From positions 62,001 through 126,000 of the forward strand of contig NW_003314273.1 of assembly GCF_000143415.4 (NCBI RefSeq): 64,000 bases of DNA. The letters are read 5' to 3'. Positions 1 through 64,000 of this stretch are shown here, in pieces (positions within the stretch are counted from its first letter, which is position 1; each line of letters starts with the position of its first letter). The notes beneath the pieces are model-generated. The model did no database searches, was not told where the DNA came from, and was given only the letters and a program-made list of their open reading frames with translations. The position numbers were made by a program, and so were the translations under genes. This DNA comes from Selaginella moellendorffii (lineage: Eukaryota > Plantae > Lycopodiophyta).

Positions 1-2608
1 AACCGTGTTGGCTTATGGCCAGACGGCCTCCGGAAAAACATACACTATGGAAGGATTTGATGACTCTCCAGGTAACAAACTTTCACTAGCTCCAGAGGTT
101 GGGGATAGATCATAGCTTAGAAAAAAATCTGTTAGCTTTTCTATAGCATATAGCAGTTCTAACTACGAATTTTCCTTGTGTTACAGAGTTACGTGGTATA
201 ATTCCTCACGCGTTTGAGGAAATTTTTTCTCACATATCTCAAAGCCAGAGTTCCGATCGTTTTCTCGTGAGAGCCTCCTACCTGGAGATTTACAACGAAG
301 AGATCCGGGATCTCTTGGCACCAAGTACTTCGCCAGGGGCGAGACTGGAGCTAAAAGAGAGCCCGGACGCGGGTGTTTACGTGAGGAATCTCACTTGCCT
401 GACCGTGCATAGCCTCTCGGACATCATTCGACTACTGATGGTGGCTATTTCATCTTTAATCCATTCTTTCTAAGTCACAGTAAGAACGGCAAGCTTGGTA
501 AGATGGTTTTTGTTATTCTGGCTCTTGCTCAATGTTGGTTAGTAGCTTACAGGTTGGGAAAAAGAACCGATCTGTCGGAGCAACTCTTATGAACCAAGAC
601 TCGTCGCGTTCGCATTCCATATTCACCATAACTGTGGAGACTAGTGTGGAGGATCCAGAAACTGGCTTGCACATACGAGTTGGGAAACTAAACCTGGTAT
701 GCACGTTGAAGATTTCGTTTTCTCATCTTTAGGATTAACAACGCTCATTCAGGTCGATCTTGCTGGTAGTGAAAGAATGAGCAAAACTGGAGCTACTGGG
801 GATAGATTGAAAGAGCTCACCAACATAAATTGGTCTCTTACAGCTCTTGGAAATGTCATCTCGGCCCTGGTTGATGGAAGGAGTACGCACATTCCCTACC
901 GTGATTCGAAGCTGACCAGGCTCTTGCAAGACTCACTCGGTGGGAATACAAGGACTGTCATGGTGGCAAACATTGGACCTGCTGATTATAACTATGAAGA
1001 GTCCGTCAGCACACTACGGTATGCCAATCGTGCAAAGAGCATTAAGAACAAACCGCGTATCAACGAGGATCCAAAGGACGCGTTGCTGCGGGAGTTCCAG
1101 GCTGAAATTATCAGGTTCATTGGCTTGATATGTGTTCTCAAGCTTATGAACTCTGAAAATTGTGTTAACAGGTTAAAAGCGCAGCTTAGTGGCGATGCTG
1201 TTAACGATTTGACCAAGGAAATCTGTACGCTAAAGAACGAGAAAGAAATGGTGGAAAAGAACTTGAGAAACTTGAGGCAGCAAGCTGGAGTTGATCCTTA
1301 CCTGTGCCAGTCATTCAGTGAACAAGCCATTTCATACATTAAAGCGGATTTAGAGAAAAAGGTAAGCCTCGTCAAAAAACACGCCATGTTGGTATGAAAG
1401 GGTCCGTGTTTTGCAGGCGCATTTCGACATTGAGTGCTTGCGAGCAGAAAAGGAGCGTTCAGACGAAGAGAAGCAGAAACTGACGGAGCAGCTGCTCAAG
1501 CAGTTGAAGGACATGCAAACCCATTATGAGGTATGCGGAATGAAACATGGTTGCTTTTATTAGGCTATTTTTTCTCTTGTGCAGTCGTTTGCCAAGGAAA
1601 AAGAAGACCGTGATTTCCTAACTAATAAGCTGAGAGCTTTGGAGGACAAAGTTTTGCATGGTTCCAACAACGATAACGAGAAGCTGGTGGAGAAAGCAAA
1701 GCAGCAGGAGGAAGAGCTTGCTCTTTACCAGCATCATATCCAAGAACGGCAGCAACTGGATGAAGAGCGCCAGCGGAAGATAGCAGAGCTTGAGGTAAAA
1801 AAGGAAACACGCTTTTGCATTTTCCACTCACTTGGGACGTCGCGTGTGACAGGACGCACAACTGATGGCCGAGGTGAAGTGCAGCACAATGGAGGAAGAG
1901 TTGGAAATGAAAACGACCAAATTTCGAAAGCTGATGGCGTGTTACCAGCAGAGCAAAGCCGACTTAGCCTCGTTGCGGACGGAGCTGCAGGACACAATCC
2001 ACGAGTTTCATCGGGAGCGCACCGATTTGCTTCTCAGTTTGCGCTCGCTGGAGCAGCAACATCAGCTCAAGTCTTTAGTGATCGAGGTAAAAAGACAATG
2101 AGCTCAAACGATTCTGATTCTTGTTTCTCTTTTTCTTTATACAGAAATTTATTCCGTCCGAGGAGCTGGCTAAGATCATGAAGAGAGTGGAGTGGGACGA
2201 CGAGACGGAAAGATGGGTGTTCCAGAGCATGGTGGCTAATTTCCAGTCGGGTATGAGTCCGTTCATCGTGGATCCAGCTAACAAGCAGCCACTTCAAAGG
2301 CCGGCATCAGCCGTGGGAAGGAGTAGACCGCCAGGATCCAGATACCAGTAAGCTTCTAAGCAACTTTGTTCTTGCAAAGTTCTTACATGCTCGCTCTTCC
2401 CAGGATGGACAACGTGCTCAAGATTGGCTTGGACATTCCAAAGCACACTCTCTACGATTACGAGAATCACCTCGACCGCGCACAGGCTCAAGCTCACATC
2501 ATGCAGGCTTTCTCCCCGAACTTTGGCGAAGACGACGGCCCATACCTGTCATACGAGCAAAAGACAGGAGCGGCAAAGCCTCTTCGCCCAAGAACAGCAA
2601 ACAGATGA
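1..2608 (+). CDS. Kinesin-2 (KIF3/FLA10-like) motor subunit, multi-exon, 5' end outside window
   Basis: Spliced translation gives motor motifs [13 protein letters not shown] (P-loop), [37 protein letters not shown] and [20 protein letters not shown]. The neck [20 protein letters not shown] is typical of kinesin-2 and is followed by coiled-coil exons. Short GT-AG introns; stop at 2608. Confidence 0.9.
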
Positions 2609-2765
2609 GGGATAGAAAGAAGAAGCGTCAAAACTCTGGGACGAGTTTACAAAATTTCTGGCCGCGAGGAACTAGCAAACAGATGAAGGATAGAAAGAAG
2701 CTTTCGCTCGTTCAAAACTCTGGGACGAGTTCACAAAATTTCTCAACGATCGGCCGAGGAACTAG
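2596..2765. repeat. Imperfect tandem duplication (~80-90 bp, 2 copies) spanning the kinesin stop codon
   Basis: agcaaacagatga(g/a)ggatagaaagaag...caaaactctgggacgagtt(t/c)acaaaatttct...gaggaact occurs twice. Confidence 0.85.
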
Positions 2766-2794
2766 CTGCACTACTTACTCTCGAAGTGGAGCAC

Positions 2795-4516
2795 TCACGG
2801 CTTACTTTGCAAGCTGAAGCCACCGGGCTCTCCATCGCTCATCTCGGCAAAGCGGCTCGGTCCTTCGCTGATTCTCGGGGAGCTTACTTTCTCTTTGGAT
2901 GCGCTCTTGCTCTTGAGGAGGCCGGCTGGAGTGGCCTGGTAGTTGTTCACGATGCCTTTGTAGAGACTGAACGCGGTCGCCAGCATGCTCGACGGGTCAC
3001 CGACATTGTTTGGCAAAAGCATGGTTGTCCCCTGTGACAAAGTATAGATAAACAAGCTATCAAATGGAAACGAGATCGTTTTACCTCTTTGGCGATCTTC
3101 CCAAACTCTCTCAAGTAGTGCTCGGCAACTCGGAGTGACACGGCCTGCAATAGCATCGCGAGATTGGTAGGAGAATGCGAAGGATAAAAAGAGAGAAGAA
3201 ACTGGATGGTTTTACCTCAGCGCCGCCAGCGGCGGTGATAGCAGCAGCAAGCGTTTGAATGGCTGCAGCCTCTCCTTGGGACTCTAGAATCTTGGCATTC
3301 CTCACACCATCGGCTCTGTTGATATTGGATTGCATTTCACCTGCATGAGAGAAGAAACGAAAGAGGAAGTTAAGTTCTTGGTTGCGAGTGTTTCGTACCT
3401 TCAGACTCCAGAATTTGCGCCCTCTTCCTACGCTCGGCCTCGGCTTGCATTTCCATTGCCGCTTTTATGCCGGGAGGAGGTGAGATGTCCCCTACAAAAG
3501 CCAGGATGGAAATAAAATCACTCGGATGCTCTCAAACTCACTGATCTCGTAGCGAAGACACTCCAGGCCCCAGTCGTTCGCAGCGAGATTGATCGATTTC
3601 TGCAATGGAAAACAAAACAATAAAAAGTGGTAACTTGAAAGCATTTTCACTCACTCACCACAATATTTTCATTCAGCGCGGCTCGCTCTTCGAAGGTCTT
3701 GTCCAGTGTCAGCTTCCCGAGCTCGCTCCTCATTGTCGTCTGCGCAAGCTGGACGACCGTGGAGACAACGTTCCCGACGCCATACGACGCCTTCTTCGGG
3801 TCCACGATCTGCCAATCCAAAGCGCCAAACCATTAGAACAATAGACAATCTTAAAACACTGAAAACTCTCAAAAGCAGAACGAAAGAAAGAAATAGCCAT
3901 TGTCCAAACACATGGCAAAGGAAAACCAGGAAAAGAAGAGCTTAACTCTCCAAAGAACGAAGAGCAGCTCACGAAAGCTCTAAAAAAGACACAAAATCGA
4001 AGAGAAGACTCATGCTACAAGAAGAAAGAAGAAAGAGAAGTGCTTGCCTTGATGTAGAGCACTCCATCCACACTGATGCTCACATTGTCACGGGTCACCG
4101 CAGTCTGGTGGTAGATCGGGATGGCCTCCTCTTTGAGCGAGTGGACATACGCAATGCGATCCACCAGAGGTATCATGATGTGAAACCCAGACTCCAGTGT
4201 CTTCAAGTATCTCCCAAATCGCTCCACAACGTAGGCTTTCTTCTCTGGAACGATCCGGATGCCCCAGTTCGTCGGAGGCCTGCTCGCAAACCTTTTGCAT
4301 TAGTAGAAGAGATGATCTTCCAAGAAAGCAATGCGGGGAAAATACCTCATATCATCGGAGTACCTCTCATTGCTCAAATTCCTGCGCGACAGAGAGAGCT
4401 AAGCGCAAGAAACGATCCACCGGGACGACAGGATCTTACCTGACAGAGATGGCGCGCGGGGTGACTTTGCGGAGCTCGCCCAGGCGCATCAGCGATCGTC
4501 TTGCCGCCATAGCCAT
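2795..4516 (-). CDS. Stomatin-like protein (SPFH/band-7, SLP2-like, probably mitochondrial), multi-exon
   Basis: [82 protein letters not shown] and [10 protein letters not shown] are SPFH/SLP2 hallmarks. Arg-rich N-terminus [12 protein letters not shown]. Confidence 0.9.
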
Positions 4517-4593
4517 GCCCTAAGTGTGTGTAAGTTCATTACATGCTAGCCTCCTTAAGTACTCTTTAAAATTTTCTTTGCCGCGAAGACAAC

Positions 4594-5469
4594 CTACTGA
4601 GGCCTGCCGAGAGGAATTCCTTCGATGTAAAGCCATCGCTTGGTTCCTTCCGGACCCTCGCTGCGAACAAAGCGGCTCCTCTCCAGCAAAAACTTATTGA
4701 TGCGATCGTTCGCGCGGCTTCCTCTGGCAAGAGTGTATGTCACCTTGAATGAAACGAATGCCTGCAAATTGGATTGGAGAGCCATTCTTCTTTTTAGAGA
4801 CTCTGCTTACCTCGTCCTCGCTCTCGGTTTGGAAATCCAGTATCTCCAAGCGCTTGAACTTGAGCTTTCGACAGGTTGCTTCTACGTCCGCTAGAAGCCT
4901 GGCCTCTCCACCTGAAAGAAAGAAAGAACAGCACGAGCTACGATCTTTCTTTCTCGAGAATGATCTATCGTCAAACCTTGAAAGCATGCGTTTTCCTTGT
5001 GGGTTGTCTTCACGACGTAGTCCGAGTTTCCTCGTGCATAAGCGCTGAATCTCGCCTCTGAAAAAACAAGTGAAAACACCAGTTCTTCCTGGGAAAACAA
5101 GGAAAGACGAGCTCACTTACTCATCACAGCCAGCGCATCCGGTTCTGCTCCTCCTTCGTGCAGAACACCACAGCATGACTCGTAGCTCTTCCTCAGTTCT
5201 CCTCCACCGCACGGGCAAACACTTTGATTTTCCTTCTCGTCTTCGACTTGAGCGCCGCCCTCTTCTTTCTCTGCCGCAGCCTGTTCGTCCGTTTTACCCC
5301 TCCGGCTTCTCTGGAGAAGCTCCTTGAACCCCCTGCTCGCTCTTGCCTCAAAACTTGGACGTGGCCTCGACTCCCAGCTGAATTGCAAAGAATCTCGAGT
5401 GGATAAGCAGACACCATTTGCGGGAACCGGGGAACTCTTCAGCAGTGCTCGAGGTAAGCTCAATGCCAT
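4594..5469 (-). CDS. YchJ/UPF0225-like SEC-C motif protein with plastid-type transit peptide, multi-exon
   Basis: Spliced: CPCGGGELRKSYESCCGVLHEGGAEPDALAVMRARFSAYARGNSDYVVKTTH...LEILDF...AFVSFKV...LERSRFVR...WLYIEG. This follows the YchJ pattern CPCG..Y..CC..H...LMRSRYSAY...E.SRF...W.Y.DG. Ser/Arg-rich N-terminal extension. Confidence 0.85.
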
Positions 5470-5666
5470 TCAGTGACAATGGCCTCCCTTAGGAGAAAAA
5501 CTCAATGCTCGAAAAGAAAGTTCTTGCCTCGGATTTGAGCGAAATCTTTCTCTCGGGTCTGCTCAGGCACCCAAGTTAGTACAAATGGAAAAGCAAAACT
5601 CGGGAGGATTACCTCTCAATAAAACTTCTGCGAGGAGTCGACTTTGGACGTGAGAGCGTAGCGCTC

Positions 5667-6591
5667 TCACGTCACAGATCCCGCAGCCGCGGCTTTTGCT
5701 GCTTTCATCTTTCGCAATCTCTCTTGCCACGAATCTTTTTGCATTGCAATGACCTGCATGATGCGTGAGCACAGGAATAGGCAATGAAAAACACAAACCT
5801 CTTCACTCAGAAGATCACTCGCCTTCTTTTCGTGATTCTTCTCGACGTGAGAACTTGGAGCTTGTTGTTCCTCCTCTTTTGGAACTGATCCGGAGCCAAA
5901 CATAGCAGCGTCGTGAGCAGCCTCGGTCCGCTTCTCCCTTGTGAGCTGTGGCGAATTCACGAGTAAACAATTTTGGCTCGATAAACGCTCGTCCATACCT
6001 GGCTAGAGTATGAAAGATACGATCCAGCAGTGTTCCTTAGCGAAGAAGTATCGTCCGGACCAGCACCTACATGAAGCAAAAACATTTCCTAGCGAGTATA
6101 GCATCACAAGAGAGAGTGCTTACTGCTACTTCTGGGATTGGAGTCTTCTTCCTCCTCGTCCAAAGGAGCACTCTTATCAAAATCAAAGCGCTCCCAGTTC
6201 TTGGTGTCTTTGTCTTTGGCCGCTAAAAAACGAAAGAACTCACTTTGGAGAATTTTTATCAAAGATGAAACTAGAAAGCACGAGAAGCACACCTGTTTGG
6301 GAGAGCTGGAAGTTCATCCTTGCCTTCACTCTTTCAGCTGGAGTCTAGACAAACAAACAAAAAAAAAAAAAAAAAACGAAGGAATTCATCCAAAACATTT
6401 TAATACCGTCAACATACCATTCGATCGTAGTCTGGAATGAGCTCTTCGCTTCTCGAGGCTTTCCCAGATCTGGAACGCTTGGCATTCTCCGGGGGGCTCT
6501 TGCTCCTCCTGCTGGACTTCTTGCCGCCGCGATCTGGTTTGCCAGCGCCGGCAAATCCCACTCCCGCCCTGGACGATCGCCCGCGCTCCAT
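5667..6591 (-). CDS. Uncharacterised protein with basic R/S/K-rich N-terminus, ~6 short exons
   Basis: Exons joined by GT-AG introns: MERGRSSR...PDYDRM|TPAERVKARMNFQLSQT|AAKDKDTKNWERFDFDKSAPLDEEEED|...|AAHDAAMFGS...|VIAMQKDSWQERLRK..stop 5667. Function not recognised. Confidence 0.75.
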
Positions 6592-6631
6592 AGGGTTTCT
6601 CCTCTCGCAGATTTAGGGTTCCTGGTCTGTG

Positions 6632-8293
6632 ATGTGCTGCTTGAAGAAGCAGCAAAGGAAGGCATTCTCCAATCTCCTCAAAGCGTGCATCGATTCCCGG
6701 GACTTCTCCCGGGGCCGCAAGCTCCACGCGCAGATCCTCGCCAGCGGCTGCTCCGGCGACACCCACCTCGCCAATCTCCTCCTCACAATGTACCGCCGCT
6801 GCCGCAGCCTCGACGACGCGCGCGCCGTCTTTGATTCCATCCCGGAGCCCTCGACATGTCATTGGAACATCATCATCGCGGCGTGCATCGAGAGTGGCGA
6901 CCTGGATCTCGCGGGCAGCCTCTACGAGCGGATGCCCTACCGGGATCTTGTCACGCAAAACACGCTGCTTCAGGCATTTGCCCAGACGGGGGATCTGGAT
7001 CGTACAAAGAGGTTCTTCGATCGAGGCCGCAACAAGGACGTGATCTCCTGGAACATCATGATCAAGGGCTTTGGCCAAAGAGGGCAGTGTCTCTCCGCCA
7101 GAGAGTTCTTTCAACGCATGCCCCAGAGGAGCGTAGTGTCCTGGACGACGCTCCTCGCAGCAAATGCCGCTTTTGGGCATTTGGAAACTGCCGAAAGAAT
7201 ATTCGATTCCATGCCGGAGCGCGACGCCATCGCTTGCAATGCGATGCTCCACACGCGCGCCGACAGGATCGATCTTTGCAGGGATTTCTTCCGCCACAAG
7301 ATGACCCACAGGGATCCAATCAGCTGGAACACGCTCATTGCGGCGCTGGCGGGCGCGGGGCACTTCCTCGAGGCCCGGGGCGCGTTCGATCGGATGCCGC
7401 ACACCAACCTGGGCGCCTGGAACGAGATGATATCGATCTTCTCCAGGAACTCGCAGCTCCAGGAGGCGATTCAAGCCTTCGCCAAGATGCCGGAGAGGGA
7501 CGTTCTCTCGTGGAACTCCATCGTCCGGGCCTACGCGCTCAATGGGCACCTGGATGAGATCGGTGGCGCGCTGGAGAGAATGCCACAGTGGGGTGCCGCG
7601 AGCTGGAATTCCTTGCTCCAGGCACTGGTGGAGCACCGGCAATTCGATCTCGCCACCACGCTTTTCGACGGGATGGCGCACAAGAGCGTCGTGTCGTGGA
7701 CGTGTATGATCCCAGCACAGGAAGGACAAGAAAAGAGAGGTTCTCTTCCGGAAAATCGCCAAGAACACGACGATCCAAGCGCAAGCTCACCGGACAAAGA
7801 GAAGATCTTCTTCGACAAGATGCCGGCTTGGAACTCGGTGTCTTGGAACACACTCATGAAAACCTACGCTGAATCTTCGAATTTGGATAGAGCAAGAGAG
7901 TGTTTCTATCTCATGCCAGATCCAAACTTGGTAACATGGAACCTCATGACGTCAGCATATGCCCAGTCTGGGCATTTACGGGAGATGGAAGAGTTTTTCC
8001 GGCTCATGAATCTCAATGGGGTTCCTCCAAACGAGAAAACGTTCACAAGCATGATTGGTGGGTGTGGCAGCTGCGGGAAAATCAAGGACGCCCAGCAGTT
8101 TTTCTTCGCAATGACAATGGACTTCGGTCTCTCGCCGGATCCAATCGAGTATCGCTGCATGGTGGACGTGCTTGGACGCCGGAGTTTCTTGAAGGAGATG
8201 GAGGATCTCGTCCGAAACATGCCATTCCATCCGCCAACCGAGGCTTTGCTTGCGGCGGAGAGCTACTGCCGGATTCATGCTGTGAATTCGTAG
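6632..8293 (+). CDS. PLS-class pentatricopeptide repeat protein, intronless, ends in a truncated E domain (no DYW)
   Basis: Repeated FDRMPxRDVVSWNxxIxAYA motifs; C-terminal YRCMVDVLGR...LVRNMPFHP. The start could also be the downstream ATG (MYRRC). Confidence 0.9.
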   Translation: MCCLKKQQRKAFSNLLKACIDSRDFSRGRKLHAQILASGCSGDTHLANLLLTMYRRCRSLDDARAVFDSIPEPSTCHWNIIIAACIESGDLDLAGSLYERMPYRDLVTQNTLLQAFAQTGDLDRTKRFFDRGRNKDVISWNIMIKGFGQRGQCLSAREFFQRMPQRSVVSWTTLLAANAAFGHLETAERIFDSMPERDAIACNAMLHTRADRIDLCRDFFRHKMTHRDPISWNTLIAALAGAGHFLEARGAFDRMPHTNLGAWNEMISIFSRNSQLQEAIQAFAKMPERDVLSWNSIVRAYALNGHLDEIGGALERMPQWGAASWNSLLQALVEHRQFDLATTLFDGMAHKSVVSWTCMIPAQEGQEKRGSLPENRQEHDDPSASSPDKEKIFFDKMPAWNSVSWNTLMKTYAESSNLDRARECFYLMPDPNLVTWNLMTSAYAQSGHLREMEEFFRLMNLNGVPPNEKTFTSMIGGCGSCGKIKDAQQFFFAMTMDFGLSPDPIEYRCMVDVLGRRSFLKEMEDLVRNMPFHPPTEALLAAESYCRIHAVNS

Positions 8294-8426
8294 CAAATCT
8301 CGGGCTCTTCTATCGAAGGAAAATCAGGAGAATTGTCTCTCGAATTCCAGCGAAGACTCAAACTCCGAGATAACGGTTTTTACATGAACAGCAAATGCCC
8401 ATATACTAGGCATCTCTGCTGGAACT

Positions 8427-9498
8427 CTAGTTCTTGACAAGCTTGACCTTGTCAATCTTGAGAAGTTTCACGAAGAACCAGTCTCTCACCCATGCCGGCG
8501 CGTAGAACATCGACCAGAGCAACGGGACGAAGTGGCCATAACCGAAGTAGCTCGGGGGCTTGGCATCCAGGACCTTGCTCGCCATGGCTCTCGCAAACTC
8601 GGGCGCTGGAGTGGACTTGGGGCCCTGCGAGAGCATCCCGCGGTACTCGATGGATTCCTGGAATGGCTTGTAGATCTTGAGGTCGTAACTCAGGCCTGTG
8701 GAGAGCGCAGCCTTGCCGATGTTCGAGACGATCGCTCCGGGAGTGACGAGGATCACGTCGATGTTGAATGGTCGCAGCTCCACTCTAGAAGAAGAAGGAA
8801 AGTTCCAAGCGATCATAGCTATGCGTGATCATAGCTCTCCAAACAGTTTGGAGAGCTATGATCTTCGAGAGAGACTTGGAAGAAAGCCCACCTTAGAGAG
8901 TCGGTTAATGCGTGGAGGGCTGCTTTGGAGGAAGTGTAGCCAGCCATCCAAGGGCCAGAAGCGTACGCAGCGATGCTACCGACGTTCACGATCCTTCCTC
9001 TTCCTTGTTTCACCATAAAAGGAACCACCTTTTGGATCAAAGACACAGTTCCTGGGAAAAAAATTGCTCAAAACCGAGTCGCTCGATCGATCTCTAGGCC
9101 TCGCTCGAAAGGAATTTCGATCCAGAGAAGAACTTACCAAAGACATTGGTTCTATACGCTCTCTCCAGCATCTCCAAGGGGATCTCCGCGATCGGCCCCA
9201 GGCAAGGAACGCCCGCATTGTTGATGAGCACATCGATCTTCCCAAATCTCTGGATCGTCGACTCCACCGCCCGGGACATGGAGTCCTCGTCCAGCACATC
9301 CAGCGTAATGCAGCTGATGGAGCTGGGCTGCTGCTGCTCCAGCCCCCGGATCGATGCGAGCGAACGCGCCGACGCCACAACCGTGCATCCCCGGCTGCCC
9401 AATTCCGCTGCCAGCGCGTGCCCGATCCCTCCCTCGGAGCACCCGGTGATCAGGACTACCAGATCCTTGGGCGCTAGGCGGGATCCGCCCAAACCCAT
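8427..9498 (-). CDS. Short-chain dehydrogenase/reductase (AYR1-like), 3 exons
   Basis: VVLITGCSEGGIG (Rossmann fold), LINNAG, NVGS and catalytic YTSSK (YxxxK). Introns near 9050-9136 and at 8785-8891. Confidence 0.92.
8827..8863. repeat. Perfect inverted repeat (18-bp arms, 1-nt spacer) inside SDR intron 2
   Basis: GATCATAGCTCTCCAAAC-A-GTTTGGAGAGCTATGATC. Confidence 0.95.
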
Positions 9499-9573
9499 CG
9501 CGATCCTCGTGCCCAAGAACCCTAAAACAGGTCACCACGAACAACCCTAAAACCAGGGCTCCCGCGAAGAGCC

Positions 9574-11040
9574 CTAAAACAGGGCCAGCACATAGGGCGA
9601 CGATTTCTCCGGCCGGAGCGCTCGCATTTGCTGCGCGGCATCCCTGGCGCGCTCTCGGTCGCTATCGCTGCGACAGGCATCCAAAAGCCCCGTCCAGGAG
9701 ACGTAATCCGGCTCGAATGGCATGCTCTGGACGAGCTCCTCCGCCTCGGCGACGCGGCCTCCGCGGCCCAGGAGATCCGCGACGCAGGCGAAGTGCTCCA
9801 CGCCCGGGGCGATCTCAAAATCGGCGCCCATACCGACGAATTCCATCCACCCCTCGCGCAGCAGCCCCGCGTGGCCACACGCCCACAAGATCGACGTGAA
9901 GCTCGCGGAATCGGGCGCGATCCCTTCGATCCTCATCTCGCGCGCAAAGAAGAGAGCGTCGAGCGATCGCCCATTCTGCGCGTGGCCCGCGATCATGGCA
10001 TTGAAGGAGATGGTGTCGCGGGTGGGCATCGCGCGGAATACCGATCGCGCGAGCTCCAGATCCCCGAGCTTGGAGTAGAAGCTCAAGATCGCATTGCCCA
10101 CGAGGAGCGATTGTGGGAACTCCGCCGCCATTGCCGCGATCATTCCCGCGCTGGAATCCCTGGAGATGGAGGAGATGGATTGGAGGAGAGTGACGACTGT
10201 CACCTCGTTTGGCCGCTCGCCCTCTAGATTCATGGATCGAAACGCGCGCACCGCCTCTTTGGAATGCCCATTCCGGGCATACGCCGCCATGAGCGCCGTC
10301 CACGACACCACATTCTTTCTCGGCATCGCCAAGAAGATGCTCTCCGCTCGATCGATCTGCGAGAATCGGCCGAGAGCGACGATCAACGCGTTCCCAATCT
10401 TGGGCGATTCATCGCCATCGCCATCGTCTCTCTCCCAATCTCCCAGACGCGATTGGATCATTCTCACGTCCCTGCCGCTGGAGCAAACATCCAGAACTGT
10501 GACGAAGGAGACCTCGTTTGGAGCGATGCCGTCGAGCTCCATGGATTGAAACGTATAACGCGCTCTAGCAAGATGCCCTGTTTGGGCATATCCAGACACC
10601 ATAGTGTTCCAGCTCGTCACGTCTCTAGCTTCCATTTTCTGGAACAATCCTTCCGCGCTAGCCATTTTTTTAAACCTCGTGTAAGCAGCGAGAATAGCAT
10701 TGTAGCAAATCACGCTGGGATTTTGTATCATATCAAAGAAACCTCTCGCGAGAAACAGATGCCCATTCTCGGCATATGCCACGAGCATCATTGTAAAGGA
10801 GAAGGCATTTGGGGTCGCAATGGTATCGAACACAAGCCGTGCGTCTTGGGCAGAGCCACATTTCCCGTACATTTGGAGCAGGGTATTGGCCATGAAACGG
10901 TCCTCTTCGTAGCCCGTACGGGCAATGGATCCATGGGCTTGCCTCCCTCGCGGCAAATGGCTTTGTGTGCCAGCCTTGTCGAGCGTGGCTGCCCATTGTC
11001 GCTTGAAGCTCTGGGGGGCAGTCCGGGAGAATCCATGCAT
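9574..11040 (-). CDS. PLS-class PPR protein, intronless, E1 domain then stop (no DYW)
   Basis: MYGKCGSAQDARLVFD, NVVSWTALMAAYARNGH, HFACVADLLGRGG..AEELVQSMPFEPDYVSWTGLLDACR. First in-frame ATG at 11040 (ORF open to 11088). Confidence 0.9.
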   Translation of the reverse strand: MHGFSRTAPQSFKRQWAATLDKAGTQSHLPRGRQAHGSIARTGYEEDRFMANTLLQMYGKCGSAQDARLVFDTIATPNAFSFTMMLVAYAENGHLFLARGFFDMIQNPSVICYNAILAAYTRFKKMASAEGLFQKMEARDVTSWNTMVSGYAQTGHLARARYTFQSMELDGIAPNEVSFVTVLDVCSSGRDVRMIQSRLGDWERDDGDGDESPKIGNALIVALGRFSQIDRAESIFLAMPRKNVVSWTALMAAYARNGHSKEAVRAFRSMNLEGERPNEVTVVTLLQSISSISRDSSAGMIAAMAAEFPQSLLVGNAILSFYSKLGDLELARSVFRAMPTRDTISFNAMIAGHAQNGRSLDALFFAREMRIEGIAPDSASFTSILWACGHAGLLREGWMEFVGMGADFEIAPGVEHFACVADLLGRGGRVAEAEELVQSMPFEPDYVSWTGLLDACRSDSDRERARDAAQQMRALRPEKSSPYVLALF

Positions 11041-11262
11041 CCAACCTGACCTAAATATTGGGTGGTTCCTTTTCAAATTTCGCAGCACATGCCGAGAGCG
11101 GGCATCTTTCTAGGTTTTGAATATAGAATATATTTGTTTTGATGGTATATTCTTAGAGTATAAGGCATATCCTAAAAAGCTTGACGTTTTCTTCGAGGAC
11201 TTGTCGGTGGGACACATAAAATAGTGCTGTTCTCCTCACTCTCTAGTCTCGCACTTCCGGCC

Positions 11263-12617
11263 ATGGCGAGCTTTGAAGTGCAAGAGCGCCAAGTCTCAAT
11301 GATCTCTCCCGAGAAGAAACTGGAAGATGCCCACTACTCCAAGCTTCCATTCACGACTTTCGACATAATGCAAAAGAGAAGCAGCATGCCTTACCTCCAG
11401 CGCGTTTGCTTCTTCGAATCCAAAGGCGGTAGCAGTAGCAGTAACGAGAGCTTGATTGAGAGGATGAAGGCGAGCTTGGCCAAAGTCCTGGTAGATTTCT
11501 ATCCCTTAGCTGGAAGGCTAGAGATAAAAAACGAGGGAGACAGACCTGTGATCTCTTGCAGCGGAGCCGGCGTTGAGTTCTGCGTCGCTGATGCAAACGT
11601 CTCCCTGGAGGAGCTCGATTACTCCCAGCCCCGGCCGTGGTTCTCCAAGCTGATCAAAAGAGGAAACTATGAGTTTAGTGGCTTGTCGACCAACATACCT
11701 TTCATCACTATCCAGGTAAAGATCCCGCAAAAAGGCTTTTTTCTCGCGTTTGATCTCGTGAAGAACAGGTGACCGTGTTTCGCTGCGGAGGCGTGTGTGT
11801 TGCTTGGTCGTATGATCATCTCGTCATGGACGGCAGCTCGCAGTGGCAATTCATGTGTTCCTGGTCCGAGATCTGTCGAGGCCTTCCCATCTCCAGGCCT
11901 CCAACTCACGACCGGTTTTTCGAGCAGCAGCACGAGCAGTTCTCCAGCATAACCCCGACCAGTTCCCTTTCATGTGTCTTCGAGGACGTTTCCTCTGGCA
12001 TGGAGGCCAAGATCTTCGAGTTCGATGACGAGACTATCGAGAGGCTTAAGTTCTTGGCGTCGGGTCGTTTCTCAGCGTTCGAGGTCGTGGCGTCACAGGT
12101 CTGGATAGCACTTTGCAAGGCTCGCGATCTTCCAGCGTCTCAGAAAACCAGCCATCAGCTTCCACTCAACTGTAGAAGCCGGCTGAGCACTCCTCTCCCG
12201 GCCGGCTACTTTGGAAACTGTGTGCTCTGTGCGTTGGCCGAGTCCACAGCCGGGGAACTTGTGACTGGAGGGCTTCCATTCACGGCAGCTGTTGTCCACG
12301 AGGCAATCACGAGTTTCAAGAAGGATGAGATCCGCTCCGCAATTGCCATCTACAACGAAGACACCAAAGGGACTAGCCCGTTCAGCAAAGGCGTGACAGA
12401 TGGTGTGGATACCTGGGGTGGCAGCTCTCCAAGATTTCCAATGTATAGTCTGGACTTTGGATGGGGGAAACCAGCCGCTGTTCGACACGCTACGAAGCTG
12501 TGGAACGGCTTCTGCTTCTACGACCCGTCACCGAGAGGTGGTAAAGCCATTGAAGCCACGGTGTACCTTTCTCCTGAAACAATGGCGAAGTTCAGTGAGG
12601 AAGTCAAGACGAATTAA
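11263..12617 (+). CDS. BAHD acyltransferase 1 (2 exons, intron 11716-11769)
   Basis: FYPLAGRL, HLVMDG (HXXXD), GYFGNC and GSSPRFPMYSLDFGWGKP (DFGWG). Intron at the conserved Q position upstream of HXXXD. C-terminus resembles the DCR-like group. Confidence 0.93.
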
Positions 12618-12801
12618 TCCTGTGTACCACCTTACGTGTTATATCCAAAGTCCGTCGTCTCGTCTGCTTGTGTGACATGACTTGACTCCAATCAATCCGT
12701 GCCTGCTGTTTAGAATATAATATCCCCGAGCCTCTAGGAGTCCGTGCGTTTCTGTGCTGCTTTGCTTGTCACTGCGAGTTCGGGCTTGGATCTCCGACGG
12801 G

Positions 12802-14221
12802 ATGAAGATGAAAATGGACGACTTTCAAGTGAAAATCACCGAGGTACATCTTGTCTCGCCTGCAGATCCCACAGAGAGGTGTCAGCTCCCCTTCACAACA
12901 TTCGATCTAATGCAAAAGAGGGACTCCATGCCATACCTTCAAAGAGTAGCGTTCTATGAATCCACTGGTAAAGACGCAGATCTCCTCGTCCGCAACATGA
13001 AGGAGGGCCTCGCCAAAGTTTTGGTGGACTTCTATCCCTTTGCCGGAAGGATAAGTTTCTCAGGAGGTGGCATGCCGGAGCTGGATTGCAACGACCATGG
13101 CGTCGAGCTGAGCGTGGCCGAGGCCAATGCGTCACTGGAAGAGCTGGACACCTCTCAGTACTCACCGCTGTTTAAGAAGCTCATACTGCGTGGGAACTAC
13201 GAAGAGACCACCATGACCGGCACAGCACCACTCTTCGCTGCTCAGGTACCGTAGAGTTTTCCTTCTTTTTCCTGGGCACAGCTCTCAAGTATTCTTGGTG
13301 GATCTGTTCTTGGGGATCTCCCAGGTGACTAAGTTCAAGTGTGGAGCTGTGTCAGTTGCTTGGTCCTTCGATCACCTGGCAGTTGACGGGATCGCGATGA
13401 TGCACTTCATCACCTCCTGGGCCGAGGCAAGCAGCGGCAAGCCGATCTCCAAGCCTCCAGTCCATGACCGCTACTTTGAGCGGAGGAACAAAGATCTGGC
13501 AGCCAAAGTTGATGATTCCGCTCCATTCCAGTACACCTTCGTGGATCCAACAGCTGGAGTGGAGTCCAGGATCTTCTCCTTCGACGAAGACGAGGTGGAG
13601 AAGATGAAAAAACTCGTGCTCGAAGGAAACTCCGACCAGCAAGAGAACGGAGAACACGAGAGCTTCACCACCTACGAGGCCGTTGCGGCACACTTTTGGG
13701 TGGAGCTCTGCCGTGCTCGAGATCTTCCAAAGTCGCAGACGACGAGAGCCCAGATTGCCGTCAACTGCCGCCCAAAGATCGTGCCGCCGGTGCCACAGGA
13801 ATACTTCGGCAATGTTGTTCTCCCCGGATTGGCGGTGTCCACCATCGGCGAGCTCACGGCACCCGGCAGCAAGGCGGTGGCGGCCAGGCTGCTCAAGAAA
13901 TCCATCAGGAGCTTTGGAATGGAGGAGATCCGGTCGCAAATCCAGAGCTACCACGAGAACTACCGCAACAAAAATCCAATGGCGCAGGGGCTGACCGATG
14001 GAGTGGACATCTTCTTTGGGAGCTCGTTGCGGCACCCTCTGTACGAGGTGGATTTCGGATGGGGCAAACCTGTGGCGGTGCGCCACGGACGATTCCTATG
14101 GGACGGCTTCTGCTTCTTCGATCCAAGCCCTAGGGGCGGGAGGAGCATGGACGCCACCGTACATTTGCCGCCCCCAACCATGGCCAAATTCGCAGCTACA
14201 ATCAAAATGCTAGAACCCTAA
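12802..14221 (+). CDS. BAHD acyltransferase 2, tandem paralog (2 exons, intron 13246-13324)
   Basis: FYPFAGRI, HLAVDG, EYFGN and YEVDFGWGKP. Shares LPFTTFD.MQKR.SMPYLQRV with paralog 1. Confidence 0.93.
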
Positions 14222-14249
14222 AATGGTACTTTCAAAATTTCACATTTTA

Positions 14250-17053
14250 TTTTTTAAGAGTGCATAAAATATGGAAATGAAATATAAAAATATGCCCAAA
14301 AACCTTAATTTATATATAGGAGCACGTAATTCAGATTAAAACCAATTTGATAGCTAATGAAATTCTATTATGCTAATATTAGTTTATGACATTATAACTG
14401 TACATTTGGATTTTATATCATCCTTTACTCCCAGAATGATATAAAATAGGTTTACTTAGGGATGGGCTGCAATATAAAAGAACATTAAGAGGAGGCATTG
14501 ATGGATCTATAAGTGGTGTTAGTTGTTCTTAATCTTTTTATATTAGCATTTCAGCTAATGTATATGTACAATTTTTGGAGGATCAACTTGCTAAACATCC
14601 TATTGAACCTCATAAATTTGTGGTCCCACTTGCCACAACACTTGGATATAGTTCTTTCCACTAAACAAGAAGCCCATTAGATAAACCATATGCCATAAAA
14701 TTAAAAAAATATACTATCTACTTTGTACTTTACAAGTGGATGATAATGGAAGTTGTAAAGTTGTTATTGTCCCAGTTATACACGGTTTAGATTTTTGGTA
14801 AACTTTGCTTGGACAAGTGGAATATTAATCAAATATTAGTTGTACAACTTAGCATTGGCAATTTGGTAATCATGAAGGTAAACCCAACTCATCCAAGAGA
14901 TGGCAAATAATCATCCTAATTTGAATGTTGAAAGTTCATGTACTTCATGATCATCTATTTGAAGGTTCGAATGAGCCATTCCACTAAATCGTCTAACTGT
15001 GGATGATAAACACTTGTGAAAGTGTGGTATATCCCTAATCAAGACATTAAAATGTGAAATGCCTTAGCCATAAATGACAGACCATTATCTAACAAAATTC
15101 ACTTTCGACAAAAATGTTGGAACACCACTTGATTAAAAAGGAAGTATTCAACAATAGTTGCAAACGTGCTAGCAAAAGCATTAACTTTCACTCAACGAGT
15201 CAAGTAGTTAGAAATAATAATGACATACTCATTACCAGTAGTCAATCGTGGAAAAGGCCCCATCATATCAAACGCCACTAACTCAAACGGATGGGAAATT
15301 ATAATTAATTTCAACTGTCCTTTTGTAACAAAAGAGGAAGTATTACGAACTTGGAACCAAATGTAGCTATGCACATATTAAATAACATCACGTCGCATCT
15401 CTGGCCAATAAAAAGATTTGTGCAACGTCTTGGTCATATGAGAATATCCTATCTACTCGCCTAAAACAAGAGAATCATAGTAGACATGGAGAAAGTGTGT
15501 AATAAACATTGAAAACACCACCAATGGTAAATGATTATTAGGATTTGTCCCCACAAAATAAAAAAAGCCATCCTTAAGGAGATATTGAGAATGTAAATGC
15601 CAAAATGGCAAATCATCAACAATTGATGCAAGATTCTCAAATCCATTGCGAAGCCTTTGAATCCATGACTCAATATTTTAAGCATCAAAACCTTGTCAAA
15701 AGAAGGTAAATTGTGCTTTGCACCTTGTGAACACTAAACATCAAATATAACAACTACTAATAGCATGGAGTCCTTGTCTAAAAATTCACAGATGTTGGAA
15801 AAACAAGTTCGTTATAAAAATGAGAAAAGAGCAAAGAAGGAAGAAGAGCTCGAGAAAGGGCATTAACATCAACCATAGAACTCTCTAGAGATAAATAACA
15901 TCAAAATCATATATCTGAAGCTTCAAAGCCCATCGAGCACTACGACCAACAAAGTTTGATTGCTTCAATAATAAAGTAATTATAACATAATCACCTTCTA
16001 GTAATGTTTGATATGCATGAAGTTTTTCAAAACCCCAAACTACTGCTAAACACTCCTTCTCTGTCATGAAATAGTTTACCTTTGTTCGTTATAATGTACA
16101 ACTAATATATGTAATGGGATAGTGTTGACTAAGCACACTTGGGTTTTCTTGCATTAACACACCTCTGAGACCAATATTAGAAACATCCATATGTAAAATG
16201 AAAGGTCAAGTGAAGTCCGAATATACCAAAATTGGAAGAGTTGTTAATAGCTCTTTGAGATTTATAAATGCTCGCTCACAGTCTATAGACCAGATAGAAG
16301 ATGATATGGACAACGTTTGCAACACTCGCAACTATGTAGTACAATCAGAAAGATGATCAAAAAAACAATCAAGATACTACACCTTGCCCAAGTAACACTG
16401 CATATCATTTATACACTTTGGAGTAAGGAATTTTAAAACAACCACAAGTTTATCAGGATCAATTTGCAAGCCCTCATGAGAAATATAGTTAAGTTGTGTC
16501 CTTAAACCCAAATACATACTTCAACCACTTCAACTTTAAACCAACATCCCGTAACCGATTCAACACCTTACGAACATCATAAATGTGTTCCTCCTATGTC
16601 CCCTCCAAATGGATCAAGATATTATTGATGAAGTCAACAACCACCTCCAACATGTCGCAAAGAACCTTGTCCAACATTCGTTGGAAAGTCACTAAAGCAT
16701 TGTTTAAACCAAACAGCATCAAGAACTTGTATAAACCAAATGGTGTATGAAAAATAGTCTTAGAAATATCTTCCTTGGCCATCGGCACTACCAATACCTA
16801 GAAGCAAAATCTAAGTTGGTGAACTGACTTCTCTCTAGACGATCTAAGAGATTAGCAGTGTGAGGAAGAAGGTATACATTCAGGATTGTCACTTCGTTTA
16901 ATGGATGATAGTTGATGTAGAAACAAATACTCTAGTAGGCTTTATTACAAGATGAACTTCACATACCCAAGGACTCTGCGACTTTTGAATAACACCCTTT
17001 TCCAATATTTCTTTGACATTTATATGTAAAATCTTGATCTCTTTTGGTGACTG
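14250..17053 (-). mobile_element. Decayed Ty3/gypsy element, family A, 3' half (RT, RNase H, integrase, degenerate 3' LTR ~14250-14418)
   Basis: Fragments FHTPFGLYKFL.FGLNNA, TEKECLAVVWG and PFELVAFDMMGPFP. The LTR resembles 31207-31380 and 43396-43570. Confidence 0.85.
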
Positions 17054-17133
17054 TGTAAGGAACTAACTCCCCGAGGTGTGAAAAGCTAAAGGATCCCCGA
17101 AAGTATAACCAAAATGATAAAGAGTTCATTAGA

Positions 17134-17300
17134 TGAGACCAAGTCCAAGATTGAGTTTGAGACCGACTCTAAGACCGAGTTCGAGACCGAGTTTGAAACC
17201 GAGTTTGAGACCGAGTCCAAGACTGAGTTCGAGATCAAGTCTGAGATTCGAGATTGGGTCCAAGACCGAGATTGAGTTCGAAATTGAGTCCAACGAGTAC
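17134..17300. repeat. Degenerate 12-bp tandem array (GAGTTCGAGACC-like) in the family B LTR
   Basis: Repeating gaccgagt(t/c)(c/t)ga units; encodes RPSP/RPSL repeats. Confidence 0.85.
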
Positions 17301-17312
17301 GCGGGCCGATTT

Positions 17313-17412
17313 NNNNNNNNNNNNNNNNNNNNNNNNNNNNNNNNNNNNNNNNNNNNNNNNNNNNNNNNNNNNNNNNNNNNNNNNNNNNNNNNNNNNNNNN
17401 NNNNNNNNNNNN
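17313..17412. other. Assembly gap (100 N)
   Basis: Run of N between the tandem array and a poly-G tract. Confidence 1.
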
Positions 17413-20400
17413 TTGGGGGGGGGGGGGGCTACAGGGGGTTCCAAAAAGTATAGTAGGGATAGTGAGGTTCAGTAATTAGTCTTGAAGGAAATCTCCAGTG
17501 GTGCTTCCAAATTGACTTGAGGTTGAGATTGGGGCTAAGGGGCCTTAGGTGGGAGTGAGCATGGACTCAGGTGATGCCAAAAGGGCCACCCAAGGAAGTG
17601 CTCAAGAGTAGCTCCCACTCCTAAAAGGAAAACCAACTGTTGTGTGCTCCTGGCTCATGTAGAGTGGTGCCCCACTTGAGTACCTTTGTGACTCATTGGT
17701 CCTCACTTTTCCTAGGGGCTTGGGCCTTCCCTTCGGGATGGAAATGGGGGAGTAGGGGTACTTATACTGGGCCATTAGGCCACAATGTTTCCCCTTGGTG
17801 TCCCGAAGCAAGTGTTGCATCCAAGGCTTGGGATTTAGAGGGTCCCATGATCAAGTTTTATTGTACTAAGGGATGTTAAAAATTTGGAGGCTTAGCGTGC
17901 TTGGCTGCTTGTGCTTGTAGGGAGTGTAGCCAAACCTTAAATCTAGTCTAACCTGAGGAGGGGGATTGAGAGAGATTTGGGAATTCGTGGATGGATGGTT
18001 AATGCTCCATTGCTCGTATAGTGAGTAACTGAAACCAAGTAGGACCAAGTAAGAGCTGGTACAATATGTAAAAATCTTGGCGAGGGAACTTAATTAGGGC
18101 TAAGGTAGTGTTGGTCGAATAGACGAGGTAAACTGGCAAATTGGAAAGGAAAAATTTATGGCTTACAATTTAGTATTGGAGTTTTTTCCTCAGTTCTAGC
18201 GAAGGATAAAGGCAGATTGTTGGGAGATGGCAAGGTAGGGTATAAAAGAACTAAAGTGAAGATGGAACTGTTGGGGGAAGGAGGGGCGCTTCCCCCAACG
18301 CTCGCTCAAACACAAGAAATGCTTTACTGCTCTCCACAAAATGCCCCCCCTCGCCCTTGTGAGGCAAAGGTTTTATACAAGGAAGATGGGGAATATTCTG
18401 AGGACCAGAATATTCCCTCTCTCTCTCTCACTCTCCCAGTGGCCACGCCCTAACATGCGACCACGATGGATCGCACTGGCTCTAGACACGCAAGAACCCT
18501 TCGAAGAGTGTAGAGTGTGCCTCTGCTACTGATGCCAAGTGCTGGTAGCTGCGTGAAATAGTAGAAACTGTAGAAAACAAAGTGGAAAAGAAAGAAAAGA
18601 GGTAGGTGTGAAGTTTGGAGACGGGGAGGAAAACCCGGTGGGAAACCCTATAGTCAAACTGGATCTTGAAGGTGAAGAAAAGGTGTAGAAAAAGTGTGAA
18701 AAGAGGAGGAAAATAGAGGAAGAAAAAGGTGTGAGTACCCAAAGAACTTAACCCATACCTGGATTTCGGCTCAGAAAAGTGTAATATGCAAATGCAGCCT
18801 CTTGATGACTTCCGGTATGCTCCAAGGATTGGCCGAAATCAAGAAAGAAAGAGGTAGAAGAGGGGATGTGTTGCCCAAGGGTGGTAAGTGTGGAAATGAT
18901 GAAAGATGGAGTGATATGGTGGAGCACCGAGATGGTGGTGGCACTCTAAAGTGGTAGCCATTGATAACCATTGGCCCGTAGAGTAAGCACTGGCCACTCG
19001 GAGTAGCCGGTAACTGGTAACTGGTAGCCAGGTACCTATAACCTGTAACCGGTAACCACCTGCTCTCGCTCCTACTCTTGTGCCAGCTCCAGCACCGATA
19101 TGGTGGAGTAATATGGTGGAGCACTAAGATGGTGGTGGCACTCTGAGAAGGTGGCTAGTCTGATGTGTCGGACTGAAGAAGTCAGCAGCTGAAAAAGATG
19201 TCATAGTCACTAGGTTGCCGGCAAAGGGAGGTGGCATGTGTCCACTGAGTGTTGGAGCAGAAGAAAGTGGCTTTGGCTTCTATGGCCTCGCCTAAAGATC
19301 CACCTAGGTGCCTTGAGTGAATAGGTTCACCTGGTTGGAAGAAAGTTGCTCCAGAAAAGCTAGTGCGTCGTCGGCAAATGGTCGTTAGGACATCTCGGAA
19401 ACGGCACATCCAAATGAGGAGGTGTCTTTTGCTGCTGGTGCATGTATGTGCATCCGTGGTATGGTGTAAATGTGACCTCAAACGGAGATGTGAATGATGG
19501 TGAAAGAATGAAAGATGCAAGACGGGCATCTAGAGATAAGTGCGGGCAACGCTGTTGGAAGTGATTGGTGATGGAACTGTGAGTGTAGATGATATGGAAT
19601 GAGTGTGGGAAATGTGCAGGGTATAGTAATGATAAAGGAAGGGCCAAAGAACCTGGAACATAGACCGAGCCAAGCGAGGAACCTCCATACAAACGGCAAT
19701 GCAGCCTGAGCACAAAATCCAAGGCATGGGCCACGGTCCAATGGAGAAACACCCTCTGAAAGTAAGAAAGTAGCCATGAAAGTAAAGTGAAAGAAAGGAA
19801 GAAAATGAAGAAGAAGAAGAAGAGAAGAGGAACGCCTCACCGGATGAAGCGTTTGAGATGAGAGTGGTTGTGAGCATGTGGGAGCTCACGTCCATCCGCA
19901 TCAACTAGCATATATGCTCCGCCTCCGATGTGTCGCTGGACAAAGTAGGGGCCGGTCCAGCGAGGGGAGAACTTCAAAGATGGCGTGAACTCCTTGAGTA
20001 GAACGAGATCGCCATCCTCGAATGGTTCGGCAGACTGCTGGTGATCGATGACTGACTTAATCTTCTGCTTGCCTCGAAGGAGATGTTTAGACGTGGATTG
20101 TCGCTGTTCTTCCAAGGCAAGAACCTCCAAGTCACGTGCATGAAGCTTGTCTTCATCGCTAAGCTGCATCGCTGCTGCGTATCGAAGTGAAAGTGAGAGT
20201 GATGGCACCTGGATCTCTACTGGAAGTACGGCCTCTATCCCATAGACAAGGGAAAATGGGGTCGCAGAGATGGATGTCTTGAAGGATGTCTGAAAGGCCC
20301 ACAATGCCGTAACCAAGTGCTCATGCCAATGCCTTGGGTGATCCTCCACAAGCTTTGAGATGACTGTCTTCAATATCTTGTTGCTGGACTCTGCCTGGCC

Positions 20401-22689
20401 ATTGCACTCAGGATAATAGCTGCTGCTCTTCACGTGCTTGACCTACAGCTATTGGAGAAGATGCTACATCACATGTCCAAGGAAGCCGCTGCCGCGATCG
20501 GAAATCAAAACAGTAGGAACTCCAAATCAACAAATGATGTACTCGTAGACAAACTTTGCTGTAGATTGTTGATCTGCCTATCGCCAAGGGGTGGCCTCGA
20601 CCCATTTTGTGAAATAGTCTGTTGCCATGATGATGTATCGCTATCCTTTTGAGCTCGGTGGGTTGATCGGGTTGACAAAGTCAAGTCCCCACTAGAAAAA
20701 GGGACCCGGAGAAGTAATGAGCTGGAAAGGAAGACATGGAACATAGCTCCGGGGGTTGAACCATTGGCATTGCTCACATCACTTTGCATAGGCTAGGCTG
20801 TCCTGGTGAATCCGAGGCCAAAAGTAGCCATGGTGCAAGAGGAGCTGTGCTGTAACCCGTCCCGAGAAATGCCCCGCACAAGAGTGGAAAGTGCGAAGGA
20901 GCTCAGGGACCTCGTGTTCCCCCACACACCACAACAAAACTTCTTGAGAAGTCCTCCTGTAAAGGTGTCCGTCAAGAAGGCAAAACCCCCGTGCTCAGAT
21001 CTCCAACGCCTTTTGTTGTACTGGTGAGGAATCTGCTGGGAACTGACCTAAATCCAGGTACACCGCAACATCCTGTAATGCTGCTGGGACCACAAAGGAA
21101 GTAGCCTCAGCAACCAGGAACTCGCTCGGATCCATCACACGCTTCCACCACATGTGAAAAGTTGGTTGGAACTCTTGGATGGTCACAATCCAAGATGAAG
21201 TACGAGGACTGTGAACCAGTCGCTGTAAAAGAAAGGTCAGCACATTAAAATAGACGTGGAAATGGATACGGGCTCCAGCGAGAAAGTGACGGAATCGCTC
21301 CAAGGTGTAAACAATAGCCATTGCTTCTTTTTCCGCATCCATATATTTCTTTTCAGTCTCCTTGAACGAATGTGAGGCATAATATGTTGCATGTGGTGGC
21401 TTGCCAAGCTATGAACATTGGCAAAGGCATACTCCAAAAGCCTCTGTACCTGTTGTGATGTAAATGTCAAAAGGAAGTTATCGTTCTGGTGGTTGGAGTA
21501 CCAGGGCCGTGCGGAGTGACTGCTGTAGTGATTCAAAAGCTTGTTGCTGGGACTCACCCCAGATGAATGGAACATTGTGTTGTAGCAGAGCTACCAAAGG
21601 CTGTGAACGTGTAGCATAATTGTGGAGGAAATGGCAAAAGAAACCCGTTTGCCCAAGGAAGCTGCAAAGCTGTTTCAAGTTGGTTGGTGGGTTCCGATCC
21701 AGAATCTCCTGAGCCTTGGCTACCTAGGGTTTGATCCCATCTTGCGAGACATCAAAGCCTAGTAACCGGCCTTCAGTCACCCCAAATTTACACTTTGCCG
21801 GGTTCAACGAAAACCTGTGTTGTTGGCAGCGAGTGAAGATCTGTTCCAAGTGCACAAGGTGATCCTCAAAGGAGTCAGAGGTTGTGTACAGATCATCCAT
21901 ATACACCCTCAAGGCGCCTCCAATCAAGTCATGAAAGGTGTGGGTCATAAAGCACTGAAAAGTAGCTCCGGCATTGCACAAGCCAAATGGGAGGACGTTG
22001 AAAGCAAAGATGCCCCAAGGTGTCCGAAAGGCCGTAAGATCTCGATGATCCGGATGAATGAAGATCTAGTTGTACCCTGAAAAGCCATCCATGAAAGAGT
22101 AGTACTGGTGTCCAGCCATCTCATCCACAATTGCATTGATAAATGGAGTTGGAAAGTGATCTTTCGCAGTTCCCTTGTTCAAGTCTCAAAAATCAATGTA
22201 GAGGCAGAGTTTTCCATTTGCCTTGCATGCAGGGACGAGATTGCCCACCCACTCTGAGCTCTCCAAAGGGTAAATAAAGCCGGCTGCTAGTAGTCACTCA
22301 ATCTCCAACTTCATCTCGAAGTGAGCTGTCGGGCTGAAATGCCGCATCTTTTGACGGACTGGTTTGGCTGACTCTAAAAGCACAATATTGTGCATGATTG
22401 TGTCCATGGGAACTCTTAGAAGTTGACTGTAGTCCCAATCAAACACGTCCTTGAAATCGTGAAGGAGATCCAAGAGCTTTGCTGTGTTTGTTGAAGCAAG
22501 CGATGTGGCGATAAATACCGGGTCCTTGTCATCACCTAGGAAAACGGCATGAACCTTGGAGTCTAGAGAAACCTTGGGTTCAGGGGGTTCATCTATCTTT
22601 GATTCCTCCCTGACTCTGGAAACCAAAGAGCAGGGAGTGCCTTTTGCCTCTCGCATTATAGTGATTGCTTGATGTGATAACTTGTCTGC

Positions 22690-23045
22690 CTAAAAGTTTT
22701 CTTCACAAGGGACACTTTGAAAGGTCACCTGAGAGAACCCATTCTTCAGGTTGACTGCCCGCTGCCAGAGCTCTTTCAGGTTCTCTTTGCGGACTTGGTA
22801 TTCTCCAGTAAGTTGGCGTATGATGAGTTGCGCATCTCCAACAAAAGTGACTCGCCTAAACTTGAGATCTGTGGCCAGCTTCATGGCACTGATGGCCCCC
22901 AAGTACTCTGCTTCATTAGCTGATGTTGCTGGCAAAGTGATAGAGAGGTCGGCTACTTTGTTCTCCGCAGAATCAATCATCCAAACTCCAATGCCGGCAA
23001 CCTGGTTTTTGGGGTAGAAAGCACCGTCAAAATAAGCTGTAATCA
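22690..23045 (-). other. Additional archaeal-type RNase H (aRH) domain between protease and RT
   Basis: YFDGAF...AGIG...SANEAEYLGAISAM...VTFVGDAQLIIRQLTGEYQV...EEN.xAD follows the RNase HI pattern. Confidence 0.9.
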
Positions 23046-26000
23046 TAGGAGTGGCCTCTTCCTCAAATAAAGATGCTGGAGACACCACATCCGGCAAGAC
23101 CGTCTCTGGTAAGTCTGGTAAAAACATTGCTGTTGGATCTGGAGTCTTTGTTTGTTGTTCTCTTTGCTTCTGATGCTTTGAGCGCTCGATGTCCAATGCA
23201 AGGACTATAGCCAGGTACTCTGCAAGCGAAGGGAGATCCTTCACTAAAGTCCAGTTCAAGTCTGGTGCTAAAGTTTCAGTGTAATACCCTTGGATTTGTA
23301 CTAGGGGCTCCACGGTAGGAAATTCTGAACTCAAAGAGCTATAACTTGCATGCAGCACGTCCAATTTGCTTGATTCTTCTTGCTAGTTGTGTGACTGGAT
23401 GTCATCTTTCGTCTCCAAAAAACAGTATGACAAAATATGCTTGAAGTCGTCAGCTACCGGGATTTTAGTAGGAAGATGCTGGCTGTGTAACACCTCAGAG
23501 AGTTGCTGAGGAGAATTGAGTTCAGCTGTCCTGTGAAAGATGGACTCGGTCTGGGGTGACTGTGTCATCAAGCTCTATAAGAGAGAGTTGGTCCCATGCA
23601 AGAAATGAATCGAGGAGCCCTTCCTCTATCAAGAAACACTCTGAAAAGCTGGATATGTGAGCCCGTACCCTATAAGCCCTGCCCTCAAATAAAGAGGGCC
23701 TATCTAGAGGCTCGGCCTTACTCTCAAATAAAGAGAGTGAAGCTGAGAGATGTCTCGGGCTACCTGACTCACCTCCAACTGTGTCAATCGCATTGCATGA
23801 GAAAGCATCCGCCATATAGATGGTTGACGCCACTCAGGAAAAACCTCTGTGAGGTCGGGAGGAAAGTATGGTGTGGAGGCCATCTTAGTTCGAGCTTGCT
23901 GGGCTTGCTGAGAAAGAGCTCTGCCATGGTTGTTGAGAAAGGTGGCACTATGGGTTCCATCGCTAATTTCTAGCATGCCTTATGCGCTGTCAATGGTGCA
24001 ATGGGCTGTGACTTGCCAGGAGCGGCCAAGGATGACGGAGTTTTTCAAAGAGGACGTTCCAAGACGTTGGTAGTCAACCACAAGGAAATCTACCTCAGAA
24101 ATAACACCCTGCACTGAGACCTTGACACCATAGCAAATTCTTGCCGGAGGAACGGTGTGGTTAGCGAAGGTTTTGAGCACGATGGAGGAGCTCTCAGTGA
24201 TCTGTAGCTGTGTTGAAAGGGCAGCTTCGAGAGAGATAATGTTGCTTCCAGAACTAGAGTCAACCAAAGCATCCATCCTACAAGAGGAAGTACCGATCTG
24301 CACCGGGACGAAGAACAGACCAGGATCTCCTCCATATCTTCTCATATCGACAATGTGCACCTCTTGAGGAGTCCTCTTGAGAGTGCTCTCTGGTGTTCCT
24401 GACCGTGCAAACTCCTCCAAATGCTAGCCGAATCCCGGGACAAGACACAACATATCTCAGAGTGAAAAGGTGATGGGAGTGTCAACCAGCTGTTGAAGAA
24501 CCGGCTCCAAAACAGGAGTAGCTGTTGGTGAGATCTTAGGAGGAGGAGAGAGAAGTGACTTGAAGGGGAGTTTACAAGCCACCCTCTATGTCACTGGGCC
24601 TGATGCCAATGGAGAGTCGCTCTCAACTGGCACTGGGGGATCTGTGGCAGGCTGAGCGGCTACCTTCTTCCTCGCTTGGGCTCGAGTGGCTGCGGTTTGC
24701 TGCTGTTGCCTATAGAGTTCCTCGGCTACCAAAATCGTGTTGACTGATGAGACTAGTGCCTTGCCTTTGCTTGACGAAGGGGCTGCCTCAATTGTTTGTC
24801 ACTCCAATTGCTCTTGATATGTCTCTGGACCCCAAGACGATGTGGAATTATCAGCGAAGGGATGTTGTTGGACACGTTGAGAAGATGGAGGCCGAAGCTC
24901 TGGGTGAAGCTTGAAGCAGTACTATGTGTTGTGCGTGTTTGTCTCGCAGTGAGTGCACCAACGGGACATAAATATGCGTTCCCAAGCTGTAGCGGCCTCT
25001 TTCCTAGACTCCACCAGCTCTTGGAGCAGTTTGTCATGGTGTGATTGCTGTTGAAGAATGATCTCCTTCAACTGCCGCATCTCATTGGCAATGTTCTCAA
25101 GAGCCGGAGGTGTATGCTCAATAGCGACAGGCTTTGATGTGGACGGGTGAATAGCTGCACAAGGTGACTCTGACAGGATGATGGCTTGGTCGAAATCAAC
25201 TCTAGCAATCCCCAAGTCGACCAGAAGCTCTCTTTCCAGCTTTGTGGCAAACGAAAATGCCTCGTAGCAAGAGCTGAATGTCTTCTTAAGAAGTTTCCGC
25301 TGCAAGTTCCCACGCAGACCCGCTGTGAATGCTGTGATCCCCTGTTGCTCATCTTGGACTACTCGGCGATCCCAACACTGCTTCCAGTAAGCTCAAAACC
25401 ATGTGATGTAGTCAGGAACAGACTCGTGAGCATCTGCCGGAACGAAAAGAGGTCGACAAGTAGCCGATTTGTGGGTTTTTCTTCAACAAAGCGTTCTCTG
25501 AAAGAAGCAAGTAGTGTCTGGAAGTCTGTCCGGTCCTCTGGGAGGAGAGAATTTGCCCAAGTTGCAACTTTGCCTTCGAGAGACTGCAGGAAGTCGCGGC
25601 ACATACGATCATCGTCGACGATCATGTTTGTGGTGTAGTAGTAATCAAAGCGACTAATATGCGATGTTGGAGAGACTGTTCCAACACCTAAGAAGACCGG
25701 CAGATCACTCCCCTTCTGCAGAACATGGAGCTAAGGTTGATCTAAAGGTGGCTGCGCCATAGCTCGTAGATCTAAGTCACTGGAATCTGTCGAGGAGGAA
25801 GAGGACTCGGCCCAAGAAGGTGCAGTGTCGTACCTAAGCTACCTTTGGATGTTGGAAAGTTTACTCCGTACCTTAGGGCCTTGAGGTATGGTGAAAGGGT
25901 GCCAATTTGTCATATGTCTAGTTTGTACCGGCATCAAATACCCTGAACACTGCAAATGCCCGGTCAAGGCAACTGGGTTGACAGGAGCAAGAAGACTGTA

Positions 26001-27120
26001 GGCTAGTGCTCAAGTTGCTCAAAATGCCTTTGACCTGTAGGGTAACCGCCAGAGTAGCCACTGGAGTAGCCGCTGGAGGGGACACTAGAGTAGCTGTTGG
26101 AGTAGCCACTGGAGTAGCCAGTAGCCGGTGACCGGGGTAGCTGCTAGAGCAGCCACTGGAGCAGCCGCTGGAGCAGCCACTAGAGTAGCCACTAGTGTAG
26201 CTGCTGGAGTAACCGTTGGAGTAGTCGAAGTAGTTGGTAGCCAGTAATTGGGGATTTGTGACCTGTAACCAGTAACCCCTACTCTCGCTCCTACCCTTGC
26301 GCTTGCTCCAACACCAACTCCTATCCCTATGCCTATTCCTACTATCCCTATTCCTACGCCCCTGTTCTTGTTCCTACGGTTACTTGTTCCTTGAAGATTG
26401 CTTCGTTCCCAAGGAACTCCCAACAAAGTTTAGCCCAAAAGAGAAAAATGAGTCTTCCAATCTCGATCCTTCCCCATTTTGACTATTGGTGGGCTCGTTG
26501 GAAAGAGCTCAGCCCCATCTACCCTCTATCGTAGGAATTTGGGAAGAAGCTGCCTCAATATTCCCTGAAATCCACGAAGAGGTAGCCTAGAATGCCAACA
26601 TTGTGGAAAAACATGTGCATGTCTGTGATGTAAATCGATACTAAGGCGCTGTTGGTATTTTCAGAAAGCCTAGGACCAGGAGCACCTCTAGAGATAAATG
26701 GCATTCAAAACAAAGCCAGGAGGAGCATGAATTCCTGCTCCAAAGATAACCTAATCTAGCCGGGGAAGAAAATCCTTTTGCATGCCATCAATTCGCCCAA
26801 ATTTAGTGCCAAGAACCACCACTACTCATAAATTTAGGCCAGATCTACAAGCCCAAATGCACTACCTTGAGAAATTCGGCCGAGGATTCAGGCGAGAAAG
26901 TGAAAACCCCAAAATGTTCATCCGACAGACCCAAGAAACGTTGTATCTCTTCAGATATTGCACGGCTTGATGAGCGCCATACCTTGCTGGAAAGAGGAGC
27001 TCCAGACCTATCCAACACGCCTGAGATCAAAGAAAACCACCACAAGACGAACAAGGAATTCCTTCCCAAACTCTGTGGCCAAAAGAAAAGAGAGAAACGA
27101 CGCTTCAAAAAGTGTTGTGC

Positions 27121-27138
27121 ATCACGCCGGGTTCACCA
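27121..27138 (-). promoter_or_regulatory. Primer binding site, tRNA-Trp-like
   Basis: TGGTGAACCCGGCGTGAT lies 2 nt after the 5' LTR and is complementary to the plant tRNA-Trp 3' end (..CACGUCGGGUUCACCA, recalled). Confidence 0.75.
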
Positions 27139-28869
27139 TTTGTTGGGGGAAGGAGGGGCGCTTCCCCCAACACTCGCTCAAACACAAGAAATGCTTTACT
27201 ACTCTCCACAAAATACCCCCCTCACCCTTGTGAAGCAAGGGTTTTATACAAGGAAGATGGGGAACATTCTGAGGACCAAAATATTCCCTCTCTCTCTCTC
27301 ACTTTCCCGGTGGCCATGCCCTACAGAACCTCCTCCAGAGTTAAAGCCTTTAGTCAAACAAGTTATGGATGAGGGATCCTTGCATGAGGACTCTAGTGTG
27401 AAAATTTCCAAACAAGAGTTCGGTGGTGAGGTTTGGTCGTCCAAGGTTTGATTGGACGTCCTAGAAGGACAATTGGCACAGACCAATGCCTTGCTAGAGA
27501 CTCTTGTATGCAAGCTAAAGCGTGACGAGAAGCAGAAGAAAAAGCGAAAGACTGTAGATGCTGGCAGTGTAGAAGGTGTGGACCTTTCGGTGGGGATTAA
27601 GGCGGAACCAAACAAGGTTAAAGAAACCAAAGTGGAATAAATCTCTCAAGTAGTTCCCAAGTACAAACCAAAGCCTCTACCAATCTTTAAGGGAGTGAAT
27701 GATTATAAGGTGGTGGAGGATTGGTTTTATAATATGGAGGATTACTTCTGAGTGTTGCAGTTATCGAGCTTAGAGAAGGTCTCATATGCAAAACCATACT
27801 TGGTGGATAATGCCAAATCTTGGTGGAAAACAATAAAGGCCACTTGGGAATGATGAAGGTGAAGATTTGCACAACTTATGTTCCTCCAAATGTTACTCTG
27901 CACCTAAGGGATGAGTTGAGTAGGCTGAAGTAGATCAGAACCATTCAAGAGTATATGAATGCATTTATGGCAAAAAGGATATTTGTCACAGACATGGGTG
28001 ATATGGATGTGTTTTATGCCTTCATATTAGGCTTGCAAACCTGGCCTCAAGGCAAGGTGATGCGTTAGAACCTGACCAACTACAAAGAAGCATTGGATGT
28101 AGCTATCAAAGTGCATTTCAATAATAACCTGCAAAAGGGGAACGCAACGGGGTCAAGGTCCACATTTGGGAAAGGGGCCAAACCAAGGGGGACATTCAAG
28201 AAGAGTCTTTTTAAGAATGAGTCCTCAGGGTTCTAGAAAGGTAAGTCTGGTGGCTAGCGAGTAAGTACGTGGGGGAGTCAAGTGAAAAGGGAAAAACCTA
28301 TGGATAAAAAGGTCACGTCTGTTAGTAGTGTGGGAAACAACGTATGCTTCAATTGCGGTGAAGCGAGACACTTTTCGAGGGAATGTTTCTACCCGAAGAA
28401 GGCCAAAGTTAATATGGCCATCAAATTGGGTGAAATCTAAATTGAGATATGTGATCCAGTCCTTAGCTCAAAGTTACTCATTATACAAGCAGCTTTGGTA
28501 GAGAGTTGTTCGCAACATCTACTATCCAAGGGAAATTCGGAGGTAGTTTTGTCTTTATTGACACGGGTGGTTTGGATACTTTTGTGGCTATAGACATAGT
28601 CCAGCAAGCTGGACTAACAATGCAGTGGCTGGGTGAACCAAGGACTATAGCGTTTGTTCAAGGTAGCCAAAGCACTGATGAAGTACTATAGAGTTGAAAT
28701 AAGGATATGGAAAATAGATATGGATTTCACTATGTTGAACATGGCAGAATTTGATGTAATCTTCGGGATGGATTAGTTCAATTGGTTCATGATAGCCTTG
28801 CATGGACAAAGTAAGAACCTTGTGGTACTGGTGAATGCCCCATAAAATTGAGCTGGTCTGGTGCTAAGG

Positions 28870-31380
28870 CGGTGGTTCGCATTTTGACCGCTTCAGCTTT
28901 AAACCAACATCGTGTAGCCAATCCAAAACTTTACAAACATCACGAATATGCTCCTCCCACATCCCCTCCGAGTGGATCAAGACATCATCAATGAAGTCAG
29001 CAGTCACCTCCGACATATTGCAAAGAACCTTGTCCATCATCTACTGGAAAGTTGCTGGACCATTGTTCAAACCAAATGGCATCACCAAGAACTTGTACAA
29101 AGCAAATGGTGTATGAAAAGTAGTCTTAGGAATATCTTCTTTGGCCATTGGTACTTGCTAGTACCCAGAAGCAAGATCTAGCTTGGTGAACAAATTGCTT
29201 CGCCCCAGACGATCCAAGAGATTAGCAGTGTGAGGAAGAGGGTACACATTCGAGATCGTCACTTCATTTAACGGATGATAGTCAATGTAGAAATGAATAC
29301 TCCCATCAAGCTTCGTCACAAGATAAGGTTCACATGCCCAAGGACTCTGCAACTTCCAAATAACACCCTTCTCCAACATCTCTTTGACGGTTGCATGTAA
29401 AATCTTGATTTCCTTGGGTGACCAATGACAAACAGGAACCTTGATTAGACGAGCATCCTTGGTTGGAATTGGATGACATGTGGCAATCTTGGCCCCAGAC
29501 GATATGTCAAATTCAAAGAGATCAGAATACTCCTTCCCTCACGAGAAATATAGTACCCAAGATAAGTTGTATCCTTAGACCCAAACACGCACTTCGACCG
29601 CTTCAGCCAGTAAACCGCCGCAACACAAAGATTATCAAAGGGATCGGAAAAGGGAAGAGCAGAAAAAGATGGAAACATAGTAGGAAATAGTGGGGGAACA
29701 AAAGTAATGGAAGTAGAGGTAGAAGTAGAGGGACGAAGAGGTACGAAAGTAAAAGGAATAAATGAAACATAAGGAAGTATGAGATAAGGGGGAGAAGCCT
29801 CAAAGTCACACTTGGCATGATTGCGCTGCAACCAATCCATACCAAGAATGAGGTCAAAAGCTTGACTCGGCACCACCCGCAATGATTGCAACTCAAGCTT
29901 GAGATCACCTACACACACAACCAGGTCCGCCTCATCCCTTGCACATGTATGTGTACGGCCGTTGCCATAAAAAATGAAAACTGGTTTTGCCACATAACGC
30001 AAGTGTAGACGGCAACATGTGGCAATAGGTTGAGCAATAGAAGATAAATTCGAACCTGTATCAACCTGCCGAGTGAACCCCTTGATGATACTCCTGAAAG
30101 AAAGATGGAGGGGTCACTGACTTATTCGCGCAAGATCCCTCTGTTACTCGCATGACACCTTGTTTCCCAGATGCATCCAAACCTTCCACTGCAACAGCAC
30201 CAACGAGACATTGCTGACGCCAAGGTCTCCACCCAGGAAATGGAGGTTGCCAATCTGGAAAATGCCGACAACACTGCTAAGTATGACTAACTTCATCACA
30301 TGCCCAGCAGCGAACATCATGGCCATGACCACGTCCTCGCCCTTGTTTTTGGACTCGAGCAGCAACAGCATCAACCTCCATTGGAACAGGATCATCACCC
30401 ATAGGAAATGGAGTTGAAGGACGTGCAACGAGAAGTGGAAGAGGTGACGTTTCATAACGTTGTGCCAAGTGAAGAGTATTGTCAAGGGTAGTGAGAAGTC
30501 CAACAAGATCTTAATGAAATGCTAGTCACAACATTCCTAGCTTGATCTGCTCCGACATATTTGGCTCTGCACGAAGCAAAAGACTTCGGAAACAAACGCC
30601 AAATTGCATCACCGACTCCGATGGCCCTTGGTGAAGATAATGAAATGTTAGAAGCCATCATCACAGTTATCGGCATGTTCAAAGGCATGTTTGAAGATGT
30701 CCGAGAGAACACTCCAATCCCCACAAGTGGCTGTGCTCAAACCATTGTACCACTGCAACACCGTCCCTTAAAGACACGTGGGAAACTCACACAAACGTCG
30801 AGCATCATCCCAAGAATGATATGTGGCAATCACCATGATGTTATTAAACCAATAGTACACATCATCCCCAAGATTCTCATGAAAGAATTCCTGCCGAACG
30901 CGAGGATTGGCACCAAGAGTAAGAGGAGTTATACCATGTGCCATTAACACCGCCATCAATTAAGTTTGGTTGTTCAATTGCAAGTGCATAGCATCAAGCA
31001 ATTGTACCAACTGCTGCTCCAGAGTCAAAGGAGGAGATTGTTGATCTGCCATGAAGATGAACGAAAAAGAAAGAGCAAAAGAAGAAAAATGATAAAAAGC
31101 TGAAAGAAATGGTAGATCTAGACAATGCAAAAAACTAGATTTAAACTAAAATCCCAAATCTAAGCACTTTTTAAGGACAATCAAAAATGCCCCTCACCTC
31201 CACCAATGTGAGTGCTTGGAATATGGAAAGAGAATACAAAAAATGTGCATCTCAATTAGCCCAAAACCCTAATTTATATACATGAATGAGTGATTTAGAT
31301 TGAAACCAATCCGACGACTACCAAAATCCCACTACGCTAATATTAGTATGCGGCATCGTAACTGTGCACTTGGCCCTCAC
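28870..31380 (-). mobile_element. Ty3/gypsy family A, 5' part (LTR 31207-31380, PBS TGGTGGAGGTGAGGGG, gag, protease, RT), truncated
   Basis: ~175-bp LTR; zinc-knuckle-like CWACDEVSHT; FDLILGMDWL; RT YIDYHPLN..YPLP..LFTKLDLASGY. The PBS fits a tRNA ending CUCCACCA (Ala-like). Confidence 0.88.
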
Positions 31381-32118
31381 TCTTAAATATAAAGATATTT
31401 AATTTCTTTATAGTTTACACAAAGTTAAAGGTGATGTGTAATTTAAAGTATTTTTGTGTAAATATAAACTCCAAGCTAATTTAGAAATTTAGAAATTGAA
31501 TTATTAGCATCTTTTATGTATATATCTGAATGATATATTAATATAAATATATAAAGCTAAGATTATTAGGCAATAAAATTTTAAACTAATAAATATGAAA
31601 ACAATAGCAATTCATTACAAAAGGCTTTACCATATATATATGTATGCACATTTGAGGTAATAAAAAGTTTATATTGACAAAGAAATATATAAAGTTTCTA
31701 AATTATGAAATGTTATAATTTAGGCAAGAATTAATCTTTAAAAGAACATTCAGCAATGAATAAAAAATTCCTCGAGTGTTTGTTTAATCAAATAGTAACA
31801 AAGTTTTAGCTTCTCATTACTATTTCTATACTTTTAGTTTATAGTTTTTTATGTAAATTTGTAAAACATATTTCTAAACAGAAGCTTCCATAAAAACACA
31901 CACACACACACACAGAGATTAAGAGAGATTAACAATGCAAGTGTTGATGTTGTAGAAGGCAGTAAAAAATCGCCAAAATTTCTGGAGCAAGAACCCCGAA
32001 GGACCGTCTAGATTTTCTAGAAAATGTCAGAGACGTTATTTATTTGAAGTACTTTTTATTGTTTACTCATCGAGATGATGAATCGATAACAGCATCTATC
32101 TTGAAAACCGTCCGTGTT

Positions 32119-32857
32119 TTAGGCAGCCCGGGTAGCATGCTTCCTGTAACGCTCAAGGAATTCAGCAACCTTGTCATCGCTTGGAGTGGATATCTTGATC
32201 ACGTCCACGGAATTTACAGCGTCCACCCACTTGTAGAGATTGGGCCATTCTTCCGGGCCTGGAAGCACGAATCCTCCTACTTTCTGGTAGGATTTGAAAC
32301 AGCAGATGAATGGAGCCAGAGCAACATCTGCAAAGTTCATAGCATCACCGCCAAAGAAAGGCTTGCCTGGAGCGATGGTGCCGAGAGCTTCATCGATTTT
32401 CATCAGAGCCCACTTGAAGTCCTTGCCAGCTTTCTTGTGCTCCTCCCCCATAGCTCGTATGAGTCGGCTCCCGGCGTCATAGAGCTGTTGGTAAGGAAAA
32501 CTCTGGTATTGATCAACCCGGAAGAAGCAACAAGTTTACCTTTTTGTCACCAAAGTCTGCCCAGAAGCGAGCCACAGCCTTTTCGTATGGATCTTCCGGG
32601 AGGAGCTTGTGAGAACCGGGCCACACACTGTCAATGTAGTCGACGATGACGAGAGACTCGCAGATAGGCTTGCCGTTGTGGATGAGAACCGGAATCTTCG
32701 TGTAGATTGGATTTGCCTCGAGAAGCTCCTTGCTCTTGTTGGGTAAACTCTCCTCCTGGTAATCGTAGGACACCCCTTTCAGATCCAGCGCATAGTGGAC
32801 TCTCAAGCCAAACACACTCGGCCAGAAGTTCAAGAGCTTCACACTGTCTTTGGACAT
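32119..32857 (-). CDS. Tau-class glutathione S-transferase 1 (intron 32485-32539, 55 nt)
   Basis: FWPSVFGLRV (catalytic Ser), NKSKELLEANPIYTKIPVLIHNGKPICESLVIVDYID, ARFWADF and FFGGD; single intron typical of GSTU. Confidence 0.95.
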
Positions 32858-33334
32858 GGCTGCTACTCGCACAAAAGAGAAACTCAGAAAATACAAGGCA
32901 CAACGTACCAGCGAGCCGGTGGATGTTCGTTAAGGCACCTTAGAACCTTGGTTTCTTTTCCTTGTACTACACACGCAGGACTGGCGAGCGGCAAGTACCA
33001 CTGCCGCCACAAATCGCCCACCAAAATCAGCGAGAGGCGTCCATCAAGAGCAGCAGCACTACAGGGCAGCAGAGTTGCGATCACGGTCGGTAGATTAACT
33101 CGAAGGTTGTCAACTTCAGAGGAAAGAAAGAAAAAAAGAGCACAGATCATTCAGGTATAAATCAAAGAGACTGACAATTTCTGTTGTGGAGACGGGTTCC
33201 AAGTGATGAATTTGAGAGAGGAGTGTTGTACCACCACATCTAACTCGTTTTTATGGGTTTTGGATCACAACTGTACAATAAAAATGGCAAGTTCTTGGGC
33301 AAATTAAAATAAAAATTGATTACTTTCAAAAGAT

Positions 33335-33367
33335 GCAGCGGAAGCGTGGTGGGCCCATAACCCATAG
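33335..33367 (+). pseudogene. Initiator tRNA-Met fragment (D arm and anticodon arm)
   Basis: GCAGCGGAAGCGTGGTGGGCCCATAACCCATAG matches plant tRNAi-Met including the CAT anticodon; the 3' half is absent. Confidence 0.85.
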
Positions 33368-33612
33368 ATGATATTAATTGTTAAAAAGTCTTAAACTACC
33401 ACATGATTAGTTTAATATTTGTGTACTTGTTTAATGCTAAAATAATAAAATTTTAATTTTAATATTAAAAGGGTTATCGAGAAAATTTGCAACAGAAATG
33501 AGATGGATCTTTCTAAATTATAAATTAGAATAAATTGCCAATATTTGACTCGCAAGCAAGACGACCAGCTTTGCGACAAATGGATATTAGGTTATATACA
33601 TCGGTTCTTCTT

Positions 33613-33845
33613 GCACATCGTTCACATGCTCGAGGTGGACAAGTACCCGTATCGCAACATAAGTGCTTGCAATTCTTGTGTCACTGGCAGTGCAGCTAAG
33701 ATGGTTTCTTTTCCTTGTACTACAAATGCAGGACCGGCGAGTGGCAAGTACCACTCCCACCACAAATTGCCCACCAAAGTCAGCGTCCATCAAGAGCAGC
33801 AGCACTACAGGGCAGCAGAGTTGCAGTCACGGTCGGTATATTAAC
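33613..33845 (+). pseudogene. 3' end of a receptor-like kinase (RLCK-V-like) gene; last exon also duplicated at ~32979-33098
   Basis: HIVHMLEVDKYPYRN, then a decayed donor (ATAAGT), intron, CAG and DRRV...; this directly continues KRPKMG found at 45740 on the other strand. Confidence 0.75.
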
Positions 33846-34135
33846 TTGAAGGTTGTCAACTCGCTGGAAGGCTCTTTTGGAGTAGATGGGTTGATGCAAA
33901 CGGTCAGACGTCACAAGGGGATATATATCCTGCAAGAAATAACAGGGAATAAATAAAAAAGAGAACAGATCATTCAGGTATAAATCAAAGAGGTTGACAA
34001 TTTCTGTTGTGGAGATGGTTCCAGGTGATGAGAAGAGTGTTGTACCACACACATCTAACTCATTTTTATGGGTTTTGGATCACATCTGTACAATAAAAAT
34101 GACAAGTTCTAATAAAAATTGATCACTCTCAAAAT

Positions 34136-34149
34136 ATCAGAGTGGCGCA
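34136..34149 (+). pseudogene. Initiator tRNA-Met 5' end fragment
   Basis: ATCAGAGTGGCGCA sits at the position homologous to the 33335 fragment in the duplicated segment. Confidence 0.7.
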
Positions 34150-34459
34150 AACCAATGATATTAATTGTTAAAAAGTCTTAACTACCATATGATTTACTTG
34201 TTTAACTATTTAGGGCTAAAATAACAAACTTTTCATTTTAATATTAAAAGGGTTAAGAGAATCTAAATTATAAATTAGAATAAATTGCCAATATTTGACT
34301 CGCATGCAAGAACCTTTTTGGTAAGTATTGAATGTTGAGATTCAAACTTCTATCAAGCCTTTGCAACAAATGGATATCAGGTTATATATAGCAGTTCTTC
34401 TTTATTCAAAGAAGTATCTACATATATACATCGAGATTTCAAGTTTGGCACATCCTACT

Positions 34460-34683
34460 TTATGTAGACCCAATAGCTCACTTCCTGATAACCTCGGCAA
34501 ATCTAGCAACCTTGTCTGGGCTTGGAGTGGATTTCCTGATTGCTTCTATAAACTTAATAGTGCTTACCCACTTGTGGAATTCTTTTGGGCCCAAAAGCAT
34601 GAATCCTCCCACTTTCTGGTAGTCTTTTAACTAGTAGATGAATGGAGCTAGAGCAACATTTGCAAAGTTCATAGCATTGCCGC
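34460..34683 (-). pseudogene. Tau GST pseudogene (3' part of exon 2), truncated by an LTR
   Basis: AMNFANVALAPFIY* and the downstream sequence are homologous to the 44954-45681 gene, including its 3' flank. Confidence 0.85.
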
Positions 34684-35238
34684 TGTTAGAGCGATAGGAA
34701 AACCACGAAGCAGAACCTAAACCCTCCATGTGCCATGTGTCACATGCCACATGTCCAAGGATAGTAGAGTGGAACCCAAGTTTCAAGGCCTTGGGCCATT
34801 GAATGAAGGAACGGGGCCAACTCCCAAGCTTATAGTCAAGGAGCAAAAGAACCGGAGCACAGAATGACTCTTGAATATTCAACCTAAGGAGTGAAGGGAT
34901 AGGAGTATAGAGCGATGTTAAAACAATCCTAGAGCATCCAAGATCCTAATGCTAGGACCAGCATACAAACGGAGCCAAATAAAGTTTAGCATTATTTTAG
35001 CATATTAGTGGCCTAACATGAGGATATGGGTGGAGCTTAGGGTTAGACTTGAATGCAGAACAAGAACAAGAATGCAAGCCGAAGTTAGACTATAATTCAG
35101 GTTAGTTAACCATGCTCGACCTACTCACTATCTCTACTATATATTAGAAACCCCTCACAAACCCCTCATAGCACACAAGGGGCATGATAGTGAAGGTGTT
35201 TGGCAGACACATAAGCTAATTGAGGGACTAGTCTCAAC
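34684..35238. mobile_element. Probable LTR (~555 bp)
   Basis: TGTTAGAG...CTCAACA termini; begins exactly where GST homology stops; no TSD seen. Confidence 0.5.
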
Positions 35239-36804
35239 ATGTGGGGGTTCTTGTAACTAGCTAGTGCAAAATACAACAAAACAAGAACTCATTACTAGGT
35301 TAAATATACTTAGTTAATAGCACGTAGGAATTCCATCTTTATGCTCATTTGATCTAAGTATACTTGAAATGCCAGTTAACTCCACTAGCACAAGAGGGAC
35401 TGATAAAGGGTCCAATAATATCAGCTTTCTACCATCATGGCAATAAGGAAAGAATGTCCGAAAGGATTAGCCAACAAGTAAATTTCGATACCCATAGTCA
35501 CATTTGTAACACGCTCCTCCAATTAGGGAAAATTGACATTCTTGTTGATGCATACTCTAATTTAAACCACTGGCAAAGGAAACAACTTTAGAAAAAGTTC
35601 ACGGTAGTCATACTATGTAAGAATGCACCAATTTAAATGAGTTAAGAAAACCTCTTTGTTTAACACAAATGCACTACAACTTAGACACCTTCTAGCTGTC
35701 GCTGACAAAAAAATAACTAACAGAGTTAACCACCTTTGTTGCTCTAGGTGTCACCCATCTTACAAAAGAGTGATATGCCCCTACCCATAGGTGGTATAGA
35801 GAGAAAAGCCAAAAACCCCAACCCTCTTGAGCAAAAGAATCAAACCCATTAGTAAAGTTTAAATAGATTACTATAAATAAGCAATTAGAGTTGCTTATAT
35901 GGTTACTCCCTTTTAAACAAAATAAAGAATATTGAGAGAGGGGTGGGTGATATGACCAGTCGACAGTAACTACTTTATGACTAGAGATTTCATCATGCAC
36001 GTGAAGTGCCGAAGTCAGTTTACATATACTAGCCTAAACGAAAAGATCAAAAGATGGACAATATAAAAATCATAGACAATGATATCTTAGAGATTAAATT
36101 ATCAGTGAATAAATTTTAGATGAGAACACAAAAGTATTCTAAATAGGTTATCATTCAATAAACTAATATTAGAGTACATAAACCACCAAGATCATCAATT
36201 GGTTAAAGTTATAGGATTAACCATCTAAAAAAATTCAATAGCAAGTATATCATCAAGTTAACTCAATGAGAAAGTTTAACTATTGAAAATTGTAGAGAGT
36301 ATGCTAAAAACTTACATAAAATAATCTAAAGAACATAAAATATTATTGATTGGCAAGCAAAATACTCACGAATGTATTATCTAAATAAAATAACATCTAA
36401 TCTATCAAAATTAATTGTAGTAATAATCAATAGAATAGAATGAATATTACAAAGCAAACAAACACTCATTCATATCAACTATTGCACTAGCCAATCTGAA
36501 GAGATCTCAGTCAACAATATGAAGGAATTTAAATTGCTTAAATAAGCGTTAGCAACATCCTACCGATTTCTCAAACCTAAGAGACCAATTCATAAAAATC
36601 CACAAAGAACATGTGGTAATGCAGAAAGCCATAAATTATTAAGACAATAACTAACCATTATAAAAGATCATCAATAATCCAATCAATAAAGAGATGCAAA
36701 ATCATCATTAAAAAAAGAATCTGTCATCCCAAAGAACAACAAATTATTCAACATTAAGAACAATCAAGCAAAACTTTTGATAAGGATAATTAATTAACCC
36801 AAGT

Positions 36805-36945
36805 GAGCCATGCTAAGTATCCAAGTAGGTAATACCACCTATACTTAGATTGGGAGTATTGACCATTTGATCTCCCAGAGGAGTTAGAGCTAGCTCTTGA
36901 ACACTTCACTAAGCTACCATGTTTGTTAGTCTATATTCACTTTAA
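36805..36945 (-). mobile_element. Decayed fragment of the family C LTR (40080-41761 type)
   Basis: Reverse-complement similarity to ~40935-41080. Confidence 0.75.
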
Positions 36946-39556
36946 CTAGATGGCAAATAACCATCCCAATCTGAATATTGAAAGTTCACATACCTTACGA
37001 TCATTCCTTTGAAGGTCTGAACGAGCCATTCTACCAAACCATTTAACTGTGGATGATAAGCACTTATGAAAGTGTGGTATATCCTCAATTGAGATATCAA
37101 AACATAAAATATTTCAATTATAAATGTAGAACCATTATTCGAAAGAATCCTTTCCAAACAAAAATGCTAGAACACCACCTAATTGAGGAGGAAATATCCA
37201 ATAGCAGTTGCAAATGTGCTAGTAAGAGCATTAACTTCCACCCAACGAATCAAGTAGTCAGAAACAATAATGACATACTTATTACTGACAGTCAATCATG
37301 AAAAAGGTCCCATCAGATTTAATGCCACTAACTCAAATGGATGGGAAATTGCAATTGACTTCAACCATCCTTTTGCAACATGAGGGGGAGTATTACGAGC
37401 TTGGCACCAAACGCAGCTACACACATACCGGATAACATCACATTGGATCTCTGGCCAATAAAAAGACCTACATAGCTTCTCAGTCACACAACGATATCCT
37501 ATATGCCCATCTAAATTAGAAAAATTATGGTAAGCATGGAAAAAACTTGGAATAAAGATCAAAGGCACCACCAACCATAAATGATCATTAGAATCCGTCC
37601 TCACAAAATAAAGAAGACCGTCCTCAAGATAATATTGAGAATATAAATGCCAAAATGGTAAGTCATCAACAAATGATGCAAGATTCTCAAATCCATCACG
37701 AAGCCTATGAATCTGTGGCTCAATTTTTTAAGCTTCACAAACTTTGTCAAGAGAAGGTAAATCTTGCTCTGTATCTTATGGACACTAAACATCAAGTACA
37801 ACAACAATTGACAGCATAAAATCCTCATCCAAAAAATCTACAGATGCTGGAACAACAAACTCGTAAAAAATATGATAAGAGAGTGAAGAAGAAAGAAGAG
37901 TTCGAAAAAAAGCATGAACATCAGCCATAGAACTCCCTAGGAAATAAAGAATATCAAAATTATATATTTGAAGCTTAAAATCCCACTAAGCAATACAACT
38001 AACCAAGTTCTTCTATTTCAATAATGAAGTAATTGCAACATGATGACCTTCTAGTGACCATTTAGATATGCATGAAATTTCTTAAAACCCCAAACTACTG
38101 TTAAACACTCCTCTATTGTAAAGTAGTTCACTTCTACTAGTTATAATATACAACTGATATATGTAATAGAATGGCATTGATCAGGCACACTCAGGCTCTA
38201 TTGCATCAACACACCTCCAAAACTAATATCAGAAGTATCCACGTGTAAAATGAAAGATTGAGTATAGTTATTGACGATTGTGATGATGCCTTTTGACAAT
38301 TGCATTGTCTTCGTCAAGAGTTATCTAAGTCGATGATGCAATTTAGCATTCATTTTTGAAGCCTCTTGCTTCGTGTGAAGCTAAATATGTCGTAACAGAT
38401 TAAGTTGGAAATGTTGTGGCCAACACTTTGTCAATATCTTGTAGGAGTTGTGCATGCACTTGCTCCAACCACCTTTGATGATGCCCTTTGCTTAGCATAA
38501 TGTTATGAGATGTTGTCTTTTCCACTTCTCATTGCATGTCCTTTAGCTCCACTATTTATGAGAGATAGTCTTGTTCCAATAGAGGTTGATGTTACTATTA
38601 CTTGAGTTCAAGGACAAGGGTAAGGATGTGGTCATGGCCGTGATATCTACTGTTAGGCATGTGCTAAAGTTAATCACACTTATTGGCATTGTCGGTGTTT
38701 TCTGGATTGGCGATCTCCATTTCTTAGGTGGAGACCTTGACATCAATAACATCTTGCTGCAGTGGAAGTTTTGGACACCGAGATACATTTAGGAAACGAG
38801 GAGTCAAGTGAGTAACAGAGGGATCTTGTGCGAATAAATCAATAACCCCTAACTCTTTCTTTCGAGAGTGTCATTAAGGGGTTCATTTAGCATCAATAAA
38901 TCCAATGTTTACTTTCCAAGGTCATTTTTATAACAAAAGGCCTCCTATTATTTTCTTTATGTTAGTTGATATCCAATTTGAGTTTATCTTCTATTGCTTG
39001 GTTTATTGCCATCTACATTTGTATCATATGGTAGAGTTAGTTTTCATTCTTTATAACAACGGTTATACACATGCATGTGCATAGGATGAGGTGGACCTGG
39101 TTGTGCATATGAGCAATCTCAAACTTGAGTTGCAGTTATTGTAGGTGGTGCTAAGTCAAACTTTTGACTTCATCTTTGGTATGGATTGGTTGTGGCACAA
39201 TCATGCCAAGTATGATTTTATCTCATACTTCCTTGTATTTCTTCCATTCCCCTCACTTCTGTACTTCTTCATCCCTTTATTTATACTTTTGCTTCCATCA
39301 CATTTATCTCCCCATTACTTTAGCCTATGTTTCCATTTTGTTTCTCTATTCCCTTTTTCAATCCCTTCAATGGTCTTTGTGTTGTAGTAGTTAACCGGCT
39401 CATAAAAGAATATGCTGATCTCTTTGAATTGTTTGAGGCTAAGATTGTGTAGCGCACTTTATCTCTCTCCCCTTAAGCCAATTGGAAAAGGGGCAATTGC
39501 TTGATGAGAGAGCCCTTAGTGGCTATTTTATCCCCATTTATCCCCCAAGGTTCCAA

Positions 39557-39861
39557 AGAGATGTCAATGTCCTCATTGACTATTGACTAACAACCCCTAC
39601 TGAGCCAAGGGGAACCAACACCTCCATTTCCGCATTAAATCTACCAATTCTTCCATCCCCCTTCAGAGATGTCAATGTCCTCATTGACTATTGATTAACA
39701 ATCCCTACTGAGCCAAAGGGAACCAACACCTCTATTTCCGCATTGAATTTACCAATCCCCCTTCAGAGATGTCAATGTCCTCATTGACTATTGACTAACA
39801 ACCCCTACTGAGCCAAGGGGAACCAACACCTCTATTTCCGCATTGAATTTACCAATCCTTC
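39557..39861. repeat. Three tandem copies of a ~100-bp unit inside the TRIM
   Basis: agagatgtcaatgtcctcattgactattga...ccgcatt(a/g)aat at 39557, 39665 and 39765. Confidence 0.93.
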
Positions 39862-40079
39862 AATTGTGTAAACCAACTATTCCATGTGAGGCAACTAGTT
39901 ATCCACCCATACTACAGTCCCATGGTGGATACCTTCGTCCGTGGATACTCTACACAAAAGGAAGTAGATATGCATGGATGCCCAATACATACGATTTCAA
40001 ATTTAGGGGTACAAATATACTTTGCTCAAAGGTATATTATATTTTTAAGTAGCCACTAATCAATGGGAATCGAACCCGT

Positions 40080-41761
40080 TGTGAGACACAAAATCCCTAG
40101 GCCCCAAAGTGGAGCCGGAAGGGCGCCACATGGTAGTGGCCGAAGCGAGCGCCAAACGAGCGTAACACGTTTGGACCAAAAGCTCCGACTTGAAAAGTCA
40201 AGAGCGGGAGTGGAACTCCCAACGAAGTGCTCGAGGAACGAGCACGAAGCGAGCAAAAGGCGAGGGTCCAAAAAGGGACCCAAAAGGACAAACACATGAC
40301 ACGTGGGAGTCCGAGATGGAGTCCGAAGTGGAGTCCGAGGTGGACCCGAGATGGACCCGAGTTGGAGTCCGAAGTGGAGTCCGAGATGGACCTGAGATGG
40401 AGTCCGAGATGGAGTCCAAGATGGAGTCCGAGATGGACCCGAGATGGAGTCCGAGATGGACCCGAGATGGAGTCCGAGATGGAGTCCGAGATGGACCCGA
40501 GATGGAGTCCGAGATGGAGTCCGAGATGGAGTCCGAGATGGAGTCCGAGATGGACCCGAGATGGAGTCCGAGATGGAGTCCGAGATGGAGTCCGAGATGG
40601 ACCCGAGATGGAGTCCGAGATGGAACCGGGACTGAGATCAAGTCCGAGGCCGAATCCGAAGTCGGATCCGAAATCGGATCCGAGATCGAGCCAGAGACTA
40701 AGTCCAAATACTAATACGGGTCAAGGGGTGAAAGCCCAAAGCGTGCGTCTCCCAGGGGGGGGGGGCTGCGGGGGGTTCCAAAAGTATAGTAGGGAGAGTA
40801 TGGGGGTTGGAGCCCAGTTGGAGCCAGTTGGAGCCAGTTGGGCCAGGAAGGGCCAGTTTGGCCCAGGAAGGGCCAGTTTGGTCCAGGAAGGCCAGACCCA
40901 GTGTTGGGTGATGAGCTGACCACTGGGAAGTCCAAGACTAGAGTGAACACGGACCGACAAGCGGGGTAGCTTGGTGAAGTGTTCAAGAGCCGGCTCTAGT
41001 TCCCCCGGGAGATCGACTGGCCGATGCTCCCAGTCCAAGTGTGGGTGGCACTACCTACTTGGATACCAGGCGTGGCTCAACGGAACCTCGCTCTAAGCCC
41101 ATGGCTAGAGCACCCAAGGGTAGAAGGCGAGGAGAGTACCCAAGTGGCTCGCGTAAGGCCACGGTGTTCCGAAATGTTGTCCCAAAGGCCCAGACTGTGG
41201 AAAGGAAGAGGAGCAGTCCTCTGGGGTAGTGACCAAGGACACAGTCGTGTGGTGAGGAAGTCCCAGAGGACCGTGGGACTTAGTGGTCGGGCCTGTGGGT
41301 CTCGATCCAGTGGCAGTGTTGGCAAACACGGCCAGGGGCAGAAAGGGACTTAGTGGGGACTGACAGAGGGATATTGGGGAAGGCTATTCCCCTTGTCGGT
41401 GGGCATCCTAAGGATGCTAAGGAGTGGATCTGAGATGACCACTCACGGATGGTTTGCCTAGTCTTGGAGAGCCAAGACGGTGATGCAAGTGGTATTGGAC
41501 TACCAGTGTGGCAAAGGTGATTGGGCATGGCCTTAGCGTAACGGGCTGCGATGTCGGTGGTACCTTTGAGTGTCGGTCATGGGATCGGACACGTGGAGCA
41601 CTTGGACCAAGTGCAAATGTTGAGTGGCATGGATGCCATTCTCGGGGCTAGCAAGTCCCAAGTCCTGGATTGGACTTATGGAGGTTGTGAATGAGACTCC
41701 TCCAAGTGGTCGGAGGTGTGGTTAAGTGACTAAAGTAGAATGGAAAATTTAGTCGCTTACA
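40080..41761 (+). mobile_element. Young GC-rich solo LTR, family C (1682 bp)
   Basis: TG..CA termini with perfect 5-bp TSD CCCGT. Orientation taken from the PBS next to the homologous copy at 55280. Confidence 0.9.
40307..40625. repeat. Minisatellite of interspersed 12-bp GAGTCCGAGATG and 11-bp GACCCGAGATG units
   Basis: Directly visible; source of the ESEM/WSPR/DGVR repeat ORFs. Confidence 0.97.
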
Positions 41762-44700
41762 CCCGTGTCATTTGCTCCGATATCAACTGTAGCACACCTT
41801 ATCTCTCTCCCTTTAAACCAACAGGAAAAGGGGCAATTGCTTGATGAGAGAGCCCTTAATGGCTATTTTATCCCCATTTATCCCCCAAGGTTCCAAGGAT
41901 CCACAGTGACAGTATATTCAAATCTCATCCCATGATCACATGCACTACAGATTGCAACATGTCATCCTATTTCAATTGGGGATGTTTGTCCAATCAATGT
42001 TTTTGTTTGTCATTGGTCACCCAAAGAAATCAAAATTTTACATACAAATGTCAAAAAGATGTTGGAAAGGGTGTTATTCGAAAGTTGTGGAGTCTTTGGG
42101 TGTGTGAACTTTATCTTATGACAAAACCTGATAGGAGTATTCGTTTTTACATCGACTATCGTTTATTAAATGAAGTGATGATCTTGGATATCTTCCTCAT
42201 ACTAATGATCTCTTGGATTGTCTAGGGAGAAGTCATTGGTTCACCAAATTAAATCTTCCTTCTAAGTATTGGCAAGTATTGATAGCTAAAGAAGATATTC
42301 CTAACACTACCTTTTATACACTATTTGATTTGTATGAGTTTTTGGTGATGCTATTTTGTTTGAATAATGCTCAAATAACTTTCCAACAAATGATGGATGA
42401 GGTTTTGTGTGATATGCCGGAGATAACTATTAACTTCATCGATAATGTCTTGATCCACTCAGAGGGGATGTGGGAGGAATATATTTGTGATATTTGTAAG
42501 GTGTTGGATTGGTTAAAAGAAGTTGGTTTAAAACTGAAGCAATTAAAGTATAGGTTTGGTTCCAAGAACATAACTTATTTTGGGTATCATATTTCTTATG
42601 AGGGTTTGCAAGTTGATCCTAAAAAACTTATGGTTATTCTAAAGTTTCATATTTTGAAGTGTGTGAATGATATATAGTGCTTCTTGGGCAAGGTGTAGTA
42701 TCTCGATCGTTTTGTTGATTATCTTTTTGATCGCGCTATACCATTGCAAGTGTCGTTGAAGTCATCAATATTATCTTTCATTTGGTCTATGGACTATGAG
42801 TGGGTGTACGGATCTCAAAGAGCTATTGATGACTCCTCCAGTTTTGATGTGGTGGTTCTCCCAGTAATGAGACTTATGTTTAAATGCGTGTTTGAAGACG
42901 TTTGGGAGAATATTCCAATTCTTATAAATGGTTGCACTCAAACTATTGTACCACTGTAGTGCCGTCCTTTGGAAACATGTGAGAAACTCACACAAACGTC
43001 AAATATCATCCCAAAAATGATATGTTGCAATCATTGTGAAGTGATCAAACCAATGGTACACATCACCTTAGGATTTCCATGAAAAAACTCTGGCTAAACC
43101 TAAGGATTGGCAATAAGAATAGGAGGAGCTATATCACATGTTATGAATGCTATCATCAACTAAGTTTGATTGTTTAACTACAACCACATAGTGAGCAATT
43201 GCACCAATTACTACTCTAAAGTCAAAGGAGGAGGAAGTTGCTACTCTACCATGAAGATGAATGAAAAGAAACGAATAAAAGAGGAGAAGTTAAAAAAAGT
43301 TAGAAAAAAAGGGAGATCTAAACAATACAAAAGTTAAATCTAAACCAAAATCCCAAATTCTAAAGACAATCAAAGTTATTCTTCACCTCCACCAATGTAA
43401 GTGTATGGAATATGGAAAAAGAATACATAAATGTGCATATCAATTAGCCCAAAAACCCTAACTTATATATAAAAGTGAGTGGTCTAAATTGAAATCAATT
43501 TGACAACTACCAAAATCCCATTACACTAATATTAGTATATGGCATCATAGTTGTATACTTGGACCTCACAGATCCAAAAATCTTTAGAATTTTTTATTAT
43601 TTAATAATATTACTTTGCCATTAATTTTTCAAAATAGATAGATAAAAAAAATATTGAAGGAAAATTATTACTATAAAAGTTATATCTTGTTATTGTAAGT
43701 GTTATATTGTAGCTCATTGCCTTTGAGAGGATTTAATCCAATATAACATGATTTGAAATAATTATTATATATTTTGGTTTTCGATTCAATTATTTTCAAA
43801 TTGTTTTACTTATATGAAGATAATGGAAGAAAAATCAATGGTTTTTAACTCAAGTTGTTATTATTACTTTCACTCAAAGTTCTTGAAGTAAATTTTAAAT
43901 CAATTGTGGGGCTTTGAAATGTTAAACTCTTGAGTATCTCTTCATAGAGAAATAAAAAACATCAAAAATATTATATAAAAATGAAGAGTGAAAAATACGC
44001 TAATTATGAAGAATTGGAATTTTTCTTGAAAAAAACAATAAAAACATGTTTTTGAACAAAACTAGTAAGTGACAGAAAAAAAATCATCAAAATTTAAAAA
44101 GTTTTATTTACTTAATGGATTATGTTATTATCATTATAACATCACTTGACACATTATTTATCTCACATTTCTGAGTTTTAAAATGAAACACTCATTCTCT
44201 TTATTTTCTCTATAGTCTACTAGTTGATTCCTCAAAAACAATCTAACATTGATAAATACATCTCAAAGATAAAAGTGAGAAGAAACATGGAGAAAATATT
44301 GATAAAAAAAAGATAGAAATGGAAATATATGCTCCAAGTAATTTTTATAATTTCTTGATTAAAATAAAAAATTCTATAAACTGTATATTACTATGAAAAT
44401 TTAACTAGCCAGCATTCTTTCTTCAGGGTTTCAGGCAAATCTCTAGAATTCTAGCTTGTTAAAGTCTTTTGATGTCAGCAAAATGATGATTTGCTGAAGC
44501 CTGGTAATCACATTCTGCTATAGCAGTGTCTTGGGGGCAGTTTATGCTTATCCACACTCCACTGCCATTTTGCTCCATCGCATGGTATCTTAAAGAGATG
44601 GCGGGTGCGTGCTGCAAATGAAGACCAAAGAGACCAGAGTGAACTAAATTACATTGCGGAAAGTTGGGCTCTAATTGTAAACACTTCATATATATTGCTC

Positions 44701-44953
44701 CCGTCACCATTTTGCTCCATTGGTCCATTGACGTATGATGGTGAGCAAATTAGAACTTTTCTGATCTTTTGGCACGCACGCTTCTATATGGCATCACTTA
44801 ATTGGCGGAATTCGTTTCGGATGGAAAATTTTCTATTTTAACCGGACAAGAAATCTCTAGAGCCTTCTAATGTGCGCTGATATATATATATATTTCGAGA
44901 GAGATGTCTTGTGTTTTCTGAGTTTCTCTTTGGAGTAGAAGCAAGTAGTAGCC

Positions 44954-45681
44954 ATGTCGAAAGGGAGTGCCAAGGTCTTGAGCTTCTGGTCGAGCATGTT
45001 TGGCTTGAGAGTTCACTATGCGCTGGATCTGAAAGGGGTGTCCTACGAATACCAGGAGGAGAATTTGTTCAACAAGAGCAAGGAGCTTCTCGAGGCAAAT
45101 CCAATCTACGCTAAGATTCCGGTTCTCATCCACAACGGCAAGCCTATCTGCGAGTCTCTCATCATCGTCGACTACATCGACAGTGTGTGGCCCAATCCTC
45201 ACAAGCTCCTCCCGGAAGATCCATACAAAAAGGCTGTGGCTCGCTTCTGGGCAGACTTTGGTGACAGAAAGGTAAACTTGTCGCTTCTTCCAGTGTTTCT
45301 TACTACCAACAGGTCTATGACGCCGGTAGCCGACTCATACGAGCTACCACCGAGGAGGAGCGCAAAAAAGCCAGCGAGGACTTGAAGTGGGCTCTGATGA
45401 AACTCGATGAAGCTCTCGACACCATCGCACCAGGCAAGCCTTTTTTTGGCGGCGACTCAATGAACTTTGCAGACGTTGCTCTGGCTCCATTCATCTGCTG
45501 GTTCAAAGGCTACCAGAAAGTGGGAGGATTCGTGCTTCCAGGCCCGGAAGAATTGCCCAATCTCCACAAGTGGGTGAACGCCGTAAAGTCCGTGGAAGCG
45601 ATCAGGAAATCCACTCCAAGCCTAGACAAGGTTGCTGAATTCGCCGAGGTTATCAGGAAGCGAGCTATCGGGTCTGCATAA
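44954..45681 (+). CDS. Tau-class glutathione S-transferase 2 (intron 45272-45312, 41 nt)
   Basis: Close paralog of 32119-32857; FWSSMFGLRV; spliced frame intact to TAA. Confidence 0.9.
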
Positions 45682-45739
45682 AAGTAGTATGTGCCAAACT
45701 CGAAATCTCGATGTATATATATAAATACTACTTTGAATA

Positions 45740-46094
45740 CCCATCTTGGGCCGCTTCGACGAGTCCGGATCCACGCACTGCAGCGCCACCAGCAACGCCC
45801 GCTTGAGTGCTCACGACGCTGGTTTGGGCTCCAAGTTTGGGTCTGCTACTCCTTCCAAGCGCCTTTGCCCGACCATGAGCTTCAGCCAGTCCACAAGATT
45901 AACCTGTTGTGAGCAGGCAATCCAGAGTCATACAGGCATCAAAGTGAATTTTATATGTACATACCTCTGAAGGAGGCCAGCTATAGTCCACGGGATCTCT
46001 TCCGGTGACGACCTCCATGAGGAGGACACCGAAACTATACATGTCGCTTCACTTGTTGAGCAATCCAGTGTTTGCATATTCTGGAGTGACATAT
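45740..46094 (-). pseudogene. RLCK-V-like kinase pseudogene fragment (subdomains VIII-XI; intron 45904-45964)
   Basis: [42 protein letters not shown]|[15 protein letters not shown]...ALKRALLVALQCVDPDSSKRPKMG; two in-frame TGA codons. Confidence 0.88.
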
Positions 46095-46499
46095 CTGCAA
46101 AGATCAGAGTCACGCGCCATTCGTGAGACTGTCGAGAGAAGAAATGCTTGTATACTAAGTGATGCCCTCCCGTTAAACACCATCCTGATTCACTCTCTCT
46201 CCGCTTACCTGGCGGTGATGTGGCATCAGGCCTTCTTTTTGTTTTTTCTCCAGTGCACTCCCTCTCCCATCTGTAGCAGCTGCGCACTCCCGCCCGCGGC
46301 TATCGCCTGCCTGCGGCTATCCCCACCCACCCGCTCGCCCTCACGGAGCGTGTGCCTTAATTACTTCCACATGGCCACAGCCCCAACACTTAGCCAACAC
46401 AGCCCCAACACTTAGCCAAATTTCAATCAGCGCGCACGTGGACACCTTTCTATGTGCTTTACGTGGCCAATGAGTGTCATGGATGACCATTAGGAGTGG

Positions 46500-47960
46500 T
46501 GCACTAATTTAAATATATACAATGTAAGTATATAAAGAGTTTGTCCTTTTATTTATTCTTTGCTAAGATTGAGTTTTTTGTTTAAAGAGTTTTTCTTTCT
46601 TGTCTTCCTTTGCCTAGTAAAAGGAGTTGCTTCTTGACTACTAGAAGCTTTTCTTTTACCTGTAATTCTTTCCACCAAAGGTTTTGCTTGCTTCAAGGAT
46701 GTACCGTAATTATCAATGTGCTGTTGAAATTCTACTATAAGATGAATAAGATCATTTAGCCTAGTTTTAAAGGTTGCAACCTTTTATTGTATTATTTCTA
46801 AATTGTTATCAACCATAAATAAAAAAACTTCTTCATCAGGAAGATTTTATAAGATATCCATCATTTTTTGCTATAATGTTGCTTTTGTAACTTTTGATAG
46901 AGTGATATCTTCTTGCTCAAAGTTCATATCAATATTTAAAATTTGTTTAGTGTAAATTACCTTTATAGTAGTCCTTAGCAATATTATCATTATAAAAAGT
47001 TGTGTGAATTGAATGATACATAATATTTCTGAGACGTTTCCATATTTCCATCTTAATATCCCAAGATTTCACCTTATGAACAATATGTTTAAGCCAATTC
47101 CTCCTTACATGCCAAATACATAATAAAATTTGAAAATCAAGTGTAGCTCTATATAAAAGAAAAAAATTAAATTATATCATATCAAATTAATTACTTTATA
47201 GCATTAATCTTTGCTTCAGCATCATTAATCATTATTGCATGTGGTTTCCAATTTGGCATGTGTTCTAAAACTCATTTTTTAGGAGTTATCATCCAATTCT
47301 TCATATATTCTCCTTTCTTACTAAAAGTTAAAACCCATGCAATTGGAATACCATTTCCATGATAATCAAAAGCAAGGATGGTATATAATGGAAATTGTAA
47401 ATTTTTAAATATTATTCACTTAAAAATAAATGAAAATTTTACCTTGTAGCAATTAGTTCCAAAAGTTGCATAAAGACTCAATAAAATATTATTTGCAAAG
47501 TCTACGATCTTTTGTAATTGCCAAGTTGTCTGAATCTCAATGGTAAAATAATCTTTACTTTGATCACCTTCTTGATAGAAAAATACTTCGGGATTTGTGT
47601 TCTTCCAAATACGTACACTTTGTGCGTCATTTTCATGTAGTCAATAAGTTGAAAGCAAATACTTCCTACACAGATTGTTAATATCCTGTATAGTTAAAAA
47701 ATCATCTTGACGAGGAGGTTCACTAGCTGACTTGTTCCTTCCCACAATGTGTATATGCTCATTATAAATCTGATTTGATGTGAAATCTTGCTAGATTATA
47801 TAAATCATCCAATGTCAAATATCTGCTAAAAGCTTCTGAGGAAATAATGGCTTTCCTCCAGTCGAATCAAGTTGACCATGACAAAGAATCCCACTTTTAT
47901 CACAATGCTCTCTATGATAATATGTAATCTGGACATAATCAAGCCATTTGTAAAACTATT
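46500..47960 (-). mobile_element. Decayed Mutator-like (MULE) transposase remnant
   Basis: FTIEIQTTWQLQK...YATFGTNCYK|FPLYTILAFDYHGNGIPIAWVL matches the MULE DDE pattern D.TF.TN.Y..PL....D....G.P.AW; boundaries approximate. Confidence 0.75.
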
Positions 47961-49916
47961 CATCCCCCTTATCGGTTGAACAAAAAAGAACTCAAGGAGC
48001 TCAAACGCTAACTTGAGGAGTTGGTAGGAAAAATGTATGGTTGAGCAAGTCATAATATGGTGCATTGGTGTTATTTGAGAAGAAGAAAGATGGATTTATA
48101 TGTATGTGCATAGACTATCAATTGCTCAACAAATATATAAAGAAGAATAAATACCCTTTATCAATGATTGAGGACATATTCGATAGGTTAGGAAAGGCAA
48201 AATACTTTTCGAGGATCGACATAAGGTCAAGATACTACCAAATCAAGGTAGCAAAAGAAGATGTCGAGAAGACAAGTTATCAGACAAAGTATGAAAACTT
48301 TGAGTTTTTAGTGATGCCTTTTGTGTTGTGCAATGCAGTAGTAATGTTTTTAGTGCTAATGAGCCACATTTTTGTACCCTATCTGGATCATTTTGTGGTC
48401 GTCTACATTGACAACATCTTGATCTATAGTGAGATGCTAAAGGAGCATGCCGAACACTTAATGAAAGTGTTTGAGAAATTAAAGAAACACTAGTTATATG
48501 CTAAAGAGAGTAAATATGACTTTGCTCAACAAGAGGTAAAGTTTTTCGGGCATATAGTGGGCAAGGATAGGTTCAAGGTGGATCCTAAGAAGGTCCAAGC
48601 GATCCAAGAATGGGAATAACTATCAAATATACATGAGTTAAGGGCATTCTTGGGGTTATGCAACTACTACTGAAAGTTTATTAAACACTATTCAAGAGTA
48701 GCCTTGCCTTTAACGGACCAAACGGGAAAAGGAAAAATGGTATGGATAGTGGAATGCGAGGCAACATTTGTCCACCTCAAAGAGAAGTTGGGAACAGCTT
48801 CTATGTTGGCATTACTAGACTTTGATAAGGACTTTGAGGTAAAAACGGATGCTTCAAACTTTGCATTGGGTGCAATTTTGAAGCAAAACAACCATTTAGT
48901 AATGTTCTTTTCAAAGAAGTTAAATAAGGCTTAGCAAAAGTTGCCTACCCATGAGAAGGAATTGTTTTCAGTGGTTAAAGCACTCAAGGAGAGGCAACAC
49001 TACCTTGGGAGACACTTCAAAGTTTACACGGATAATATGGCAACGAAACACTTCTTATCACAGCCCGACCTGAGAGGGAAATAGGGTCGGTGGGCCAATG
49101 CTTTGGCCAAGTTTGATTGCGAGATTTTATATAAACTTGAGAAAAACAACATTGTGGTGGATGCTCTAAGTTGAAAAGCAAGCTTGAAGTTGGCGATATC
49201 TAGTGCGATAACAACCTTTTGGGATGATGTGCGGATAACGTATAAGAACGATGGTGTAGCACAAGAACTGTTGCTAAGGAACCAAGAGGTGCGGGAAGCT
49301 TACTAGAGAGGTGAGCTGCTAATGAAAGAGAAAACAGATTATGTGGAACGCAATGAACTTATATATTATAAACAAATGAAGGTGTATATTCAAGAAGGGG
49401 AACTAAGGAAGGTAACTTGAGAAGAGTGTCATGATAAACCTCTTGCAGGACATAGTAGAGTGCCTAAGATGATGGGTTTACTTAAAAGGAAGTATCATTG
49501 GCTAGATATGGCTAAGGATATCCAAGACTATGTAAAGACATGTCTAACATGTTAGTAGGTCAAAGCTATGACTGAGGCTAGTGGGGACTTGTTACAAAGC
49601 ATTCTAATTCCAGATTGTCTGTAGAAATGTTTTACAATAGACTTCATCACAGAACTCCCCCAAAGCGAGGGGTTTGATGTGTAGTTCGTGGTGGTGGACT
49701 GGTTTTTGAAGATGGCACATTTTATACCCACCACAACAGAAGTGGATGTGGAAGGTGTGGCAAAGTTGTTCTTTGAGCAAGTGGTTCAAGTGCAGGGAAG
49801 GCCAGAAAAGATTATTTCAAATCAAGATAAAATTTTCACCAGTAAGTTCTGGAGAACTCTTCTAGAACAGTATTGCACCAAGTTGAAATTTAGCACAATC
49901 TATCACCCACATACAG

Positions 49917-49963
49917 GTATTGGGTATTAAGTCAAGTTTGAGGGCACTAACACTTCTTGACAG
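49917..49963 (+). other. Putative spliceosomal intron 1 in integrase (47 nt)
   Basis: GTATTG...CACTAAC...TTGACAG; removal restores ACA G|AT GGA CAA ACT GAA = T-D-G-Q-T-E. Confidence 0.85.
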
Positions 49964-50380
49964 ATGGACAAACTGAAAGGGTGAATAAGTAGCTAGAGGA
50001 TTATTTGCGATTTAATGTCTCCTGATACCAGACTGATTGGGTAAATCATTTGGGACTTGCAAAAATGTGCTATAACAACTCACCATATTCGAGTATTAGG
50101 GTGAGTTTATGGGAAGTCATCAATGGGCGAGCTATTGAAGGTCTTGTGGAACTCGGCGTGACCGAGTATCATGGAGAGTTATTCACAATGAAGACATTCA
50201 TAGCGGAAAGACTCAACATTTGGAATCTAGTGAGGGATTCCTTAGAACAGGCTTAACAAAAGCAAACCAAGTATACAAACCAGAAGCTCAAGATATAGAG
50301 TTCCAACCTGAGGAAAAGGTGTAATTGAACACCAAGAACCTAAGGCTACCAAGTGGGATTAGCCGAAAGCTGACCCAAAG

Positions 50381-50432
50381 GTAAAAATGCATGTATTTCT
50401 AGAAATGAACTGATCTTGAGTTCTTTAAGCAG
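50381..50432 (+). other. Putative spliceosomal intron 2 in integrase (52 nt)
   Basis: GTAAAA...AACTGAT...TTTAAGCAG; removal restores CAA AG|G TTT GCG GGG CCT TAC = Q-R-F-A-G-P-Y. Confidence 0.85.
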
Positions 50433-51099
50433 GTTTGCGGGGCCTTACGAGATTGAGGCACAAATTGGTAAGGTGGTTTATTGCCTTTGACTTCCTCAAG
50501 AGATGGGGAAGATGCACTATGTGTTTCATTTGAACTTACTCAAGTCGTACTTTAAGGATCCGCTTCATAAGGACTAAATAAGACTTTTACCTAAGGTTAT
50601 TTAAGGGGAAGAGGAATACGAAGTCGAAGCCATCCTTAATGCATGCAAAAGCAAGCAATAAGGATGCGAGGTAAGGGAGTTCCATATGAAGTGGAAAGGA
50701 TTTCCATACTGTGAAGTAACATGGGAACCGAAAGAGAATTTAGCGAATGCATGAGACCTAGTGGAGGAATTTTTGCAAGGTAAAACTCTATGTACTTATG
50801 CAAAATTCAATTAAAGAATTTATTTAAGGAATTGAGCAATATCATATGTTGGGACCTGAAGGCACACCAAAAGTAAGCTAATTAGTATGGGTTAGCTAGG
50901 TTGACCATATGTAGGAAACTATGCCTAACTCCCCACGGGGATGTTGAATCCATAGACGTATTTTACGGAGGTTGGATTCGAGTTTCGACCCTCTAGTAAG
51001 CAAGGCTGGGTTCAAGTCCCAACCCCATATTAAGAGTGGTGAGGGGAGGGGTATAGGGACACCTATATTCCGTTGTCATGGGCTTTGGCCGAGAAGGCT

Positions 51100-51392
51100 A
51101 ACTTACCACTAGAGAATTCCTTCAAGAGTGGTTTCTAGACTTCACTATCCCTACTATACTTTTGGAACCCCTTACACTCCCCCCCCCCTCCCCCTAGGAG
51201 ACACACACGTATCTCGAACTCGGTCTCACACTCAGTCTCGGACTTGATTTCGAACATGGTCTCGAACTCGGTCTTAGAGTCAATTTCAGACTCAATCTTG
51301 GACTCAATCTCATCTAATGAACTCTTTATCATTTTGGTCGTGCTTTCGGGGATCCTTTACCTTTTGACATCTCGGGAAGTTGGTTCCTTATA
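51100..51392 (-). mobile_element. Family B LTR fragment with degenerate 12-bp array and G-tract
   Basis: Reverse complement of ~17054-17500; preceded on - by the purine-rich GGGTGGTGGAAT. Confidence 0.8.
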
Positions 51393-51399
51393 ATTCCAC

Positions 51400-54300
51400 C
51401 ACCCATAGAAAAAGATGGATGCCCACATTAAACACCTCTTTTTAATTTTACAACTTGTCGACCATGTCTCCGGGGGCATCCCCCACTTAGCAACTTTCTA
51501 ATTTAGAGTCTCATTAGATCATTAGTGGTAGTTTTTTATTTTTGTTCATTTAATTTTTTCTAAACCCATTAGAGACACTTTCTCTATTTCAATTTAACTT
51601 CTCATTCTGGAGTAGTCTTGGCCTTTACCAACATTACTATCACATTCTAAAACTTTAATATTAACATCTTGAGTGAATTTCCTAGGTATATCCAATATCT
51701 TGCATTGCACTAATTATGTAAATACCACTTCCCTACCCTAGGAAGTTTTTTACTTGAGGGCACCATCATCCTTTCTTTTATTACATGCCACCCTTGGCAC
51801 TAAGTTCCATTTATTCATAATTTGTACTAAAGCCATCTATGACCTTATCATTTGATTATTTTGCTGTTCCCTCCCCTGGAGCTTTCACTTTCACGAAATT
51901 GAAATATTTGAGAATCCATCTTTGGAAAAAAAAAAAATTTCTACAATCCGTTAGCATCCAACACTTGAGTGTTCTTTGTATAACTTTGCCATTTGGATTT
52001 CTTCCAATGGTTCCATAGCATATTTTTGGCCATTGATCTTTTGCTCTTATCTTTTGATTGTTGCATAAAGTAACATAAAATCATTACCTCTATCCTTAAA
52101 GTATCCTTTTGGTTTCATAGCAAAAGCTTTATTTTACCAAATTCAAAAGGTGTTCACCCCTAATAAGTCTCTTTATCATTTTTTATTGTGTGTCTATCCA
52201 CGACCCAAATTTGTGACCCTCCTATGGGTCTTTCTTAGAAACTACTTCCTTGGACTTACAATATCATTACATTGTCATAGATCATTTCCTTTATATGTCC
52301 TTTCCACTTATCACTATGATCCATTACCAATAGTTTAAATTAACACTTTGAATTAGGAACTTTATTCTTTAACCTTACAAAGACTTTATCCTTATTTAGC
52401 CATAAGATTATATAGTGATCTAACCTTAACACTTTAATAGGTTGTTAATAGGTACTAGGTCTTCTAGACCTTTAAGTTGTTGACCATAACCTCGAGGGCA
52501 TCCCCTACACTTAGTAGTGTGCCCAAGCCAACCCTTTTAGGAAAAGGGTTTATAGCAATTGAGTTTGGGTGTCCCAATCTCATTCACTACGTTTTTTGTG
52601 CTATTTATACCAAAGTGTTCAAATTAAATATGTCAAACTTTCACACTAAGTAATCTAACTATGCATCATGACTTCGAGGCATCCCTTGCTTGGTGTGTGC
52701 CCAAGCTAGCCTCCATACTAAGAGTCCATAACCATCACCAAATGAGTGTCTTCATATTCCAAATTATCACTATACCCTAGTGAGTTGGGACTTGAACTCA
52801 AACACTAGAGAGCTAGGATTCAAACTTAACCTCCACATATATATATTTATGGGTGGCATCACCAAGGATGCTTAGTGTGACTCCCCATGTTGGTGCATTA
52901 ACCTGTATCTAAAGCACGTTATAGATCACAATTTAAGAACTTAGTTCCTCCGAATTACAAAGTCCTCTTACTTGACAAATCTGTGATTATGCATGAACTC
53001 CTCATGCTTGGCCCCATACACCTTCAAATAGGGTCTTTGTTCCCCTAACTTGCCAATCTCACTTAACAAGTCGATCAGTGTAATATGGTTTTATGCATAA
53101 GTATGTAAGTCCTCAACCATTGACTTTTGTTCAAAGCCATCACTTTGAACACTTGGGAACTACTTTCTCAATTTTGATAGCCTCGCCTCATGGCAAATTT
53201 CAAAACCATATTTCTACTGTGCCACTCTGATTTTGTGCGTTACTATAAACCATTTACACTTATCTTTTTAGCTACTAACCTATTTAAAATTATCTTTAAG
53301 AACCTTGAAGGGACTTTGTTCTTTAGTTTGCTAAGGCATTTCCTTTTGCAAGCTTTGTAATTGTTATATAGTTTAACATAGACAATTTTATACTTTAAAC
53401 TCTCTATGGCATCATAGTTGCTAGTAACAACACCTTCGAGCACTTATTTGATTTTTCACTCATAACTTGTATAACCACTATTAGCTATTTCTGACAATTT
53501 CTGTAGTTTGATTTTATCCTTTTATTACTTGTTTTTAGCATTACATGTTCACTTTAGCTATTTTCCTCCCAACTTCTTAGGGTAGCTTACCATTCCTTAG
53601 CAAATATTCTTAGAGATGAACCTACTTAATGATTTAGGGAGTGGTTTTTTAAACTGAATATGCTCATCATGTAATCCTACACACCAGGATTAATATCGCT
53701 ATACATAGGCCTCTTTATGCCCATTGCTAGCTATGATAAAATTATTTTGGCTTTATCCACTTTTGATAGTCAAATTTACTTTGTCTTTAGCTTTTGTTAA
53801 CCTTGGATATTGGATAGCACCTTCTATCCATTCTTCTTTAGAGACTTTGTCCTCTGGGCCTTATCTAATGCCCCTGTAACACTTAAACACCACCTCTTTG
53901 GTGTTTTAAAAAGTGCTTATATATTTCCTTGATGGACTTCCTTAGCATTAAGTATTTCCTATTGATATTGAAACATAAGCATATAACATCCCTTAAGGGA
54001 TGTATTTAACCTTCTTCTTATCCAACTAAAAAGTCTTTGTGGAAGTTAGTTTCCACTTTTCCAACAAATCATTCCCAACCTTTGTTTAGTTGCTTCATAA
54101 GTATCATGTCCTACAATTCATTGTTGGTGCTTTTGTGCCTTTATCAATACTCAATACAAACACATGAATACAAACATACAAATGCCAACCCCATTTCCAT
54201 TGGGGTTCCCTAGGCAAAGGGTTCTTATGAACTTATTAACTTGACCTCAAGACATCATCCCTTGCGACACTTGGGTTTTTCACCCTATTGACTCAATGAG

Positions 54301-56192
54301 CTTACTCTCATGACACTTCTCACTTGTGTCTAAGTTTTGTCAAAACTAAAGCAATCATTTTTTATACCAACTATTGATTAGCATTGCTTTATATTGTTTA
54401 CATACAACTCTACACCAAAGTTGCTTTTTTCTGGGAATACAAATAATATACAACTTTATACCAAAGTTACTTTTTTCTGGGAACACCTTTCCCATAATTT
54501 TAGTATGACATATTTTGGGATCAATGAGATATTCACTATTCTCATATTTAGATCTCATAATCCTTCGTAAAGTACAATACACTTTAATCCAAATGCTTCC
54601 ACCAATCCTTAAGACCATTCATTGACTAATTCCATAGGTCCTAGCCTTATGGCTACTTTTGAGGTGCTAGCTTGTTAGAATATCACTTCTTGTATTCTTG
54701 TCCTACTTACAAGGACTATATTTGCAAATGTTATTCTAACACTTGATTATTCTTTATTCCATATTGTCCTAATTATATTTGTTTACCACAACCATATTAG
54801 TTAGTTTGCTAAGTTAAATGTGTAAACTCCTGAATTTGGACCTCCCGGGAGATCACCCAACTTAGTACTATTCAAACCCAAGGATACTTAACCCCAAATA
54901 TCCCAAAACCTTTAACTAATTGGAAAAGAGGATGCATTTTTGTTCATAGGCCCTTTCCTTTTATATTGAACCCTTATGAATCGTTTTTCAAGTCATTCTC
55001 TTTAGTTGCTTACAAAATGCTCATTTGGATCACATTCTCAACTCTCTGAGAAAAACTTTATACTATTCCCAAAATCCCAAAGTCGTTCTTTTATTGGCCC
55101 TTTTCTATCCATCATATTACCTATATGTTCCGGTATAAACTAAAGTGGAGAGTCATACCATCTCAATATGCTACTTCTCGAAGATAGACCCACTCTTAGG
55201 GCCTTATGATGCCAATATGAGTGGTAATATACTCAAACACTAATAAGAGTTGGATTAAGGAATAGCTCTAATACTAAGTTATAAGTGACTAAATTTTCTA
55301 TTATATTTTAGTCACTTAATCACACTTTCGACCATTTGAAAAAGTTTCACTCACAACCTCCATAAGTTCTGAGTGCTTTATATATCTAATCTTATGATCA
55401 ACACCCCAAATATATTACCAACATATCAGCCTTTTATGCTAAAGTTATGTCCATTTACTTTTGTCTTATTGGTAGTCCTAAACCACCCATGCCATAATCT
55501 CATCTCTCAAAGACTAAGCCATCTGTCCATGAGTGGTCATTCCAAAACCACTCCTTAACATCTTTAGGATGCCTAAAGATATAAAGAATAACATTCTCTA
55601 ACATCCTTGTTTTGGTCCCATTAAATCTTTCTCCATCCCTAATCATGTTCACCAACACTACCATTGGGTTAGGGTCCGAATGCCTAACCACTACATCCTA
55701 TTGACCTTTAGGACTTTTTTGCCATATGACTACATCCTTGGTCACTACACAAGAGGATTATTCCTTTTTATTTCCACAATTTAGGATTTTGAGATAACAT
55801 TTTGAAACACCATGGACCTATATAAGCCTTATGAATACTCTCCCCACTTTTTGCCTTTGGGTGCTCTAGCCATGTGGGTAGAATGAGGTTTTGATAAGCC
55901 ATACCAAGTATCCAAATAGATAGTCCCACCTACACTTGGATTGGGAGTATCAACCATTTAATCTCCCAAAAGAGCTAAAATTGACTCTTGAACACTTCAC
56001 TAAGTTACCCCACTTGTCCATCTATATTCACTTCAATTTTGGACTCTTCAGTGGTTATATCATCCCCGCTCTCAATTTTCCATGTTGAAGCTTTTGATCT
56101 AAATATGTTATACTTGTTAGACTTCCATTTTGACTATTACCATGTGGCATTCTTTCAGCTCCACTTTGGGGCACAAGGATTTGTGTCTCATA
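51400..56192 (-). mobile_element. Old, heavily decayed LTR element: family C LTR 55280-56192, degenerate Met PBS ~55265-55276, unrecognisable internal region
   Basis: LTR is collinear with the reverse complement of 40080-41761 (with deletions); TAGTATTAGAGC is a decayed TGGTATCAGAGC; assignment of the internal region is inferred. Confidence 0.65.
54821..55014 (-). mobile_element. 194-bp solo LTR carrying a 5S rRNA fragment (Cassandra-like)
   Basis: TG..CA termini, 5-bp TSD AAATG. 54838-54892 on - reads GTTAAGTATCCTTGGGTTTGAATAGTACTAAGTTGGGTGATCTCCCGGGAGGTCC, similar to the 5S A-box/IE/C-box region. Confidence 0.88.
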
Positions 56193-56510
56193 GGGAGATG
56201 GTAAAGTGAAAAACTGTGTAATTATATACTATAGAAGCTAGAGATAATAACATATCAAGGATGGCTATAGCACCAATATGATCACACCCTATAGCATAAA
56301 AAGTTTGATCCAATGAGTAGCATTAACAAGCTAAAGTGATATAGTCCTTGATTAATGACAACATGATATAGTAAAGAAGACAATGCAATGGAAGATTAGA
56401 AGAAAGAGTAGATTTAAATACAGTGATAGTTAGAATTCTAGATCTTACAAAAAGCTAATACTCTTTCAGAATATTCCTGCCCCACTCGTCAGCCATGAGA
56501 ATCGAACTGG

Positions 56511-56596
56511 GCTCCGATACCAAATGTAAGCGTCCTTGGGTTTGAATAGTACTGGGCTGGGTGACCTCCTGGGAAGTCCAAACTCAGAAGCTTACA
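56511..56596. mobile_element. 72-bp mini-LTR made almost entirely of 5S internal-promoter sequence, next to a Met-type PBS on the opposite strand
   Basis: TGTAAGCGTCCTTGGGTTTGAATAGTACTGGGCTGGGTGACCTCCTGGGAAGTCC...GCTTACA (56525-56596); GCTCCGATACCA at 56511-56522. Confidence 0.8.
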
Positions 56597-56683
56597 TTTA
56601 AGTCTAGATTTAAAAGAGAATGAAGACAAATGTGTAAATGGATATGCTATAGTACTATAATTAGTGTATTACTTAGCCAGGGT

Positions 56684-56686
<3 letters not shown>

Positions 56687-56752
<66 letters not shown>
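56687..56752. repeat. Compound (AC)n(AT)n microsatellite
   Basis: Directly visible. Confidence 0.98.
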
Positions 56753-56757
<5 letters not shown>

Positions 56758-56897
56758 TTAAAAATGTATATTAGTGAAATTGAGAAAAATAAAAATTGTA
56801 TAATTTTATGTATAATAACATTATCTTAATAAATTTTAACATAATATGAAATAAAATCTATAATAATTATTTAAATAATAATAAAACTATATTAATA

Positions 56898-56998
56898 CTT
56901 AATTAACTTCTAGGTTTAACTTCTAATTAACCTCTAATTAACTAATTAACTTCTAATTAACTAATTAGCTTCTAATTAACTTCTAGGTTAACTTCTAA
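56898..56998. repeat. AT-rich short tandem repeat (TAATTAACTTC-like)
   Basis: Repeating ttaacttcta(a/g) units. Confidence 0.8.
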
Positions 56999-57545
56999 AA
57001 CTTAATATTAATAATGAAAATAAAGTTTCTAATTTATGAAAAACCTTATAACTTAGTTTAGTTTGTGCTGCTCTATTGGCTAAAAAGTGTTTTTATTTTA
57101 ATAAATGGTAAGACTATCAACTTTTTTTGTCCTAAGTATTCATAAATTCATTTTCATTTGATAGTAATTTCCCCAAAAAATTAATATATTTAATTTTTAG
57201 TAAATGTTTTAACACTTAAAATATATTTAGAATTTTTAACCCAAATTTAAAATGGTATTTTATTCACGTATTCTATAAAATTAAAAAACAATGAATAGAT
57301 TCTCAGTAGTGGAGAAGGATGATACGTCTCTGTCAATGGACATGAATCATATAATCAATCAATAGAGCCTGCCACGATCGACAATGGAGAGAGAACAAGC
57401 TGGCATGAGGTCCAAGTCCTTTTCTCGGTCGTTCTCCATGGATGGATCGACTTTCCTTTGCTGAATCCTCTGTCTCCACTGCGCTCTTAAATAGTGATCG
57501 CTCCCTGCACGATCGTTCCACCACGATCTTAAATGAGCGAGTGGA

Positions 57546-60500
57546 TCACTCGGGTGAATTGCAAATCGAGGAGTGTTGTTGCTGTTGTTGTTGTTGCTGG
57601 CAGCACGAGGTCTCCTTCCTCCGGGGCATCGCCTCAGACAGCATTGTCACCACGTCGCGCATGGAGGGTCTCTCGCGGGGGAGTTTGCTCGTGCACAGCA
57701 GCGCAATCCGAAGCACCAAAACCATCTCTTCCTCCACCGATGACCCCGGGGCCGCGATGCTCGGGTCCAAGACGCTGTTCGAGACCTTGTGACTAGCCGG
57801 ATTGTTGCTGGTGGTGTTGCACTGGAGGATCTTGAGACGAACCCACTCGACAATGTTGACGTTGTCTCCAAACTCGGGCTCCACGGGACGCTTGCCTGTG
57901 AGGAGCTCGAGGAGAACCACGCCGAAGCTGTAGACGTCGCCCCTCTCGTCCACTCGCATCGTGTACGCATACTCTAGAAAAGGAAAGAACTAAAGGTTAG
58001 ATTTCAGAAAAAAATGCCTTGTTTAGGCATTTGCTGCAAACATAGCAGTTCTCCAGTAAAACATTCAACAGGAGCAAACATCTTTACAACCAGAAACTAT
58101 TTCAACAACACAAACATCTTCTACATGTATCCAACGCATGAATCTGGAAACGTCACAAACAAAACAATGTCCCGCTAGCAAACAATCATAGCAATCCATA
58201 TACCCAAAGAGGGCATAGCAAGAAAACGAAGCAAACTTAGAGCAAAGATCTTTCTCCTTACCTGGAGGAATGTAGCCATACGATCCGGCAACGACGGACA
58301 TGGGCTGATCGCTACACTCGACAAGCTTGGCTACCCCAAAGTCCGCCACCCGAGCCTCCATATCTGCATCGAGCAAGATGTTACTCGACTTCACGTCCCG
58401 GTGGACGATCTGCGGGAAGCAGTCATGGTGGAGGTAGCACAGCCCCTGTGCGATGCCCACCGCCACCTTGTACCGCGCGACCCAGTCCGCCAGCACGCTC
58501 CCGGCCTTCCCATGCAGCGCGTCACTCAGGCTCCCATTGGGCATGTACTCGTAGATGAGGAGGCTCGTGTCCCCGTTGGAGCAGTAGCCGAGCAGCCGGA
58601 CGATGTTGCGGTGCCGGATGCCGCCCAGGAGGTTCACCTCGGCCAGGAAGCCGCGCTGTACGTGGCCTGCGGTATCCTTCCTCGCGCTCGTGTTGAGCTT
58701 CTTTACCGCCAGGACCTCGCCGTTCTTCATCTCGGCCTTGTACACGGTCCCGGCGGCGCCCTTGCCGACGACGTTGCTGTCCGTGAGGCACTCGAGCACG
58801 TCGAAGGAAGTGTAGCCCAGCCGCTGGAACGCCGTGAGCTTCCACTCCAAGAGATTGAGATGGAGGTCGTGATCGCCTCCTTGCTTCTGCTGCTGCTGCT
58901 GCTTGATCGTGGCGATGGTGCCGCAGATCCACCGCCAGGAGATCGCCAAGACGCCCACGCTCGTCGCCACCACCAGCGCGATGATCCAGCCCAGCGTCTT
59001 CCCGTTGAGCCGGCTGTCCGGCCCCGGGGCGGCGGAGTCCGAGAAGAAGTCCGAGCCGCCGGCAGTACATGGCCGTTGCTCGGACAGTATACCGCCGCAC
59101 AGCCCCGGGTTGCCCGAGAAGGAGCTCGGGTTCTCCGTCCGGAAGATGCCCAGCGTGGGCATCTGGCCTGAGAGCTCGTTCTGGGACACATTGAAGCTCT
59201 CGAGAGTGTCCGATTCCTCGAGCACGCGAGGGATCGCGCCCGTGAGCTGATTCCGCGAGAGATCCACCGTAGCCAGCACTGGAAGCTCTGCTATGGCGCG
59301 CGGTATCTCCCCTGACAGCCGGTTACCGCTCAGGTCCACCGCAATCATCCTCTTGCAACCCGCGATCTCCTCCGGGATCGTCCCGGATAGGGCGTTGTCC
59401 GAGAGATCGAGCTTCTGCAAGCTCATAGCCTCGCCGATACCGCGCGGTATGACGCCGGACAGCCCGTTGCCGGCGAGGAAGAGCTCCTGGAGCTGCGGTA
59501 CTGTAAAGAGCCGCGGCGGTATACCGCCCGAGAGCCGGTTACCCGAGAGGTCGATCGAGGAGAGCAGCGGCGCGTCGGCGAGGGCGTCTGGGATCTCGCC
59601 CGAGAGGAGATTGTCCGCGAGCTCGAGCTTGTTGAGGCCGCGCATGGATCCAAACTCGCGCGGCACGGGGCCGGAGAGGCGGTTCTCGTGGAGCCGGACG
59701 CGCACGAGCTGCGAGCAATTGGAGAGATCCGGGATGGAGCCCGTGAGGCGATTCGCGAAGAACTCGAGCTTGACGAGTGATCCGCCGCGGCAGATCCCGT
59801 CGGGGATGGGGCCGGAGAGGCGATTGGAGGAAGCATCGATCCAGACGAGGCCTGGCGAGGATCCCAGCCCCGGCGGCAGCGATCCCGTGAAGGAGTTCGT
59901 GAAGATCTTGAGCACCTGGAGGCTGGGGAGGTCGCCGATGAATCGCGGCAGTGGGCCGGAGAGATCGTTGATCATGAGGTTGAGCAGCGTGAGGCGGTGG
60001 AGCGCCGCGAAGGAATCCGGGATTGGGCCGGAGAGGCTGTTGTTGCTAAGATCCAGGGACATGAGCTCGCCCATGGCGCCCATGGAGGAGGGCAAGGGCC
60101 CCGAGAGCCTGTTCTGGAAGAGGAAGGTCGTGTTGCAACGCGAGAGATTGCCGATGCTGGGAGGGATCGCGCCGGAGAGATTGCATCGTTCCAGGCTGAG
60201 GTAGCGGAGCTCGCCAAGATCGCCGATGGAGTCCGGGATCCTGCCCGAGAGGAAGGGATTGTAGCTCAGCTGGAGTACCTGGAGCGCCGAGAGCTTGCCG
60301 ATGGAGGCCGGGATCTCGCCCGTGAGGGCATTGCCCGAGAGGCGGAGCAATCGCAGGGATTGCAAGGCCGTGAGCTCGCCAGGGATCGCGCCATCAAAGT
60401 AGCTCCCGCCGAGATCCAGGTGCTCCAGCGCGCTCGCGCCGCCGAGAGCCGGGGGGATCGCGCCCGAGAAATTGTTGTTGTAGGCGCGGAGGAATCGCAG

Positions 60501-60959
60501 GCGCGGCAGCGATCCAAGCCCTGGCGGGAGCTCGCCCGAGAAGAGATTGACGGCGATGTCCAGCACGGTGAGATTGGAGAGCTCGGCGATGGCAGGGGGC
60601 AAGGGACCCGAGAGGGCGTTGTCCGAGAGATTGAGGAAGGAGAGGGAGGAGAGGCGGCCGAGGTGGGAGGAGAGCGATCCGGAGAGGTTCTTGGAGTGGA
60701 GATCGAGCGAGGTCACGGGGCCGGCGGCGGTGGAGCAAGTGACGCCGCTCCATTGGCAGTGGCTGGCGGCGACGCCGCTAGAGGGATCCGACCACCAGTC
60801 TTGGAGGAGCTTGGCCGGGTCCATGGATTCCGCCAGGGACTTGAGGATGGAGGCCTCGTCGGTTGGATCGTCCGCGCGCGCTGGCAGGAGGAGGATCGAG
60901 AATGCCATCGCCAAGAGCACATTGTCTTGGATGTGATTCTTCTTCTTCTTCTTCTCCAT
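57546..60959 (-). CDS. LRR receptor-like kinase, subclass XI, PXY/TDR-like (intron 57974-58261)
   Basis: Signal peptide, HCQWSGVTC cap, ~21 LRRs, SSFSGNPGLCG, TM helix, WKLTAFQRL juxtamembrane motif, kinase HRDVKSSN/DFG/GYIPPEY; single conserved kinase intron. Confidence 0.92.
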
Positions 60960-61496
60960 AGCTATGGTGTGCTTTCCTTGCTCTAAGATCACTAGCTAAA
61001 AATTCTTGGAGTGGAAGATCACAAACAAGCTCTTCTCTAGCTAGCTGCTAGCTATAGCTCATGCTCTTCTCCTTGATTTCATTCACTAGGAACTTTTGGA
61101 AGAGATTTCCTTAGAATCTATGAACTTCTGTGAGGTGATGTTGTGAGGACTTATTCTTGCACTCAACTTGGTGGATCTTCCAGGAGCTGCATTTCAAGAG
61201 ATTTTGAGAAGGCTATTCCAACTTTGCTGGGAGCAGAAGTTTAATCTATCTATTATGCCTGCCTATCCTGTTCTTGTGGATCATGAGCCAAAAATTCTCT
61301 TTAGACTACCTAGCTCATGCTGCTGCTACACTACTTCTTCCACTCTATACTATGTTCTTCCTTTCCAAATAAAACTATTACTTTGTTTGGTAGCCTTGGC
61401 CCAGCATGTTGCTAGGCTCAGTTCTTTTCAATTTTAAAAATTTGGATTACTTGTTTCTGTAATCTGGAAACCAAGTGTCTGAAAAACCACTTCTTG

Positions 61497-61592
61497 ATCA
61501 ACTCAAGAACTTAAGATTTCAGATATGCTTGTGTAATCTGAACATTTGCCGATCAACTCAAGAACTTCAGATTTCAAATATGCTTGTGTAAT
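61497..61592. repeat. Direct repeat (~43 bp, 2 copies) upstream of the LRR-RLK
   Basis: gatcaactcaagaactt(a/c)agatttca(g/a)atatgcttgtgtaatc occurs twice. Confidence 0.85.
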
Positions 61593-63501
61593 CGGAAATC
61601 AAGTCTTGTAAAGCCTCTTCTCTCTCTTCACAGTACAATCTCCCAGATGCCATGACAAGTCATTCGAATAAAATCTAAACAATTATTTGTACTAATCACC
61701 ACACAGTCAACCTGGGAAGTGAGACTATGGGTTAAACAAATGTAAAACCATTGCCTCGTTAATCCCGTATGATCCCACACGAGCGCACGAGGACAAACAA
61801 AAAGAATCACGGGCCAGCGTAGTTTAATCGTATTACAAAACAATTGGCTTGATCTCGCCATTTATTCTAGAAAATTGAGGGGTCCCGTGTACCATGTAAC
61901 GATGATCTTCTTCTTGGCTTATAGAAAACTCGTTTTATGCCTCCCTTTGGTGTTTGCGATGGAGGAATGAGAGCTCCAGAAATCTTGGCATGATCTCCGT
62001 TGAGATATTCCATTCGGTCCCTGCTTCCCGTTTGTTTTGAGCTTTCACTCCGAATAGAGCCCACCGTCGCTTTGGATTGGGATTTGTTTTGGCTGATCGA
62101 TACACAGGAGCGCAGCGCACAGATCAGATCGCAAACTTCGACGAGAAAAGGAGAGCGATGTGGCTGGCTAGCTGGCGAGCTGTTCAGGCTCATCACACCA
62201 CTGCTGGCCATTATCATCGCACCTCTCTACTGCCTTTCGCTGAAATCGAGAGCAAAGAATGGGAGCAGCGTGAGAGAGTGTGCGTTGAAATAAGAAAGAA
62301 AAACAAAGAGAAAGAAACCATACCTTTGAACACTCCCCGAAATCACCAAAGCGCCTGAGTACAACACAATCAATGTCTTTGTCTCGAATCGATAATTGAC
62401 TTTACTTTGTTGTTCGATCACACCTGAAAACAACGGCTTAGTGCCGGTGGTCCTGCCTGTGTTAGACAACTTAAATCGGGCCAGCACTTACTTCCTGTTT
62501 TCTATCTTTTGTTAGTGATGAATAGTCGCAGCAGCAGCAGCAGCAGCAGAAGAAGTGTTGTTTGCATCGCCACCATTTGTTTATTGTTTCTCTTGGTACT
62601 TTGTCATTCTTCGGAAATGGACGAAACGACTTGGCAGCGAGCGCCGAGAGAGAGGCCCCTCCATTTCTTTAATGTTGGAGATGAAATGCATGAATCATTC
62701 GCGGTGAGGTAGCTGTCGCATTCCCCACCACCTTCGGATGGTTTTATCTTGTCCCATATTTGCGAGGATTCGCCCGCAACGGCATCCGGATGGCTGGCAT
62801 GGCATCTCAAGCTCATAGCTTTTTCGTTGTTTCGTAGCTCGCTCCCTCCACCCAAAAGATGAATTGCCTGCGCGGTAGAAGAGTGTCAGACCACAAGGAT
62901 GACAGCAAACGCGACACAAGCATGCGATGGAACTCATCTCTGTCTCGTTGTAAGTTAGCGCTGTCCTGCGGCGAAGATTCGACCAATCAAGCGCGAGCTA
63001 CTTACTGCCTCGGCCTTTACCGAATCCGCCAAGTAGTCCGCTGGGAGTGAAACTCCTCTCCGTCGTCACTCACTCATGAGAAGGCAGTGAGCTTAGAACA
63101 AAGAGAAAAGATAGAAAGTGCTACTTACTTGACAGCTGCGTTAATAGCTTGTATAGCCACGGAATCGAAGATCTTTCTGACAGAAAAGAGACCGCAAAAA
63201 AAAAAAAAAAAAAAAAAAAACAGAAAGAGAGGAGCGAAAAGACTCGTGAAAACAAAAGATGCACTGGAAAAAGCAACACGGATGGATGGCTCAAGTCGGT
63301 GGTGCTGGTAGCTCTCCTCACTCTGCGAGCGTTTCTATCTTAAATTCGTGCAAGCCAGGCTAGTAGAGATCCAAGAGAGCTGCCAAAGTAGCTTTCAGTC
63401 AGTGGAATACGACGTAAAGATAAGGATACACCGTGCGCATCGCAGCTAGGCCAGGCCACTGTAACTTGTAAGTATAAGGCCATTAGCTTAGCGTTGCCAC
63501 G

Positions 63502-64000
63502 CTACCAAACTTTGTTTGCAATGACGAGCCTGATGATCTCTTTTAACGTTTCCTGCACAGAATGAAATAAATACCAGTGTCCAAGAAGTAATAGAGCATA
63601 GATGTACCTGGGAGTGATCTTTCAATCCAAGAGACAAAACCAATGACCGCGAAGAGCCAGAGTTGCTGCCAAGAGGATTAAGATTGCTAGCATTAACACA
63701 GACTGCACAGGGAACTATGGAGATCGTTATGTACCTTATGAGCTCTATAAGCTGTCGAGCACATGCAACCAGTAGAGGCTGCAAGCAATGCAGAAGCTGA
63801 GTTCTAGAAAGAATTATGAGCTTCTGTACCTCATCTCGCCGGCCCATGAGAACGTTCACGCTGTAAGAGAGCTCCCCGCATTCGCCTTCCTCCTTCCTGC
63901 GTGGAAATATGAGAATATCAGACTGCGCGCACTGAAAGATCCAGAAAGCATGTTGGACGCTGTAGAAGCATCAGTAATTGAATCCTAGAATATAAGGCAC
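63502..64000 (-). CDS. PAC3: Proteasome assembly chaperone 3 (PAC3/PSMG3), last four exons; 5' end outside window
   Basis: Spliced: KEEGECGELSYSVNVLMGRRDE|PLLVACARQLIELIS|NSGSSRSLVLSLGLKDHSQ|ETLKEIIRLVIANKVW*. Confidence 0.85.

Follow-up and report, generated by a model that had tools for sequence, protein, structure and literature searches.

Intron loss is the classic proof that an LTR element has copied itself through RNA. A 2025 review names Ogre and EVADE as notable plant exceptions (PMC12786077). Ogre, a Ty3/gypsy element, retains a family-wide intron through retrotransposition (PMC6317226, PMC12786077), and its RT-RH-INT expression depends on splicing, which takes the intron out of some of the transcripts so that the complete polyprotein can be translated (PMC6317226). 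In BARE1 and the Arabidopsis copia element EVD, spliced and unspliced RNAs have different fates (PMC3735527, PMC5580714), splicing there removing coding capacity to leave Gag alone, and BARE maintains separate RNA pools, of which the packaged one is uncapped and non-polyadenylated (PMC3735527). Penelope-like elements also keep introns after retrotransposition; they use a non-LTR mechanism, have, in the text available, no DDE integrase, and carry their characterised introns mostly in the 5' UTR (PMC8557442). A gypsy-like integrase with a GPY/F motif interrupted by 1-4 GT-AG introns is known from Ginger1 (PMC2836005). However, Ginger1 is a DNA transposon with terminal inverted repeats and, as far as it is described there, no RT, and without an RNA intermediate its introns are no paradox.

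Here we describe a decayed LTR element whose integrase is interrupted by two short putative introns, in a 64,000-nt stretch of Selaginella moellendorffii DNA (the window, whose coordinates are used throughout). The element would resemble Ogre in retaining family-wide introns, but these are two minimal introns inside the integrase; RT could be made without splicing, which would then gate integration alone. Whereas splicing in BARE1 and EVD takes coding capacity away, here it would complete an enzyme. The preliminary description of the locus understated this precedent when it held that the splicing known in LTR elements separates domains, as both the splicing-dependent RT-RH-INT of Ogre (PMC6317226) and the separate BARE pools (PMC3735527) bear on the case.

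A chromovirus family of the same genome, SM1-Galahad, was described by Novikov et al. (2012) as having hundreds of copies, with none intact and no TSD in the available text (PMC3350952). Its consensus has a 3885-bp main ORF ending at the core integrase, followed by a short ORF of 316 bp and then one of 309 bp that encodes a class I chromodomain; the LTR is longer than 1 kb and contains a poly-G tract, and many copies have large deletions (PMC3350952). A sister family, SM2-Galahad, is intact, with a single ORF of 1577 aa, and is also present in hundreds of copies (PMC3350952). The available parts of that paper describe separate ORFs and never mention introns or splicing (PMC3350952).

A truncated chromovirus copy with an interrupted integrase

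The features of the element are collected in Table 1. The preliminary description had reported a contiguous RT-RH-INT-chromodomain pol, and the domain order is as it said. In the frame before intron 1 the Pfam models RVT_1, RT_RNaseH and Integrase_H2C2 score above the cut-off and rve below it, and after intron 2 SH3_Tf2-1 (2e-10) and Chromo (4e-13) are found. The element has the RT-RH-INT order of a Ty3/gypsy chromovirus and a polypurine tract followed by an LTR with putative ends. The chromodomain is C-terminal to the SH3/GPY module, and both are joined to the integrase core only if the RNA is spliced. The main frame stops in intron 1, a 317-nt frame runs from an ATG at 50065 to a stop in intron 2, across a frameshift present in this copy, and a 309-nt ATG-to-stop frame occupies 50503-50811 in exon 3.

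Table 1. Features of the element, with positions in window coordinates
Feature	Position	Strand	Remarks
pol exon 1	48056..49916	+	RT, RNase H, integrase HHCC zinc finger, first two-thirds of DDE core; 12 stops
Intron 1 (putative)	49917..49963	+	47 nt, phase 1, GT..CAG; immediately 5' of catalytic Glu
pol exon 2	49964..50380	+	catalytic Glu (codon at 49975), remaining integrase core, linker; 4 stops, one frameshift
Intron 2 (putative)	50381..50432	+	52 nt, phase 2, GT..CAG; within SH3/GPY module
pol exon 3	50433..50814	+	GPY motif, SH3_Tf2-1, chromodomain (about 50617-50775); 5 stops
Polypurine tract	51041..51051	+	from sequence
3' LTR	51052..51392	+	ends inferred (TA..TA); 3' end is CA in related copy
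Poly-C tract in 3' LTR	51179-51194	+	sense strand
12-nt tandem array in 3' LTR	51212-51315	+	

The pol is not intact, and in this respect the preliminary description did not hold. The window copy is dead and truncated. It has 21 in-frame stops and its reading frame shifts between 50289 and 50298; Asn replaces the second catalytic Asp, and gag, protease and the 5' LTR are absent. Five public sequencing runs of one organism contain part of the stretch; comparison with the family was made using contigs from four of them (X1-X4), representing at most two samples, aligned to 46300-51500. The element is truncated at its 5' side, starting near 47900, where family depth climbs (bin 47866-48039). The 3' LTR, of about 340 bp, is probably internally deleted; family contigs continue differently past 51189, as loose ends with extra LTR sequence. 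The CpG value is 0.43 in the window copy and 0.97 in host genes, and where family and window differ, the window has A/T and the family G/C in 69% of cases (390/569 in X1; 328/472 in X2). Such CpG depletion and A/T bias are characteristic of independent decay in a methylated copy. No terminal inverted repeats were found around the element, and the window holds no second integrase copy of its family.

Other pieces of LTR sequence occur in the window. One at 17054-17502 (- strand) is 82-85% like the 3' LTR of the element and ends in CA, with a 100-N assembly gap directly after its poly-C; it adjoins another RT gene, and no matching 5' end or TSD was found for it. A second repeat family, at 40082-41580 (- strand) and 55282-56190 (+ strand), has a probable LTR that shares only the poly-C and a longer 12-nt array and ends differently. 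This suggests an LTR module common to two repeat families.

Position, form and boundaries of the inserts

The two inserts have the coordinates, lengths and GT...CAG ends first recorded for them. As had also been noted, neither length is a multiple of three (47 nt is 3n+2 and 52 nt is 3n+1) and the first insert reads into a stop, a TAA at 49928. The second, for which no stop had been mentioned, reads immediately into a TAA at 50382, so that each insert places a stop in the upstream frame.

The boundaries were set by homology to 376 related proteins, independently of any splice signal. The end of exon 1 and the start of exon 2 lie exactly one residue apart in 265 of the 272 relatives in which both alignments were available, and exon 2 and exon 3 are likewise separated by one residue in 23 of 27 relatives. 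At each of the two junctions this single intervening residue is the split codon. With intron 1 removed, the distance from the second acidic position to the catalytic Glu is 35 codons, the spacing found in 212 of 213 motif-bearing relatives. The claim that exact removal restores the integrase motifs is borne out, since with both inserts excised the D-35-E spacing and GPY motif are those seen in relatives that lack introns. Programmed frameshifting was rejected as a way across the inserts. It would put 15-17 surplus residues into the D-35-E interval or the GPY module, and both frames that flank intron 1 run into stops within it.

The chance of GT..AG ends was estimated for a homology-fixed segment of 47 or 52 nt with five placements allowed for each. 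Such ends occur at 40 of 2644 positions for the 47-nt length (1.5%) and at 68 of 2644 for the 52-nt length (2.6%), a joint chance for the two inserts of ∼4e-4. Each insert is flanked by a 4-nt end repeat, ACAG for intron 1 and AGGT (AG/GT) at both ends of intron 2; short end repeats of this kind are typical of recently gained introns. The branch-point-like motifs of the preliminary description are present (in intron 1 CTAAC, 13 nt from the 3' end, and in intron 2 CTGAT, 19 nt from it) but are weak evidence, because only 7 of 18 host introns have a comparable motif 10-30 nt from their end. Neither insert sequence has a significant match elsewhere in the window. By their GT..YAG ends, host-like size and signals and restoration of the frame, both inserts are likely to be spliceosomal (U2) introns.

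Host introns and splice-site scores

The host introns used for comparison (n = 18) were read by eye in a kinesin gene, a stomatin-like gene and a GST gene, with open frames confirmed for the first two. They are 41-239 nt long with a median of 58 nt, and 15 of the 18 fall between 41 and 71 nt. The inserts, at 47 and 52 nt, are sized like these host introns, as the preliminary description held. Splice-site matrices were built from the same 18 introns, a small training set, and applied to the pol region. Intron 2 scores highly, its acceptor ranking first among 239 AG sites and its donor third among 155 GT sites. The scores of intron 1 are weaker (acceptor 15th of 239, donor 50th of 155) and still within the host leave-one-out range. 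A+T content gives no separation, being 0.60 and 0.69 in the introns and 0.61 in the pol exons.

The kinesin gene (1-2610, + strand), presumably of the kinesin-II type, has nine introns in view. The stomatin-like gene (2800-4520, - strand) has eight, including a GC-AG intron of 239 nt. The GST gene (44954-45681, + strand), a streptophyte GST that reads as tau-like, has a 41-nt intron at 45272-45312 and lies among inverted paralogous copies that are 83-92% alike (32117-32870 and about 34400-34683, - strand). A 964-aa intronless ORF with a 72-nt repeat spacing at 58065-60959 (- strand) is likely a leucine-rich-repeat receptor kinase. Five host ORFs of the window had no match in an exact-sequence collection.

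The inserts in other copies of the family

The element is highly repeated, as judged by contig depth, on a scale where low-depth records have a depth of 2-3. Intron 2 is spanned by contigs from all four runs: X1 record 8 covers 49980-50815 with one gap at depth 49, X2 record 14 covers 50296-50787 with no gaps at depth 48, and X3 record 21 and X4 record 29 each cover 50290-50600 with two gaps. Intron 1 is found in other copies, 84-87% alike to the window, in X1 record 7 (49719-49964) and X2 record 11 (49901-50118), and an X1 contig of depth 79.5 continues past 49965 for 28 letters on the upstream side, and so into intron 1 provided that the contig is collinear. Because no listed contig bridges intron 1 with at least 31 letters on both sides, family-wide presence is less directly shown for intron 1 than for intron 2.

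The best-supported rows (joints, 15 of 114; indels, 12 of 74; loose ends, 24 of 2122), from contigs that drop rare variants, show neither a skip or deletion of 47 or 52 nt nor an accumulation of loose ends at the boundaries. The intron-bearing form looks like the majority in the family, and rare intronless copies are possible. The stop at 49990 in exon 2 of the window copy is missing from most family contigs, by depth 100545 of 107970 in X3, and from all in X1 and X2. A 1-nt deletion at 50383, in the A run that starts intron 2, was present in 18 contigs of X3 and 24 of X4. Of the 12 indels shown for the 5.2-kb stretch it is the length variant with the greatest depth, which agrees with intron 2 tolerating changes in length, but the site is a homopolymer.

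The inserts are thus not private to one decayed copy, since high-depth family contigs cross intron 2 and other copies carry intron 1. That they are introns of spliceosomal type in a multi-copy family, as was first proposed, is supported by the contigs and, if the family is the same, by the three-ORF consensus of SM1-Galahad. A high-copy family carrying the inserts fits transmission through unspliced RNA. The other origin first offered, intron gain and later decay in one domesticated gene, finds no support, as the family has a high copy number, a polypurine tract and an LTR.

Relation to SM1-Galahad and searches for relatives

Both the window element and SM1-Galahad are high-copy chromoviruses with a class I chromodomain with chromo-box substitutions and a homopolymer G/C tract in the LTR, and the main frame of this frameshifted copy, which stops in intron 1, may correspond to the published main ORF that ends at the core integrase. 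The two short ORFs of the window, 317 and 309 nt, compare with the published 316 and 309 bp, the chromodomain ORF being an exact match in length, and the aromatic cage positions are present by reading. Adding exons 2 and 3 to the published 3885-bp ORF would give about 1556 aa, against the 1577 aa of SM2-Galahad. There are also differences, as the LTR of the window element is about 340 bp long against more than 1 kb, and its sense strand carries poly-C where poly-G was published. From this likeness in layout, rather than a sequence comparison, the window element is likely to be a copy of SM1-Galahad. It would then probably be a member of an already described family whose introns went unrecognised, and the many-copy consensus would independently show both breaks to be family-wide.

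In a tree of RT-RH-INT from 70 sequences, for which 69 of 156 full-length matches were retained, the window element groups with P0020 (Vitis) and P0115, an intronless contig ORF, with support of 0.97 and apart from other plant clades. We tentatively take P0020 to mark the Galadriel position, in a tree that contains no labelled reference. The Galadriel/Galahad clade is listed in a REXdb table with a tRNA-Met PBS and a TSD of 4-5 bp. With neither an intact copy nor a TSD in the available description (PMC3350952), SM1-Galahad can only be presumed to have transposed autonomously in recent times.

The protein collections yielded no close member of the family, the best identities being 46% (104 matches), 46% (2 matches), 56% (best 120 of 634 matches) and 42% (best 150). 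None of the 376 homologous proteins ends right after the HP-x-T motif with an intron-like tail; six stop within 25 residues past HP-x-T, and all six continue with the normal motif. Viral contigs yielded no relatives. Metagenome contigs yielded 18 distant loci of 36-51% identity, and the first junction motif, readable in nine of the 18, is uninterrupted in those nine. A search of the open literature, a scope that leaves subscription papers, Repbase and two large REXdb supplements outside, turned up no account of an LTR retrotransposon whose integrase contains introns. The family itself is probably known, whereas the reading of its breaks as introns, which would be a form of splicing-dependent pol expression, was not found in that literature.

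Splicing-gated integrase as a candidate mechanism

We favour, with some reserve, an account drawn from the sequence in which this high-copy Ty3/gypsy chromovirus, probably SM1-Galahad, would make full integrase only from spliced RNA and use unspliced RNA as the template for reverse transcription. By the sequence, unspliced RNA cannot encode an active integrase, since translation stops before the catalytic Glu. From the high copy number of a form with both introns and an inactive unspliced integrase, we infer that the family must have copied unspliced RNA, and that it either translated integrase from spliced RNA of its own or obtained the enzyme from a different family. Its own spliced RNA is favoured because two inserts of exact geometry are unlikely to become fixed in a dead gene, and because the downstream motifs are kept.

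In the splicing-gated account, unspliced RNA would give Gag-PR-RT-RH (gag and PR being taken from the published consensus rather than the window) and an inactive integrase cut before the catalytic Glu. An RNA without intron 1 would encode an active core, and one without either intron would encode the SH3/GPY module and the chromodomain in addition. The introns would persist if the packaged RNA were mostly unspliced, possibly as a separate pool like that reported for BARE. Intron 1, with its weaker signals, may be the rate-limiting gate that keeps integrase low. Both introns were probably gained at the DNA level in an ancestral copy, at AG/GT-like sites, leaving the 4-nt end repeats. By what is established for plants, an RNA of the element that kept intron 1 and lost intron 2 would have a splice junction ∼450 nt past its stop and would probably be subject to nonsense-mediated decay; one class of partial intron loss could be held down in this way.

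On the other side, spliced RNA would retain every cis signal, and intronless, fully autonomous copies should arise from it unless they are at a disadvantage in packaging or under selection. That such copies have not replaced the intron-bearing ones counts against the splicing-gated account, as do the mediocre intron 1 donor of the window copy (rank 50 of 155) and the description of SM1-Galahad with no intact copy and no TSD (PMC3350952). A stronger version, which we put forward tentatively and would not expect to hold in full, is that an autonomous lineage gained two integrase introns, retained both over hundreds of cycles of reverse transcription because unspliced RNA alone was packaged, and uses them as a two-step switch. 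Without splicing there would be no integration; with intron 1 out, the integrase would be active but lack the chromodomain; and with both out, it would be targeted to chromatin.

Alternative explanations

In the main rival account the integrase is borrowed. The inserts would then be intron-derived but spliced too rarely to matter, and the element, with its own Gag and RT, would depend on the integrase of an intronless sister such as SM2-Galahad. That sister is intact and single-ORF in the same genome, where no intact SM1-Galahad copy is described (PMC3350952), in-trans parasitism of BARE2 on BARE1 is on record (PMC3735527), and the donor of intron 1 is weak. However, two GT..YAG inserts at exact codon positions (∼4e-4) would scarcely become fixed without splicing of the first at least, the motifs of exons 2 and 3 are kept, and the family majority lacks the one listed exon-2 stop, so we consider such dependence unlikely, if worth serious attention. 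It is also conceivable, and rather improbable, that the introns are real and spliced but are tolerated passengers with no role in control, slow splicing leaving most packaged RNA intron-bearing and intronless copies being rare and without advantage. The host is intron-rich and its introns are very short, the end repeats are of the kind typical of recent intron gain, and rare intronless copies are compatible with the contig data. Against this, unspliced RNA gives no active integrase, so that the introns necessarily alter integrase supply, and the retention of two introns across hundreds of copies argues against their free loss.

Multiplication as DNA is another reading: introns gained in a genomic or domesticated pol copy would have spread by segmental duplication or by Ginger1-like DNA transposition. 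The 1-4 introns in the gypsy-like integrases of Ginger1 DNA transposons (PMC2836005) give this a model, no TSD appears in the available description of SM1-Galahad (PMC3350952), and the window copy lacks an LTR pair. But the element shows neither mark of Ginger1, absence of RT/RH and presence of terminal inverted repeats; its integrase shares a frame with RT and RNase H, downstream of which come a polypurine tract and an LTR, and further stretches of LTR occur in the window amid unrelated sequence. We regard spread as DNA as very improbable. Finally, ordinary insertions with chance GT..AG ends might mimic introns, the more so as the short end repeats permit several placements of both inserts and the pair was picked from many windows. 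With the ∼4e-4 joint chance already allowing for placements, and the intron 2 acceptor the best of 239 in the region, coincidence is scarcely credible.

Implications

If the splicing-gated reading is true, an integrase made only by splicing would be an unusual way to control integration. The integrase-core introns, if real, would be a natural reporter for how an LTR element chooses which RNA to package and which to translate, as each copy of the family records whether its template was spliced. They would also allow the gain of introns by a retroelement to be dated, and would account for the unusual arrangement of three ORFs described in SM1-Galahad.
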